NCBI GenBank assembly: GCA_902523455.1 | Contig: CABYZG010000001.1 | Location: 251,023-315,022, forward strand | DNA from: an uncultured Pelagibacteraceae bacterium | GTDB taxonomy: Bacteria; Pseudomonadota; Alphaproteobacteria; Pelagibacterales; AG-422-B15 | DNA: 64,000 nucleotides | Direction of reading: 5' to 3' | Shown here: positions 1-64,000 of the stretch, one piece after another | Position numbering within the stretch: the stretch's first letter is position 1 | Layout of the letters: the number at the start of each line of letters is the position of its first letter | Program-made: the position numbers and the translations under genes | The notes under the pieces: generated by a model | Databases searched by the model: none | What the model was told of the DNA's origin: nothing | What the model saw: the letters and a program-made list of their open reading frames with translations, nothing else

Positions 1-1
1 C

Positions 2-316
2 AAGCTACATTTTTGGTTAACGTTTATTGGAGTGAATATAATATTCTTCCCACAACACTTCTTAGGTTTAGCGGGAATGCCAAGACGTTATGTTGACTAC
101 CCTGATGCTTACGCTGGATGGAATTATATTTCCTCAATTGGCTCATTCATATCTGTTCTTGGTTTGGCAGTATTCTTTGTGATGTTAATACACGCTCTCA
201 TGAAAGTTAGAGATTGTGCCGACAACCCATGGGGTGAGGGAGCCACAACACTTGAGTGGACATTGCCTTCTCCTCCACCATTCCACCAGTTTGAGGAGCT
301 ACCAAAAGTTAAGTAG
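2..316 (+). CDS. ctaD: aa3-type cytochrome c oxidase subunit I, C-terminal fragment (gene starts left of the window)
   Basis: Frame is open from the window edge. It contains [16 protein letters not shown], typical of the CoxI C-terminal part. It is followed by ctaB-ctaG-ctaE. Confidence 0.9.
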
Positions 317-324
317 AAATTACA

Positions 325-1254
325 ATGGCAAATATTACCTCAGTTTCTAACAAACAGGAATTTGGGCTAGGTTCTATTGTGACAAAACTAGTTCTATATA
401 CCTCCTTGCTTAAACCAAGGGTCATGTCACTTTCTATATTTACAAGCTTTGTAGGAATGATAATCGCACCTGGAAGTTTAAGTTTTACAAAGGGTTTGCT
501 CGCAATTCTTGCTATCTCAATTGGTTCTGGCGCGTCAGGAGCACTAAACATGTGGTATGAGAGAGATACTGACAAATTAATGAATAGAACAAAAGATCGA
601 GCTTTGCCAACAAACCAAATAAGCGCTAATGGGGCACTCATCTATGGCATAACACTCTCAATAATTGCTGTATCAATGCTTTACTTGGTTTCGAATTTAG
701 CAGCTGCAGGATTACTTTTACTGACAATTTGCTTTTATATATTTGTTTACACGATATGGCTTAAAAAGAGGACACCTCAAAATATTGTGATAGGAGGTGC
801 AGCGGGAGCCTTTCCTCCGATGATCGGTTGGGCAGTTGTGACAGGAGGTGTCTCAACTGAGATTTGCCTTCTTTTCATGTTAATTTTTCTATGGACGCCT
901 CCGCATTTCTGGGCTCTTGCACTTTATAAATCTGATGATTACAAAAAGGCTGGAATCCCAATGATGCCACTGATTGTTGGTGAGCGGAAAACGATAAATT
1001 TAATTATTGCTTATTCGATTACCTTATTGCCACTTACTTTAATTATGAGTTCATACTATTCTTTGTTCTTTGGAGTTTCGTCAACAGCTCTAAGTATTTT
1101 TTTCATTTATTTGGCGTTTGATCTCAAAAGATCGTGGTTGAAAGATGGCTTGCTTGAGCGAAAAGCTCAAATGCTATTTTATTTTTCAATTATATATCTG
1201 TTTAATATTTTCTCAATTCTATTAATCGATAATTTACTATGGAATATTTACTGA
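325..1254 (+). CDS. ctaB: protoheme IX farnesyltransferase (heme O synthase)
   Basis: 309 aa polytopic UbiA-family protein with NMWYERDTDKLMNRTKDR (NxxxDxxxD-type motif). Lies in the oxidase cluster. Confidence 0.9.
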   Translation: MANITSVSNKQEFGLGSIVTKLVLYTSLLKPRVMSLSIFTSFVGMIIAPGSLSFTKGLLAILAISIGSGASGALNMWYERDTDKLMNRTKDRALPTNQISANGALIYGITLSIIAVSMLYLVSNLAAAGLLLLTICFYIFVYTIWLKKRTPQNIVIGGAAGAFPPMIGWAVVTGGVSTEICLLFMLIFLWTPPHFWALALYKSDDYKKAGIPMMPLIVGERKTINLIIAYSITLLPLTLIMSSYYSLFFGVSSTALSIFFIYLAFDLKRSWLKDGLLERKAQMLFYFSIIYLFNIFSILLIDNLLWNIY

Positions 1255-1358
1255 TGGATAAAAAAATAAAAAAAAGAAATATAATAACTGCCCTCGTGCT
1301 AGTTTTCTTCGTGGCTTTGTTTTTCTCTTACACTGTTTACAAATTGGGAACTATTTAA
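1254..1358 (+). CDS. 34-aa single-TM small protein (MDKKIKKRNIITALVLVFFVALFFSYTVYKLGTI), positional equivalent of coxF
   Basis: Not in the supplied ORF track because it is too short. Its ATG overlaps the ctaB stop (ATGA) and its TAA directly abuts the ctaG ATG. It has a basic N-terminus plus one hydrophobic helix. It fills a 104-bp gap in an otherwise gapless operon. Confidence 0.6.
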   Translation: MDKKIKKRNIITALVLVFFVALFFSYTVYKLGTI

Positions 1359-1895
1359 ATGAATTTTATCAAGTCAAACAACAGTATCACTGCGATTGGA
1401 CTAATTGGAATAGTTATCACCATGATCGCTTTAGCTTATGCGTCAGTGCCTCTATACAACTATTTTTGTAAAGTTACAGGATTTGGGGGAACTCCAAATG
1501 TGTATTCATCTGAAAGCATTTATTCTATCGATAAAACTATCAATGTTAGATTAGACTCCAACGTCGGTTCTACTCTCGATTGGGAATTCTATCCCGAGCA
1601 AAGAATTCATCAATTAAAGATAGGTGAAAATAAACTAATTAATTATGTGATAGAGAATAATACAGACCAAACTCTAAGTGGTACAGCTGTTTATAATGTA
1701 TCACCAACTGAAGCAGGAAAGTACTTTAACAAAATTGAATGCTTTTGTTTTCAAGAGACTGAGCTCATGGCTAACGAAACTAAAATTATGCCAGTTTCAT
1801 TTTTTATAGATCCTGAAATTGAAAATGATAAATACATTTCTGATTTATCAGAAGTTACTTTGTCCTATACCTTTTATGAAAACAGTGATACATAA
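1359..1895 (+). CDS. ctaG: cytochrome c oxidase copper assembly protein CtaG/Cox11
   Basis: N-terminal TM anchor, Cox11 CFCF copper motif (KIECFCFQETEL), and operon context. Confidence 0.9.
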   Translation: MNFIKSNNSITAIGLIGIVITMIALAYASVPLYNYFCKVTGFGGTPNVYSSESIYSIDKTINVRLDSNVGSTLDWEFYPEQRIHQLKIGENKLINYVIENNTDQTLSGTAVYNVSPTEAGKYFNKIECFCFQETELMANETKIMPVSFFIDPEIENDKYISDLSEVTLSYTFYENSDT

Positions 1896-1901
1896 TTAGA
1901 T

Positions 1902-2702
1902 ATGAGTTCAGAAAATACAAAAAGAACACATGAATATCATTTAGTTGATCCAAGTCCTTGGCCACTTCTTGCATCGATTGGAGCTTTAATCGCGTGCGTT
2001 GGAGCGGTTGTTTATTTTAGGACCGATGACATGTGGACAATGATAATTGGTTTAGCAATTGTTATCTATGTCTCATACATGTGGTTTAGAGATGTGATTA
2101 TAGAGGGCGAACATCAAGGTCATCACACACCAGTCGTTCAAATTGGCCTTCGATACGGCATGACTTTATTTATTGCGTCAGAAGTTATGTTCTTTGTTGC
2201 TTGGTTTTGGGCATATTTCAACGCAAGTCTATTCCCCACAGAACAAATTGGAGCTATTTGGCCTCCACCAGATATTCATCTAATGGATCCATGGCATATA
2301 CCTCTGATCAACACGTTAATCTTGCTTTTATCAGGAACAACAGTTACCTGGGCTCACCATGCATTGCTAGAGGGCAATAGAAAAGAGCTAATACAGGGAC
2401 TATGGTGCACGGTAGGACTTGGTGTCGTATTCACTGGTTTTCAGGTTTATGAATACATGCATGCTGATTTTTCATTTTCTGGGCACATCTATGGCGCAAC
2501 TTTTTATATGGCGACTGGCTTTCATGGCTTTCATGTTCTAATTGGAACAATATTCTTAATTGTTTGCCTTGCAAGATCGATTGCTGGCCATTTTAAATCT
2601 GACCATCATTTTGGGTTCGAAGCCGCTGCTTGGTATTGGCATTTTGTTGATGTTGTTTGGTTATTTTTATTTGCAGCAATTTATGTTTGGGGCTCATATT
2701 AA
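1902..2702 (+). CDS. ctaE: cytochrome c oxidase subunit III
   Basis: 266 aa, 7-TM. Contains FHGFHVLIG and HFVDVVWLFLF motifs typical of CoxIII. Confidence 0.92.
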   Translation: MSSENTKRTHEYHLVDPSPWPLLASIGALIACVGAVVYFRTDDMWTMIIGLAIVIYVSYMWFRDVIIEGEHQGHHTPVVQIGLRYGMTLFIASEVMFFVAWFWAYFNASLFPTEQIGAIWPPPDIHLMDPWHIPLINTLILLLSGTTVTWAHHALLEGNRKELIQGLWCTVGLGVVFTGFQVYEYMHADFSFSGHIYGATFYMATGFHGFHVLIGTIFLIVCLARSIAGHFKSDHHFGFEAAAWYWHFVDVVWLFLFAAIYVWGSY

Positions 2703-2714
2703 TAAATAATATAA

Positions 2715-3410
2715 TTGATTAAAAATCTTCTTTTCCACTTAATATTTATTTCAACAATTGTCCTGCTTCTTTTGCTTTGTTTTTGGCAAACACAAAGGCT
2801 CGAATGGAAAAATAATTTAATAGAGTCAATTAATTCTAATTATAATTCTGTGATAGATGAATTTCCGTCAAACGACAAGAACTCTCAATATGAATTCATG
2901 AATACTTCTGTAAAAGGACAACTATTAACTGGTAAAAAAATGTTTTTTTATAAATTCAATCTTAAAGGAGAGTCTGGTTACGAAATTGTCTTGCCAATGG
3001 AAATGATTAGCAAAAAATTTATTTATGTAATACTTGGCTGGATACCGTTTGATTCAAAAGATAATTTTGAATTAGATGAAGTTTTCAAAAATAGTGAGAT
3101 AGAAATCAGAGGAGCTTTAATTTATTCGAAGGATCGAAAGCCACTTATTCCAGAAAATGATACAATTGCAAATACCTGGTATTTGCTCAATACAAGTGAA
3201 ATGGATAAATATCATAAATTAAATTCTAGTAAGTATATGATTAAATTAATAGACCAAAGCTATTCTGATAATGTTCTGATTGAATTTGAACCATCTAATA
3301 TAACAAATAATCATCTCCAGTATGCTGTCACCTGGTTTTTGTTGTCTTTTGTAATTATGATAATGTATATCTACTATATTAGACAAAAGGTGCAAAAAAA
3401 TGAGGTATAG
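2715..3410 (+). CDS. surf1: SURF1-family cytochrome oxidase biogenesis protein
   Basis: TTG start. N- and C-terminal TM segments, with NHLQYAVTWFLLSF near the C-terminus. Follows ctaE as in other alphaproteobacteria. Confidence 0.85.
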   Translation: MIKNLLFHLIFISTIVLLLLLCFWQTQRLEWKNNLIESINSNYNSVIDEFPSNDKNSQYEFMNTSVKGQLLTGKKMFFYKFNLKGESGYEIVLPMEMISKKFIYVILGWIPFDSKDNFELDEVFKNSEIEIRGALIYSKDRKPLIPENDTIANTWYLLNTSEMDKYHKLNSSKYMIKLIDQSYSDNVLIEFEPSNITNNHLQYAVTWFLLSFVIMIMYIYYIRQKVQKNEV

Positions 3411-4785
3411 AAGCACAAGGGGCAGCGACTACTTTGGGTTTAGAGAAGTTTTATTTGCTGGTTTAGCAAATGATGGAGGCCTATTTATTCCTGAAAATTG
3501 GCCAAATATAAATCATAAAGATATTAATCGAGATGTAAGTTATGAGGACTTAACAGAAATTATTTTGTCTCCATTTATTGGTGACGAAATAGAGTCCAAT
3601 CAATTAAAGAGGATTATTAAAGAAGCGTATTCAAATAACTTTACAGAAAGTGGCTGCGTATCATTTAAGGAGCTTAATGCAAACGAAATAATCGTGGAGC
3701 TATTCAATGGCCCAACTTTAGCCTTCAAAGACTTCGCAATGCAATTACTTATCCCTCTTTTTGATCATTTTTTAGAAAAAGAGAAGAAAAAAATAAATCT
3801 TATAGTAGCAACATCAGGTGACACAGGATCAGCTGCTATCAACGCTGTAAAAAAAAGTAAAAACATAAATATTTTCTGTTTATATCCTAAGGGTAGGATT
3901 TCAGAATTTCAGAGAAGGCAGATGTCTACTGTTAATCAGGAAAATATTTTTCTTTGTGAAGTAGAAGGAACTTTTGATGACTGTCAAAAAATTGTTAAAG
4001 ATATTTTGAAAGATACAGATTATAGTATGCATAATAATATATCAGCAGTTAATTCAATTAATTGGGCAAGAATTATCATTCAATCAGTATATTACTTTTA
4101 TACATTTATTAATTTTACTGAAAGAGCTTCCAATAAAGTTAATTTTTCTGTTCCAACTGGTAACTTCGGAGATATTTATGCTGGTTATGTTTCATATAAA
4201 ATGGGATTACCTATCAATAAATTAATAGTGGCTACTAACGAAAACGATATTCTAAATAGATTTATGAAGTCAGGAGTATATGAATCTAAAACAGTCATAA
4301 AAACATCAAGCCCAAGTATGGACATTCAGGTAGCAAGTAATTTTGAAAGATTACTTTTTGATATACTTAATCAATCAAATACTGAAACAAAAGTATCAAT
4401 GGAAAATTTTGAAGAAAGTGGAAAAATATTAATATCTCAGGAAAATTTAGAAAAAGTTCGAGAGGTATTTAGCTCGAATAGTTCTTCGATGGATATCGTT
4501 CAAAACACAATCAAATCCGTGAAAGATAATTTTTCATATGTTATTGACCCCCACACTGCTACAGGACTCTATGCATCAAGATTTGAAAAAGATATGGATA
4601 GGCTTAATTTTGTTTTGGCTACAGCTCACCCTGTAAAATTTTCTGAGGTTGTTGAAAAATCAATAGGTGAAGATTTAAATTTAATGAGTAAATACAATTA
4701 CTTATTTGATGCTGAAGAAAAAATGTATAAAATGGAAAATAACACAAGTCGAATTAAAGAATTCATTAGGGAGCAGATAAGCTAG
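3400..4785 (+). CDS. thrC: threonine synthase
   Basis: 461 aa with PLP-lysine region LAFKDFAMQ and SGDTGSAAI. Overlaps surf1 by 11 nt. Confidence 0.9.
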   Translation: MRYRSTRGSDYFGFREVLFAGLANDGGLFIPENWPNINHKDINRDVSYEDLTEIILSPFIGDEIESNQLKRIIKEAYSNNFTESGCVSFKELNANEIIVELFNGPTLAFKDFAMQLLIPLFDHFLEKEKKKINLIVATSGDTGSAAINAVKKSKNINIFCLYPKGRISEFQRRQMSTVNQENIFLCEVEGTFDDCQKIVKDILKDTDYSMHNNISAVNSINWARIIIQSVYYFYTFINFTERASNKVNFSVPTGNFGDIYAGYVSYKMGLPINKLIVATNENDILNRFMKSGVYESKTVIKTSSPSMDIQVASNFERLLFDILNQSNTETKVSMENFEESGKILISQENLEKVREVFSSNSSSMDIVQNTIKSVKDNFSYVIDPHTATGLYASRFEKDMDRLNFVLATAHPVKFSEVVEKSIGEDLNLMSKYNYLFDAEEKMYKMENNTSRIKEFIREQIS

Positions 4786-5360
4786 TGTCATTTTTAACAA
4801 CTTATTATCCAAAAAAGATAACATTTGAGAGGAAAGGTGAAAACGTCATCCTAAGACCTCCTGATTATAAAAACTGGAAATCATGGTCTTCATTAAAAGA
4901 AAAAAATAAAAGATATTTAAAACCGTGGGAACCTACATGGTCACCAAATGAACTTGAAAGAAGTTCATTTGTAAAAAGAGTAAGATATTTTGAAAAACTT
5001 GCATTAGATGACAATGCATATTCCTTTCTGATATTTGAAAAAAATAATAATAATTTGATTGGCGAAATTAATATAAATAATGTTCAAAGAGGTGTAGTTC
5101 AATCTTGCTCAATTGGGTATTGGATTTGTGAAACTAAGATGGGTAAAGGTTTAATGAGTGAATCAATAAAACTTATCAAAGAATTTATTTTTGATGAATT
5201 GAATTTACATAGAGTAGAGGCAGCGTGCCTACCAAGGAATGAGCGTTCTTTAAAGACACTTGAAAAAAATAATTTTTGCATTGAAGGATTAGTAAGACAG
5301 TATTTGAAAATCAATGGCAAGTGGGAGGACCACTTACTTTTATCTTGTATTAAGGAATAA
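4785..5360 (+). CDS. GNAT family N-acetyltransferase (RimJ/RimL-like)
   Basis: GTG start overlaps the thrC stop by 1 nt. Acetyl-CoA motif region KMGKGLMSE. The length and pattern fit ribosomal-protein acetyltransferase-like GNATs. Confidence 0.75.
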   Translation: MSFLTTYYPKKITFERKGENVILRPPDYKNWKSWSSLKEKNKRYLKPWEPTWSPNELERSSFVKRVRYFEKLALDDNAYSFLIFEKNNNNLIGEININNVQRGVVQSCSIGYWICETKMGKGLMSESIKLIKEFIFDELNLHRVEAACLPRNERSLKTLEKNNFCIEGLVRQYLKINGKWEDHLLLSCIKE

Positions 5361-5378
5361 ATTTAGTATGGTCGTCAA

Positions 5379-5864
5379 ATGTCAGATTTAATTGGAAATG
5401 AATTACCAAATGAAACTTTAGTTTTTATGGATAAGGAGAAAGGTCCACAACCATTAAAGATATTGGACTTCTGCAAAGGGAAAAAAATAGTAATCTTTGG
5501 TGTACCAGGTGCATTCACACCAACATGTGCTCGAAATCATTTACCTGGCTTTATAGAGAATGCCGACAAAATTAGAGAAAAAGCTGTTGATGAAATAGCA
5601 TGTTTTGCAACTAACGACATATTTACTATGTCAGCATGGGAGGAAATGTCTGGTTCAAATGGAAAAATAAAATTTTTATCAGATAGTAAGGCTGAGTTTG
5701 CAAAATCATTAGGTACAGACTATCCCGATACATTTGGAACATCGATCAAGACAAAAAGATGCTCACTACTTGTCAATGATGGAATTATTGAAAAGTTTTT
5801 TGTCGAAGTTGATGGCGGTAAAGTTGATGTAAGTGGAGCAAATAAAATGATGGATTTACTATAA
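5379..5864 (+). CDS. peroxiredoxin, Prx5-like subfamily
   Basis: 161 aa with the GVPGAFTPTC peroxidatic-Cys motif. Confidence 0.85.
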   Translation: MSDLIGNELPNETLVFMDKEKGPQPLKILDFCKGKKIVIFGVPGAFTPTCARNHLPGFIENADKIREKAVDEIACFATNDIFTMSAWEEMSGSNGKIKFLSDSKAEFAKSLGTDYPDTFGTSIKTKRCSLLVNDGIIEKFFVEVDGGKVDVSGANKMMDLL

Positions 5865-5865
5865 T

Positions 5866-6300
5866 TTATCTTTTTATCTGAGCGACAGCCAGTTTATCAG
5901 CAATTTCATTTCCGTAATCACCTGAATGACCTTTCACCCACTCCCATTTTATCGAGTGTTTATCGGTCAGATTGTCTAATTCAACCCAAAGATCTTTATT
6001 TTTTACGTCTTTTTTTTGTGCAGTCTTCCAATCATTGGTTTTCCATTTTTTTATCCACTCCTGAATACCTTGCATGACATACTTTGAGTCAGTGAAAATT
6101 ATTATGTCTCTTTTTTCATTAAGATAATCTAGAGCATAAATAACTGCTTTTAATTCCATTCTGTTATTTGTGGTGTTATTTTCAGATCCACTTAACTCAA
6201 TTTTCTTATCATCAATTTCAATGTAAGCTCCCCAACCTCCATTGCCCGGATTGCCTGAGCAAGCTCCATCGGTGTACATAACAACCTTTTTAGAGGCCAT
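5866..6300 (-). CDS. rnhA: ribonuclease HI
   Basis: 144 aa with YTDGACSGNPGNGGWG and VKGHSGDYGNEIADKLA. Confidence 0.92.
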   Translation of the reverse strand: MASKKVVMYTDGACSGNPGNGGWGAYIEIDDKKIELSGSENNTTNNRMELKAVIYALDYLNEKRDIIIFTDSKYVMQGIQEWIKKWKTNDWKTAQKKDVKNKDLWVELDNLTDKHSIKWEWVKGHSGDYGNEIADKLAVAQIKR

Positions 6301-7252
6301 ATTCGCCTACTTTTTTAACGGATTGGTGAAATTGGAGTTTAGTGAGATACTCATTAGGGTCCTTTTTAAGGATCAGTTCATTATCATCATGCGAATAGTA
6401 GTCGATTAAACGAGTTAGTAGATACCTTAGAGATGATGCTCTTGTAAGAAGAGGTAAAGCTTTCTTTTCTTCCTCTGAAAATTCTCGCAACTGATTGTAA
6501 CTGCCCAATAAATGTTTTGCTTTTGTTGGATTGAATTCGTTATTATTTGGCTCAAAACACCATGCATTTAGACAGATAGCAATTTCGTAAGCATAATAAT
6601 CGGTGCATGCAAAATAAAAATCTATTATACCTGTAACCTCATTACCTTCAAAAAAAATATTATCTGGAAAAAGATCTGCATGAATTATACCTGAAGGTAA
6701 ACTATGACCAAGGTTTCCAGATAGGAAAGTATATTCTTCATTGATTAAATCGATTACCTGCGCGTCTATATTATCATCAAAATTTTTTAAAGTTTGAATT
6801 AAGCTGTTGAGGTTTACAAATCCAAGCTCATTTTCTCTAGTCATTTCAAGTCTAGCTGATTCTTTATGCATTCTTGCGATAGTGGAGCCTAAAGACGCAC
6901 AGTGTATTGGTTTAATTTGATCTATTGACCTACCTTTTAAGAACGATGTGATTACAGCTTTCTTATTTTGAATTGAGTTTGAATAATTTCCTTTTTTATC
7001 TTGTATTACCTCAGGGCACTTTACATTGTTTTTATTCAAATGATTCATTAGATCAAAAAAGAAATGAAGATTATCCTGATTTGTTCTTTCTTCAAAAATA
7101 GTAAGTATGTAATTTTTTTCTAGAGTCTTTAGTAAATAATTTGAATTAGAAGTTCCACCTTTTATACCTGAAAATTCAAGAACATTTTCAATACTATAGT
7201 GATCAGTAAAAAGATCCAGTTCTTCTCTAGATATGTGCGTATAGACTGCCAT
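6290..7252 (-). CDS. thrB: homoserine kinase, type II (protein-kinase/APH fold)
   Basis: 320 aa with IHADLFPDNIFF (HxDxxxxN catalytic loop). The thrB-rnhA adjacency is typical of alphaproteobacteria. Confidence 0.85.
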   Translation of the reverse strand: MAVYTHISREELDLFTDHYSIENVLEFSGIKGGTSNSNYLLKTLEKNYILTIFEERTNQDNLHFFFDLMNHLNKNNVKCPEVIQDKKGNYSNSIQNKKAVITSFLKGRSIDQIKPIHCASLGSTIARMHKESARLEMTRENELGFVNLNSLIQTLKNFDDNIDAQVIDLINEEYTFLSGNLGHSLPSGIIHADLFPDNIFFEGNEVTGIIDFYFACTDYYAYEIAICLNAWCFEPNNNEFNPTKAKHLLGSYNQLREFSEEEKKALPLLTRASSLRYLLTRLIDYYSHDDNELILKKDPNEYLTKLQFHQSVKKVGEYGL

Positions 7253-7292
7253 AATTTATTTATAGCTTAGAAAGAGAGATATAAATAATAAA

Positions 7293-7787
7293 TTATACCT
7301 TAAGTTTACTTATTTGATCGATTGATTGTTTTACAAGCTTATCTGCACTTTGGTCGTTGATGTTTTCTAAGATAATTTTCTCAGCAATATTTACTGAGTT
7401 ATTTACAATCTCGTCATTAACTTTTGATATAGCCATTTTTTCAGCCCTTGATATTTTTTCTATGGCTTGCTGTTCGGCTCTTTTAATAAATTCTTCTGCT
7501 TTTAACTTTGACTCTTCTTCGTGATTCTTTGCAATTTCCTTTGCTTGATCAATAATTGCTTTTGCTTCCTCATCAGCAGACTGAACCTTTCTCTCGTAAT
7601 CGGCTAAAAGAGAATTCGCTTCTTCTTTTAATTTTCGGGCATTATCTAACTCAGATTTGATTTTATCAATTTCACCATCAAGAAGTTTCGCAATCATTGA
7701 TGGCGCTTTAATTACAAGCGCAATTATGACAAATATTATAAAAGCTACTAATACCCAAGACGATGGATCTGAAAAGAATGATGACAT
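7293..7787 (-). CDS. atpF: F0F1 ATP synthase subunit b
   Basis: One N-terminal TM plus a long charged helix. Last gene of the F0 a-c-b'-b operon. Confidence 0.85.
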   Translation of the reverse strand: MSSFFSDPSSWVLVAFIIFVIIALVIKAPSMIAKLLDGEIDKIKSELDNARKLKEEANSLLADYERKVQSADEEAKAIIDQAKEIAKNHEEESKLKAEEFIKRAEQQAIEKISRAEKMAISKVNDEIVNNSVNIAEKIILENINDQSADKLVKQSIDQISKLKV

Positions 7788-7803
7788 TAAATAGTTCCTA
7801 GCA

Positions 7804-8355
7804 TTAGTTTAATTTCTTATTTATTTCCTCATCTGAAGGAATATTTTCAATATATCTTGATACAATAGCTTTAACGGTATCTAACGTTGCATTTCTTATT
7901 TCAATCTTAGATTTTTCTTCTTGAGCTTTTATTTTAGCCTGTGACTCAGAGATTAGGGAGTTAACTTTTTCTTCATTTTCTTTTTTAAGCGTTTCTAAAT
8001 GATCAAGCATTGCTTTTTTAGAATTAGTGATAATCTCATTTGATTCTTGTGATGCACTTGCCATTTGCTCATCATATTTTTTTAATATATCAGTTGCTTC
8101 TGTGTTAAGATTATCAGCATCATTGATGTCATTTGAAATCTTATCTCTTCTTTCTTCAATTGTTGCGCCTAACCTTGGTATTACAAATTTCCACATAAAC
8201 AGGTATAAAAGTGAAAACGTAATTACAAGCCAAAATAATTGAGATGGAAATGTCGCAATATCCATCTGCGGAAGACCAGCAGATTTCTGGCCTTCTGCAG
8301 CATATACAAAATTAATTGGCGCAGTTAATAGAAAAGCTTTTAATAAGATTTTCAC
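7804..8355 (-). CDS. atpF2: F0F1 ATP synthase subunit b-prime
   Basis: GLPQMDIATFPSQLFWLVITF motif typical of alphaproteobacterial b-prime, followed by a coiled-coil tail. Confidence 0.85.
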   Translation of the reverse strand: MKILLKAFLLTAPINFVYAAEGQKSAGLPQMDIATFPSQLFWLVITFSLLYLFMWKFVIPRLGATIEERRDKISNDINDADNLNTEATDILKKYDEQMASASQESNEIITNSKKAMLDHLETLKKENEEKVNSLISESQAKIKAQEEKSKIEIRNATLDTVKAIVSRYIENIPSDEEINKKLN

Positions 8356-8360
8356 TTTTC

Positions 8361-9352
<992 letters not shown>

Positions 9353-9363
9353 CGATATATTTT

Positions 9364-9663
9364 TTAGTTATTTTGAAGACTTTTTGCAACCCTAAAAACG
9401 TTAAGAATTCCTGCTGCACTACCTAAGAGAAAGAAAATTAATGTGAAGATGGGTCTTGTATTAAAATAATTGTCAATCAGCAAACCAATTCCTAGTCCAA
9501 CAGCCATTGCTGCGACAATTTCAACCACTACTTTCATGATTTTACCGAATGGTTTGGGGGCTTTAGCTTCTTTAATAGACTGGCCTTCTTTTGCTTTTTT
9601 TATTCTATTTTCAAGAGAATTAGCATCATTATTCATCTTCAATATACTAGGCAACAGCTCCAA
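9364..9663 (-). CDS. AtpI/AtpZ-like small membrane protein of the F0 operon
   Basis: 99 aa with two TM helices (VVVEIVAAMAVGLGIGLLID, FTLIFFLLGSAAGIL). Sits immediately upstream of atpB. Its 5-prime end overlaps the smc 3-prime end by 17 nt. Confidence 0.7.
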   Translation of the reverse strand: MELLPSILKMNNDANSLENRIKKAKEGQSIKEAKAPKPFGKIMKVVVEIVAAMAVGLGIGLLIDNYFNTRPIFTLIFFLLGSAAGILNVFRVAKSLQNN

Positions 9664-12238
9664 TCTCTTCAGCTTTTTTAAGATCTACAGAGACAATTTG
9701 ACTGACGCCTCGTTCAGCCATGGTTACTCCAAACAATCTATCCATTCTCGACATTGTGAGCGCGTGGTGAGTTATAATTAAGAACTTGGTATTCGTTTTT
9801 TCTGTAATGTCATCTAAAAGACCACAAAATCTATCGACGTTTGCATCATCCAGTGGCGCATCAACCTCATCAAGTACACAAATTGGCGAAGGATTTGTTA
9901 AAAATACAGCGAAGATTAGAGATAATGCTGTTAGTGCCTGTTCCCCACCAGATAACAATGACATTGACTGAAGTTTTTTACCTGGTGGACTTACCATCAT
10001 TTCAAGCCCTGCTTCAAGTGGATCATCAGAGTCTATAAGTTCAAGGTGCGCCTTTCCACCGTTAAATAATTTTACAAAAACTTCTTTGAAATGTGTGTTT
10101 ACAGTTTTAAACGCTCCAAGCAGTCTTGTTCTACCTTCTTTATTTAAATCTTCTATAGACTCCCTCATTTTTTTGATTGCGTTTTCTAAATCTTCTTTTT
10201 CTGTGGTCATTTTTTCAAGTTCTTCATCTATTTCTTTTGTTTCCAAATCTGCCCTTAGATTCACAGCACCCATTGTTTCACGCTGCTGCTTAAGTCGATC
10301 AAGTCTCATCTCAGTTCTTTCGAGGTTAGCTCTCATAGTTTCAAGATCATCTGATATAGAGAGAGAATTTACAATTTCACTAGGAATACAGTTAAATTTC
10401 TCTTTTGATTCGTATTCTAATTCTTTTAATCTTGATTCAGCTAATTCTTTTGTTGCTTCTGTTCTTCCTTTAGACTCTCTTATGTTAGCGAGATCATTTT
10501 GGGCTTTTCTTAAATTAGTCTCAATTTTTTTTAATTCATTATCAGCTTCAGCTAAACGATCAGCTGCAAACTGTCTTTCTGTCTCTGCAAAGCCTTTTGT
10601 TTCAATTAATTGACCTCTTCTCTGGGCAATTTCTTCTGGGCGATTAGAGATTTTCTCTAGCTCTTGCTCAGTTTTTATTTTTCTTTTTTGCAATGTTTCG
10701 ATTTGTTCTTGAGATGACTTAATTGTTTTATTCAATCTCTGAAATTCATATGTCCAATCACTTTGTTTTTGTTCAACGTCTTTTTGTCTGAGTTTTTCTC
10801 TTAATTCCATTGATAATGTTGCTGCATTTTTTGCCTCATTACTTGCTCTGTCATAATTTGCCTTAGCTTCGTCTGATATATTGCTTGCTTGATCCACTTT
10901 CTCACTGATTTCACCAAGATCATTGTAAAATTTTTCTTTAAATATATTTGTCCATTTCTCAGGATCATCATAACCTTCCACGTCTTTTAAAGTTGATTGC
11001 CTTGATTTCAAATTTTCTGCTTTAATTAAAGTGTCCTGCCAATCATCTCTTTTAGAATTTTTAATCTGATTATATTGTTCTATTTGTTGCTCAAGATTTG
11101 AAATCTCTGTTTCCAAAGTATCCTTTTCTGACTTAAGTTGGTCAATTGTTTCATTGTTTATTTCTTGAAACTCTTCGTTATTAGAGAGATCTTTTCTCGC
11201 ATTTAGTAAATCAAGATCTTTTTTGGCATCTTCTAGTTGAAACTGCTCCCTCTCACTATCGCTGATTATTTGTTGAATCACGTTTTCAAGATTTCTTTTT
11301 TCTTCTTTTATTCGTTCTTCCTCATGATCTAATGACTCTCTCTCTAGATTAATACGATTTAATTTTGCCGCGGACTCAATCTCTTTATCTCTTAAAGGCT
11401 TAATTTTCTCATTGGCTTTTAATTGTTCATTAGTAGCCTGAGTTACCTGCAACGTAAATTTTTGGATTTGAGACTCACTTGATCTTAAATTCTCATCTGA
11501 CTTTTCATAAGATTCTTTTAAAGATGTCCACTTTAGGAATAAAACGATACCCTCTAATTTGTTAATTTCAGACGATACTGAGCGGTAAGTTTCAGCTTGT
11601 TCAGCTTGTTTTTTAAGACTATTGATTTGATTATTTAATTGTTTCATCAAATCCTTAACCCTTTGAAGATTAGTTTCTGCACCTTTCAATTTTAGCTCTG
11701 CTTCATGTCTTCGCGAATGTAACCCAGATATTCCTGCCGCTTCTTCTAATACGGAGCGTCTATCTATCGGTTTAGCATTTATTAATGAACCTACGCGTCC
11801 TTGGCTGATCAAGGATGGAGAATGAGCTCCTGTAGATAAATCTGCAAATAATCTTTGTACATCCCTGGCTCTAACGTCTTTACCATTAATTTTATAATCT
11901 GATCCCTTTTCAACTTCTATTTTTCTTTTAACTTGAATTTCAGTTTGATCATTAAATTCAGACGGCGCGTTTCTTTCCTCATTATCAAGATAGATTGTTA
12001 CTTCAGCATTATTTCTTGCTGGTCTATCTGATGTACCTGAAAAAATTACATCTTCCATTCCTGAACCCCTCATGCTTTTTGCAGAGGTTTCTCCCATGCA
12101 CCATCTTAGGGACTCAACAACATTTGATTTACCACATCCATTAGGACCAACTATGCCTGTTAAACCCTCATCGATGTCTAATTCAGTAGGATCAACAAAT
12201 GATTTAAAACCTAGAATTTTTATTTTTTTAAATTTCAT
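9647..12238 (-). CDS. smc: SMC-type chromosome segregation ATPase, unusually short (863 aa) with no recognisable hinge
   Basis: N-terminal Walker A GPNGCGKSN, LLSGGEQALTALSL signature, and Walker B CVLDEVDAPLDDANV. Everything between the heads is coiled-coil-like. Confidence 0.88.
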   Translation of the reverse strand: MKFKKIKILGFKSFVDPTELDIDEGLTGIVGPNGCGKSNVVESLRWCMGETSAKSMRGSGMEDVIFSGTSDRPARNNAEVTIYLDNEERNAPSEFNDQTEIQVKRKIEVEKGSDYKINGKDVRARDVQRLFADLSTGAHSPSLISQGRVGSLINAKPIDRRSVLEEAAGISGLHSRRHEAELKLKGAETNLQRVKDLMKQLNNQINSLKKQAEQAETYRSVSSEINKLEGIVLFLKWTSLKESYEKSDENLRSSESQIQKFTLQVTQATNEQLKANEKIKPLRDKEIESAAKLNRINLERESLDHEEERIKEEKRNLENVIQQIISDSEREQFQLEDAKKDLDLLNARKDLSNNEEFQEINNETIDQLKSEKDTLETEISNLEQQIEQYNQIKNSKRDDWQDTLIKAENLKSRQSTLKDVEGYDDPEKWTNIFKEKFYNDLGEISEKVDQASNISDEAKANYDRASNEAKNAATLSMELREKLRQKDVEQKQSDWTYEFQRLNKTIKSSQEQIETLQKRKIKTEQELEKISNRPEEIAQRRGQLIETKGFAETERQFAADRLAEADNELKKIETNLRKAQNDLANIRESKGRTEATKELAESRLKELEYESKEKFNCIPSEIVNSLSISDDLETMRANLERTEMRLDRLKQQRETMGAVNLRADLETKEIDEELEKMTTEKEDLENAIKKMRESIEDLNKEGRTRLLGAFKTVNTHFKEVFVKLFNGGKAHLELIDSDDPLEAGLEMMVSPPGKKLQSMSLLSGGEQALTALSLIFAVFLTNPSPICVLDEVDAPLDDANVDRFCGLLDDITEKTNTKFLIITHHALTMSRMDRLFGVTMAERGVSQIVSVDLKKAEEIGAVA

Positions 12239-12915
12239 TAATTTATTTCTTTTTCAATTATTTCATCAAATTCATTAATCGACATATTACCTGCATAAAT
12301 TTCACCATTGATTATGAAAGTTGGAGTTGAAGATATATCATAATTCTCAACACCCTCTATGCGCTGCTCCAGTATGAAATCAGTAATATTCTCATTTTCC
12401 ATACAGCTATTAAACACCTCCTCAGATACGCCGAATAGGGCTCCGTAATTCTTGAGTGCATTAGTGCTGTTTTCCAGTACTTTATCGCTCTGATTAGTTA
12501 CAATCCATTTTTTTTGATCTTTAAACAAAATTTTATCCATTGCGAAAAAATCATTTTCATCAACACAATGAAGTAATTTAAAAGCGTTAAGATCAATTGC
12601 ATTGAGAGCGAAAGGTCTCAATTCAAAATTCACTTTACCTTTATCGATATAATTTTTTTTAATTTCTGCAAAGGTGTCGTTACTAAAGTCTGCGCAATGA
12701 CTGCAAGTGAGCGATCTATATTCAATAATTTTCACTGGTGCGTCGCTATCACCTAACTGCATCCCCTTTAATGTACTACTGGCAAACAATCCATTAATTG
12801 GAAACATCAACGCAAATAGAAATACAATAAAACTAGTACTGAATAAAAAATTAGATTTAAAACCCATATTTTGCTTGTTTTTTTTATACATATACAACAT
12901 GTTGAATATACTCAA
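12238..12915 (-). CDS. DsbA-family thiol:disulfide oxidoreductase (periplasmic)
   Basis: CSHC active site and a signal-peptide-like N-terminus. The true start may be an internal Met (for example near 12867). The stop overlaps the smc start by 1 nt. Confidence 0.8.
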   Translation of the reverse strand: MSIFNMLYMYKKNKQNMGFKSNFLFSTSFIVFLFALMFPINGLFASSTLKGMQLGDSDAPVKIIEYRSLTCSHCADFSNDTFAEIKKNYIDKGKVNFELRPFALNAIDLNAFKLLHCVDENDFFAMDKILFKDQKKWIVTNQSDKVLENSTNALKNYGALFGVSEEVFNSCMENENITDFILEQRIEGVENYDISSTPTFIINGEIYAGNMSINEFDEIIEKEIN

Positions 12916-12975
12916 TTTTTCCTTATTTTAATAGGATTTATTACTCTATTGGAGTAGCAGAAAATTTTGTTTGAA

Positions 12976-13443
12976 TTAGGACTTTAAAATTTTTGAAGCG
13001 ATTTTTTCAAAGTTTTTTCTAAGATCAGGGTATTTTTTTAGTTCATCATAATTCTTACTTTGGCTCTTAATATCACTTTCTAATTTATTGATTTTAGTTG
13101 TTTTTTTAACCTTAATTGATGCTTGTATTATTTCAACTTTGTTGATCACTTCATAACCAAAAAAAAGATTAATTTTTTTAATTATTTTCTCTCGCTCGTG
13201 CTCAAACGCAAAAGCCACACTTCTATCAACTTTAACAATTAATTTACCATTATTTTTTTCACTACTCTTAACTATTTTAAGCCTTAAAGGGATGGTTAAT
13301 TTTGCAAATTTTTTGCCTACAATTCTCTCCCAATTTGCTAAGAGTTCTAACTCTGAAAAACCTCTTGATTTAAGAATTTTCTTTGCTTCTTCTGGAAGAA
13401 GATTTGATAATATTTGAGGACCTCTTAATTTCTTTTGAAACAT
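12976..13443 (-). CDS. DUF721/DciA-like protein (putative replicative-helicase operator)
   Basis: 155 aa. The W..IVG...A..T.P..L..G.L.V.V pattern (ANWERIVGKKFAKLTIPLRL...GKLIVKVDRSVAFAFE) is typical of DUF721. Conserved position next to mutY. Confidence 0.7.
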   Translation of the reverse strand: MFQKKLRGPQILSNLLPEEAKKILKSRGFSELELLANWERIVGKKFAKLTIPLRLKIVKSSEKNNGKLIVKVDRSVAFAFEHEREKIIKKINLFFGYEVINKVEIIQASIKVKKTTKINKLESDIKSQSKNYDELKKYPDLRKNFEKIASKILKS

Positions 13444-13464
13444 AAAAAATAAAGTAACACGAAA

Positions 13465-15660
<2,196 letters not shown>

Positions 15661-15679
15661 AATGACTTAATTTATTTTC

Positions 15680-16294
15680 TTAATTCAATATATTGTAGAT
15701 TGGTTTGAAACTTTTTCGATGGATAGGGGTAATTCCATGAGACTTCAGAGCCAAAAGGTGCTCTTTTGTTCCGTACCCTGCATTTTTTTCAAATGAATAT
15801 TCAGGATATTTGTCAGCAAGATTGGTCATAATCTTATCTCTGTAAACTTTGGCTAGAATTGAAGCTGCAGCAATTGAAATTGATTTACTGTCACCTTTAA
15901 CAATTGGTTTACATTTTAAATCAACTTTAGGCGTATATATTCCATCAATAAGAGACATTGATGGTACTATTTTTAGAGACTCAATAGCTCTTTTCATTGC
16001 AAGTAACGAAGCTTGTAAAATATTTAAATTATCGATTTCTTCTACTGACGCCTCTCCATATGCATAATGACTGTTTAATCTAATTTTTTCTGCAATTATT
16101 TCTCTTTTATTTTTTGATATTTTTTTTGAATCTCTAATACCTGCAGGAAGGTTGTTTTTATCCAAAATTACTGCTGCTGCCACGACTGGTCCCGCTAAAG
16201 GACCACGTCCTACCTCATCAACACCAGCAACTGGACAATTAAAATTTTTTTCAAAATCCAACAAATTGATTTGATCGTTAAAATTATGATTCAA
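15680..16294 (-). CDS. rnhB: ribonuclease HII
   Basis: VAGVDEVGRGPLAGPVVAAAV catalytic motif, 204 aa. Confidence 0.92.
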   Translation of the reverse strand: MNHNFNDQINLLDFEKNFNCPVAGVDEVGRGPLAGPVVAAAVILDKNNLPAGIRDSKKISKNKREIIAEKIRLNSHYAYGEASVEEIDNLNILQASLLAMKRAIESLKIVPSMSLIDGIYTPKVDLKCKPIVKGDSKSISIAAASILAKVYRDKIMTNLADKYPEYSFEKNAGYGTKEHLLALKSHGITPIHRKSFKPIYNILN

Positions 16295-17039
16295 CTTTTT
16301 TCTTAAGACTTTTTAAGTCCTCCCACGAATATTTTTTTTGTCCAGGTTGCCTTAATAAAAAAGCAGGGTGGAAAGTGGGTAGGGTGGGATATTTTTTTTT
16401 ATTAATTTCAATATCTACCCATTTACCCCTAATCTTTGTTATACCTTCAGTATTTCTAATAAGTGCATAAGTCGCTGTTGATCCTAATAGCAATATTGCT
16501 TTAGGATTAATCAACTCTATGTGTTTCTTAATCATTGGCAGACACATATCTATTTCTTCATCAGTGGGCCGTCTGTTATTAGGAGGTCTCCAAGGTACAA
16601 TATTTGCAATATATACCTTTTCTCGATTAAGGTTTATCGCTTCAAGCATTTTATCTAAGAGTTTGCCGCTTCTACCAACAAAGGGTTTTCCTTGAATATC
16701 CTCATCATGGCCAGGAGCTTCACCAATAAGCATAATTTCTGATTTTGGGTTTCCATCAGAAAACACCATATTTGTTGCACTTTCGTGAAGCTTACATTTG
16801 TCATAATTTGCCATGAAGTCTTTTAATGAATCTAATGATTCTAGTGAGTTGATAGTTTTTTGATCCTCAATCGATGAGTTATTAACAGATATAGAGCTGT
16901 CACTAGTTTTTGATTTCGATGATTTTTTATTTCCGTAGCGATTTTTTGGCTTATTTCCAATGTTTTCATTCACCCCACTCATCTTTAATTGGTTGAGCTG
17001 CTTCAGTGTGTTTTGAACTTTTGCGTTGGTCATAAACAA
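16284..17039 (-). CDS. uracil-DNA glycosylase, family 4
   Basis: GEAPGHDEDIQGKPFVGRSG and HPAFLLR motifs. Has a low-complexity N-terminal extension. Confidence 0.85.
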   Translation of the reverse strand: MFMTNAKVQNTLKQLNQLKMSGVNENIGNKPKNRYGNKKSSKSKTSDSSISVNNSSIEDQKTINSLESLDSLKDFMANYDKCKLHESATNMVFSDGNPKSEIMLIGEAPGHDEDIQGKPFVGRSGKLLDKMLEAINLNREKVYIANIVPWRPPNNRRPTDEEIDMCLPMIKKHIELINPKAILLLGSTATYALIRNTEGITKIRGKWVDIEINKKKYPTLPTFHPAFLLRQPGQKKYSWEDLKSLKKKVES

Positions 17040-17079
17040 ATTGAATTATAATACCTATAAACTAAATATATAGTTAATA

Positions 17080-18726
17080 ATGGATACTATTCAGCAAAGA
17101 GAATCAATGGAGTACGATGTTGTAATCGTGGGTGCAGGTCCCTCGGGCCTTTCAACCGCGATAAAACTCAAGCAAATAAACCCAGAAATTAATGTCTGCA
17201 TTGTAGAGAAAGCATCTGAGGTTGGCGCTCATATATTAAGTGGAAATGTATTTGAAACAAGAGCTCTTGATGAGCTACTTCCAGATTGGAAAACTCTAGA
17301 CGGCTGTCCTCTGAAAACAAAAGTTACAAAAGAAAAGTTTTTATTTCTTTTTGAAAAGTCTCACTTTACTGTTCCCTCGTTTTTATTACCACCTGTTCAA
17401 CATAATAAAGGAAACTACATTGCTAGCCTTGCGAATATGTGTAGATGGCTTGGACAAATCGCTGAAAACTTAGGAGTTGAAATATATCCTGGTTTTGCAG
17501 CTTCTGAAATTTTGTACGATGAAGATGGAAAAGTAAGAGGCGTGGCCACAAATGACATGGGACTGGACGTAAATAATGAAAAAAAAGATTCCTATGAGCC
17601 TGGTATTGAGCTACACGCAAAAACAACAGTATTTGCTGAAGGGTGTAGAGGCCATTTAGGTAAGCAATTAATAGAGAAGTTCGAACTCGCAAAAAATTCA
17701 GACCCACAACAGTACGGAATTGGTTTGAAAGAAATATGGGAGGTACCTGAAGAAAATCATGATGAAGGCTTAGTCTTTCATTCAACCGGTTGGCCCTTAG
17801 ACAATAAAACCTATGGAGGGAGTTTTGTTTACCATGCAGAAAATAATCAAATATTTTTGGGATATGTAGTTGGACTTGATTATAAGAACCCGTATTTGTC
17901 ACCTTTTGAAGAGTTTCAAAGGTTTAAAACACATCCTGCAATAAAAAAAATGTTAAGTGGCGGAAAAAGAGTTTCCTATGGTGCCAGAGCATTGATTGAG
18001 GGTGGCATACAAAGTCTGCCTCAGATGCACATGCCTGGCGCATTATTAATTGGCTGTGATGCCGGTACGTTAAATATGCCAAAAATTAAAGGAACTCATA
18101 CTGCCATGAAAAGTGGAATGATTGCTGCTGAAGCTATTAATGAATTCCTTTCGGGTAAGTCCAATGATCTATCTTGTTACGAGGCTTTATTCAAAAAGAG
18201 TTGGGTTTATAGCGAATTAAAATCTGCTAGGAATGTTAAACCTTTCTTTACAAGGTTTGGAAATATCCTTGGTATTTTACTTACAGGACTCGATCAGTGG
18301 TTATTTATGGGAAAGCTTCCTTTTACTCTATCGCATAAACATGCTGATCATGAAACGTTAGAAGATGCAAAAGAAGCAAAAAAAATAAATTATCCAAAAC
18401 CAGATGGTGTTTTAACTTTTGATAGGGCTAGTTCGGTATTTCTTACTGGAACTTATCATACTGAAAATCAACCTGTTCACCTTCAATTGAAGGATAAAGA
18501 ATTACCAATTAGTTACACGTTGGAAAAGTTTGATGAGCCTTCTCAAAGGTACTGTCCAGTAGGTGTATATGAAGTTCATAGAAATGATGATGGTTCAGAT
18601 CCAAAATTTGTAATTAATAGTCAGAACTGCATACACTGCAAAACATGCGATATTAAAGAACCGTCTCAAAACATAAATTGGGTAACACCAGAGGGTGGCG
18701 GTGGCCCAAAATATGCGAATATGTAA
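17080..18726 (+). CDS. electron-transfer flavoprotein:ubiquinone oxidoreductase
   Basis: 548 aa with an FAD fold (VVIVGAGPSGLS) and a C-terminal 4Fe-4S region (CIHCKTCDIKEP). Confidence 0.9.
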   Translation: MDTIQQRESMEYDVVIVGAGPSGLSTAIKLKQINPEINVCIVEKASEVGAHILSGNVFETRALDELLPDWKTLDGCPLKTKVTKEKFLFLFEKSHFTVPSFLLPPVQHNKGNYIASLANMCRWLGQIAENLGVEIYPGFAASEILYDEDGKVRGVATNDMGLDVNNEKKDSYEPGIELHAKTTVFAEGCRGHLGKQLIEKFELAKNSDPQQYGIGLKEIWEVPEENHDEGLVFHSTGWPLDNKTYGGSFVYHAENNQIFLGYVVGLDYKNPYLSPFEEFQRFKTHPAIKKMLSGGKRVSYGARALIEGGIQSLPQMHMPGALLIGCDAGTLNMPKIKGTHTAMKSGMIAAEAINEFLSGKSNDLSCYEALFKKSWVYSELKSARNVKPFFTRFGNILGILLTGLDQWLFMGKLPFTLSHKHADHETLEDAKEAKKINYPKPDGVLTFDRASSVFLTGTYHTENQPVHLQLKDKELPISYTLEKFDEPSQRYCPVGVYEVHRNDDGSDPKFVINSQNCIHCKTCDIKEPSQNINWVTPEGGGGPKYANM

Positions 18727-18737
18727 AGCATAAGTCT

Positions 18738-20396
18738 ATGCTTATAAGAACAATTATATTTTTACTAATATTTAACATCTCAAGCATTAATCTTCATGCA
18801 GCACAATTTATTCCGCCTCAGGTGGGCGATTACTTGGTTGCAAAAATTTCTAGTGACTCAAATGACTACAGCACAACTAAGAGATATTATCAAAGGCTGC
18901 ACAGATCGAATCCAAACGATTTACTTGCTTTAGATAGACTGTTGTTGCTTAGTATCTTGGATGGAGATTTGCTTAGTGCAAATAACTACTCTTTCAAACT
19001 TGCAAAAGCAGGCTGTGATAAAAATGTGAATTCATGTTGTATGAATAATCAATCACCACAAGGTCATCTTGTTAATGGGATTTCTTACTTAAACTCTTAT
19101 AAGCCAGGTTTTGCTGATCAAAGTTTTGCAAGTATTTGGAGAGGGAATTTATCTGATAGCACGTTTGTAAGACTTCTTAGAGCTTGGGTATGGGCCGATA
19201 GTAACACAATAGATAAAAGTATGGCGCTAATCGATTTAATTTCCACAGGCGAACATCAACACCTAACACTTGTGCATAAAGCACTAATTTATGACTATGC
19301 TGATGAGATTGAATTAGCGGAGGTTTTTTATGACCAATCTTTATCAGTACAAAGAGATTTATACGTTTTACGTCTATATTATAATTTTCTACATCGAAAT
19401 AATTTGACTGAGAAGAAAGATGCTTTTGCAGATGAGTTTTTGTCTTCATATGATGAAGAATTTCAAAATAAATTTTTAACTTCAAATAAAAATAGGATTA
19501 TTCAAAACCCTCTTCAAGGAATAGGAGTGGTTTTATTTAATTCACAGCTTTTGATTGAGGATTTAAATGAAGAACTCGCACATATGTTATATCAATTAGC
19601 AATTGACACCTCTCCTAATTTACATGAGATCAAGTATATATTTGCCTCTTTTCTTAATCAGTTGGAAAATCATGATAAAGCAAGAGAGGTGCTGAGATAT
19701 ATTCCAAAAAAGCATTATCTCGGTAATTTTGCCGCAATTCAAATTTCAGATGCATATAGCTACGAGGGCAACAATGAAAAAGCAATTCAAAATTTAAATA
19801 CCTTTGTGGAGGTTGATGATAGCTTTGAAGCTTACCTTTCACTAGGAAATTATCACCGCTTTGAGAAGAATTGGTCTGATGCAATTGATAACTATGATCA
19901 TGCATTAAAGCTTGGTAAAAAATTTGATAAAGAAAACATTTGGGAAGTTTACTTTAATATTGGAATTGTTCATGAACGTTCTAAAAATTGGAAGTTAGCT
20001 GAAAAGAATTTAAAAAGATCATTGAATCTATCTGAAGATCAAGCAGATGTTCTCAATTATTTAGGATATTCTTATATCGATATGGATCAAAATATATCCG
20101 AGGCTAAAGTTATGATAGAACAAGCAATGGAATTGAAGCCAAACGATCCATACATAGTTGATAGCCTTGCATGGTATTATTTTAAAGTTGGTAAGTATAA
20201 TGAAGCTCTATCTTTGTTGGAGTTTTCTTTAGATATGATGCCATACGATCCAACTGTAAATGATCATTATGGTGATGTGCTCTGGAAGCTGGGAAATGAA
20301 CTTGAAGCACGTTTTTATTGGCAGAAAGCCATAGATTTAGATCAGGAAAATATATTTGAGGACAAAGTTAAAATCAAACTACTTAAAGGAATCTAA
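18738..20396 (+). CDS. TPR-repeat protein with signal peptide
   Basis: Start is taken at the internal ATG that gives MLIRTIIFLLIFNISSINLHA. The track ORF start at 18678 would overlap ETF-QO. TPR-like repeats occupy the C-terminal half. Confidence 0.7.
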   Translation: MLIRTIIFLLIFNISSINLHAAQFIPPQVGDYLVAKISSDSNDYSTTKRYYQRLHRSNPNDLLALDRLLLLSILDGDLLSANNYSFKLAKAGCDKNVNSCCMNNQSPQGHLVNGISYLNSYKPGFADQSFASIWRGNLSDSTFVRLLRAWVWADSNTIDKSMALIDLISTGEHQHLTLVHKALIYDYADEIELAEVFYDQSLSVQRDLYVLRLYYNFLHRNNLTEKKDAFADEFLSSYDEEFQNKFLTSNKNRIIQNPLQGIGVVLFNSQLLIEDLNEELAHMLYQLAIDTSPNLHEIKYIFASFLNQLENHDKAREVLRYIPKKHYLGNFAAIQISDAYSYEGNNEKAIQNLNTFVEVDDSFEAYLSLGNYHRFEKNWSDAIDNYDHALKLGKKFDKENIWEVYFNIGIVHERSKNWKLAEKNLKRSLNLSEDQADVLNYLGYSYIDMDQNISEAKVMIEQAMELKPNDPYIVDSLAWYYFKVGKYNEALSLLEFSLDMMPYDPTVNDHYGDVLWKLGNELEARFYWQKAIDLDQENIFEDKVKIKLLKGI

Positions 20397-20401
20397 GTAC
20401 G

Positions 20402-21235
20402 TTGTTAAATACCATAAAATCCTACGCAAAAATAAATCTTTTCTTAAATGTAGTAGACAAACTTGATACTGGTTTTCACGAATTAAACTCAGTGTTATCA
20501 AGGATCGATCTTTATGATGAGATAAGAATAAAAGATGAAAGCTCATTTAGTATCTCATATAATGGCCCTTTTGGAGACCAAGTGGGATCCAATGATCATA
20601 TTTCTAAATTATTTAATTATTTAATTGATAATAATTACTTAAAGCAGAAATCATTTGCTATTCATGTTGTAAAAAATATACCAGTGGGATCGGGTTTAGG
20701 TGGCGGTTCATCAAATGTCGCAGAAATAATTAAATATTTAATAAGATCCAATTTGTTAGATAATTCAAGCTCAACTGAAATTGCAAGAGATCTTGGGTCA
20801 GACATTGAATTTTTTATTGATGAGGGATCTGCACTTATTTCTGGAAAAGGGAATGTTGATCAAAGGTTAAACATCAATTCGGATAAGCATTTTCTAATTG
20901 TATTTCCAAATGTTCAAAATAGTACTAAGGATATTTTTAATAAACATTCTAATTTAAGTGGAGAAAAATTCTCATACAATAAAGATACTAACTTAGATGG
21001 AATTCTAAAAGGTACATCAAATGAATTGGAAAAAACGGCACTTCTTGCTAATCAAGAAATGAAAAAAATAAGAGAATATTTAGATAATGATATAAATTGT
21101 AAGTATGAACGAATGACAGGAAGTGGCTCTGCATATTTTACTGTTTATGAAGATAAACAAAAGGCGGAGGAAGCAATACAGAGGATATCTGAAGAACACC
21201 CCAATTGGTGGACATATTTAACGAGGTTAATATAA
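20402..21235 (+). CDS. ispE: 4-diphosphocytidyl-2-C-methyl-D-erythritol kinase
   Basis: TTG start. AKINLFLNV N-terminus and GHMP motif PVGSGLGGGSSNVA. Confidence 0.88.
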   Translation: MLNTIKSYAKINLFLNVVDKLDTGFHELNSVLSRIDLYDEIRIKDESSFSISYNGPFGDQVGSNDHISKLFNYLIDNNYLKQKSFAIHVVKNIPVGSGLGGGSSNVAEIIKYLIRSNLLDNSSSTEIARDLGSDIEFFIDEGSALISGKGNVDQRLNINSDKHFLIVFPNVQNSTKDIFNKHSNLSGEKFSYNKDTNLDGILKGTSNELEKTALLANQEMKKIREYLDNDINCKYERMTGSGSAYFTVYEDKQKAEEAIQRISEEHPNWWTYLTRLI

Positions 21236-21278
21236 AGATTGCAAAATCTTTTTCTTAAATTAAATAATTATATAGCGT

Positions 21279-21353
21279 TGGGGCGTGGCCAAGCGGTAAG
21301 GCACCGCTTTTTGGTAGCGGCATTCGGAGGTTCGAATCCTCCCGCCCCAGCCA
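21279..21353 (+). tRNA. tRNA-Gln (anticodon TTG)
   Basis: Cloverleaf folded by hand. Acceptor is TGGGGCG/CGCCCCA, anticodon arm is CCGCT-TTTTGGT-AGCGG, T-loop is GGTTCGAATCC, and CCA is encoded. Confidence 0.9.
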
Positions 21354-21368
21354 ATTAGGATCAAAAAT

Positions 21369-21920
21369 ATGAGTAATTTTTTAAGTAAGTATAAATCAGT
21401 ATATGATGTCTTTTTAGATAACTGGGGCTATCAGAAACATTATGTGGCTTATTTAGAGTCTCTAATGAGACAAGAAACACTATTACCAACACATATTAAA
21501 GAGATGATATTCGCCTATGTCTCAGGATTAAACGGCTGTGGGTACTGCAAGAATATTCATGTTGAAATATCAAAGAAAATTTTAAGAGACAAGAATGACC
21601 TAGATTTTATGAATGATATTGAACAATCACAAATAGAAGCTAAGTATAAGCCAATTCTAAAATTATCTCACAAAGTAAATGAAGACATTCGCTCAATTAA
21701 TGAAGAAGATGTAGCTGCTATATTAGAATATGGCTTTGATGAAAAAGTTATATCCGAAATTATCTCCATTTGTTCTGCTGCACAATTTATGAATACCACA
21801 GTTGTTGCTCATCAAATAAAGCCTCTTGATCAAGTTCAAAATGTTGCATCAGCGAAAATGATGATTGAGAAAGGTTACGATGGGCTTGCTGAATTTATGT
21901 TAAGAAGACGTAATAAATAA
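21369..21920 (+). CDS. AhpD-like/carboxymuconolactone decarboxylase family protein
   Basis: 183 aa with a CxxC in LNGCGYCKNIH, typical of the AhpD-like fold. Confidence 0.65.
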   Translation: MSNFLSKYKSVYDVFLDNWGYQKHYVAYLESLMRQETLLPTHIKEMIFAYVSGLNGCGYCKNIHVEISKKILRDKNDLDFMNDIEQSQIEAKYKPILKLSHKVNEDIRSINEEDVAAILEYGFDEKVISEIISICSAAQFMNTTVVAHQIKPLDQVQNVASAKMMIEKGYDGLAEFMLRRRNK

Positions 21921-21921
21921 T

Positions 21922-22296
21922 TTAAAGAAATTTGAATAAACTTAGCCCAAGATAAAAAGCTATAACTGTAAATGTGAATGTCACAAACAGATATAAAAGC
22001 GAGGCTAAAATTTCTCCGTTGCTGAATAATTGATAAAAATCCAAATTAAAAGTTGAAAAGGTCGTGAAACCTCCGAGGAAACCAATAGTTAAAAACATTT
22101 TTATATTTTGAGATATATTAACTTTATCTGCAAAATAACTAACGACTAATCCCATCAAAAATGCCCCAAGAACATTGACAACTATTGTTCCAAATGGAAA
22201 TGAACTTAAAAATAATCGATCAGTCTGTTCACTTATAAGAAAACGCAATAAAGCTCCGACGCCTCCACCTAAAAAAATGGATAACAAAATACTCAT
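21922..22296 (-). CDS. crcB: fluoride channel CrcB/Fluc
   Basis: 124 aa, 4 TM, with GFLGGFTTFSTF motif. Confidence 0.9.
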   Translation of the reverse strand: MSILLSIFLGGGVGALLRFLISEQTDRLFLSSFPFGTIVVNVLGAFLMGLVVSYFADKVNISQNIKMFLTIGFLGGFTTFSTFNLDFYQLFSNGEILASLLYLFVTFTFTVIAFYLGLSLFKFL

Positions 22297-23138
22297 CAGT
22301 TTATACCGACCAAATGAGCCAGTAATCCAAAGTGATCACTTGGAAAAAATTTATTTTTTTCTGTGCCGACAAGGTTGCACTCAATTGGATGACCTAGACC
22401 ATTAGGTCCAGGTTTACCTAAAAATATGTAATCAATTCGTCGATTATATTCTAAAGTTTTTTTTGCCCAATCATTGCTGTTTGACCAAGTGTAACCAGGA
22501 TCATTTCTATTTGTTAATTTCCATACATCTCTTAAAACAATATCGTTTACTGGCTTAGTTAAACCAGTAATCTTTCTAATTTCATCACTTTCTGGATCCG
22601 CATTGAAATCTCCACACAAAATTATAGGGAATTTTGATTGTTCTAATTTACTAATGTATTCTATTATTTGATTTACTTGATCTTCTCTTACTTGCTGATG
22701 TTCATATTTATAATTAAGGTGAGTGCAAATAACGTTTATCGTCTCACTTTTATATTTTAATGAGAGATGAAGCAAAAATCTTTTTTCATCTTTCTCTGCT
22801 TCAGTCTCAAACATTACAGTATGGTGAGAATTGATTGGGAATTTAGTAATGATTGCATTTCCAAACGCAACACCATCAAACTCAAATGATTTTTCAAAGA
22901 TATAATTATACCCAAGTTGATCTGCGATTATTTTAGCCTGACTTTCATCAGTTTCTTCCCACACTTCTTGTAGACACAAAATATCTGGACAAGAATTATT
23001 GATTTCAGAAATGATTAGATTTTCTCGTTCCTTATAGTTTTCAAATTTCCACCATACATTCCAGGTTAAAAGCTTTATTATCTCAGTGTTTAAATTAATT
23101 GAACTTGCATCTGGATCAGGAAATGATTTATCACTCAT
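22296..23138 (-). CDS. endonuclease/exonuclease/phosphatase (EEP) family protein
   Basis: ILCLQEVW near the N-terminus, GDFNA, and a C-terminal SDHFGL. Confidence 0.8.
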   Translation of the reverse strand: MSDKSFPDPDASSINLNTEIIKLLTWNVWWKFENYKERENLIISEINNSCPDILCLQEVWEETDESQAKIIADQLGYNYIFEKSFEFDGVAFGNAIITKFPINSHHTVMFETEAEKDEKRFLLHLSLKYKSETINVICTHLNYKYEHQQVREDQVNQIIEYISKLEQSKFPIILCGDFNADPESDEIRKITGLTKPVNDIVLRDVWKLTNRNDPGYTWSNSNDWAKKTLEYNRRIDYIFLGKPGPNGLGHPIECNLVGTEKNKFFPSDHFGLLAHLVGIN

Positions 23139-23140
23139 TT

Positions 23141-23596
23141 TTAAGGAAATGCTACCATGATTTGTTCTGCAACATACGCTGGTTTGTCTTGTCCTTCAAT
23201 TTCGAGAGTAGCCTCACTGATTACCTGCGTTCCGCCGTTATCCAATTTGTTTACCTCTTTAATTTTTATTCCCATTCTCACACGGGAATTAACTGGAACC
23301 ATATTTATAAATCTTACTTTATTTAAGCCATAATTAATCATCATTTTGGCCCCTGTAACTGTCCAGATTTTACCAGCCAACGGTACTGATAGAGAAAGGC
23401 TTAAGAAACCATGTGCAATTGTGCTTTTAGTAGGAAGTTCTTTTTGGGCTTTTTCTTCATTAACATGAATCCACTGATGATCATCAGTTGCATCTGCGAA
23501 TAAATTTATTCTATTTTGATCAATTGACATCCAATCTGAATGTCCCATATCTTTACCTTTATAATTTTCTAAATCCTTTACATCCACACTTTGCAT
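23141..23596 (-). CDS. MaoC-like (R)-hydratase, hot-dog fold
   Basis: 151 aa with IAHGFLSLSL. GGAGG lies 8 nt upstream of the ATG. Confidence 0.8.
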   Translation of the reverse strand: MQSVDVKDLENYKGKDMGHSDWMSIDQNRINLFADATDDHQWIHVNEEKAQKELPTKSTIAHGFLSLSLSVPLAGKIWTVTGAKMMINYGLNKVRFINMVPVNSRVRMGIKIKEVNKLDNGGTQVISEATLEIEGQDKPAYVAEQIMVAFP

Positions 23597-23712
23597 AGTA
23601 TACCTCCAAAATTACTAATTATATCTTGAGAATATTATCTAATTAAAAAGATAATTGAAGTTTTATAATGAAAAATATTGATAAATCCATTAATTATAAA
23701 TTCAAGTGAAGC

Positions 23713-24294
23713 ATGAACGATAATCCAGTAAATTTAAAAGGACTAGAAACAATTTATAGTTTCAGCAAAAAAAATAAGCAATCACTGCCGCCTGTAGAAA
23801 AATGGAACCCTCCATTTTGTGGTGATATTGACATGAAGATTTTACGAAATGGAAAATGGTTTTACATGGGCTCTGAAATAAAAAGACCTGCGATGGTTAA
23901 ACTTTTCTCAAGCATATTAAGATTAGATGAAGATACATGCTACTACTTAGTTACACCCGTTGAGAAAGTTAGAATTCAGGTTGAAGATGCACCGTTTGTT
24001 GCTGTGTCCCTTAATAAAGTTGAGATAAGTAGTAAAACTGGTTATCTATTTAAAACAAATCTCAATGAAGAAATTCTTCTCTCTAAAGAGAATCCATTAA
24101 CAATTAAAATTGGAGAAAATTCAGAACCGTCACCTTATATCCTGATCAGAAAAAATCTCCATGCACTTTTATCTAGATCAGTTTTTTATGAATTAGTGGA
24201 TCTTGCAGAGGAGAAGATAGTTGATGATAAAAAATGCTTAGTTATAGAAAGTATGGGTGAATGTTTCAACATTCATGAAGTTGAAAAAGAATGA
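23713..24294 (+). CDS. DUF1285 family protein
   Basis: WNPPFCGDIDMKILRNGKWFY...LVTPVEKVRIQVEDAPFVAV. Followed by a CoA-pyrophosphatase-type Nudix gene and cca, as in other alphaproteobacteria. Confidence 0.75.
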   Translation: MNDNPVNLKGLETIYSFSKKNKQSLPPVEKWNPPFCGDIDMKILRNGKWFYMGSEIKRPAMVKLFSSILRLDEDTCYYLVTPVEKVRIQVEDAPFVAVSLNKVEISSKTGYLFKTNLNEEILLSKENPLTIKIGENSEPSPYILIRKNLHALLSRSVFYELVDLAEEKIVDDKKCLVIESMGECFNIHEVEKE

Positions 24295-24929
24295 TGCCTT
24301 TAGATAAATTGAGGGGTTTATTTGATGGTCCAGAGAAGATATCTCATGAGTATTTTGAAATACTTACGAATGATTTTTTAACAAGACATCATCACCCTCT
24401 AGCAGAAGCTGAAAAAGATAAAGCTAAACTAAATCCATCAGCTGTACTTGTACCCATATGTTATTCAAATAATGAAGTAAAAATATTATTAACTAAAAGA
24501 CTGGATAATTTAAAAGATCATGCAGGACAAATTAGTTTTCCTGGAGGTAAAATTGAAAAAAATGATATGTCTCCAATAGAAACTGCTTTACGAGAGGCTA
24601 ACGAAGAAGTTGGTTTAAGGTCTGATGATGTAAATGTGTTAGGAAATCTTGATGTATATATAACTGGCACAGGATTTAGGATCATGCCAATTGTATCTAT
24701 AGTATCTGATTACTCCTATTTAAAGGCAAATCAAAATGAAGTGGATGAAATATTTTTTCTCCCCTTAGAATTCTTAATGGACTCAAACAATCATAAGAAA
24801 GAAAGTGCCACATATGAGGTAAACAATAAAAAATATGAATATGACTATTACGTTTTACCTTATAAAGATTACAATATTTGGGGAGCAACTGCTGGAATGT
24901 TGATTAATCTTTATCAAATTCTAAAATAA
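24291..24929 (+). CDS. Nudix hydrolase, CoA pyrophosphatase type
   Basis: Nudix box GGKIEKNDMSPIETALREANEEVGL. Overlaps the upstream gene by an ATGA. Confidence 0.82.
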   Translation: MMPLDKLRGLFDGPEKISHEYFEILTNDFLTRHHHPLAEAEKDKAKLNPSAVLVPICYSNNEVKILLTKRLDNLKDHAGQISFPGGKIEKNDMSPIETALREANEEVGLRSDDVNVLGNLDVYITGTGFRIMPIVSIVSDYSYLKANQNEVDEIFFLPLEFLMDSNNHKKESATYEVNNKKYEYDYYVLPYKDYNIWGATAGMLINLYQILK

Positions 24930-24946
24930 TATAAATAATCTGTCTT

Positions 24947-26179
24947 ATGAGTAGATTTTCATCAATCCTAGAACAAAACGATGTTGCGCAAGTTTTTGAT
25001 CTTTTTGAAACCTATCAAAAAAATAGTATTTATGTTGTAGGGGGCTCTATCAGAGACGCACTTTTAAATAGGGAAATCACAGATATTGATTTTGCTACTT
25101 CTTTGAAACCAAAGACTATTACCGAAATACTCAATAAAGAAAATATTAAATTTATTGATGTAGGAATAGATCATGGAACGGTTACAGCAATAATTAATGA
25201 AAGAAAGTTTGAAATTACAACTTTTAGAAACGATATTTTTACTGATGGAAGACATGCTCAAGTCTCATTCTCAAATAGTTTAGAGGAAGATGCTTTAAGG
25301 AGAGATTTTACCATAAATGCAATGTATTTGGATAAGGGTGGAAATTTAATAGACCCTAAAGATGGTAAAACAGATTTAGAAAACAGAGTCGTTCGTTTCA
25401 TTGGAAATCCAGATGAAAGAATAAAAGAAGATTACCTTAGAATACTAAGGTATTTTCGTTTTTTAGCATTATTTGGCGATATATCTCCTGACGCAGAGGT
25501 GATGAAAACAATAAAAGCAAATCTTGATAAGTTATCAGTTGTTTCTAAGGAAAGGCAATGGAATGAACTAAAGTCAATTCTAAGTCTAAATGCTCCAATT
25601 CATGCAATATCTGCAATGAGTGAAATAGGTTTGCTTGATGTTTATTTTGATGGCACTAGCATAAATGATGCATTTGTAAATTTAATTGAAATAGAAAGTA
25701 GAATATCCCTTTCAATTGATCCAATATTGAGATTAAGTACTCTAATTGATAACTCGTTGGATAAAGCGAATACTATCATAAAAAAATTACCTTTATCAAA
25801 ATCAGACTCTACTGACTTATTGAAATTAAGCACACTGAATAAAAAAATCGTTTCTTACATGTCAATGAAAGAAGTTAGATATTTACTTTATCTATTAGGT
25901 CGTGACGGTTTTCAAAAACAAATACTTGTTAATTGGGCTAAGGATACAAATAATAAAAATGAAGTAAATTGGAGATCTCTATATGAAGTTGCTCAAAGCT
26001 GGGAGAAGCCATCTTTTGCTCTAACAGCCAAAGATGTAATAAACATGGGAATATCTCAAGGCCCAATGGTTGGAGACATCTTAAAAGAGGTTGAAGACTG
26101 GTGGGCAGAAAATGATTTTATTGACGATAAGTTTTCATTAATTGAGAGGCTTAAAGCAATCGTTCAATCAAAAAAATAA
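24947..26179 (+). CDS. cca: CCA-adding tRNA nucleotidyltransferase / poly(A) polymerase family
   Basis: GGSIRDALLNREITDIDFAT and RRDFTINAMY motifs. Confidence 0.88.
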   Translation: MSRFSSILEQNDVAQVFDLFETYQKNSIYVVGGSIRDALLNREITDIDFATSLKPKTITEILNKENIKFIDVGIDHGTVTAIINERKFEITTFRNDIFTDGRHAQVSFSNSLEEDALRRDFTINAMYLDKGGNLIDPKDGKTDLENRVVRFIGNPDERIKEDYLRILRYFRFLALFGDISPDAEVMKTIKANLDKLSVVSKERQWNELKSILSLNAPIHAISAMSEIGLLDVYFDGTSINDAFVNLIEIESRISLSIDPILRLSTLIDNSLDKANTIIKKLPLSKSDSTDLLKLSTLNKKIVSYMSMKEVRYLLYLLGRDGFQKQILVNWAKDTNNKNEVNWRSLYEVAQSWEKPSFALTAKDVINMGISQGPMVGDILKEVEDWWAENDFIDDKFSLIERLKAIVQSKK

Positions 26180-26185
26180 TTTTTT

Positions 26186-26677
26186 TTATTTATATAAAAT
26201 TTTCTTAATCTCGTAGTTTTTCTCTCCTTTTGGCGTTGAAACTGATACGAAATCGCCTTTTTCTTTTCCAATTAATGCTTTAGCAACAGGTGATCTGTAA
26301 GATAGCAGACCCGATTCAATATCTGCTTCATCATTACCAACAATTTGAAACTTTGTCTTTGTATCATTATCAATATCTTCAACTTCAACAGTTGCACCAA
26401 AGACTACAGTTTTTTGATTTTTAGGAATATTTGAAATATCAATGATTTCTGCATTAGCTAATAGTAATTGGATTTCCTGAATACGACCCTCAATGTGACC
26501 TTGCTCCTCTTTTGCCGCATGGTACTCTGCGTTTTCCTTTAAATCGCCGTGCTCTCTCGCCTCCGCAATGGCTTGAATTACTTTTTGCCTTTTATTATTT
26601 ATCAAATCGCTTAATTCATCTTGAAGTTTTTTTGCGCCATTTGATGTAATTGGTTCAGTTTCCATTTTTATTTCCAT
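26186..26677 (-). CDS. greA: transcription elongation factor GreA
   Basis: [16 protein letters not shown] motif. The start could be the second Met (26665). Confidence 0.92.
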
Positions 26678-27471
26678 TTAGCATTAGGAGGCATTGACAT
26701 TAAAATTGCATCAATATTACCACCGGTGTTTAAGCCAAATTTTGTTCCTCGATCGTATAAAAGATTATATTCCACGTACCTCCCACGTTTCAATAACTGA
26801 ATTTCTTTATCTTTTTTTGTGAACTTTTCATTCATTTTTTGGCTTATTATTTCTCTTACAATATCATTAAAAGTTAAGCCAACGTCCTTAACAAAATCAA
26901 AATCTTTTTTCCAATCATCCATTTTATAGTCAAAAAATATTCCGCCAATTCCTCTTATTTCTTTTCTGTGGGGTAAATAGAAATATTCATCACACCATTT
27001 TTTATAATTTTTGTAATAAGATTTATTATGATTTTCACACATTGTTTTTAATTTATTATGAAATTGTTTCTTTAATTTAGCGTCTTTAAAACATGGAGTG
27101 GCGTCAATACCGCCACCAAACCAATTTTTACCCGTTATTATGTGCCGAGTATTGAAATGTAATGCAGGAACCTTTGGATTTGCTGGGTGAAGCACTACAG
27201 ATACTCCTGTGGACCAAAATTTTTTATTCTTTTCAGTTCCTGGAATTTGTTTTGCAAATTCTTTTGGAAAGGTACCTGTTACATTTGAAAATGCTATACC
27301 GCCTTTTTCGATTACATTTCCCTTAATTATTCTATATTCACCTTTTTTCCATTTATTAGTTTTGAACCTTGCTTTTGATCCATTTTTTTTTTCGAGTTCA
27401 AGTACAGTCTCACAGATTAGATCCTGCAATCCCTTGAACCATGCTTTAGTCATCTTTTTTTTATTTAACAT
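26668..27471 (-). CDS. hemF: oxygen-dependent coproporphyrinogen III oxidase
   Basis: [26 protein letters not shown] and [12 protein letters not shown] motifs. Confidence 0.88.
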
Positions 27472-27472
27472 T

Positions 27473-27916
27473 TCAAAATAGTTTTAACTGTCTGTTTGCC
27501 TCAGAAATAACTATAGCTGAAGACACGGCAACATTTAAAGATCTTGCGGAACTGTTCATTGGTATTCTTATTATTTGGTCAGATTGTTTGTGAACGTAAT
27601 CTGGTACTCCCGCACTTTCTCTTCCAACAATTAAATTATCATTACCCTTAAACTCAAAATCATAGTGACTAAGTTTTCCTTTTGTAGACAACAGTATTTT
27701 TCTTCCTTTTCTATTTTTCTCGTAGTGCTTCCAATCGTCAAACTCTGTTAAATTAATATTTCTACCATAGTCCATTGCAACTCTGCTTAGAGATTTTTCA
27801 GACATTGCAAATGAGGCTGGATGAATAATATCAATATTGACGCCGAAACAAGAGCAAATCCTCACCATTGCTCCAGTATTTTGAGGTATATCAGGTTCAA
27901 AAATTGCTAAGTTCAT
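27473..27916 (-). CDS. trmL: tRNA (cytidine/uridine-2'-O)-methyltransferase TrmL (SpoU family)
   Basis: 147 aa with IFEPDIPQNTGAMVRIC and a C-terminal SLNVAVSSAIV knot motif. Confidence 0.85.
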   Translation of the reverse strand: MNLAIFEPDIPQNTGAMVRICSCFGVNIDIIHPASFAMSEKSLSRVAMDYGRNINLTEFDDWKHYEKNRKGRKILLSTKGKLSHYDFEFKGNDNLIVGRESAGVPDYVHKQSDQIIRIPMNSSARSLNVAVSSAIVISEANRQLKLF

Positions 27917-28052
27917 CTAATTGATATTTTATAACTTTTTAATCCTAATATATGCGTCATCATGACACAATTTTTAGCACTTCAGATTGCCTTTTTCCCT
28001 TAAAAAACGACGATTTACAAGTATATTAGCAATATAACTCAAGGATATTAAG

Positions 28053-28562
28053 TTGTCAGAAAAACAAGTTACAAGAAGAAATTTTCTTTATGTCACTACA
28101 GGTGCATTTGCAGCTGCGGGAGCCGCTTCATTAGCATGGCCTTTCGTTGACCAAATGAACCCTGATGCATCAGTTAAAGCGTTAGCATCAACTGAGATTG
28201 ATCTAAGGCCCATAATACCTGGACAAAGCATTACTGTGATGTGGAGGGGTAAACCGGTATTTATTAGAAGGCGAACACAGGCTGAAATTGATGAGGCAAA
28301 GAAAGTGAATTTAGCTGATTTACCGCACCCAGAGGAAGATAGCGATCGAGCAAAAAACCCTGAATGGCTTGTTATGGTTGGAATTTGTACCCATCTTGGA
28401 TGTGTGCCGCTTGGACAAAAAGGTGATTATAATGGTTGGTTTTGTCCATGTCATGGTTCTCATTATGATACATCAGGTAGGATAAGAAAGGGACCTGCAC
28501 CTACAAATCTTGAGATTCCGGATTATGTATTCTTAAACGAAACTACTATTAAAATTGGATAA
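28053..28562 (+). CDS. petA: ubiquinol-cytochrome c reductase Rieske Fe-S subunit
   Basis: TTG start, Tat-like TRRNFL, and Rieske boxes CTHLGCVP and CPCHGSHYD. Confidence 0.93.
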
Positions 28563-28568
28563 AAAAGT

Positions 28569-29828
28569 ATGAGCGAAAATTATGCACCTAAATCAGCTGT
28601 TGGAAGATGGTTTAATGACCGTTTACCACTTTTAAACTTAATTTATGGACATTTACTTCCATATCCAACGCCGAAAAATTTAAATTATTGGTGGACATTT
28701 GGTGGAATTTTAACTTTTTGTCTTGTTACCCAAATAATTACAGGACTTGTCCTAGCAATGCACTATGTTGCTGACGCCGACTTAGCTTTTGCAAGTGTAG
28801 AGCATATAATGAGAGATGTTAATTATGGGTGGTTATTAAGATACATACATGCAAACGGTGCATCACTATTTTTTATGGCGGTGTATATTCATATGGCAAG
28901 ATCTCTATTTTACGGCTCATATAAAGAACCAAGAGAATTAATCTGGATAATTGGTGTGTTTATATTTTTACTCATGATTGCTACTGCCTTTATGGGGTAT
29001 GTGCTTCCGTGGGGCCAAATGAGTTTCTGGGGAGCTACAGTTATAACAAATTTATTCAGTGCAATTCCTTTGGTAGGTGAGTCAGTAACTAACTGGTTGT
29101 GGGGAGGTTATGCTGTTGGTAGCCCACTTTTAACTAGGTTTTTCACATTACATTACCTGATGCCTTTCCTGATTTTTGCCCTAGTTATACTTCATGTTTG
29201 GGCACTACATGTGCCTGGTAATAATAATCCTGAGGGTATTAATGTTGTTCAAGGCTCTCAAGATACAGTTCCTTTCCATCCTCATTACGTTGTAAAAGAT
29301 ATGTTTGCACTTGTTGTATTCTTAGTTGTATTCGCGGGCTTTGTATTCTTTGTCCCTAATTTACTTGGACATACTGACAACTATATTGAAGCTAATCCTT
29401 TGCAAACTCCGGAACATATTGTCCCAGAATGGTATTTTCTTCCATTCTATGCAATCTTGAGATCTGTACCAGATAAACTCGGCGGAGTAATTTTAATGGT
29501 TTCTGCAATTGCTATTTTAGCATTCTTACCTTGGCTGGATACTTCAAAAGTTAGGTCAGCAAAATACAGACCTCTCTATAGACAGTTTGTATGGCTTTTC
29601 TTTGCTAATGTAATATTGCTTGGTTATCTAGGGGCTCAGACTGCTGATGGTCTATTTCTGATTATTGGACGAATTGCTACCGCTTATTATTTTGCTCATT
29701 TTATAATTATTTTACCTCTACTTGGTTATATTGAAAAAACCAAACCTTTGCCTAAGAGCTTGAGTGAGCCTGTTCTTTCTCCCGAGGAAAGACAGATGAA
29801 GGCCGCTGCCTCTGGAGCCAGTGCTTAG
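28569..29828 (+). CDS. petB: cytochrome b
   Basis: 419 aa with typical cytochrome b motifs, including [13 protein letters not shown]. Confidence 0.95.
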
Positions 29829-29838
29829 CTATTGATAT

Positions 29839-30615
29839 ATGAAATTTATCATAAATTTATTTGTATCTTTCTCATTGCTACTGAGCTTTAGCTTCACTCA
29901 ATTACATGCTGCTGGTGAAATGAAAGAGCCTATGCATCCTGATTGGTCATTTGAAGGACCATTAGGAAAATTTGAGAGAGCGTCGCTTCAAAGAGGGTAT
30001 CAAGTTTATACCGAAGTCTGTTCAGGATGTCATTCAATGAACCTTTTAAGTTATAGAAATCTAATTGAAGAGGGTGGCCCTGAATTCAGCGAGTCTCAAG
30101 CTAAAGCAATGGCAGCAGCATTTGAAGTAAAAGCTGCTCCAAATGCCGATGGAGAAGTTGAAATGCGTCCTGCAATATTATCTGACAAGTTTGTTAGCCC
30201 ATATGAGAATGAACAACAGGGAAGAGCTGCAAACGGCGGTGCTTATCCGCCGGATTTATCTGTAATGGTTAAAGCACGACATGGTGGAGCAGACTATTTG
30301 TACTCTTTATTGTTGGGTTATGTTGATGCACCAAGTGATATTAAACTCGATGATGGTGTTTATTACAATGAGTACGCAAAAGGCCAAAAAATAGCGATGC
30401 CTCAAGTATTGTATGAGGATGCTGTAGTTTACACAGATGGAACAGCTGCAACGCCAGAACAAATGGCACGGGACGTCACAATGTTTCTTACATGGGCAGC
30501 AGAACCAAAGCTAGAGGCGAGAAAAAGAATCGGTTTTAAGGTAATTTCATACTTATTAATTCTTTCTGTATTACTCTACTTCACTAATCGACAAATTTGG
30601 AAAGATACTCATTAG
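29839..30615 (+). CDS. petC: cytochrome c1
   Basis: Signal peptide, heme site CSGCHSM, and a C-terminal TM anchor. Confidence 0.92.
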   Translation: MKFIINLFVSFSLLLSFSFTQLHAAGEMKEPMHPDWSFEGPLGKFERASLQRGYQVYTEVCSGCHSMNLLSYRNLIEEGGPEFSESQAKAMAAAFEVKAAPNADGEVEMRPAILSDKFVSPYENEQQGRAANGGAYPPDLSVMVKARHGGADYLYSLLLGYVDAPSDIKLDDGVYYNEYAKGQKIAMPQVLYEDAVVYTDGTAATPEQMARDVTMFLTWAAEPKLEARKRIGFKVISYLLILSVLLYFTNRQIWKDTH

Positions 30616-30764
30616 TCTATTTTCTAAAAACAATTGATTTTCAATTATTTAAAAAAATAATTTTAAGTAAATTATCAATATCCTTATCCACAGAAACATT
30701 TTATCGATCTCGATTACTTCATTTTGGTAATGTAAATTATATTCTTACTAAACGGAGGAACTGA

Positions 30765-32054
30765 ATGTTAGAAAATATTTTTAAATTAAAAGAGAACGGT
30801 ACTAGTGTAAAAACTGAGTTATTGGCAGGTTTAGCCACGTTCTTAACAATGGCATATATTATTGTCGTTAATCCAGCCATCTTATCTACTGAGGGAACCG
30901 GTATGGATTTTGGCGGTGTATTTGTTGCCACAATCATAGCTGCTGTGGTTGGCTGTCTAATAATGGGCCTGTGGGCTAATTGGCCAATTGCCCTAGCACC
31001 TGGTATGGGTTTAAACGCTTTCTTTGCTTTTGGAGTTGTATTTGGAATGGGTTATACCTACCAGCAGGCTCTTGCCGCAGTGTTTATTGCAGGGATAGTA
31101 TTTTTAATTTTGTCTGTAACACCGGCACGTCAGTGGATAATAAATAGCATACCAAAAAGTATGAAGTTTGGCGTAGGGGCAGGCATAGGATTGTTCTTAG
31201 CTATTATAGGATTAAAAAATGCTGGCGTGGTTGTCGATAATCCCGCAACTTTAGTTGGTTTAGGTGATGTAAGTTCAATGCCTGTGATATTGGCTGCTGT
31301 CGGATTCGCAATTATGGCAATTTTAGATAAGCGTGGTGTTCCAGGATCAATTATCATCGGTATACTTGCAGTAAGTATTATTGCTTGGGTAAGCGGTGTG
31401 AGCGCAATTGATGGAGTTGTGGGATCAGTTCCACCAGCTGTTCATGCGTTCTCAATGGACTTTAGCCTTGTAGCAACAGCAGGTTTTATTGGTGTCGCGT
31501 TTGCTTTTCTTTTTGTAGACTTTTTCGATACCGCTGGAACTCTTACTTCAGTTGCCAATTTAACTGGTAAAGTTGACCAAGACGGAAACGTTGATGGGAT
31601 AGGTAGAGCAGTTTTAGCAGACTCCACGGCTACAACAATAGGTGCATTAGTTGGAACTTCCAATACTACATCATACATTGAATCTGGAGCAGGTGTTAAA
31701 GAAGGTGGGCGAACAGGACTTACAGCGGTTGCTGTGGCAGTTCTATTTGCAATCTGTTTATTTTTAGCACCATTAGCTCAAAGTATTCCTGCGTTTGCAA
31801 CTGCTCCGGCTCTAGTGTTTGTTGCAACATTCTTTTTGAAAAACCTAAGGGATATAGAATGGGATGACGTCAGTGAATATGCTCCAGCAGTGTTAGCGGC
31901 AGTTTTGATGCCTCTTACATTTAGCATTGCTCATGGAATTGCACTTGGTTTTATAGCATACGTTGTAATTAAAGCACTAAGTGGTAGACACGAAGATCTA
32001 AATGCTGGTTCGATAGTAATTGGAGTATTATCGGTACTATACTTTATCTTCTAG
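30765..32054 (+). CDS. NCS2/AzgA-type purine (adenine/guanine/hypoxanthine) permease
   Basis: 429 aa polytopic protein. N-terminus TSVKTELLAGLATFLTMAYIIVVNP is typical of the AzgA/PbuG group. GGAGG lies 7 nt upstream. Confidence 0.85.
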   Translation: MLENIFKLKENGTSVKTELLAGLATFLTMAYIIVVNPAILSTEGTGMDFGGVFVATIIAAVVGCLIMGLWANWPIALAPGMGLNAFFAFGVVFGMGYTYQQALAAVFIAGIVFLILSVTPARQWIINSIPKSMKFGVGAGIGLFLAIIGLKNAGVVVDNPATLVGLGDVSSMPVILAAVGFAIMAILDKRGVPGSIIIGILAVSIIAWVSGVSAIDGVVGSVPPAVHAFSMDFSLVATAGFIGVAFAFLFVDFFDTAGTLTSVANLTGKVDQDGNVDGIGRAVLADSTATTIGALVGTSNTTSYIESGAGVKEGGRTGLTAVAVAVLFAICLFLAPLAQSIPAFATAPALVFVATFFLKNLRDIEWDDVSEYAPAVLAAVLMPLTFSIAHGIALGFIAYVVIKALSGRHEDLNAGSIVIGVLSVLYFIF

Positions 32055-32059
32055 TTTAG

Positions 32060-32506
32060 TTAATGATTGGCTTTGTCTTCCTCATCCCAGGGGAAGACAG
32101 GCCAAGTTTCTTGTGTGATTTCCTCAACATATGTATCAGCTAGAGGTAGACCTCTTGGTTTCGCATATATTACAGCTAAGTGCATATTAGGCATATATTC
32201 CTTTAGCGCTTTAGCGGTACCGCCCTTATCAACAATATCATCTATGACGAGTACAACTTCATCAGTTTTCGGAGCCCTGTGAACAATTGCTTTTCCAGCC
32301 TCTCTATGAATATAACTTTGTATGGAAACAATATCTACGTCTTGGATTCCAAGAGTGTAAGCGACAACTGAAGCAGGTACAAATCCACCTCGAGAGACAA
32401 CAACCATTTTATCAAATTTAATATTTTTTTCTTTTATGAGATGCGCAAGCTTAACCGCTTTTTCGTGCATTTCTTCATATGTAGGAAATTCTAGTTTATG
32501 GTCCAT
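32060..32506 (-). CDS. gpt: xanthine-guanine phosphoribosyltransferase
   Basis: 148 aa with PRPP motif VLVIDDIVDKGGTA. Convergent with the purine permease. Confidence 0.85.
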   Translation of the reverse strand: MDHKLEFPTYEEMHEKAVKLAHLIKEKNIKFDKMVVVSRGGFVPASVVAYTLGIQDVDIVSIQSYIHREAGKAIVHRAPKTDEVVLVIDDIVDKGGTAKALKEYMPNMHLAVIYAKPRGLPLADTYVEEITQETWPVFPWDEEDKANH

Positions 32507-32508
32507 GG

Positions 32509-33603
32509 TTAATTATTAAATAAAAAATGCATTACGTCACCATCTTGTACTACATAATCCTTACCTTCGCTACGCATCTTTCCAAGTTCTTTCGCTTTTA
32601 ACTCTCCTTCACAATCTAAATAATCTGTATATGATATAGTTTCAGCTCTAATAAAGCCTTTCTCAAAGTCTGTGTGAATTTTTCCAGCTGCTTTTGGTGC
32701 AGTAGTGCCATTTTCAATCGTCCATGCCCTTGTTTCTTGTTCGCCAGCTGTGAAATAAGTAATTAAGTTAAGAGTCGAATATCCAGCTTTTATAACCTTA
32801 TTCAAGCCAGACTCATCTAATCCTAGACTTTCAAGATAATCTTTTTGATCGTCTTCATTTAAAGACGAGATTTGTGACTCAATTTCTGCTGAAATCTTAA
32901 TTAATTTAGAATTTAGAAAATTTTCAATTTTTAAAGTTAGTTCATTACCTTCAATTATTGAACTTTCATCAACATTACATACGTAAATTGTCGGCTTGAT
33001 TGTTATTAAGTTGAACTCTTTTATATGCGCGAAGATTTCATTTAAATTCTTCATTAAAATAGCAGGCTGACCTGATTCCAAGTGTTTAAGTAGAAGGTTC
33101 AAAGCCTCTATTTTTAATTTGGCCTCTTTATCACCTTTTTTTACTAGTTTTTCTAGTCCTTTATTTATTTTTTCAAGTTGTTCGATGTCAGATAGAACTA
33201 ATTCAGTATTTATCGTTTCAACATCATCAACAGGATCTATTTTATTGTTTACATGAGTTATATTAGTATCTTCAAAACAGCGAATCACATGAATAACTGC
33301 ATCTACTTCTCTAATATGAGATAAAAATTTATTTCCGAGTCCCTCTCCTTTAGAAGCGCCTTTAACTAAACCCGCTATATCGTAAAAACTAAGAGATGTT
33401 GGTATTGTTTTTTTTGATTTTGCTAAATTTGATAGAGTTTCTACTCTTGTATCAGGCACTATTACAGTACCCTCATTTGGTTCAATGGTACAAAAAGGGT
33501 AGTTTGCTGCTTCAGCGGCTATTTTCTTTGTTAATGCATTGAACAATGTTGATTTCCCAACATTTGGCAATCCAACAATTCCACACTTAAATCCCATGAT
33601 CAA
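32509..33603 (-). CDS. ychF: ribosome-binding ATPase YchF
   Basis: GIVGLPNVGKSTLFNALT and a C-terminal TGS-like domain. The likely real start is Met3 (33597). Confidence 0.93.
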   Translation of the reverse strand: MIMGFKCGIVGLPNVGKSTLFNALTKKIAAEAANYPFCTIEPNEGTVIVPDTRVETLSNLAKSKKTIPTSLSFYDIAGLVKGASKGEGLGNKFLSHIREVDAVIHVIRCFEDTNITHVNNKIDPVDDVETINTELVLSDIEQLEKINKGLEKLVKKGDKEAKLKIEALNLLLKHLESGQPAILMKNLNEIFAHIKEFNLITIKPTIYVCNVDESSIIEGNELTLKIENFLNSKLIKISAEIESQISSLNEDDQKDYLESLGLDESGLNKVIKAGYSTLNLITYFTAGEQETRAWTIENGTTAPKAAGKIHTDFEKGFIRAETISYTDYLDCEGELKAKELGKMRSEGKDYVVQDGDVMHFLFNN

Positions 33604-34158
33604 CTATTTTAAATTATTAATAAATTTGGATTTTTCTCCATCCAAAAGTACTTTTATGTTTTCAGACATTTTTATATTTAATTCATTAATAACTTCTAAT
33701 TCACTTTTTTTAAAATTACTTAATACATGTTTATTAACCATGTCTTTATTGCCCGGATGATTTATACCTATTCTTATTCTATTATAATTTTTTCCAATTT
33801 TACTATCTATTGATTTGAGCCCATTATGACCTGCGGAAGAACCCCCCAACTTGATTTTTATTTTTCCTAAAGTGATATCTAGATCATCATGAATAACATA
33901 AGTTAAATTTGATTTAATTTTGAAAAAGTTTAAAAAAGTTGCAATACTTTTACCACACTCATTCATATAATCATTGGATTTGAAGGTGTATATTTTTTTC
34001 TTTCCAATAAGAAACGACGCCAACTCCCCATCAAATTTCTTTTCTCTCATTACATCATCATGATCTTGTAAAAGCTGATCGATAAATAAATAGCCCACAT
34101 TATGTCTATTATTTTTATGCTTTGTACCAGGATTCCCTAATCCGATTAATGCAATCAT
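33604..34158 (-). CDS. pth: peptidyl-tRNA hydrolase
   Basis: IGLGNPG...HNVG N-terminus and GGSSAGHNGLKS. Confidence 0.92.
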   Translation of the reverse strand: MIALIGLGNPGTKHKNNRHNVGYLFIDQLLQDHDDVMREKKFDGELASFLIGKKKIYTFKSNDYMNECGKSIATFLNFFKIKSNLTYVIHDDLDITLGKIKIKLGGSSAGHNGLKSIDSKIGKNYNRIRIGINHPGNKDMVNKHVLSNFKKSELEVINELNIKMSENIKVLLDGEKSKFINNLK

Positions 34159-34203
34159 AAGATTGAAGATATATAAATATCAAAATAGGTAAAAGAAAAA
34201 GTG

Positions 34204-34905
34204 TTATTCTTTATCTTTGTTTTCTTCTTTGTTATCAGCCTCTGGAACTGCATCTTTTTTATCTTCAGCAGCGGCACCACCCTCAGTAGCTTCACCTTCA
34301 GCAGCCTCGCCTTCTGCAGGAGCTTCAGGTTCTTTTACAACAGTAGGTGCAGCAACAGATGCTACAGTGAAATCTCTATCACTAATTGTTGGAGAAATTC
34401 CGTCGCCTAAATTTGCAGCAGAAATTCTGATTGTGTCACCTATTTCTAAACCCTCTAGATCGAAAACTATCTCTTCAGGTATATTATTAGCAGGGCAACT
34501 TAGTTGAACAGTACGTCTATTAACATTTAGAACACCACCTCGTTTTAATCCAGGTGATAACTCTTCATTTATAAACCTAGTAGGAATGTCCAGAGTAATT
34601 TTTGAGTCTGCAGCTAGCCTTAAAAAATCAATGTGTATAGGTTGATCAGAAAGTGGATCAAATTGAACCTCTCTTGGAATTGCTAAGCTTTTCTTTCCAT
34701 CAATGTTAAGTGAAAATATTCTAGTTAGGAAACCACCAGAATTGATCTCTTTTTGAACTGTAATCTTATCTAATGAAATGTTTACAGGGTTTTCACCTAA
34801 ACCATACATAACTGAAGGAATCTTACCTGCAGCTAGTACTTTTTTTACAGCGGATTTACCAGATCCATCCCTGATTTCAGCGTTTAAATTACTTTCTTTG
34901 CTCAT
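34204..34905 (-). CDS. rplY: 50S ribosomal protein L25/Ctc with acidic C-terminal tail
   Basis: Two-domain Ctc architecture. The pth-rplY-prs synteny is conserved. The tail is rich in E/A/G/K. Confidence 0.88.
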   Translation of the reverse strand: MSKESNLNAEIRDGSGKSAVKKVLAAGKIPSVMYGLGENPVNISLDKITVQKEINSGGFLTRIFSLNIDGKKSLAIPREVQFDPLSDQPIHIDFLRLAADSKITLDIPTRFINEELSPGLKRGGVLNVNRRTVQLSCPANNIPEEIVFDLEGLEIGDTIRISAANLGDGISPTISDRDFTVASVAAPTVVKEPEAPAEGEAAEGEATEGGAAAEDKKDAVPEADNKEENKDKE

Positions 34906-34956
34906 AACGATGAGGTTGGTATTAAATTAAAATTACCTATATGGCAAGTATATAAA

Positions 34957-35892
34957 TCAAAATTCAAATAGACTTGATACTGAGCTCGCCTCGGATATCC
35001 TCTTAATTGCCTCGCCCAATAAATCTGAGATACTAATCGACCTAATTTTCTCACAAGCTTTTAATTTTTCTTGATTATTGATTGAATCTGTAATTACTAA
35101 TTCAGTCAATTTTGATGCACTAATTTTCTCCAAGGCTTTTCCTGTTAATACTCCGTGCGTAACATATGAAGTGATACTGTTAGCTCCTAAATCTATAATT
35201 TTGTCAGCTGCATTACAAATTGTTCCCGCTGAGTCAATGATATCATCTAGAATAATACAATCTTTTCCTTTTACGTCTCCAATGATATTCATTACTTCAC
35301 TTTCACCTGCTCTGGGTCTTCTTTTATCAACAATAGCAATTGAGGCTCCGATCTTATTTGCAATCGCTCTTGCCCTCACAACTCCACCAATATCAGGAGA
35401 AACTGCAACTAGATTAATAATTTCATATTTTTCTTTTATGTCTTTTGAAAACACTGGACCCGCAAATAAATTATCTGTTGGTATATCAAAAAACCCTTGT
35501 ATCTGTTCAGCATGAAGATCTAAAGTAAGCACTCTGTCTGCTCCAGCAGTTGTTATTAAATTTGCAACTAATTTTGCTGAGATAGGAGTTCTTGGCCCTG
35601 GTTTTCTATCTTGACGTGCATATCCATAATAAGGGATCACAGCAGTAATCCTTTTTGCTGAAGCTCTTTTAAGTGCATCTATCATCACCAGTAGTTCCAT
35701 TATATTGTCATTCGCTGGATAAGATAAAGACTCCATTACGAATACATCCTCACCACGAATGTTTTCTTTAATTTCTACATAAACTTCATCATCAGCAAAC
35801 CTTGTAATAGAAGCATTTGTAAGGTTTTCACCAAGATATTCTGCGACGCTCTTAGATAAGGGTAAATTACTGTTTCCTGCAATAATTCTCAT
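34957..35892 (-). CDS. prs: ribose-phosphate pyrophosphokinase
   Basis: [22 protein letters not shown] and [11 protein letters not shown] motifs. Confidence 0.95.
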
Positions 35893-35895
35893 AAT

Positions 35896-36651
35896 TTATC
35901 TGTCTTTTATAACAATTGTTGAAATCATTCTACCATAATCGGTTATATTTTTTTTATAATTTCTTCGATAGCTAAAACACAATGTTTCTTCACTGAAAGT
36001 ATCGACATCTACAATCTCGTGGTTAGTAATTTGCTCATCAGAAAGTATCTTGAGAATGAATTCAGTAAGCGAAAACAGATATCTATTATTATGATTTTTT
36101 TGAAAAAATCTTGCATTATCTTGATCTTGTTTAATGAAGTTTTTATAAAAAGGTAATCTTACTTCATAGGATTTTTGTCTTATGCATGGACCAATACTGC
36201 AGCGTATATTATCCCTCTTTCCACCCAGCTTGGTTATTTGTAAAATTGTATTTTGAATTATACCGTTCAAGGCACCTTTCCAGCCTGCATGACAAGCTCC
36301 TATTATTTTATTTTTTACTTCATAAAATAATAATGGAGCACAATCAGCTGTTAATACTGATAATATTTTATTATTTTCTTTAGTTACAATCCCGTCACAT
36401 TTTAAAATTTCAGACTTATTGCTGCTATCTAAAACTATTGCATTAGAAGAGTGTGTTTGATGCATAGTAATAACATCAGACTTTTTTAAACCGTAATATT
36501 TAGAAATAGCTAATAAATTTTCTTCAATAGCACCATTCTCGTCTTTAGATCCTTTTCCACAATTTAATGATTTATATTTTCCTTGCGAAACGCCACCCAA
36601 TCTTGAAAAGAAACAATGATCTATATTTGAGAGATTTTTTGTAAAAAACAT
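35896..36651 (-). CDS. pgeF: YfiH/PgeF family (purine nucleoside phosphorylase/peptidoglycan editing factor) protein
   Basis: MHQTHS, TADCAPLLF and CHAGWKG motifs. Confidence 0.85.
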   Translation of the reverse strand: MFFTKNLSNIDHCFFSRLGGVSQGKYKSLNCGKGSKDENGAIEENLLAISKYYGLKKSDVITMHQTHSSNAIVLDSSNKSEILKCDGIVTKENNKILSVLTADCAPLLFYEVKNKIIGACHAGWKGALNGIIQNTILQITKLGGKRDNIRCSIGPCIRQKSYEVRLPFYKNFIKQDQDNARFFQKNHNNRYLFSLTEFILKILSDEQITNHEIVDVDTFSEETLCFSYRRNYKKNITDYGRMISTIVIKDR

Positions 36652-37679
36652 TAAATATTAATTTCCAAAACTTTAAATAAATTTCCCATATATTCTCTTT
36701 TGGTAAGTATTGCCAACTGTTCATTTATTTGTTTCTCTTTCTTTGGGTTTTTCTTAATTAAGATATTAGCTCGATCTAAAATTCCATTTTGCCGAAGGAA
36801 ATTAGATTGAGTATTTATTATAAAGTCATCAATTTTATTTTCTTCTAAAATATTTTGCAGGTTATTAAAGTCTACATGATATGTGATATCTTGATTACCT
36901 GGGTTATCAAGAAAATCAGTTTTTTTATTTGATTTAATTGACTGAAGTGTGCTTATCTTAGGTAGATTAATATATCCATAATCAATTAGTAAGAGAAAAC
37001 CATTATTCATAAGCAAGAAATTGATTAATTCCCGAAAGATTAAATTAGTCTCAGGAGAAAATTCAATTACCTCAAGATGTTTAAGGTCTTGCATATTTTT
37101 TACAAATTTAGAAATATCTGGTCTCGGCTCAATAAAGTCAAATCTAAGACTATCCTTTTGATCCAATATAATAACCGTTTCATAAATATTTCCGTTCCTA
37201 CTCATTATTTGGCGCGTAGGTATCGCATCAAAAAACTCATTTGCAATTATTACTGAAAATTCATTGGGATATGAATTGAAATTTTTATGTATTTTACAAT
37301 TAGGATAGGTATTTTTTAGATTTTGAATGTAGAATTTATTAATTTCATTAAAGTGAATTGTATACTCGACATCTTCATCTAATAAAGCATTAAGTACTCT
37401 AGTAATATCGTTTATCAGAGCGCCTCTTCCTGGTCCTAGTTCAATTAAATTAAACTTTTTTATGTTTCTTGCATGAATGAGGTTTAATATTTTTACAGCA
37501 ATTATTTCACCAAACATTTGAGATATTTCAGGCGCAGTAACAAAATCTCCATCTTTGCCTATCGCTTTGTTAGACGTATAGTATCCATGCTCTTCATCTC
37601 TTAATGAAATATTCATAAAATCATCAAGATAGAGAAATGCACTTTCTTTTAAAGCATCGTAAATTTTATCTTGTATCAT
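36651..37679 (-). CDS. DUF185/MidA-family SAM-dependent methyltransferase
   Basis: VTAPEISQMFGE and ELGPGRGAL motifs. Conserved position between lgt and pgeF. Confidence 0.8.
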   Translation of the reverse strand: MIQDKIYDALKESAFLYLDDFMNISLRDEEHGYYTSNKAIGKDGDFVTAPEISQMFGEIIAVKILNLIHARNIKKFNLIELGPGRGALINDITRVLNALLDEDVEYTIHFNEINKFYIQNLKNTYPNCKIHKNFNSYPNEFSVIIANEFFDAIPTRQIMSRNGNIYETVIILDQKDSLRFDFIEPRPDISKFVKNMQDLKHLEVIEFSPETNLIFRELINFLLMNNGFLLLIDYGYINLPKISTLQSIKSNKKTDFLDNPGNQDITYHVDFNNLQNILEENKIDDFIINTQSNFLRQNGILDRANILIKKNPKKEKQINEQLAILTKREYMGNLFKVLEINI

Positions 37680-38478
37680 TTTTAATGCTTTTAATTACTA
37701 AAATTAAAATTCCAGCAAGAAACATTGGTAAAGATAATATCATGCCCATTGTAAGAAAATGATATACAAATCCTAATTGAATATCGGGCTCGCGTGTAAA
37801 TTCAACGGTAAATCGAAATAATCCATAAAGCATCAGAAAGACACCTGAAATAATGCCAGGGTTTTTAAGTTTTTTAAATTTAAAAATTAAAAAATTTAAA
37901 ATTATAAATAATAAAAGTCCTTCTAAAAAAGCTTCATATAATTGACTTGGATGACGATACTGGTTGTCAGTGTTTGGAAATTTCATTCCAATAAGAAAAT
38001 TCGAAGGTCTACCAAATAATTCGCCATTAATAAAATTAGATATTCTGCCAAAAAATATTCCAACAGGAGCTGATACACATATCAAATCGCTTATTTCAAA
38101 AAAAGTAGTTTTATAGAGCTTTGAAATTAATATGGCGGCTATAACAATACCAATCAGACCTCCGTGAAAAGATAAACCCCCTTGCCAAAGATATAATATC
38201 TCAATTAGATTTTCAGAGTAATAATCATAATTATAGAAAATTACATATCCCAATCGTGCTCCTATAATTAATCCAATTATTGAATAAAAAATTAGATCAT
38301 CTATTATTTTTTCATTGATGCTATTGCTATGAGAAACTGCTTTATTTGAAGCGAGATATTTAATGTATCTCCAAGCAAATATAAATCCTACAATATAAGC
38401 AAGTGAGTACCAACGGATATCAAGAGGACCAATCGAAAAAAAAACTGGACTAATAGATGGAAAACTAAGATAAATCAC
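37666..38478 (-). CDS. lgt: prolipoprotein diacylglyceryl transferase
   Basis: Polytopic protein with GGLSFHGGLIG, GRISNFINGEL and RHPSQLYEA motifs. Confidence 0.92.
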   Translation of the reverse strand: MIYLSFPSISPVFFSIGPLDIRWYSLAYIVGFIFAWRYIKYLASNKAVSHSNSINEKIIDDLIFYSIIGLIIGARLGYVIFYNYDYYSENLIEILYLWQGGLSFHGGLIGIVIAAILISKLYKTTFFEISDLICVSAPVGIFFGRISNFINGELFGRPSNFLIGMKFPNTDNQYRHPSQLYEAFLEGLLLFIILNFLIFKFKKLKNPGIISGVFLMLYGLFRFTVEFTREPDIQLGFVYHFLTMGMILSLPMFLAGILILVIKSIKNDTR

Positions 38479-38640
38479 GTTAATTTTGAATAATATTTAA
38501 AATATATTTATCACTAATTATGATCACAAGGAAAGTTTTAATTAATAAATTTGTTAACTTTGTTACAAAAGGCTTTGAGCTTTCGCAGGCGATCAATGAT
38601 GAATACAAAACGATAAAAAAGTTTAAAAAAGATAGAAATA

Positions 38641-39492
38641 ATGCCAAAGAAAAAAAACACTGCAAGTAGTTTAAATAAAGAAAAATTTTTAATAATTGGT
38701 GCTGGTAATATGGGAATTGCTGTGATCAAGTCATTATTTAACCACAGAATTTCCTCAAAAAAAATCGTGGTTATTGAAAAGAGTCAGTCAAGCGAATTGA
38801 AAAAATTAAAAAGATCAAATAATTTTGAAATAAAAAATAGCATAGATAAAATTAATAATCTTTATCAACCTACAATCACGCTTATCGCTGTTAAGCCTAA
38901 TCAATTAAAAACACTGAATGGATTAGATAAAGATAATAGACTTGGTAATTCAATTATAGTTTCCGTAGTTGCTGGTAAAAAAATAAAAGATTTAAATAAA
39001 GTCTTCAAAAAAACATCAGGTATTGTAAGAGCTATGACTAATACTCCTGTTTCTGTTAATATGGGTACCACAATTGTATATTTTGAGAGAAAAATAAAAA
39101 CAAAACAAAAAAAACCTATTTTTGATTTCATGTCCTTATTGGGGCAAGTCAGTGAAACCAAAAAAGAAGATTTAATTGATGACTTCACTGCAATTTTTGG
39201 AAGCGGTCCAGCATACATATTTCTTTTTATAAATTCTCTCATTGAGATAGCTAATAAATCGGGGTTTAAAAATTCGGACAGTATGGTTTTACAAACTTTC
39301 CTAGGATCAATATTACTTTTATTAAGTGGGCAAAAAAAGCCCTCTGATTTACAGAAAAAGGTGACAAGTAAGGGAGGCACCACTGAAGCAGCGCTGAGTA
39401 TTCTTGCTTCCAATAAAGGATTAAAAAGTCTTCTTACAAGAGCTGTCATCAAAGCAACAAAAAGATCTAGAGAATTGAGTAAAATTTCTTAA
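38641..39492 (+). CDS. proC: pyrroline-5-carboxylate reductase
   Basis: Rossmann motif IIGAGNMG and a C-terminal VTSKGGTTEAAL. Has an unusual 15-aa basic N-terminal extension. Confidence 0.88.
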   Translation: MPKKKNTASSLNKEKFLIIGAGNMGIAVIKSLFNHRISSKKIVVIEKSQSSELKKLKRSNNFEIKNSIDKINNLYQPTITLIAVKPNQLKTLNGLDKDNRLGNSIIVSVVAGKKIKDLNKVFKKTSGIVRAMTNTPVSVNMGTTIVYFERKIKTKQKKPIFDFMSLLGQVSETKKEDLIDDFTAIFGSGPAYIFLFINSLIEIANKSGFKNSDSMVLQTFLGSILLLLSGQKKPSDLQKKVTSKGGTTEAALSILASNKGLKSLLTRAVIKATKRSRELSKIS

Positions 39493-40793
39493 TTTGGTAT
39501 TTCAATCGCAACCTCTAAACCTCCTAAATAACTGTCGTGCAGTGATATTTTTCCATTTATTGAATTCAATAAGGATTTAGTAGTAGCTAGACCTAATCCA
39601 GAGTTTGAGACATTCTGATTTCTACTTTGGTCTACTCTATAAAAAGGTTTAAATACATTATCTTTTTCACTATCAGGAATACCAATTCCATTGTCATGAA
39701 TGTTTATTTTAATTAGGTTTTTGTTTATATCTGCTTTAATTATTATTTTGTCTGATTGTACAATCGCATTATTTAATACATTTGTAATTGAACGAGAAAA
39801 AATATTCTCATTTACAAAAACTTTTTCATCATTAATGATTTCAAGGTTTATTTCATGTTTTGTAAAATGTATATCATTCTTAATATTTATTATTGCTTCA
39901 ATAGGATTAATTGTGGATTTATCTTTTGACTCATTTATAGCTGCAAAATCTAAATATTCTACTAGCATCTCATTCATCTGATTTATTTCTAAATTAAGTT
40001 CATTTTTAATTTTATTATCTTTTATTGACTCAAGAAGTAACTTCATTCTCGTGAGAGGAGTTTTTAAGTCGTGACTCACTCCCGCCAACATGAGAGATCG
40101 TTGTTCAATTTGTCTTGATATTCGATTTTTCATTTTTAAAAATTCCAAACTTGCCTGTCTTACTTCGAGGGCACCTGATACTTTGAAATTATTTACTTCT
40201 TGTCCTTTGCCAAATTGTTCTGCTGCCTTAGCCAAATTCGAAATTGGTTTAACTTGATTTTTCAAAAATAAATACGCTATCAAAATAAGAATAAATGATG
40301 AAATAATCTGCCACCCTAAAAATATATGGTTTCTTGAGGTTGTAATACGATGAATTGGGAAGTTAAAATGTATTACTTTTTCTGAAGTGCTTATCATAAC
40401 ATCGACTGTCTCGTTATCTTGTTCAATGACAAAAAATTCATGTTTAATTCTGGTGCTCAATTCATTTTTTAGACTGACAAGTACTTGATTATCGTTTTGT
40501 TCGGCATTTAATTGGTCCAAATCATATTTGCTCAATTCTTGGATATTCATTAGAAAATAATCACCAAATTGATTATTAGCTTGATATTGATCTAATCTGA
40601 TTTCACCTGAGAGCATTCTGTCAGAAATTAATTCTATTTCCATAGCAACAGATCTAGACAATCGGTTTAGAGATCGCTCCCATAAACTATTATAGTAATA
40701 GGATAGTATAATTAATTGAAACATAACTATTGGGAATAAAACAATTAACAATGTTCTTCCTAAAAGGCTCGTTGGTAGAATTTTTTTAATCAT
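39489..40793 (-). CDS. EnvZ-type sensor histidine kinase
   Basis: Two TM segments, a HAMP-like linker, H-box SHDLKTPLTRM, N-box NVLNNAI, and G-boxes DNGIGIP and GLGLA. Confidence 0.88.
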   Translation of the reverse strand: MIKKILPTSLLGRTLLIVLFPIVMFQLIILSYYYNSLWERSLNRLSRSVAMEIELISDRMLSGEIRLDQYQANNQFGDYFLMNIQELSKYDLDQLNAEQNDNQVLVSLKNELSTRIKHEFFVIEQDNETVDVMISTSEKVIHFNFPIHRITTSRNHIFLGWQIISSFILILIAYLFLKNQVKPISNLAKAAEQFGKGQEVNNFKVSGALEVRQASLEFLKMKNRISRQIEQRSLMLAGVSHDLKTPLTRMKLLLESIKDNKIKNELNLEINQMNEMLVEYLDFAAINESKDKSTINPIEAIINIKNDIHFTKHEINLEIINDEKVFVNENIFSRSITNVLNNAIVQSDKIIIKADINKNLIKINIHDNGIGIPDSEKDNVFKPFYRVDQSRNQNVSNSGLGLATTKSLLNSINGKISLHDSYLGGLEVAIEIPN

Positions 40794-41474
40794 TTAGTCA
40801 ATCCATAGCTCATAACCAGAACCTCTTTTAGTTTTAAGAAATTTTGGAATCTTGGGGTCTTTTTCAATTTTTTTTCTTAGTCTATTTATACATACGTCCA
40901 ATGTTCTTTCTTGGTTAAAATTAAGTGATGTAATTAGTTCCTCTCTAGAAAATGACTTACCAGGAAATTTTGATAAAATTCGCAATATTTTTAATTCGTT
41001 CTCATTAAGAGATAGTTCAGATGATTTTCCCTTGATCACACCATTTTTTAAATCAACTATAATATTATCAAGTTGAATTTGTTTAGTTTCTTTTTTTATA
41101 GAAGTTTTATTTAAAATATTATTTATGCGTAAAAGTAATTCTTTTGGTTCAAAAGGTTTTCCCAAATAATCATCTGCTCCAATTTCTAAACCATGTACCC
41201 TGTCTTCAGTCTCTCCCATTGCAGTTAGATGGATTATAGGTATTAGGGATTTTTTACGAATTTCTTTTGTTAATTCATAACCATTTTGTCCTGGCATCAT
41301 TATGTCAATAACAAGTAAATCAAATGTAATATATTTTAGTACTTCTTTTGCTTCAGCGGCATTACTTGCTGTTGATACAAGGTACTTATTGTCAACTAAA
41401 AATGTCTTTAATAATTTTCTAATCTTATCATCATCATCGACTAAAAGAATATGTAGATTATTTTCACTCATCAA
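40794..41474 (-). CDS. OmpR-family response regulator (PetR/CenR-like)
   Basis: Receiver domain (LLVDDDD...DIMMPG...KPFEPKELLLRI) plus a winged-helix C-terminal domain. Confidence 0.9.
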   Translation of the reverse strand: MMSENNLHILLVDDDDKIRKLLKTFLVDNKYLVSTASNAAEAKEVLKYITFDLLVIDIMMPGQNGYELTKEIRKKSLIPIIHLTAMGETEDRVHGLEIGADDYLGKPFEPKELLLRINNILNKTSIKKETKQIQLDNIIVDLKNGVIKGKSSELSLNENELKILRILSKFPGKSFSREELITSLNFNQERTLDVCINRLRKKIEKDPKIPKFLKTKRGSGYELWID

Positions 41475-41977
41475 TGTTCCTCTATAAATGAATTTATTAC
41501 TTGATTAAATCCTTGCACTGAACCAGCCCCAGACTTTACATAGGCTTTTGAAAGTGAATTGATAATGGGTTTTATTGCCTCGTTTAAAGCCTTGTTAGCA
41601 TTATCTGTCATAAATAAATTTTTTTTTCTTGCATCATCATTGTTTATTCTTTGAATAATTAAGTTTTCTTTGATTAGAACTCTGAGTACACGATTAAGGC
41701 TTTGTTTCCTTATATCCAATTTCTTTAGTAATTCATTAAATGTTATTCCAGGCTTAATATTAATTATTAAAAGACATCTAATATCGGCTATGCCCAATTT
41801 TTTATCATCTAGGCTTGTTAAAATTTCTTTTTCCAGAATTTTTGCAACTTCAAAAAAACTATTTAATGAATTTTTGATTCTGTCTTCACGCAGATAAAGT
41901 AGAGATGCAGATTTATTTGATATTGTATTTAAGTCAGCCACTATGACATAATAATCTGAAAAATATATATTAATCAA
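41471..41977 (-). CDS. MarR-family transcriptional regulator (PetP-like position)
   Basis: Winged-HTH core ITFNELLKKLDIRKQSLNRVLRVLIKENLI. Overlaps the response-regulator start by 4 nt. Confidence 0.78.
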   Translation of the reverse strand: MINIYFSDYYVIVADLNTISNKSASLLYLREDRIKNSLNSFFEVAKILEKEILTSLDDKKLGIADIRCLLIINIKPGITFNELLKKLDIRKQSLNRVLRVLIKENLIIQRINNDDARKKNLFMTDNANKALNEAIKPIINSLSKAYVKSGAGSVQGFNQVINSFIEEH

Positions 41978-42022
41978 GCCATTTATCTGTTATTAAACTT
42001 TTAATTTATTAGAGTAATTTAC

Positions 42023-42904
42023 ATGGAAATAGCACCATTTGATAATCGAGAGGGTTTTATTTGGATGAACGGAGAGTTTATCAAATGGAATGATGCAAAA
42101 TGCCATGTTATTACTCAGGGTCTTCACTATGCTAGTGCTGTGTTTGAAGGGGAAAGAGCCTATAAAGGGAAGATTTTTAAATCTGAAGAACACACAAAAA
42201 GGCTATTTAGATCAGCGGAAATTGTAGGCATAAAAATTCCTTATAGTCAGTCCCAAATTAATGAGGCCAAAGATGAACTCATTAAAAAAATGAATTTTGA
42301 AGATTGTTATGTTAGGCCAATTGCATGGAGAGGGTCTCAGCAAATGGGAATTTCAACTGCTAAATCTGATATTAATGTTGCAATTGCAGTGTGGAATGAT
42401 TGGGCATCATATTTTAAAATCGAAGATCGAAAAGCTGGCCTACGATTAATAACTTCACCATGGAAACGCCCATCACCTGATACGGCACCATGCGAAGCAA
42501 AAGCATCTGGCCCTTACGTTATTTGTACAATGTCAAAAGAATTTGCGGAGGAAAAAGGATACCATGATGCCCTAATGTTGGACTATAGGGGCTATGTTGC
42601 TGAAGGTACTGGAGCCAATATTTTCTTTATTAAAGGAAAAGAAATTCATACTCCAATTCCTGATTGTTTTCTTAATGGTATAACTAGGCAAACTGTTATT
42701 GAAATGGTTAAAGAGCAAGGCTTTAATATTACTGAGCGTCATATAAAGCCAGAAGAAATTAGTAATTTTGATGAGGCCTTTCTAACAGGTACCGCAGCAG
42801 AGATTACTCCAATTCAGTCTATTGACGATATTAAATTCAATACTGGAGACAATACTCAAAATTTTAAGTTTATGCAGGATTATCACGAAATCGTGAGATC
42901 TTAA
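42023..42904 (+). CDS. ilvE: branched-chain amino acid aminotransferase
   Basis: 293 aa, fold-type IV, with FEGERAYKG and GTGANIFF motifs. Confidence 0.9.
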   Translation: MEIAPFDNREGFIWMNGEFIKWNDAKCHVITQGLHYASAVFEGERAYKGKIFKSEEHTKRLFRSAEIVGIKIPYSQSQINEAKDELIKKMNFEDCYVRPIAWRGSQQMGISTAKSDINVAIAVWNDWASYFKIEDRKAGLRLITSPWKRPSPDTAPCEAKASGPYVICTMSKEFAEEKGYHDALMLDYRGYVAEGTGANIFFIKGKEIHTPIPDCFLNGITRQTVIEMVKEQGFNITERHIKPEEISNFDEAFLTGTAAEITPIQSIDDIKFNTGDNTQNFKFMQDYHEIVRS

Positions 42905-42905
42905 C

Positions 42906-43448
42906 TTAAAATATACTTTTGTAATATTGATAAGCGCTGATCAGCGTGATTATAGTTGAGAACCAGAACAGATAAATACCCATGTTTAACAAAGGCTTCA
43001 AATCTATATAGATGCTTCCTATTAAGATCAAAAATAAACTCAAAATTTGAAAAGCAGTTTTATATTTTCCTAATATAGAAACATCTATTTTTTTTACTTC
43101 TGGTAAATTAGATGCATACTCTCTCAGACCAGAGATAAAAATTTCTCTAAATATTATTAAGTAGGCTGGAATTAAATTAATCTCATTAATATAGTCACTA
43201 TAGATAAATGTAATTATTAACATTACGACAAATAGCTTATCTGCAATAGGATCTAACATTTTACCAAATTCAGATGTACTATTCGTTTTTCTTGCAATTA
43301 TCCCATCAAAATAATCTGACAATGCAATAACAATAAATAAACTAAGAATTGCCAAATTAAATGAGCTATCACTATCTATGATTAAATATATTAATAATGG
43401 TAATAAAAAAATTCTAAGTAGAGTTAGAAAATTTGGTAACTTAGACAT
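42906..43448 (-). CDS. pgsA: CDP-diacylglycerol-glycerol-3-phosphate 3-phosphatidyltransferase
   Basis: CDP-alcohol motif DGIIARKTNSTSEFGKMLDPIADK. Confidence 0.9.
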   Translation of the reverse strand: MSKLPNFLTLLRIFLLPLLIYLIIDSDSSFNLAILSLFIVIALSDYFDGIIARKTNSTSEFGKMLDPIADKLFVVMLIITFIYSDYINEINLIPAYLIIFREIFISGLREYASNLPEVKKIDVSILGKYKTAFQILSLFLILIGSIYIDLKPLLNMGIYLFWFSTIITLISAYQYYKSIF

Positions 43449-45280
43449 TATCCATTAAAATATGCATATATTTTATCTGAAAGCAACTTACTAATTCCTC
43501 TAACTTTCATTATATCCTGAGCTGAGGCATTTTTAATATTTTTAACTGATCCAAAATGATTTAAAAGTAATTTTCTTCTGCTTCGTCCTAAACCTTCTAT
43601 CGGTTCGAGTTCTGAGGCATGCATTTCTCTTTTTCTTTTCGCTTTATGTGCCCCGATTGCGTAGCGATGTGACTCATCTCTAATTCTCTGAATAAAGAAA
43701 AAGGAGGGAGTATTTTTGTCGATAAAGTTTTTTTTATTTTTATATATTATTTGATCTAATGACTCTTTTCTTCCCTCACCCTTAAATATTGATATTAGTT
43801 CCATTTCATTTAAACCTTTAGTTTCTAAAATTTCTTTAGCTAAATCGTAGTGGCCTTTACCTCCATCAATAACCAATAAATCAGGCAATTTTTCATATTT
43901 TTTAGAATTTTTGATTGCTTCTTTTGAAAATCTTCTTTCAAGGACGTGTCTCATCATTCCGTAATCATCACCGAGTTTTACTTTTGATGAGTCTATATTA
44001 AATTTTCTGTATGATTTTTTTTCAAACCCTTCTTCAGAGTAAACAATCATGGCACCAACTGCATTTTTGCCCGATAGATGACTGTTGTCATAGGCTTCAA
44101 CTCTTTTTATTTTTTTAGTCATGTTGAGTGCTTTTGAAAGTTGGCTTAGATTCTCTTTGTCAGAGTGAGACTGTGCAATGTGATTTTTAAGTGCTAGTTC
44201 TGAGTTTCTACTCGCATATTTCACTATATCTAATTTTTTCCCTTTTTTAGGTACAAAAAAAGATGTCTTGTAATTATAAATGGATTTAAGAGATGTTTCG
44301 ATAAGAGATGAATTTTTTATAGGTAAGTTTAACAATACATTTTTTGGAGGGGAATATCTTGTATAGAAATCTACAATAAAACGCTCTAGGATCTCATAAG
44401 TTTCTACTTCATCACTGTGTTTTGGAAAATAAGATCTATTTCCCCAATTTTGACCTGACCTATAAATAAATACTTGAACACATGATTTATTACCTTTTCT
44501 TGAAATTGAAATCACGTCAGTATTTTTTACATCGTAAAGATTTATGTTTTGCTGACTTTGAATCTGCGTTAGTGCAACTATCTTATCTCTATAGCTGGCT
44601 GCTTTTTCATAATTAAGACTTTTACTTTCTTCATCCATTTTAGAAGATAGCTCCTCTTGTAAATTGCTATGTTGACCTGAAAGAAAGTGCTCAGCATTCC
44701 TAACACTTTGTAAATACTCTTTTTTACTTAATGTATAATCAACACAGGGACCACTGCACCTTTCAATTTGATAAAGAAGACATGGTTTAGATCTATTTTG
44801 AAAAATAGTATCATCGCACGACCTTAGTAAAAAAACTTTCTGTAATATTTTCAAAGTATAATTTAGTGAATTAATTGTTGCGAACGGACCAAAATATTTT
44901 CCCTTATATTTTTGTTTCCCTCTATGTTTTGAAATTTGTGGAAATTCTTGTTCATGATTAATAAAAATATAAGGAAATGATTTATCATCTCGTAAAAGTA
45001 TATTGAAAGGAGGTTTAAGTTTTTTTATTAAATTTGCCTCAAGCAACAAAGCTTCTTTTTCTGTCTCTGTAATAATTACTTCAATATTTGATATTCTACT
45101 AACCATCCTTCTGATTCGATTTGAGAGATTGTTAGTGTTTAGATAGCTTTTAAGTCTATTTTGGAGATTTTTTGCTTTACCAACATACATAATCTCTTCT
45201 TTTTCATTAAGCATTTTATAAATACCTGAGGAAGAGGGGGATTGGTCAATTATTTCTTTAATATTTTCAAGATTATTCAT
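43448..45280 (-). CDS. uvrC: excinuclease ABC subunit C
   Basis: GIY-YIG domain (GIYKMLNEKEEIMYVGKAKNL), UVR domain, Cys cluster, and a C-terminal HhH. Confidence 0.95.
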   Translation of the reverse strand: MNNLENIKEIIDQSPSSSGIYKMLNEKEEIMYVGKAKNLQNRLKSYLNTNNLSNRIRRMVSRISNIEVIITETEKEALLLEANLIKKLKPPFNILLRDDKSFPYIFINHEQEFPQISKHRGKQKYKGKYFGPFATINSLNYTLKILQKVFLLRSCDDTIFQNRSKPCLLYQIERCSGPCVDYTLSKKEYLQSVRNAEHFLSGQHSNLQEELSSKMDEESKSLNYEKAASYRDKIVALTQIQSQQNINLYDVKNTDVISISRKGNKSCVQVFIYRSGQNWGNRSYFPKHSDEVETYEILERFIVDFYTRYSPPKNVLLNLPIKNSSLIETSLKSIYNYKTSFFVPKKGKKLDIVKYASRNSELALKNHIAQSHSDKENLSQLSKALNMTKKIKRVEAYDNSHLSGKNAVGAMIVYSEEGFEKKSYRKFNIDSSKVKLGDDYGMMRHVLERRFSKEAIKNSKKYEKLPDLLVIDGGKGHYDLAKEILETKGLNEMELISIFKGEGRKESLDQIIYKNKKNFIDKNTPSFFFIQRIRDESHRYAIGAHKAKRKREMHASELEPIEGLGRSRRKLLLNHFGSVKNIKNASAQDIMKVRGISKLLSDKIYAYFNG

Positions 45281-45708
45281 TATTCTAAACGAGAGCGTTC
45301 AACTTCGATGCCTGCACTTTCAGCTTCTTGAATTGCATCAAGTTTTTCAAGTCTTATCTTCATAGTTTGAATTCTTTTGTTTTTAAAACACTCTTGAAAT
45401 ATTTTTTCAGCAAGTTTTTCTAGTAAAATTGTATGACCAGATTTAATAATTTTTTTAATTTTTTTTGAAATCTGATTATAGCAAACAACACTGTACAATT
45501 TATCATCATTTATTTTTTTTGGATTTTTAACTTTAGCAATTATATTTATGCGGAGTGGTTGGCTCTTTATTTTCTCGTGTTTGTATACTCCAATGTTTGC
45601 ATCGATCATAAAATCATTTAAAAAGATTAGATCGTACCCAGAATTTGGATTGATCAAATCTGTTTCTGACCTTAATTCACTTAATTTAAGAATATTCCTT
45701 GCTGTCAT
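45280..45708 (-). CDS. dihydroneopterin aldolase family (FolB-like) protein
   Basis: 142 aa with IGVYKHEKIKSQPLRINI, typical of the FolB tunnelling fold. Coupled to the upstream SDR. Confidence 0.7.
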   Translation of the reverse strand: MTARNILKLSELRSETDLINPNSGYDLIFLNDFMIDANIGVYKHEKIKSQPLRINIIAKVKNPKKINDDKLYSVVCYNQISKKIKKIIKSGHTILLEKLAEKIFQECFKNKRIQTMKIRLEKLDAIQEAESAGIEVERSRLE

Positions 45709-46427
45709 GATAAATGTTCCCCACCATCTACAGCTATAAATTGACCCGTAATTGATTTTGATTCAAGAAGAAATTTAACTGTTCTGGCAATCTCCTCCGG
45801 CGGTGAACCTATTTTAAGTAAAGTATTTTTGATCGATTTATCAAAATGTTTTTTTGATTGATGAATATTTTTAAGTGTCGGGCCTGGGCCAATCGCATTA
45901 ACCCTAATGTTAGGAGCAAATGATTTTGCCATGATTGTAGTTGCAGATAGTAAAGCTGATTTTGAAATAGAGTAGGAAAAGAATGATGTATCTGGATTAA
46001 CTACATTTTGATCCAATATATTTATAATATGCCCTAAGCTCTTTTTTGGAAGTTGTTTATAAAATTCTTTAGATATTATTAGAGGGGCATATAAGTTTAT
46101 ATTCATATGATCATACCAAAGTTTATCATTTAAATTTTCTATATTATCATTGATGAATAAGGAGGCATTATTAACAATTGCATGTATTGGTCCAAAGAAT
46201 TTTTTACTTCTTTTAATTATATTTTTAACATCAGATATTTTAGACAAATCAGTTTTCACTATTTCGCAATCGCGCCCGTAACTATTAATAATATTTTTTA
46301 ACTCTCTGGCTGCTTTTGAAGACTTATTATAGTGTATTATAAAATTATAATGAGAATCTTTGAGAAATAGTGCAATTGATCTACCAATTCTTTGGGAACC
46401 GCCTGTAATTAATATTGTTTTTTTCAT
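45705..46427 (-). CDS. SDR-family oxidoreductase (pteridine reductase/FolM-like by context)
   Basis: ITGGSQRIGRS cofactor motif and YSISKSAL catalytic YxxxK. Confidence 0.75.
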   Translation of the reverse strand: MKKTILITGGSQRIGRSIALFLKDSHYNFIIHYNKSSKAARELKNIINSYGRDCEIVKTDLSKISDVKNIIKRSKKFFGPIHAIVNNASLFINDNIENLNDKLWYDHMNINLYAPLIISKEFYKQLPKKSLGHIINILDQNVVNPDTSFFSYSISKSALLSATTIMAKSFAPNIRVNAIGPGPTLKNIHQSKKHFDKSIKNTLLKIGSPPEEIARTVKFLLESKSITGQFIAVDGGEHLS

Positions 46428-47359
46428 AATATAAAAGAATTTCCAAGATACAAAAAATAACTAATCAAGAAAAAAGCAGAATGTATTTTTCTCATTTGAA
46501 TTCTTAAAATTGCCATAAGAGCTATCATCAAAGTCACTAATATTAAAATATATATGTGAAATACATCTATATTTATTAGAGAATATTCAAACCCTCTAAG
46601 TTGAACAATTATGACCCCTGGTAGGAAAACAAACAGTATATTCATAATATTACTACCAATAACATTACCAATACCTATAGAGCCCTTCTTTTTTAAGTAA
46701 GAAATAATAACAGTTATCAATTCAGGTAAGGATGTACCAATAGCCAGAACAAAAATACCTATTAGTACCTCGTTAACTCCTAACGTTTGAAAAATATTCA
46801 GTGAACTGTCTAAAAAAATTTTCCCACCGATAAAAATGCCTATGAAGGCACTTAGTAAAATTAAATAAGTGTATCTTCCAAAAATTTTTTGTTCTTCAGT
46901 TTGATCTGAGGATTTATAATTACGAAGAAAATTAATAAAGAACAAAGTTAAAACTAAATAGCCGATTGTGTGAATGAGAGTGACTGTTTGGCTAATATAA
47001 AATAAGAGTGCGAAGTATAAAGATATTAGAAGTAAGAAAATAATATCCTTAGTACCTAATTTATCTAGACTAATTTTGAAAAAAAATGCTGAAGTTCCTA
47101 AAATTAGTAAAATATTTGCAATATTAGATCCTATAATATTTCCAGTAATGGCGTCAGTAGCTGGAACAATCTTTGTTGCAGCAAATAGAGTGATAACTAG
47201 TTCAGGTGCTGATGTACCAAGCGCTACAATTGTTAAACCTATTAATACTGGGGACAAATTGAACTTTTTGGCAATTGCGTCAGCCGACTCAATCATTTTA
47301 TCTGCACTGTATAAAAGAAGAGATAATCCTATTAACAGTATGCAGAAATCTAAAAACAT
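46424..47359 (-). CDS. Ca2+/Na+ antiporter (CaCA family, YrbG-like)
   Basis: Two alpha-repeats, GTSAPELV and GTSLPELI. 311 aa, about 10 TM. Confidence 0.85.
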   Translation of the reverse strand: MFLDFCILLIGLSLLLYSADKMIESADAIAKKFNLSPVLIGLTIVALGTSAPELVITLFAATKIVPATDAITGNIIGSNIANILLILGTSAFFFKISLDKLGTKDIIFLLLISLYFALLFYISQTVTLIHTIGYLVLTLFFINFLRNYKSSDQTEEQKIFGRYTYLILLSAFIGIFIGGKIFLDSSLNIFQTLGVNEVLIGIFVLAIGTSLPELITVIISYLKKKGSIGIGNVIGSNIMNILFVFLPGVIIVQLRGFEYSLINIDVFHIYILILVTLMIALMAILRIQMRKIHSAFFLISYFLYLGNSFIL

Positions 47360-49413
47360 TAAGTAAAGTACTTTCTTTTTTTCCTTTTATTTTTTTTATA
47401 AACTATATTGCTGTTGGATGGTAACTCTAATTCATTATTCTCAAGCCTTTTTATCTCATCTCTTAACTTAGCAGCTTCTTCAAAATTGAGATCATCAGCA
47501 AAATCCATCATATTTTTCTTTAGTTCCTCAAGATGTTTTTTTAGATTATTTCCGACAAGATGTTTTTCTGTGCTCTTCAAATCAACGTTTACACGATCAT
47601 TTTCATAAATACTTTCAAGAATATCACTAATATCTCTCTTTATAGTTTCAGGAGTAATATTATTTTCTTTGTTATATTGCTTTTGTATATCTCTTCTTCT
47701 GTCAGTCTCACTTATTGCTTTTTTTATACTTTCTGTTTCCTTATCAGCATACAGTATTACTCTTCCATCTACATTCCTTGCTGCTCTACCGATTGTCTGT
47801 ACCAATGATCTCTCCGATCTTAAGAAGCCTTCTTTATCAGCATCTAATATTGCGACTAAGGCACATTCAGGTATATCCAAACCTTCTCTAAGTAAATTGA
47901 TACCCACTAAGACGTCAAACAGTCCCTTTCTTAGGTCACGGATGATTTCAATCCTTTCTAATGTATCAATATCTGAATGCATATATTTTACTTTTATACC
48001 ATTTTCATGCATATACTCTGACAAGTCCTCAGCCATGCGTTTAGTAAGTGTTGTTACCAATACTCGGTATTTTAGATCGATAATTTTTTTACATTCTGAA
48101 ATTAAATCTTCAACTTGAGTTTTTGCAGGCCTTATTTCAACCTCTGGATCAATCAACCCTGTTGGCCTTATTATTTGTTCAGTAAATACCCCTTGAGTTT
48201 TTTGCATTTCCCATGGTCCTGGAGTAGCAGAAATGAATAAACTTTGAGGGCGCATCATTTCCCACTCCTCAAACTTCAATGGTCTGTTATCTAAACAAGA
48301 TGGTAATCTAAAGCCATATTCTGATAGTGTTGTTTTTCTACTTCGGTCACCTTTATACATGCCTTCTAATTGAGGTACTGTGACATGACTTTCATCAACA
48401 AAGAGAAGTGCATTGTCAGGTAAGTATTCAAAAAGTGTTGGAGGCGGTTCGCCTGGATTCCTTCCAGAGAGATATCTTGAATAATTCTCAATGCCTGGAC
48501 AACTGCCCGTTGCCTCAATCATTTCTAAATCAAACCTTGTTCTTTCTTCTATTCGTTGAGCCTCTATTAATTTATTTTCTTTTTTAAATTCAGGAATCCT
48601 TACTTCTAAATCTTTTCGTATTTGTTTTATGGCAGTATCAAGTGTTGGCCTTGGAGTGACGTAGTGACTGTTTGCATAAATTTTTATAGTTTCTAACTCA
48701 GCTGTCTTTTTTCCAGTCAATGGATCAAATTCACTAATCGACTCGAGATCATCTCCGAATAACGATAATTTCCATGCGCGGTCTTCGTAATGGGATGGAA
48801 AAACCTCAATCAAGTCTCCACGCACCCTAAATGTACCTCTATGAAAATCTGTGTCATTTCGGTTATATTGAAGCGTGATGAGTTTCTGAATAATTTCATT
48901 TCGTCCAATCTTTTGATTTTTTTCTAATCGAATAGTCATTGATCTATACGTTTCAACAGAACCTATTCCATAAATGCATGAAACACTTGCAACAATTACA
49001 ACATCTTTTCTCTCAAGTAAGGATTGAGTTGCCGAGTGCCTCATTCGATCGATTTGTTCATTTATCGATGCTTCTTTTTCTATGTAAGTATTTGACCTCG
49101 GTACGTATGCTTCAGGTATATAGTAGTCATAATAAGATACAAAATATTCAACAGCGTTATCTGGAAAGAATGACTTCATTTCACCATACAATTGTGCTGC
49201 TAAAGTTTTATTTGGAGCAAGTATTAGAGTTGGCCTTTGAAGTTTTTCTATAATTTTAGCCATCGTGAAAGTTTTGCCTGATCCAGTTACTCCAAGCAAA
49301 ACTTGTTCCATCTCATCGCCTTTAATGCTTTTAACAATCTCTTCAATTGCTTGAGGCTGATCTCCTGCAGGCTTGTATTCAGATGTGACTTTAAGAACTT
49401 CAGAATTTGGCAT
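47359..49413 (-). CDS. uvrB: excinuclease ABC subunit B
   Basis: [10 protein letters not shown], helicase motifs, and a C-terminal UVR domain [11 protein letters not shown]. Confidence 0.96.
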
Positions 49414-49504
49414 TAATTTATCAATTAGTTAGAATATAAATTGTGTATTAATCTAATTTAATATAATAGCTGATTGTATAAATAACAAATTCTGGGGATA
49501 AGCA

Positions 49505-50707
49505 GTGGTAGAACTATCGCATAGTATAAAAAGAATTAAGCCATCGGCCACCATGGCAGTGACCCAAAAAGCTCGTGAATTGAAGGCTGCAGGAAAGGAT
49601 ATCATAGGTTTAGGAGCGGGCGAACCTGATTTTGATACTCCGGAAAATATTAAAAAAGCAGCCATTAAGGCGATAAACGATGGAGATACCAAATATACCC
49701 CTGTTGATGGAACTCCAGAACTGAAGAATGCAATCAAAGCAAAATTTAAAAGAGAAAATAATTTAGATTACGAGCTTAATGAAATCTCAGTTGGTACAGG
49801 AGGAAAGCAAATTATTTTTAATGCATTTGCTGTCTCCTTAAATGAATCAGACGAAGTAATTATTCCAGCTCCTTATTGGGTAACTTACCCTGACGTCGTT
49901 AATTATTTTAATGGAAAACCTATTTTTGTTCAATGTGGTGAAGAGTCAGGATTTAAAATTACTCCACAACAACTTGAAAATACAATCAATCAATCAACCA
50001 AATGGTTTATTCTTAATTCACCATCAAACCCTACAGGTTCCTGTTATACAAAAAATGAACTTTTAGAACTTGCAAATATTTTAAAAAAGTATCCACACGT
50101 GAACGTAATGACTGATGATTTATATGAACATCTTATATATGATGATAATGAATTTCATACTTTTGCAAGCATTGCTCCAGAACTTAAAGAGAGAATATTA
50201 ACATTGAATGGAGTTAGTAAGGCATATGCTATGACAGGCTGGAGAATTGGTTATGCTGGAGGAAATGCAAATTTAATTAAAGCTATGGGTAAACTTCAGT
50301 CTCAATCAACAAGTAATCCAACATCTATTAGTCAAGCTGCAGCAGTTGAGGCCTTAAATGGAAATAATTCATTTATTGCCGAAAGAGCTAAAGTATTTAA
50401 AGTTAGACGTGACTTTCTGATTAATGAACTCAATAGTATGAATGGAATTACTTGTAGAGTCCCTGAGGGTGCATTTTATGTTTTTCCTTCATGCAAAGGA
50501 GTAATTGGCAAAGTCGATGAGTCGAATAATAAAATTTCAAATGATGAGGAATTTACGACATCCTTATTAGAGCAAGCAGGAGTTGCTGTTGTTCAAGGTT
50601 CAGCTTTTGGTTTGGAGGGCTATTTTAGAATTTCTTATGCAACTTCAGACGAAAACTTAAAAAATGCATGTGTTCGAATGAGAGAGTTTCTAAGTAAATT
50701 AAGATAA
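49505..50707 (+). CDS. aspartate (class I) aminotransferase
   Basis: GTG start. Contains LGAGEPDFDTP and PLP-lysine region SKAYAMTGWRIGY. Confidence 0.88.
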   Translation: MVELSHSIKRIKPSATMAVTQKARELKAAGKDIIGLGAGEPDFDTPENIKKAAIKAINDGDTKYTPVDGTPELKNAIKAKFKRENNLDYELNEISVGTGGKQIIFNAFAVSLNESDEVIIPAPYWVTYPDVVNYFNGKPIFVQCGEESGFKITPQQLENTINQSTKWFILNSPSNPTGSCYTKNELLELANILKKYPHVNVMTDDLYEHLIYDDNEFHTFASIAPELKERILTLNGVSKAYAMTGWRIGYAGGNANLIKAMGKLQSQSTSNPTSISQAAAVEALNGNNSFIAERAKVFKVRRDFLINELNSMNGITCRVPEGAFYVFPSCKGVIGKVDESNNKISNDEEFTTSLLEQAGVAVVQGSAFGLEGYFRISYATSDENLKNACVRMREFLSKLR

Positions 50708-51631
50708 TTCTGCTAAATACTTTTCTGCCTCTAACGCTGCCATACAACCCATACCAGCCGCAGTAACTGCCTGACGATAAATTTTATCCTTTACATCTCC
50801 AGCTGCGTAGACACCTTCTACATTTGTAAGGGTAGAGTCAGGTTTTGTAATTATATATCCATCTTCATCCATTTCGACTTGATCCCTAAAAATTTGAGTA
50901 GCTGGATCATGCCCAATAGCAACAAAGACACCGTCTAGCTCTATGTTGCTCATTTCGTTTGTTTTTGTATTTTTAATATTAATACTTTTGACATTTAGAG
51001 GATCTTCATCACCAACTATTTCTTTTAGTTCGCTATCCCACACACATTCAACTTTTTCATTTTTAAATAATCTTTCTTGGAGTATCTTCTCTGCACGGAG
51101 CTCATTGCGTCTATGGACAAGGTATACTTTTGATGCAAAATTTGTTAGATATAAAGCTTCTTCAACAGCTGAATTACCACCACCGATTACTGCAACTTTT
51201 TTTTCCTTAAAAAAAAAGCCATCACAAGTTGCACAGGCTGAAACGCCATATCCTTGAAACTTTTTTTCAGATTCTAATCCAAGCCATCTTGCTTGAGCTC
51301 CTGTGGAGATAATCACTGAATCAGCAGTATATTCAGTGCCTGACTCGCTGATAGCTTTAAAAGGCTTACTTTTAAAATCTACACTTTTAATAATATCATT
51401 TAAAATATTTGTTCCTACATTTTTTGCTTGTTCTTGCATTTGTTCCATTAACCATGGACCTTGTATTACATCACCATATCCGGGATAATTTTCAACATCA
51501 GTTGTTATAGTAAGCTGCCCACCTGGCTGTAAACCTTGAATTAATGTTGGCTCAAGCATTGCCCTTGCCGCATATATTGCTGCAGTATATCCTGCAGGAC
51601 CAGACCCAATTATTAAAACTTTTGAATGCAT
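50699..51631 (-). CDS. trxB: thioredoxin-disulfide reductase
   Basis: IIGSGPAGYTAA, redox centre CATCDG, and GGGNSAVEEA. Its 3-prime end overlaps the aminotransferase 3-prime end by 9 nt. Confidence 0.94.
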   Translation of the reverse strand: MHSKVLIIGSGPAGYTAAIYAARAMLEPTLIQGLQPGGQLTITTDVENYPGYGDVIQGPWLMEQMQEQAKNVGTNILNDIIKSVDFKSKPFKAISESGTEYTADSVIISTGAQARWLGLESEKKFQGYGVSACATCDGFFFKEKKVAVIGGGNSAVEEALYLTNFASKVYLVHRRNELRAEKILQERLFKNEKVECVWDSELKEIVGDEDPLNVKSINIKNTKTNEMSNIELDGVFVAIGHDPATQIFRDQVEMDEDGYIITKPDSTLTNVEGVYAAGDVKDKIYRQAVTAAGMGCMAALEAEKYLAELS

Positions 51632-51700
51632 AATTTATTTTATATAATTTTTAAGACTTAAAGTATAATTAATTGTAACTAAATCTTAAATACTCGTCTA

Positions 51701-52684
51701 ATGAAAAATTTCAATAGATTATATGCATGGTGTATCACAGATGGTAATGCTGGAAATGTCAATCAAGCTAAAGGGCTAGCTCAACTATTGGGTTTAGATT
51801 TCAAACAAAAAGAATTATCTCTTAACTTTCCCTGGAACAAGATGCCTTTGGGGTTTCTTCCTATAAATAAGTTTGCATTTAAAAATTTTGATAAATTTGA
51901 TTTTACTGTTATGCCTGAGATTATTATTACGTGTGGCAAAAGAAGTGCCTATATTTCAATTTATCTCAAAAATAAATATCCATCTATATTCAATATTCAT
52001 ATTTTAAATCCTAGGATAGATAAATCATATTTTGATCTGATAGTTGCACCATTACACGATAAATTGTCTGGCGTAAATATTGTAAGTACAGAAATTGCCA
52101 TAAGTCATATTAATGATAGTTTAATAAATGAGGAAAAACTAAAGTTTGAAAAAGAATTCAGCTCAGAAAGAAGAAAAATTTGTACTTTTCTAATTGGTGG
52201 CAATAGTAGAAACCACAAATTTGAGGAAAATGAAGCAAAAAATTTAGCAAGTAAGATAAACCATTTAAGTAAAAATGATAATTTTAAAATAGTAGTTTTA
52301 TTTTCAAGACGTACATCGAATAAAATAAAAAAAATTATTTCTAACAAACTGCTACAAAAAAAAATAATATGGGATAAGGATGAAAATCCCTATATAAGCT
52401 TGATGGGTTACTCTGACTTTATTATTTGCACAAGTGATTCAGTTTCAATGATATCTGAGTCAATATCTTCTAAAAAGTCAGTTTTTATATATAAATTGCC
52501 ATCAAGAAAAAAAAACAATCGCATAGAACATTTCATTAATACAGTTCTAATTAAAAATTACGCCAAAATACTAGAAAACGATTTATATGATTTTGATTGT
52601 CAATATAATAATCAAAATGAAAAAATAAAAAGAGCCATTTTTGAAAAGTATAAAAGTTACATGAATAAAAATTATCATGTCTAA
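51701..52684 (+). CDS. ELM1/DUF1022-family protein (mitochondrial-fission ELM1 homologue, function unknown in bacteria)
   Basis: The N-terminus WCITDGNAGNVNQAKGLAQLLGL matches my memory of the ITDGKAGxxNQxxGLA signature of this family. Confidence 0.6.
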   Translation: MKNFNRLYAWCITDGNAGNVNQAKGLAQLLGLDFKQKELSLNFPWNKMPLGFLPINKFAFKNFDKFDFTVMPEIIITCGKRSAYISIYLKNKYPSIFNIHILNPRIDKSYFDLIVAPLHDKLSGVNIVSTEIAISHINDSLINEEKLKFEKEFSSERRKICTFLIGGNSRNHKFEENEAKNLASKINHLSKNDNFKIVVLFSRRTSNKIKKIISNKLLQKKIIWDKDENPYISLMGYSDFIICTSDSVSMISESISSKKSVFIYKLPSRKKNNRIEHFINTVLIKNYAKILENDLYDFDCQYNNQNEKIKRAIFEKYKSYMNKNYHV

Positions 52685-53147
52685 GAAAAAATTAGATAAA
52701 ACTGATCTAAAAATATTGAGGATTCTTCAGGACGAGGGAAGAATATCAAATTTAGACCTTTCAAAAAAAATTGAAATGTCCGCCCCTCCAACTTTAAGAA
52801 GAGTGAGAGAGCTAGAAAAAAAAGGATACATTGAAAATATTACAGCAAATCTAGATGCTGAAAAATTAGGATTTGATTTGACAGCTTGGATCTTTATTAG
52901 TTTAAAAAATCAAAATGAAGAAAGTCTAGGATCTTTTGAAAAAATGGTTTGGGGTTGGGAGCCGATTAGAGAATGCTTTATGTTAAATGGTGAAGTAGAT
53001 TTTATTCTTAAATGCGTGGTGAAAAATATAAATGAATTTAATAACTTCTTAACTACGCAGGTAACTCCAAATGAAAATATTTTGAGTGTTAAAACAGCAT
53101 TTGTTATTAAAAATACAAAAAAGTTAGGTACCGTTCCTCTAGATTAG
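52677..53147 (+). CDS. Lrp/AsnC-family transcriptional regulator
   Basis: [30 protein letters not shown] plus a RAM-like C-terminal domain. Confidence 0.88.
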
Positions 53148-56100
53148 TGAAATTTTGTTATTGGATTAACTTCTAATTCATTATTTATTAATTCCTTAAT
53201 TGAATTTATTGCAGCCCTTGCACCCGATACTGTTAGAAAATATGGCAAGCTTTTCATAAGAGCAGTTCTTCTTATACCAAACGAATCGTTGATCGACTTT
53301 CTTCCTTCTGTTGTATTAATGATGATATCGATTTTATCTTCAATAAGTTCTTCAACAATGTGTGGCGATCCCTGAGATACTTTATTGATTTTCCTAACAT
53401 TCACACCCCCCTCAATGAGATAGTCTGCAGTTCCCGAAGTGGCTAATATTTGAAAGCCTAATTTTTGAAAGGATCTGATTATTGGAAGAATTTTTGGTTT
53501 ATCAGAGTCTTTCACTGATACAAATAAAGAGCCATCTTTAGGAAGTGGGTTAGAGGAAGCTAATTGGCATTTTATAAATGCTGATTCAAATGATGTATCG
53601 ATTGCCATTACCTCGCCAGTAGACTTCATTTCAGGGCCTAAAATAGTATCAACGTTTGGAAATCGTTTAAATGGAAAAACAGGTTCTTTAATTGAGATAT
53701 AGTTTGTCTTGTATGATTTAATTTTTTGACTATTTAATTTCATTCCTATTGCAGCGCCCAGTGCAATTTTTACAATTGGTTTTCCTGTAGCTTTAGCGAC
53801 AAACGGAACAGTTCGACTACTTCTTGGATTTACCTCAAGAAGGAATATGTTATTATTTTGAATTGCAAATTGTATATTTAGTAAGCCCTTTACTTTCAAT
53901 GCAATAGCCAATTTCTTTGTTTGTTTTTCAATATCTTTAATTATTTTTTCTGATAGCGAGTAAGGAGGAAGTGTACATGTTGAGTCACCTGAATGAATTC
54001 CAGCTTCTTCAATATGTTCCATTATACCAGCAATGATGACTTTCTTACCATCAGATACAGCATCAACGTCTACTTCAATAGAGTCTTCTAAATAGTGATC
54101 AATTAGTACAGGGCTTTTTCCGGAGACAACAACAGCTTCTTTGAAGTATTTTTTCAATTCATCCACACTATGAACAATTTCCATAGCTCTTCCGCCTAAT
54201 ACATATGATGGCCTTATCACTGCTGGAAAACCTATTTTCTTAATTACTGAGTTAGCTTCTTTTTCAGAATATGCGATACCATTTGCTGGTTGCAATAGAT
54301 TTAAGTTTTCAGAAATTTTTTTAAATTTTTCTCTATCCTCAGCAGTGTCAATTGACTCAGTTGAAGTACCCAAAATTGGTATATTCATTTTATTTAAATA
54401 GTCAGACAACTTAAGAGGTGTCTGACCGCCGAATTGAACAATAACCCCTAAAAGATTTCCTTTGCTTTTTTCCTTTCTAATAATTTCATATACATTTTCA
54501 TTCGTAAGGGGTTCAAAATAAAGTCTGTCACTGGTATCTGGATCGGTAGAGACTGTCTCTGGATTACAGTTGATCATGATAGTTTCATATTTCAATTCTT
54601 TTAGGGCAAAAGAGGCATGACAGCAGCAATAATCAAATTCAACACCTTGTCCAATTCGATTTGGGCCGCTTCCAAGAATAATTACCTTTTTTTTACTTGT
54701 TGGACTAGATTCACATGCATCGCTATTTAAAGAATTTTTAGCGTAAGTTGAGTACATGTATGGGGTCTTAGCTTCAAACTCAGCAGCACAGGTATCTATT
54801 CTTTTAAAGTCTGGAAAAATTTTGTTTTTGACACGCATATTAAAAATTTTCTCTTCCTTAGTATTACAGAGCTGTGATATTTTTTTGTCTGAAAATCCCA
54901 AAGATTTTATTCTAAGCAATTCTCTAGCGTTTCGTGGCAATCCTTTTTTTAGGGTTTTTTCCGTATCAACTATCCTTTTTATTTGACCTATAAACCAAGG
55001 ATCAACTTTTGAGGATTTATGAATTTGAACTATATCTAATCCAAAACGTAGTGCCTGAGCTACTAATAATAGTTTATCTGCAAGAGGTTTCTTAAGTTCA
55101 GATAAAATATTTTTCTTTGTGAGCTTTTTTTTATTCATACTCACAGTTACTTCATCTAAGCCGTCTAAACCAGTTTCAAGCGACCTCATTGCTTTTTGCA
55201 ATGACTCTGGAAATGACCTTCCAATAGCCATGACTTCACCAACAGATTTCATTGAACTTGATAGTAAAGGTTGCGTTAATTGAAATTTTTCAAATGTAAA
55301 TCTTGGAATTTTTGTAACTACATAGTCAATTGTTGGCTCAAACGAAGCAGGTGTAACTTTCGTAATTTCGTTAGTAAGTTCATCTAATGTGTACCCAACT
55401 GCCAATTTAGCAGCAACTTTGGCAATTGGAAAACCTGTCGCCTTTGAAGCTAAAGCAGAAGATCTAGAAACTCTTGGGTTCATTTCAATAATTACAAGCC
55501 TTCCATTTTTTGGATTGACAGCAAATTGAACATTAGAGCCTCCAGTTTCAACGCCAATTTCTCTGAGACATGCAATGGATGCGTTTCTCATAATTTGATA
55601 TTCTTTATCAGTTAAAGTAAGTGCAGGAGCTATTGTTATTGAGTCACCCGTATGGACTCCCATGGGGTCTACATTTTCAATTGAGCATATGATTATACAA
55701 TTATCATTTTTGTCTCTCACAACTTCCATTTCAAATTCTTTCCATCCAGCCACAGACTCTTCAATTAAAATTTCATTTATCGGCGAGTTATAAAGTCCAG
55801 AATTTGCGATTTCTTCGAACTGTTTCTCGGTAGTTGCGATTCCTCCACCTGTACCTCCAAGTGTAAACGATGGTCTTATGATGACAGGCAATCCAATTTT
55901 CTTTAGAGCTTTTTTTGCGTCTTTAAAATTTCTAGCAATTTCTGCTCTTGGGCATTCCAAGCCAATCTTAGTCATGGCTTTATAGAAACTTTCCCTTTCC
56001 TCTGCTTTTTTGATTGCTTTAAGATTTGCTCCAATTAATTCAACTTTGTACTTTTTTAATGTTCCATTTTTTGAAAGTTCAATTGCTATGTTTAATGCTG

Positions 56101-56380
56101 TCTGACCACCCATTGTTGGTAGAAGTACATCGGGCCTTTCTTTCTTAATTATTTTTGCAACAATCTCAGGCGTGATTGGTTCAATGTATACTACATCAGC
56201 AGTGTCAGGGTCAGTCATTATAGTTGCAGGATTAGAATTAATTAGAATTACTCTATACCCCTCTTCTCGTAATGCCTTACATGCCTGTGTTCCTGAATAA
56301 TCAAACTCGCACGCTTGACCTATTATTATTGGACCAGCTCCTACAATTAAAATAGATTTTATGTCTTTTCTCTTAGGCAT
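53144..56380 (-). CDS. carB: carbamoyl-phosphate synthase large subunit
   Basis: 1078 aa with duplicated ATP-grasp halves and an MGS-like C-terminus. Confidence 0.97.
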
Positions 56381-57521
56381 TTTGATTAATCATTTTTTTA
56401 AATTCTTGAAAAAGATAATGACTATCGTGCGGTCCTGGGCTTGCTTCAGGGTGATACTGTACAGCAAATATATTATTTCCTTTTCTTATACCTTCAATGC
56501 TTCCATCGAATAATGATTTATGAGTTATTTTCACATCTTTTGGAATAGATTTTTCAGTTACTTCAAAACCATGGTTTTGAGATGTGATCTCTACTTTTTC
56601 TGTTTCAAGGTTTTTAACTGGATGATTGGCCCCTCTGTGACCTTGAAACATTTTTTTTGTCTTTGCCCCTAATGCTAAAGAAATAAGTTGATGACCAAGA
56701 CATATCCCAAATAATGGGATTCTTGTCTCTATAAGTTTTTTAATAATTGGAATAGCGTATTTTCCTGTTGCTTTTGGATCACCTGGACCATTAGAAAGAA
56801 AAATACCATTAGGACTATAAGAAAGTATTTTTTCTACAGAAGTTTTAGCAGGTACTAAAATAACTTCCAAATTTAAATCTAGTAAGCAGTTTAATATATT
56901 CTTCTTAATTCCATAATCTATTGCTACAACTTTAAGTTTTGAACTTTTTTTAGATTTATAAATTTTTATATCCTTGCGTGACACATCGATAGCTAGATCA
57001 AGTCCATTAAGTCCTTTCCATTTTTTTATTTCCTTTAAACAGGACTCAGTTTTTTTATTGTTTATTGGACCTTCAATAATGCCACCTTTAGGCGCACCTT
57101 TAGAACGGATTCTATTTGTAATTAGTCTGGTATCAATATTACAAATACCTGGTACGTTGTTCTTTTTAAGCCACGCATCAAGATGAAGAATAGATCTATA
57201 GTTTGAAGGATCAGAAATATCACAGTTAATTATGATTCCTTTCGCATATGGTTTACTCGACTCGTTATCATCAAGATTTGTGCCTACATTACCAATGTGA
57301 GGAAAAGTAAAATTGATTATTTGTCCAGCATAAGAAGGGTCAGTTATTATTTCTTGATAACCTGTCATTGAGGTATTAAAACAAACTTCTCCTATTTCCA
57401 TATTAGAAGAGCCAATTTTTAGTCCATTAAATCGGGAACCATCTTCTAGAATAAGTTGGCCCTCAATAGGTTTAGATCGAGTTGTTGAGAGATCTTTTTT
57501 CAACCTATTCGCATTAGCCAT
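56373..57521 (-). CDS. carA: carbamoyl-phosphate synthase small (glutaminase) subunit
   Basis: GICLGHQL catalytic Cys and [13 protein letters not shown]. Confidence 0.96.
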
Positions 57522-57643
57522 ATGTAGTGATTCTAGATTTATAGAAATTTAGTGCATATGGGGAATTCATGCAATAGTTAGATAAGATAATAAATATTAG
57601 ATCTATTATTGCCACAATATATCTGATGATGTAAATTTTATAT

Positions 57644-58111
57644 TTGTCTCAAATGAAAGAAAACATCACAACCGAATTATCTAATGCTCTAAAAAATGGG
57701 GATAAAGAGAGAATCCATACACTAAGACTAGTACTGGCTGCTATTAAAGATAAAGAAATTGCAAGTCGTTCATCAGGGGAAGACTCTACTATTTCAGATG
57801 ATACGATTATTAGTCTTCTCAAAAAAATGGTGAAGCAAAGAAATGATTCGATTGATATGTTTAAAAAAGCCGGAAGAGACGAACTTGTACAGAAAGAAAA
57901 TAGCGAAATCGATATAATTAGTGAGTTTCTTCCTAAGCAACTTGGTGAAGAAGATACTACGATAGCTTGTGAAGAAGCGATTAGTGCAACTGAAGCAAAA
58001 TCACTAAAGGAAATTGGAAAAGTGATAAAATATTTGAAAGAAAATAGCTCACCTGCTCTTGATATTTCTTTAGCAAGTAAAATTATAAAGGAAAAACTTC
58101 AAAATTTATAA
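57644..58111 (+). CDS. GatB/YqeY domain protein
   Basis: TTG start, 155 aa. Contains LRLVLAAIKDKEI and EISIISEFLPKQL-type motifs. Confidence 0.8.
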   Translation: MSQMKENITTELSNALKNGDKERIHTLRLVLAAIKDKEIASRSSGEDSTISDDTIISLLKKMVKQRNDSIDMFKKAGRDELVQKENSEIDIISEFLPKQLGEEDTTIACEEAISATEAKSLKEIGKVIKYLKENSSPALDISLASKIIKEKLQNL

Positions 58112-58158
58112 ATACTAGATAGTTATTCCTAACAATGCTCAACTAACATATTTTATTT

Positions 58159-59964
58159 ATGCCTAGATATTCAAAAGAATTTATTGGAGAAATTAAATCA
58201 AGATTACGCGTCTCAGATGTTGTTGGAAAGTTTGTAAAACTTACTCAAAGAGGAAATGAGTTTGTCGGGCTAAGTCCATTTAAAAATGAAAAGACACCTT
58301 CATTCACGGTCAATGATGAAAAAGAATTCTATCATTGTTTTAGTAGCGCTGAACATGGTGATATATTTTCTTTTTTAATGAAACATAAAAATATGTCTTA
58401 TCCAGAGTCAATTGAATACTTAGCAAGCCAAGCAGGTTTGAATCCTGAAACTGGTATTATTCGAGATCCAAATTATGTAGAAAAAGATTTTTCAAGTTTA
58501 AAAAAAATAATTAACGAAGCTAACAAGTATTTTAAGGATCAACTAAATGCTAGTTCAGAAGCTAAAAAGTATATAGATAAAAGATCAATTAATGAGAATA
58601 TAATTAAAAAATTTGAATTAGGCTATTCTGGAAATGGCAATGATAACCTATATAAACATTTGATTGAAAAAGGAATGAGTATTGATGATGCGATCTCTAT
58701 TGGTCTAATTAAAAAATCAAATAAGAAAAAAGGTGAATTTTATGATTTCTTTCGTAATAGATTTATGTTTCCAATTAAAGATTACAAATCAAACATTATT
58801 GCTTTTGGAGCCAGAGCTCTAGATAATTCCAATATAAAATATATAAATTCATCAGATAGTCCAATTTTCAAAAAAAGTTTTCAACTTTATAATTTAAATC
58901 TTGCAATTGAGGAAAATAGAAAGCCAAAAGATTTAATTATTGTTGAAGGATATATGGATGTTATCACTCTATATCAAAATAACTTTAAATCATCTGTAGC
59001 GCCATTAGGTACAGCACTTACAAATTATCAACTTGAACGAGCTTGGAAAGTTTGTCAAAACCCTATAATCATGTTTGATGGAGATGAAGCTGGTCAAAAA
59101 GCAGCACAGAGAGTTGCATTACTTGCATTGAATAATTTATTACCTGATCATTCCCTTCGATTTTGTATATTGCCTAAAGATTATGATCCAGATGATTATT
59201 TAAATAAGAATAGCCCATCAAGCTTGCAAGATGTTATTGATAATTCTTTATCATTATCTGAATATATCTGGGATACAGAACTTGAAAAAGAAGACATTTC
59301 CATACCTGAGAAAAAAGCTGGTTTTGAAAAAAGGATAAGAATACTAATAAACAAAATAAATAACAAAACAGTACGTGAATATTATAACAAATTTTTTAAT
59401 GATAAATTAAGTGAACTAAAATTTAATAGAAATATTTCCTACGATGTAAATTATCAAAGAAAAAAAAATAGGATTTCTAGTGAAATGCTCGCTAGCGACA
59501 GAGTTAAAAAGCAAAGCCATGAATCTGTTGTTCGTGAGAAAATCATGTTAATCTGTTTAATTGAGAATCCGTTCTTAATTGCGAAGTACTCGGAAGAACT
59601 AGGAAAAATTCGCTTTAATGATCTTAATTTGTCATCATTGGTATCTGAAATTCTTGAATTCTCAGCTTCTAATGTTGATAAAGAGCTTGAAAACTTTGAT
59701 TTTAAGTCTTATTTAATCGAAAGGGGATTAAATCAGGAGATCACATATATATTTCAATCCAAGCTATTAAGTACTTATAGGTCTATAATTAAGAACGAAA
59801 AAGTGGAGGTAGAAAGAAGCTTTATTAGTCTTTTAGATTTACATAAAATTTTAGTTGAGGAAAATGACCTAGACATTGCTTTAAATGATCTAGAAGAAAA
59901 AATGGACGAAAAAAGTTTTGAAAATTTTATGAGAATAAAAAAAGAAAGTATAAGCAAAAATTAA
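58159..59964 (+). CDS. dnaG: DNA primase (zinc-ribbon ligands degenerate)
   Basis: N-terminal [13 protein letters not shown]...YHCF region, TOPRIM domain ([22 protein letters not shown]), and dnaG-rpoD synteny. Confidence 0.92.
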
Positions 59965-59965
59965 A

Positions 59966-61981
59966 ATGAAGAAAAGAGGCAGAAAAAAAAAGCAGGTCAA
60001 AGCTGAAGCTGAAAGCTTACAGGTACAAGCAAATGATCAAGATGGTCCTGTCCTAGATTTAGAAAAATCAATAATAAAAAAGCTCATTAAACAAGGTAAA
60101 AAAGACGGTTATCTCACCCACGAGATGATAAAAAAGTCTTTTCCTGAAGATAAATTTACTTCTGAACAAATTGAACAATATACAACAAAACTATCTCAAG
60201 TTGGGTTTGATATCATTGACTCTGATGACTCTGATAATGACGATGATAAAGATGACGAGTCAAATTCAGTAAAATCAGGAACAGAAAAAACAGATGATCC
60301 AGTTAAATTATATCTCAGAGAAATGGGAACAGTTGATCTACTATCTCGTGAGGGTGAAATTGCAATTGCTAAACGAATTGAAGCCGGTCAAGAAGCAATG
60401 ATTTCTGGGTTATGCGAAAGCCCACTTACTCTGCAGGCTATACTTAATTGGAGAGATGACATAGTTGCAGAAAAAATAACTTTAAGAGAAGTTATCGATC
60501 TAGAGTCATTATTCGAGGAGTCCCCAAATAAAAAGGAACTCAGCAAAAAAATAAAAGAAGCAAAAAAAAGAAAAGAACAGGAAGAAAAAGAAGAAATAAG
60601 AAAAAGAAAAGAAGCGGAAAAAAAATCTTCTACCTACGGTGATGATACAGAGCCAATGATTGAAACTTCCTCGGATCAAGTAATTGAGGAATATGAGGAT
60701 GCTGATGATGAATTAAACGTTTCAATTGCTATAATGGAAGAAGAGTTAAAGCCCCAGATTCTTGAAACATTTAAGAAATTAAATAAGAGTTTTAAAAAGC
60801 TACAAAAGCTGCAAAAAGATAAAATTGCATTCCAGGAAAAGGGCAAAGAATTCCCTTCAAGATCTGAAAAAAGTTATCAGGCTTCTAAGGCTGTCGTAGT
60901 TGAATTGATTAAAGGCTTGCAAATAAATACTAATAAAATTGAAGAGTTAATAAACAAGTTATACGTAATTAATAAAGAAATTGTATCTTTGGAAGGCAAA
61001 TTATTAAGACTTGCAGTTCAATATAAGATCTCTAGAGACGAATTCTTAGTTAAATACATTGGAAATGAAAATAATCCCTATTGGTTAAGAAAGATTACTA
61101 GACTTTCTGGGTGGGAAAAATTTGTTAAGGAAGAAAAAAATAATATAAAAAAAATAATGAACGATGTTAGAGCCGCTGCAAGTAATATAGGATTAACACT
61201 TAATGAATTCAAAAGAATTGTTAGTAATGTACAAAAGGGTGAGAGAGAATCAAGTATCGCTAAAAAAGAAATGATTGAAGCTAACCTGCGATTAGTAATT
61301 TCCATTGCAAAAAAATATACAAATAGAGGCTTACAATTTTTAGACTTAATTCAAGAAGGTAATATTGGTTTAATGAAAGCTGTGGATAAATTTGAATATA
61401 GAAGAGGTTATAAGTTTTCAACCTATGCAACTTGGTGGATCAGGCAAGCAATTACTCGATCAATAGCGGATCAAGCTAGAACTATTCGCATACCGGTGCA
61501 TATGATAGAAACAATCAATAAGATCGTAAGAACACAAAGGCTTCTTCTAAATGAAATTGGTAGGGAGCCAACACCTGAAGAAATATCTAAAAAATTAAAT
61601 ATGCCTCTTGAAAAAGTCAGAAAAGTTCTAAAGATTGCAAAAGAGCCTGTTAGCCTTGAAACTCCAGTTGGCGACGAGGAAGATAGTCACCTTGGTGACT
61701 TTATTCAAGATGAGAATGCTGTAATTCCAATTGATGCAGCGATTCACTCTAATTTGAGACAAACTACTACTAAAATATTATCGTCTTTAACACCACGTGA
61801 AGAAAGAGTATTAAGAATGAGATTTGGTATTGGTATGAATTCAGACCACACACTTGAAGAAGTTGGACAACAATTTTCTGTTACAAGGGAGAGAATTAGG
61901 CAGATTGAAGCAAAAGCACTCAGAAAACTCAAACACCCAACTCGTGCAAAGCTTTTAAAGAGCTTCTTAGATAAAAACTAG
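59966..61981 (+). CDS. rpoD: RNA polymerase primary sigma factor
   Basis: 671 aa with an acidic region 1.1/NCR and region 2 ([37 protein letters not shown]). Region 4 is also present. Confidence 0.97.
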
Positions 61982-62021
61982 TTTGTAAGACACCCTTTAT
62001 CTGTGTATAAAAGTTTTATAA

Positions 62022-62098
62022 GGGCCCATAGCTCAGTTGGTTAGAGCCCTCCGCTCATAACGGAGTTGTCCTAGGTTCGAGTCCTAGTGGGCCCACCA
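62022..62098 (+). tRNA. tRNA with CAT anticodon (elongator Met or lysidine-modified Ile2)
   Basis: Hand-folded 77-nt cloverleaf. Acceptor is GGGCCCA/TGGGCCC, D arm is GCTC-AGTTGGTTA-GAGC, and anticodon arm is CTCCG-CTCATAA-CGGAG. T arm is CTAGG-TTCGAGT-CCTAG, and CCA is encoded. It is not an initiator, because 1:72 is paired. C4:G69 and C5:G68 resemble E. coli tRNA-Ile2, so the identity is ambiguous. Confidence 0.92.
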
Positions 62099-62104
62099 AG
62101 AAAA
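62053..62104 (+). repeat. direct repeat copy 1 (attL-like): tRNA anticodon loop through CCA plus AGAAAA
   Basis: The 52 nt GCTCATAACGGAGTTGTCCTAGGTTCGAGTCCTAGTGGGCCCACCAAGAAAA are identical to 62851-62902. Confidence 0.9.
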
Positions 62105-62145
62105 CTGTGATAATTTCTATAGTCTAACTTAAATATAACAATTCG

Positions 62146-62163
62146 TGCGGGATATGTGCGGGA
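62146..62163 (+). repeat. TGCGGGA-TATG-TGCGGGA tandem heptamer motif (left copy)
   Basis: Read directly from the sequence, 41 nt after repeat copy 1. The same architecture recurs at 62762-62779. Confidence 0.8.
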
Positions 62164-62223
62164 CCCCTACTTGTCTTTTCGTTTATAACGAATAATATTT
62201 CTTTTAAATAATGCTAAATTTTT

Positions 62224-62631
62224 ATGATAAAAAAACTTCAAAATAGTCCGTCAGGAAAATTTTTAAATTTTAAATTTATGAAAGAAGAGAATGGGATTTA
62301 CTTTTTTGAAATAATTTTTCCACCCGAGACGGCAAGTCCACTCAATTTAGTTCAAGGTGGAATGATCGATGCCGCTTTAGACGAGGCCACATCTATGACA
62401 GCATATATTACTTTTAAAGAAGAAAAACTCCCCTTCACAACAGATCATCATGTTTTATTTCATAGGCCAATGCCGTTAGGTAAAGCCACTATTCAAACTA
62501 AAATTATAAAATATGGTAAAACGGTTACGACAATTGAGGGAAAGTTATTTGATCAGAACGAAAAGTTGGTCGCAACCATGCTTCACACTGCTTTGCCAAC
62601 TAGTATACCAAATCAGTCTAACCGTCTATAG
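62224..62631 (+). CDS. PaaI/4HBT-type hot-dog thioesterase
   Basis: 135 aa. LVQGGMIDAALDEATSMTA resembles the (H/Q)GG...D.a.g motif of PaaI-family thioesterases. No obvious SD, and Met19 is an alternative start. Confidence 0.65.
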   Translation: MIKKLQNSPSGKFLNFKFMKEENGIYFFEIIFPPETASPLNLVQGGMIDAALDEATSMTAYITFKEEKLPFTTDHHVLFHRPMPLGKATIQTKIIKYGKTVTTIEGKLFDQNEKLVATMLHTALPTSIPNQSNRL

Positions 62632-62761
62632 GTCCTAAGTCATCTAATTCCCTACGACACAATTCATCTTCTCTCATGCTACGCTTACGCTACTTGAAAG
62701 CAAAAGAGAAAATACTATAGTAAAACACCTCCTCTCTATACTTACTCTTATCAATTGTTTG

Positions 62762-62779
62762 TGCGGGATCTATGCGGGA
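62762..62779 (+). repeat. TGCGGGA-TCTA-TGCGGGA tandem heptamer motif (right copy)
   Basis: Read directly from the sequence, 71 nt before repeat copy 2. Orientation and 4-nt spacer match the left copy. Confidence 0.8.
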
Positions 62780-62850
62780 TAAATTTTAAAAACTTATTAT
62801 TTACAGAATAAAATTTGACTCATACCATGACATTATTGTTAGTGTGCCAA

Positions 62851-62902
62851 GCTCATAACGGAGTTGTCCTAGGTTCGAGTCCTAGTGGGCCCACCAAGAA
62901 AA
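62851..62902 (+). repeat. direct repeat copy 2 (attR-like / next attL): orphan 3-prime half of the tRNA(CAT)
   Basis: Perfect 52/52 identity to 62053-62104. The sequence upstream of it does not form the 5-prime half of a tRNA. Confidence 0.9.
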
Positions 62903-62975
62903 TAGCCAAATATTATTTTTCACTTCATTATTATCTAACGCAAGTCGTAATCTGGTCGTGAATAAATTTTAAAAA

Positions 62976-64000
62976 TTAATTCATTGCCAGCATATTTAAG
63001 GCCTTAAGCTGAGTATTGATTTCTGCAATTTGAGCTTTTAATAAATCATTTTCAGTCTGAATTGTTTCATTCTTTGCCATCACTGCATCAATTTTATTCT
63101 CTAGTAAGAGATTGTCATCTCTTGCTTCCCTAACAGGCTTTGGAGCACCAAACTTAAATGTAATACCTGCCTTGAGTGTTGCATCATCACCTTCACCGTG
63201 AACAACTGATGCAGCTCCTATGTTAAATGATGCTTTTTGAAATAATTCAGGCATGGAGTCAACGAATGAGTAGTTGGCAAAATCAAAACCACATCCACCA
63301 GATATTGCTGAGGCACTGTCATGAAATCCAGTACCAAGACCACAAGTATAGCCAGCACCCTCTGCTCCAGTTGGTAGTGATGCAAATGCAGCGCCTAATG
63401 CAACAGAACTATCAATTTTTCCCATCACATCTTCACCATCTATTAAAAGATTTGTACCTGATGGGATATTAATATCGATTCTGCTTCCAGATGAATCTGT
63501 CGCATATAATTGCTGACGACCGCCAGATTCAATTGTTACGAGAGAGTTCTCACCAATATGAACACTTCCGTCAGGTTTATTTTCAATAAGTGTATTTCCA
63601 TTTGAGTCAGATATATCAAGAGATCCTAGGATGGTTGTTGTGCTTCCATCCTCTGCATCAGTACCTGTTGAAATGATAGCATCGCCACTACTGTTGCTAT
63701 TTCCATATTGTAAAAAGGTTGTTCCAGAAGTAGTAAATGTATGATCACTTGTTATAGCAGAGTTCGTTGCAATATTATAGGCAACCATTTTGTTATGAGT
63801 AGCAAGTGGAATATATATAATGCTATTAAATTCATCAACAAATGCAGTACCTGATTGATAACCACCATTAACACCAGTGTAATGTGTAAGTAATAGTGTA
63901 GATGTATTAGTCTCAGTATTGTGACTTCTAAACTCTATTTTACCACCTGAGTCAGCATACGGTGTATAGCTATAAACCGTATCTGCATAAATTTGATGTG
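62976..64000 (-). CDS. C-terminal part of a large S/T/G/N-rich fibre- or adhesin-like protein (gene continues beyond the right edge)
   Basis: I translated upstream of the track start (63788) by hand, and the frame stays open to position 64000. There is a Gly-rich segment VALGAAFASLPTGAEGAGYTCGLGTGF...LKAGITFKFG. It is followed by a ~50-aa heptad-like tail (LLLENKIDAVMAKNETIQTENDLLKAQIAEINTQLKAL). Confidence 0.7.
   Translation of the reverse strand, partial: HQIYADTVYSYTPYADSGGKIEFRSHNTETNTSTLLLTHYTGVNGGYQSGTAFVDEFNSIIYIPLATHNKMVAYNIATNSAITSDHTFTTSGTTFLQYGNSNSSGDAIISTGTDAEDGSTTTILGSLDISDSNGNTLIENKPDGSVHIGENSLVTIESGGRQQLYATDSSGSRIDINIPSGTNLLIDGEDVMGKIDSSVALGAAFASLPTGAEGAGYTCGLGTGFHDSASAISGGCGFDFANYSFVDSMPELFQKASFNIGAASVVHGEGDDATLKAGITFKFGAPKPVREARDDNLLLENKIDAVMAKNETIQTENDLLKAQIAEINTQLKALNMLAMN

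What the first reader, a model, noticed from the sequence alone, without database searches (positions are those of the whole stretch)
62022..62902. tRNA(CAT) followed by a perfect 52-bp copy of its own 3-prime half: att-like repeats around a 746-bp integrase-less cassette
Positions 62053-62104 run from the anticodon loop to CCA plus AGAAAA. They recur exactly at 62851-62902 in the same orientation. This is the classic attL/attR footprint of a tyrosine-recombinase element inserted into a tRNA 3-prime end. The bracketed DNA is tiny, though: one 135-aa PaaI-type thioesterase ORF and about 220 bp of non-coding DNA, with no integrase. To the right of the second copy a different kind of gene begins (fibre/adhesin-like, running off the window). 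The second repeat may therefore also be the proximal att of a larger island or prophage, that is, tandem accretion at one tRNA hot spot. This is the only accessory-looking site in an otherwise gapless core region. It is analogous to tRNA-targeted islands and temperate podophages reported for streamlined marine bacteria.
Basis: partly seen in the sequence, partly recalled or inferred. Interest (0 to 1): 0.72.

Follow-up and report, generated by a model that had tools for sequence, protein, structure and literature searches.

The report
Integrase-less gene cassette at SAR11 tRNA hotspot
The repeat is real: it marks a tiny one-gene cassette inserted into a tRNA gene of the ocean bacterium SAR11. 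The cassette is one of many that stack up at this site, and it has spread recently between diverged genomes although it encodes no recombinase of its own.

Summary
tRNA(CAT) lies at 62022-62098, and its last 46 nt plus AGAAAA recur exactly at 62851-62902. The repeats bracket a 135-aa hotdog-fold thioesterase gene.

Comparison with about 30 SAR11 loci shows a tRNA-anchored "additive" island. Close relatives have an empty site, with the tRNA running straight into TauD. Others carry different small cassettes or tandem arrays of up to three, each closed by the same 46-nt tRNA copy.

The thioesterase cassette is 99.2-99.6% identical between genomes whose adjacent rpoD is only 81-92% identical. It is always the cassette next to the tRNA. 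This points to recent horizontal spread, not an old fixed duplication.

The right neighbour is not a prophage or a large island. It is another single-gene cassette of about 1.3 kb, encoding a fibre-like protein.

No integrase was found within 10 kb in any locus. The cassettes nevertheless share conserved ends. The right end is a decayed tRNA 5' half. Both arms carry matched 11-nt-phased direct repeats (TGCGGGA here). In viral contigs that motif pair lies next to a tyrosine integrase gene in 4 of 4 hits.

Best reading: a cassette mobilised in trans by a tyrosine recombinase that crosses over in the anticodon loop. The recombinase was not found. Spread by homologous recombination is the main rival.

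The parts
59966..61981 (+). rpoD, the conserved left flank of the hot spot.
   Evidence: ORF list. Sigma70 Pfam domains in the orthologues. The dnaG-rpoD-tRNA(CAT) order is the same in all related SAR11 loci.
62022..62098 (+). Intact tRNA(CAT). It acts as attB and as the tRNA part of attL. It is probably tRNA-Ile2 or elongator Met, not the initiator.
   Evidence: ARAGORN and Rfam 69.3 bits. The sequence is 100% identical in L005, L085-L094, L097 and L126-L128.
62053..62098 (+). Core copy 1: 46 nt from the last anticodon-stem base pair to CCA.
   Evidence: Exact repeat. The same 46 nt close every cassette in about 30 loci.
62099..62144 (+). Left (P'-like) arm of the thioesterase cassette, called 'type A' here.
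   Evidence: Identical in L085-L092. In L093 and L094 the same cargo carries the commoner 'type B' arm, which is 11 nt longer.
62145..62163 (+). Left pair of phased direct repeats, GTGCGGGATATGTGCGGGA (TGCGGGA twice, period 11). Putative arm-type recombinase sites.
   Evidence: (D6). In viral contigs the motif pair is next to a tyrosine integrase gene in 4 of 4 hits.
62224..62631 (+). Cargo gene: a 135-aa hotdog-fold (4HBT, TIGR00369, PaaI/EntH-like) thioesterase.
   Evidence: About 70 protein clusters are 87-100% identical, and every one whose context was examined lies right after rpoD-tRNA.
62632..62757 (+). CT-rich non-coding stretch of the cassette. Function unknown.
   Evidence: No Rfam match. 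No significant fold, z = -0.64. Conserved together with the rest of the cassette.
62761..62779 (+). Right pair of phased direct repeats, GTGCGGGATCTATGCGGGA. Same motif and orientation as the left pair, at -89 and -78 from core copy 2.
62780..62850 (+). Right (P-like) arm: the conserved box TTTACAGAATAAAATTT (62800-62816) followed by a decayed copy of the tRNA 5' half (...TGTTAGTGTGCCAA).
   Evidence: Alignment of more than 20 right ends. The commonest type resembles the tRNA 5' half (0-2 of 500 shuffles reach the score), with graded decay. L087's second cassette has the same arm with different cargo.
62851..62896 (+). Core copy 2, the attR core. It is also the left boundary of the next cassette.
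62897..62975 (+). Left arm of the next, older cassette. It starts AGAAAATAGCCAAATATT and carries its own phased repeat pair, GTCGTAATCTGGTCGTGAA (62944-62962).
   Evidence: The same sequence directly follows the intact tRNA in L097 and L127, and follows core copies in L090, L091 and L106. Repeat pair scored.
62976..64000 (-). Cargo of the next cassette: a fibre-like or adhesin-like protein of about 355 aa. Its N-terminus runs off the window.
   Evidence: In L097 it is a one-gene cassette of 1265 nt closed by a further tRNA copy and followed by TauD.

Best explanation
The 52-bp repeat is the attL/attR pair of a 798-bp mobile unit: 752 nt of cassette plus one 46-nt core. It carries a single gene and is inserted into the tRNA(CAT) downstream of rpoD in a Pelagibacteraceae (SAR11) genome.

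It belongs to a family of small cassettes, mostly 0.5-1.7 kb and mostly one gene, that pile up in tandem at this tRNA. The newest lies next to the tRNA. Together they form an 'additive' flexible genomic island.

Each typical cassette is built like a complete attP without its recombinase gene:
- a 46-nt core identical to the tRNA from the anticodon loop to CCA, which restores the tRNA after insertion;
- a right arm that is a decayed copy of the tRNA 5' half;
- a left arm of a few conserved types;
- in both arms, at fixed distances, a pair of 7-9-nt direct repeats one helical turn apart. Their sequence matches between the two ends of a cassette but differs between cassettes.

Inferred mechanism: a heterobivalent tyrosine recombinase of the lambda-Int type is supplied in trans by a rare helper, which could be a temperate phage, a satellite or a tycheposon-like element. 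It binds the arm repeats and the anticodon stem, exchanges strands in the anticodon loop, and inserts or excises the cassette as a small circle.

Shown here: the repeats, the precise insertion, the presence/absence and cargo polymorphism, the tandem arrays, the recent spread between diverged genomes, the conserved arms and phased repeats, and the integrase association of the TGCGGGA pair in other viruses.

Inferred, not shown: that a recombinase acts on these sites in SAR11 today, and which one.
For: Repeat and tRNA.

Empty sites with the same downstream sequence that follows the last core copy elsewhere: L128 (RpoD 96% identical), L005.

Other occupancy states in close relatives:
- L127 and L097 have the fibre cassette only.
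- L126 has a 108-aa cassette, then a second cassette carrying an acyltransferase gene and a fibre-like gene.
- L116-L125 have the photolyase block.

Tandem arrays bounded by the 46-mer: L087 (4 copies), L100, L109, L110.

Recent spread: the cassette is 99.2-99.6% identical over all 752 nt, non-coding parts included, while the adjacent 755 nt of rpoD are 81-92% identical. High identity starts at the tRNA and stops at the core copy in at least 5 different right-hand contexts. The thioesterase cassette is tRNA-proximal in every locus.

Conserved ends shared by unrelated cargo.

Phased repeats:
- Period is exactly 11 in at least 15 left ends (+44 to +58) and 11 right ends (-86 to -93). Random segments reach this score 7% of the time.
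- The motif class matches between the two ends of a cassette: TGCGGGA, TCGTCAT or TGCAGTCAT. The position is fixed relative to the core, not to ORF orientation.

The TGCGGGATnTnTGCGGGA pair gave 4 hits in IMG/VR, all directly beside a PF00589 tyrosine integrase gene. One also has a tRNA-Leu about 150 nt away. Related phage integrases have similar phased repeats upstream of int.

An identity block running from the anticodon loop to the 3' end is the pattern Williams (2002) described for tyrosine integrases that cross over in the anticodon loop. That paper is cited in PMC8477408; its content is from my own knowledge.
Against: - No integrase was found within 10 kb of the tRNA in about 25 distinct contexts (Pfam lists; crude motif regex).
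- No viral contig or phage record carries the 46-nt core or the arms.
- Neither cargo gene was found in viral contigs.
- No excision or circle junction appeared in metagenome unitigs, which are a weak test.
- The second motif class tested (TCGTCAT) gave a single, coding, uninformative viral hit.
- Some cassettes have atypical or decayed ends: L087 cassette 3, L100 cassette 1 and L109 cassette 1.
- A published survey of SAR11 islands found essentially no integrases (PMC11796062).
- The perfectly conserved tRNA and core could instead serve as anchors for homologous recombination.
Confidence: 0.6

Rival explanations
1. Relic plus homologous recombination. The repeats are scars of past integrations by elements that once carried an integrase and have since been whittled down to their arms and one cargo gene. 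The cassettes are no longer substrates for any recombinase. They move between SAR11 genomes only by uptake of DNA and RecA-dependent recombination, using the invariant 77-nt tRNA and the 46-nt core copy as the only perfect homology between diverged genomes.
For: No integrase was found anywhere. SAR11 islands are reported to lack mobile-element genes (PMC11796062), and SAR11 recombines frequently (PMC7542561). Chimeric cassettes exist: L100_2311 has a left TGCGGGA pair and a right TGCAGTG pair, and L098 mixes tRNA-Lys and tRNA(CAT) cores. The sharp identity boundaries are also what recombination anchored in the only identical segments would give.
Against: More than 10 unrelated one-gene cargos each keep both arms, the phased repeats and an exact core. 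The two ends of a cassette carry matching repeat motifs at fixed phase, which neutral relics would lose. The thioesterase cassette is always tRNA-proximal, whereas recombination could place it at any core copy. A 46-nt anchor is near the lower limit for efficient RecA recombination (my own knowledge).
Confidence: 0.3
2. One reading: the second repeat is the proximal att of a larger island or prophage that lies to the right of the window.
For: The window ends inside the next gene, so the far side cannot be read directly. A few homologues of that gene carry weak phage-structural or YadA Pfam hits.
Against: The same left arm and gene form a single-gene cassette of 1.27 kb between the tRNA and TauD in L097, and the same in L127. 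In L126 the fibre-like gene is the last gene before TauD. No phage or integrase genes lie downstream in any relative. No relative of the gene was found in IMG/VR.
Confidence: 0.04
3. An old, fixed, non-mobile duplication of the tRNA 3' half, or an assembly artefact.
For: None beyond the absence of an integrase.
Against: Presence/absence and cargo polymorphism among close relatives. 99% cassette identity against 81-92% flank identity. The same arrangement appears in many independent single-cell genomes and metagenome contigs.
Confidence: 0.01

Closest known systems
Additive flexible genomic islands at tRNA genes (Alteromonas, PMC4898812; Methylophilaceae fGI-2, PMC10872708; SAR11 gMED islands GI-20/30/50/58, PMC11796062)
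   Same: A hot spot at a tRNA. A variable number and kind of cassettes between strains. Partial tRNA repeats downstream of each inserted cassette. Nearly identical cassettes in diverged genomes. For SAR11, the published note that islands contain tRNA partial repeats and almost no integrases.
   Different: The passages of those papers that I read describe only the repeats. Here the cassettes are mostly single genes with conserved arms, a decayed tRNA 5' half and matched phased repeat pairs. Whether this rpoD-tRNA(CAT) site is one of the four published SAR11 islands could not be checked, because figure S2 is not held.
Tycheposons of Prochlorococcus (10.1101/2020.12.28.424599)
   Same: A streamlined marine bacterium. 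tRNA-anchored islands. Elements separated only by partial tRNA copies. Newer insertions push older ones inward. Cargo is niche-adaptive. Degenerate remnants occur.
   Different: Tycheposons are defined by their own tyrosine recombinase and replication modules and are 4-200 kb long. No recombinase or replication gene is present here, and the units are 0.5-4 kb.
CIMEs (cis-mobilizable elements flanked by ICE att sites but lacking recombination genes, Streptococcus; from my own knowledge) and integron gene cassettes
   Same: Small, promoter-poor, mostly single-gene units bounded by recombination sites. They are stacked in arrays and depend on a recombinase encoded elsewhere. The expected excised form is a non-replicating circle.
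   Different: No cognate autonomous element or integrase has been identified. The sites are direct copies of a tRNA 3' part with lambda-like arms, not attC hairpins. No intI/attI platform lies next to the array; rpoD is upstream.
Temperate pelagiphages and SAR11 prophages that integrate into tRNA genes (10.1101/410191; PMC8477408; PNP1 at a tRNA-Met as cited there)
   Same: Same host group. tRNA attB with an 11-46-bp core. Tyrosine integrases.
   Different: No phage genes are present here. No phage record or IMG/VR contig holds this core. The reported targets are tRNA-Cys, Leu, Arg, Asn and a tRNA-Met whose sequence I could not compare.

Membership tests
Site-specific integrative element in a tRNA gene (tyrosine-recombinase type) | Direct repeats made of the 3' part of the tRNA flank the insert, and the tRNA stays intact at one end. 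| tested here: met
Site-specific integrative element in a tRNA gene (tyrosine-recombinase type) | Empty site in relatives, with precise boundaries. | tested here: met
   In L128 and L005 the tRNA runs straight into TauD. The same downstream sequence follows the last core copy in L085, L094 and L114.
Site-specific integrative element in a tRNA gene (tyrosine-recombinase type) | The element encodes its own integrase. | tested here: not met
   The only ORF is a thioesterase. No PF00589 gene lies within 10 kb in any related locus.
Site-specific integrative element in a tRNA gene (tyrosine-recombinase type) | Arm-type recombinase binding sites in both att arms. | tested here: inconclusive
   Matched 11-nt-phased repeats lie at fixed positions in both arms. 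The same motif pair lies beside integrase genes in 4 of 4 viral hits. Binding has not been shown.
Site-specific integrative element in a tRNA gene (tyrosine-recombinase type) | Excised circular form or a repaired site is detectable. | tested here: inconclusive
   Metagenome unitigs showed no joints. This data type cannot show rare junctions.
Additive flexible genomic island | The same chromosomal hot spot holds different numbers and kinds of cassettes in different strains. | tested here: met
   At least 14 cargo sets, and arrays of 0-3 or more cassettes.
Additive flexible genomic island | Shared cassettes are far more similar than the core genome. | tested here: met
   99% against 81-92%.
Tycheposon | Carries a tycheposon-type tyrosine recombinase, usually with replication genes. 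| tested here: not met
   No such genes were found in any locus.
Integron | An intI gene with attI next to the array, and attC sites at the cassette ends. | tested here: not met
   rpoD and a tRNA lie upstream. There is no integrase. The cassette ends are direct tRNA copies.
Prophage or phage satellite | Phage structural, replication or packaging genes. | tested here: not met
   Pfam results for the cargo. No relatives in IMG/VR and none in the phage records.
CIME-like (cis-mobilizable) element | att sites identical to those of a co-occurring autonomous element that supplies the recombinase. | not testable with these tools
None was seen in about 25 contexts.

The most novel reading that the evidence does not exclude
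SAR11, reputedly almost free of mobile elements, runs an integron-like system anchored at tRNA genes. Single-gene cassettes keep a complete attP architecture (core, pseudo-tRNA arm, phased arm-type sites in several specificity classes) but no recombinase. Rare helper integrases shuttle them in trans, at this tRNA(CAT) and at others such as the tRNA-Lys site in L098. This gives streamlined genomes a cheap way to turn over envelope and metabolic genes.
Probability: 0.4. Interest if true: 0.8.

Novelty: new variant of a known kind. Interest (0 to 1): 0.6.

Why it matters
[quoted passage not shown] Its flexible gene pool is large, yet its genomes show almost no integrases, transposases or plasmids, so how accessory genes get in and out is an open question.

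This locus gives a concrete, testable substrate. It is a 0.8-kb unit with defined ends. It has crossed between genomes that differ by about 10-20% in rpoD while itself changing by less than 1%. Many sibling cassettes carry mainly envelope, lipoprotein and adhesin-like genes.

If the phased repeats are arm-type sites, they are a handle for finding the missing recombinase and its carrier. If homologous recombination does the work instead, the invariant tRNA copies act as portable homology. That would also be a useful rule for reading SAR11 pangenomes.

Tried and rejected
- Exact look-up of the window's own thioesterase and RpoD, to extend the contig beyond 64000: neither is on record.
- rpoD-anchored scan of genome contigs: swamped by other Alphaproteobacteria.
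- Search for an attP-bearing phage: the core 46-mer, 25-mer and 19-mer and the type-B arm in IMG/VR found only phage tRNA genes, one unrelated partial tRNA (L004), or nothing. blastn and megablast against 50,697 phage records found only tRNA genes or nothing.
- Cargo proteins in IMG/VR: none.
- Rfam and RNA folding of the non-coding parts: nothing.
- Promoter and terminator scan: at chance level.
- Laying metagenome contigs on the locus: unitigs are too short, and no excision joints appeared.
- Second repeat class (TCGTCAT pair) in IMG/VR: one hit, inside a coding region, uninformative.
- Literature search for TGCGGGAT together with 'arm-type': nothing.
- Morris et al. 2020 (PNP1 att site) is not held.
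- Considered and rejected: prophage remnant with phage genes, integron, transposon or MITE (no inverted ends), fixed duplication, assembly artefact.
Full report
**1. Observation**

The window has two tRNA genes. One is tRNA(CAT) at 62022-62098 on the + strand (Rfam tRNA 69.3 bits). It lies directly after dnaG (58159-59964) and rpoD (59966-61981).

The 52-mer 62053-62104 recurs exactly at 62851-62902 in the same orientation. Two matches were found, against none in 100 shuffles. The repeat starts at tRNA nucleotide 32, the last pair of the anticodon stem, and includes the anticodon loop, T arm, acceptor 3' strand and CCA (46 nt), plus AGAAAA.

Between the copies lies one ORF, 62224-62631, 135 aa. 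It is a hotdog-fold thioesterase: Pfam 4HBT at 1.8e-9, TIGR00369 above its cutoff, and the nearest solved structure is 2pim, a PaaI-related protein. The second copy is not a tRNA gene (20 bits against a gathering score of 29).

**2. Organism and comparative set**

G+C is about 30%. The best rpoD match in reference genomes is a Pelagibacteraceae single-cell genome (L005).

Homologues of the thioesterase form about 70 clusters, 87-100% identical. Wherever context could be fetched, they sit directly after rpoD-tRNA(CAT). More contexts came from three sources:
- a metagenome scan for partial core copies (16 loci);
- homologues of the right-hand gene;
- close RpoD relatives.

Together these give roughly 30 loci and about 25 distinct arrangements.

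**3. The site is a polymorphic insertion hot spot**

- L128 (RpoD 96% identical) and L005 are empty. The tRNA is followed at once by the TauD gene.
- The sequence after CCA in L128 (AAAAAGATAAATTTTAACCCTTATATC...) is the same one that follows the last core copy in occupied loci such as L085, L094 and L114. The insertions are therefore precise.
- L085, L086 and L094 have the thioesterase cassette and then TauD.
- L097 and L127 have only the fibre-like gene between the tRNA and TauD.
- L126 (RpoD 98%) has a 108-aa gene cassette, then an acyltransferase gene and a fibre-like gene.
- L087 has four copies of the 46-mer bounding three cassettes.
- L100, L109 and L110 carry arrays of two or three cassettes.

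At least 14 different cargo sets were seen. Most cassettes are 0.5-1.7 kb with one gene. Many cargo proteins have signal peptides, lipoprotein boxes or transmembrane segments. Pfam recognises only Sel1 and MORN repeats among the ten cargo proteins scanned. Separately, the precomputed Pfam lists name a photolyase, an FG-GAP/ASPIC protein, an ABM protein and an acyltransferase/SGNH protein in other cassettes.

**4. The right neighbour in the window**

After the second copy the window reads AGAAAATAGCCAAATATT..., followed by a minus-strand gene. Its family is about 320-440 aa long, and the window's own copy is about 355 aa.

In L097 exactly this arm follows the intact tRNA. There the gene forms a 1265-nt cassette closed by another tRNA copy, here with 60 nt of homology, and then comes TauD. 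L127 is arranged in the same way.

So the window is an L097-like arrangement into which the thioesterase cassette was later inserted at the tRNA. A large island or prophage to the right is not supported. The AGAAAA that extends the repeat from 46 to 52 nt is only the shared beginning of two different left arms.

**5. Recent horizontal spread**

Over all 752 nt, coding and non-coding, the thioesterase cassette is 99.2-99.6% identical between genomes whose adjacent 755 nt of rpoD are only 81-92% identical. Two examples: window against L087, 99.2% against 83.4%; L093 against L094, 99.1% against 80.9%.

High identity begins at the tRNA and ends at the core copy, whatever lies to the right: TauD, the fibre cassette, a 107-aa cassette, a 219-aa ORF or another sequence. 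The thioesterase cassette is the tRNA-proximal one in every locus that has it.

The fibre cassette behaves in the opposite way. It is more diverged (75-78%) than rpoD (90-91%) in the same genome pairs. That is expected for an older insertion or for a surface protein under diversifying selection. Together these results exclude an old fixed duplication.

**6. Anatomy of the cassette ends**

Right ends of more than 20 different cassettes align over about 60 nt. The consensus is TTTACAGAcTAAAATTTATTACATAaCCTAGCTTAAAGGTTAAAGCTCACA, followed by the core. The 31 nt before the core resemble the tRNA 5' half: for the best-preserved ends, 0-2 of 500 shuffles reach the observed score. There is a graded series from an exact GGTTAGAGCCCTCC (L097), through GGTTAAAGCTCACA, to the window's TGTTAGTGTGCCAA.

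Each cassette therefore ends in a pseudo-tRNA. Its 5' half has drifted, while its 3' 46 nt are exact in most copies and differ by at most 1-3 mismatches in a few, older or decayed ones. The border between the two parts lies at the anticodon loop.

Left ends fall into a few types. The commonest, 'type B', reads A[GA]TAATTCAATGACTTAgGtCAT...CTTTCGAAAT.AAACC. It follows the tRNA or a core copy in at least 10 loci with unrelated cargo. The window's arm, 'type A', is a shorter variant. L093 and L094 carry the same thioesterase cargo with a type B arm that is 11 nt longer.

**7. Phased repeat pairs**

In the window, GTGCGGGATATGTGCGGGA lies at 62145-62163, which is +47/+58 from the core. GTGCGGGATCTATGCGGGA lies at 62761-62779, which is -89/-78 from the second core. 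TGCGGGA occurs only three more times in the whole 64-kb window, counting both strands.

The same design recurs in other cassettes:
- The period is always 11 nt.
- The left pair lies at +44 to +58 in at least 15 distinct left ends. The right pair lies at -86 to -93 in 11 right ends. Random segments of the same loci reach this score 7% of the time.
- The motif differs between cassettes but matches between the two ends of one cassette. TGCGGGA occurs with the thioesterase and the L110 MORN cargo. TCGTCAT or GTCGT.A occurs with the L087 107-aa cargo, L105 and the fibre cassettes. TGCAGTCAT occurs in L114, L100 and L106.
- The position is fixed relative to the core, not to the cargo ORF, which can lie on either strand.
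- The two left-arm types differ by 11 nt, so helical phase is kept.

This is the layout expected of arm-type sites in an attP for a lambda-Int-like recombinase.

**8. Independent support for the repeat motif**

Searching IMG/VR for TGCGGGATMTRTGCGGGA gave four hits in unrelated, G+C-rich viral contigs. About that number of hits is expected by chance, by my own rough estimate. Their placement is not chance.
- In L129, L130 and L131, two or three phased copies lie 30-60 nt upstream of the start of a PF00589 tyrosine integrase gene. In L131 a tRNA-Leu lies about 150 nt beyond.
- In L132 the pair follows the integrase stop codon.

Phage relatives of these integrases show similar phased repeats just upstream of int. 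Mannheimia phage PHL101 has TTGCACACA three times. Cylindrospermopsis phage Cr-LKS3 has TT.CGTCA twice. A second SAR11 motif class gave one uninformative hit.

**9. What is missing**

No integrase was found in the window (crude regex). None lies within 10 kb of the tRNA in any locus (Pfam lists). No phage record or viral contig carries the core, the arms or the cargo. Metagenome unitigs gave no excision junctions, but they cannot show rare forms.

**10. Mechanism**

The most likely account has four steps:
1. A tyrosine recombinase supplied in trans binds the arm repeats and the anticodon-stem half-sites.
2. It exchanges strands in the anticodon loop.
3. It inserts a circle of about 0.8 kb into the intact tRNA, whose 3' part is replaced by the identical cassette copy.
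4. Later arrivals push earlier cassettes outward.

Candidate helpers are the tyrosine-recombinase elements reported near tRNAs in Pelagibacter (PMC11796062 notes one integrase; PMC11876622 reports 585 regions; PMC9618062 describes satellites). Known pelagiphages use other tRNAs (10.1101/410191; PMC8477408).

The main rival is that the recombinase is long gone and the cassettes now move by homologous recombination anchored in the invariant tRNA and core. That explains the missing integrase and the chimeric cassettes (L100_2311; the mixed tRNA-Lys/tRNA(CAT) array in L098). It does not explain the maintained matched, phased repeats or the strict tRNA-proximal position. I put about 0.6 on the first account and 0.3 on the second.

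**11. Relation to known systems and novelty**

The locus meets the definition of an additive flexible genomic island (PMC4898812, PMC10872708). A 2025 paper already states that four SAR11 islands contain partial tRNA repeats marking cassette insertion, and that mobile-element genes are virtually absent (PMC11796062).

It works like a tycheposon island or a CIME/integron array. It fails the defining tests for tycheposon (own recombinase), integron (intI, attI, attC) and prophage.

I did not find the following described in the papers I could read:
- the cassette architecture (pseudo-tRNA arm, conserved arms, matched phased repeats in several classes);
- the link of one repeat class to integrase genes;
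- the size of the identity contrast (99% against 81-92%).

I therefore rate the finding a new variant of a known kind, with interest 0.6.

Noticed in passing
window 62022-62098: ARAGORN labels the tRNA 'Met' from its anticodon alone. It has a G1-C72 pair and no GGG/CCC run in the anticodon stem, so it is not the initiator. Its C4-G69 and C5-G68 pairs are, from my memory of the E. coli TilS determinants, typical of the lysidine-modified tRNA-Ile2. Similar phage tRNAs are annotated as Ile or as Met.
   Followed up: partly
L098 9800-12560 (minus strand): A second hot spot of the same kind lies at tRNA-Lys(TTT) beside the suf operon. The order is tRNA-Lys, a fibre-like gene, a tRNA(CAT) 46-mer with fibre-type arms, a second fibre-like gene, then a slightly decayed tRNA-Lys 3' half. 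The array mixes cores of two different tRNAs.
   Followed up: partly
window 62976-64000 (-); P0071-P0190: The fibre-like protein family is about 320-440 aa long. Members have a signal peptide, a Gly/Ser/Thr-rich body, a YadA-anchor-like segment (AAFASLP...GYTCGLGTG) and a C-terminal coiled coil. There are many paralogues per genome. The proteins diverge faster than RpoD. Most members have no Pfam, NCBIfam or PDB match.
   Followed up: partly
L087 2493-6526; L116-L125 12133-16287; L098 6201-8648: A block of photolyase, 237-aa, FG-GAP/ASPIC and ABM genes appears in three settings: as the third cassette with atypical ends (L087), directly after the tRNA without a second core copy in an abundant Tara clone (L116-L125), and in part near the tRNA-Lys island (L098). 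In L087 it is followed by a 32-aa TauD fragment, which looks like a deletion scar.
   Followed up: no
L116 12087-12132; L095 905-950: Some lineages carry a compensatory change in the T stem of the tRNA (CCCAGG...CCTGG instead of CCTAGG...CCTAG). This would reduce core identity with the cassettes described here.
   Followed up: no
window 62632-62757: A CT-rich non-coding stretch of about 125 nt lies between the thioesterase stop codon and the right repeat pair. It is conserved with the cassette but has no ORF, no Rfam match and no significant fold.
   Followed up: partly
L004 380-430 (minus strand): A 5.4-kb viral contig carries only the 3' part of a related tRNA(CAT), from the anticodon stem to CCA. 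It may be an attP for a different host lineage.
   Followed up: no
L136 (Mannheimia phage PHL101) about 185-225; L135 (Cr-LKS3) about 1270-1295: Phased direct repeats (TTGCACACA three times; TT.CGTCA twice) lie just upstream of the integrase start codon in characterised phages of the same integrase family. The motifs resemble the SAR11 cassette classes TGCAGTCA and TCGTCA.
   Followed up: partly
window 60531-60623: There is an A-rich low-complexity repeat inside rpoD, a Lys/Glu-rich insertion in the non-conserved region. It looks ordinary for SAR11 sigma-70.
   Followed up: no
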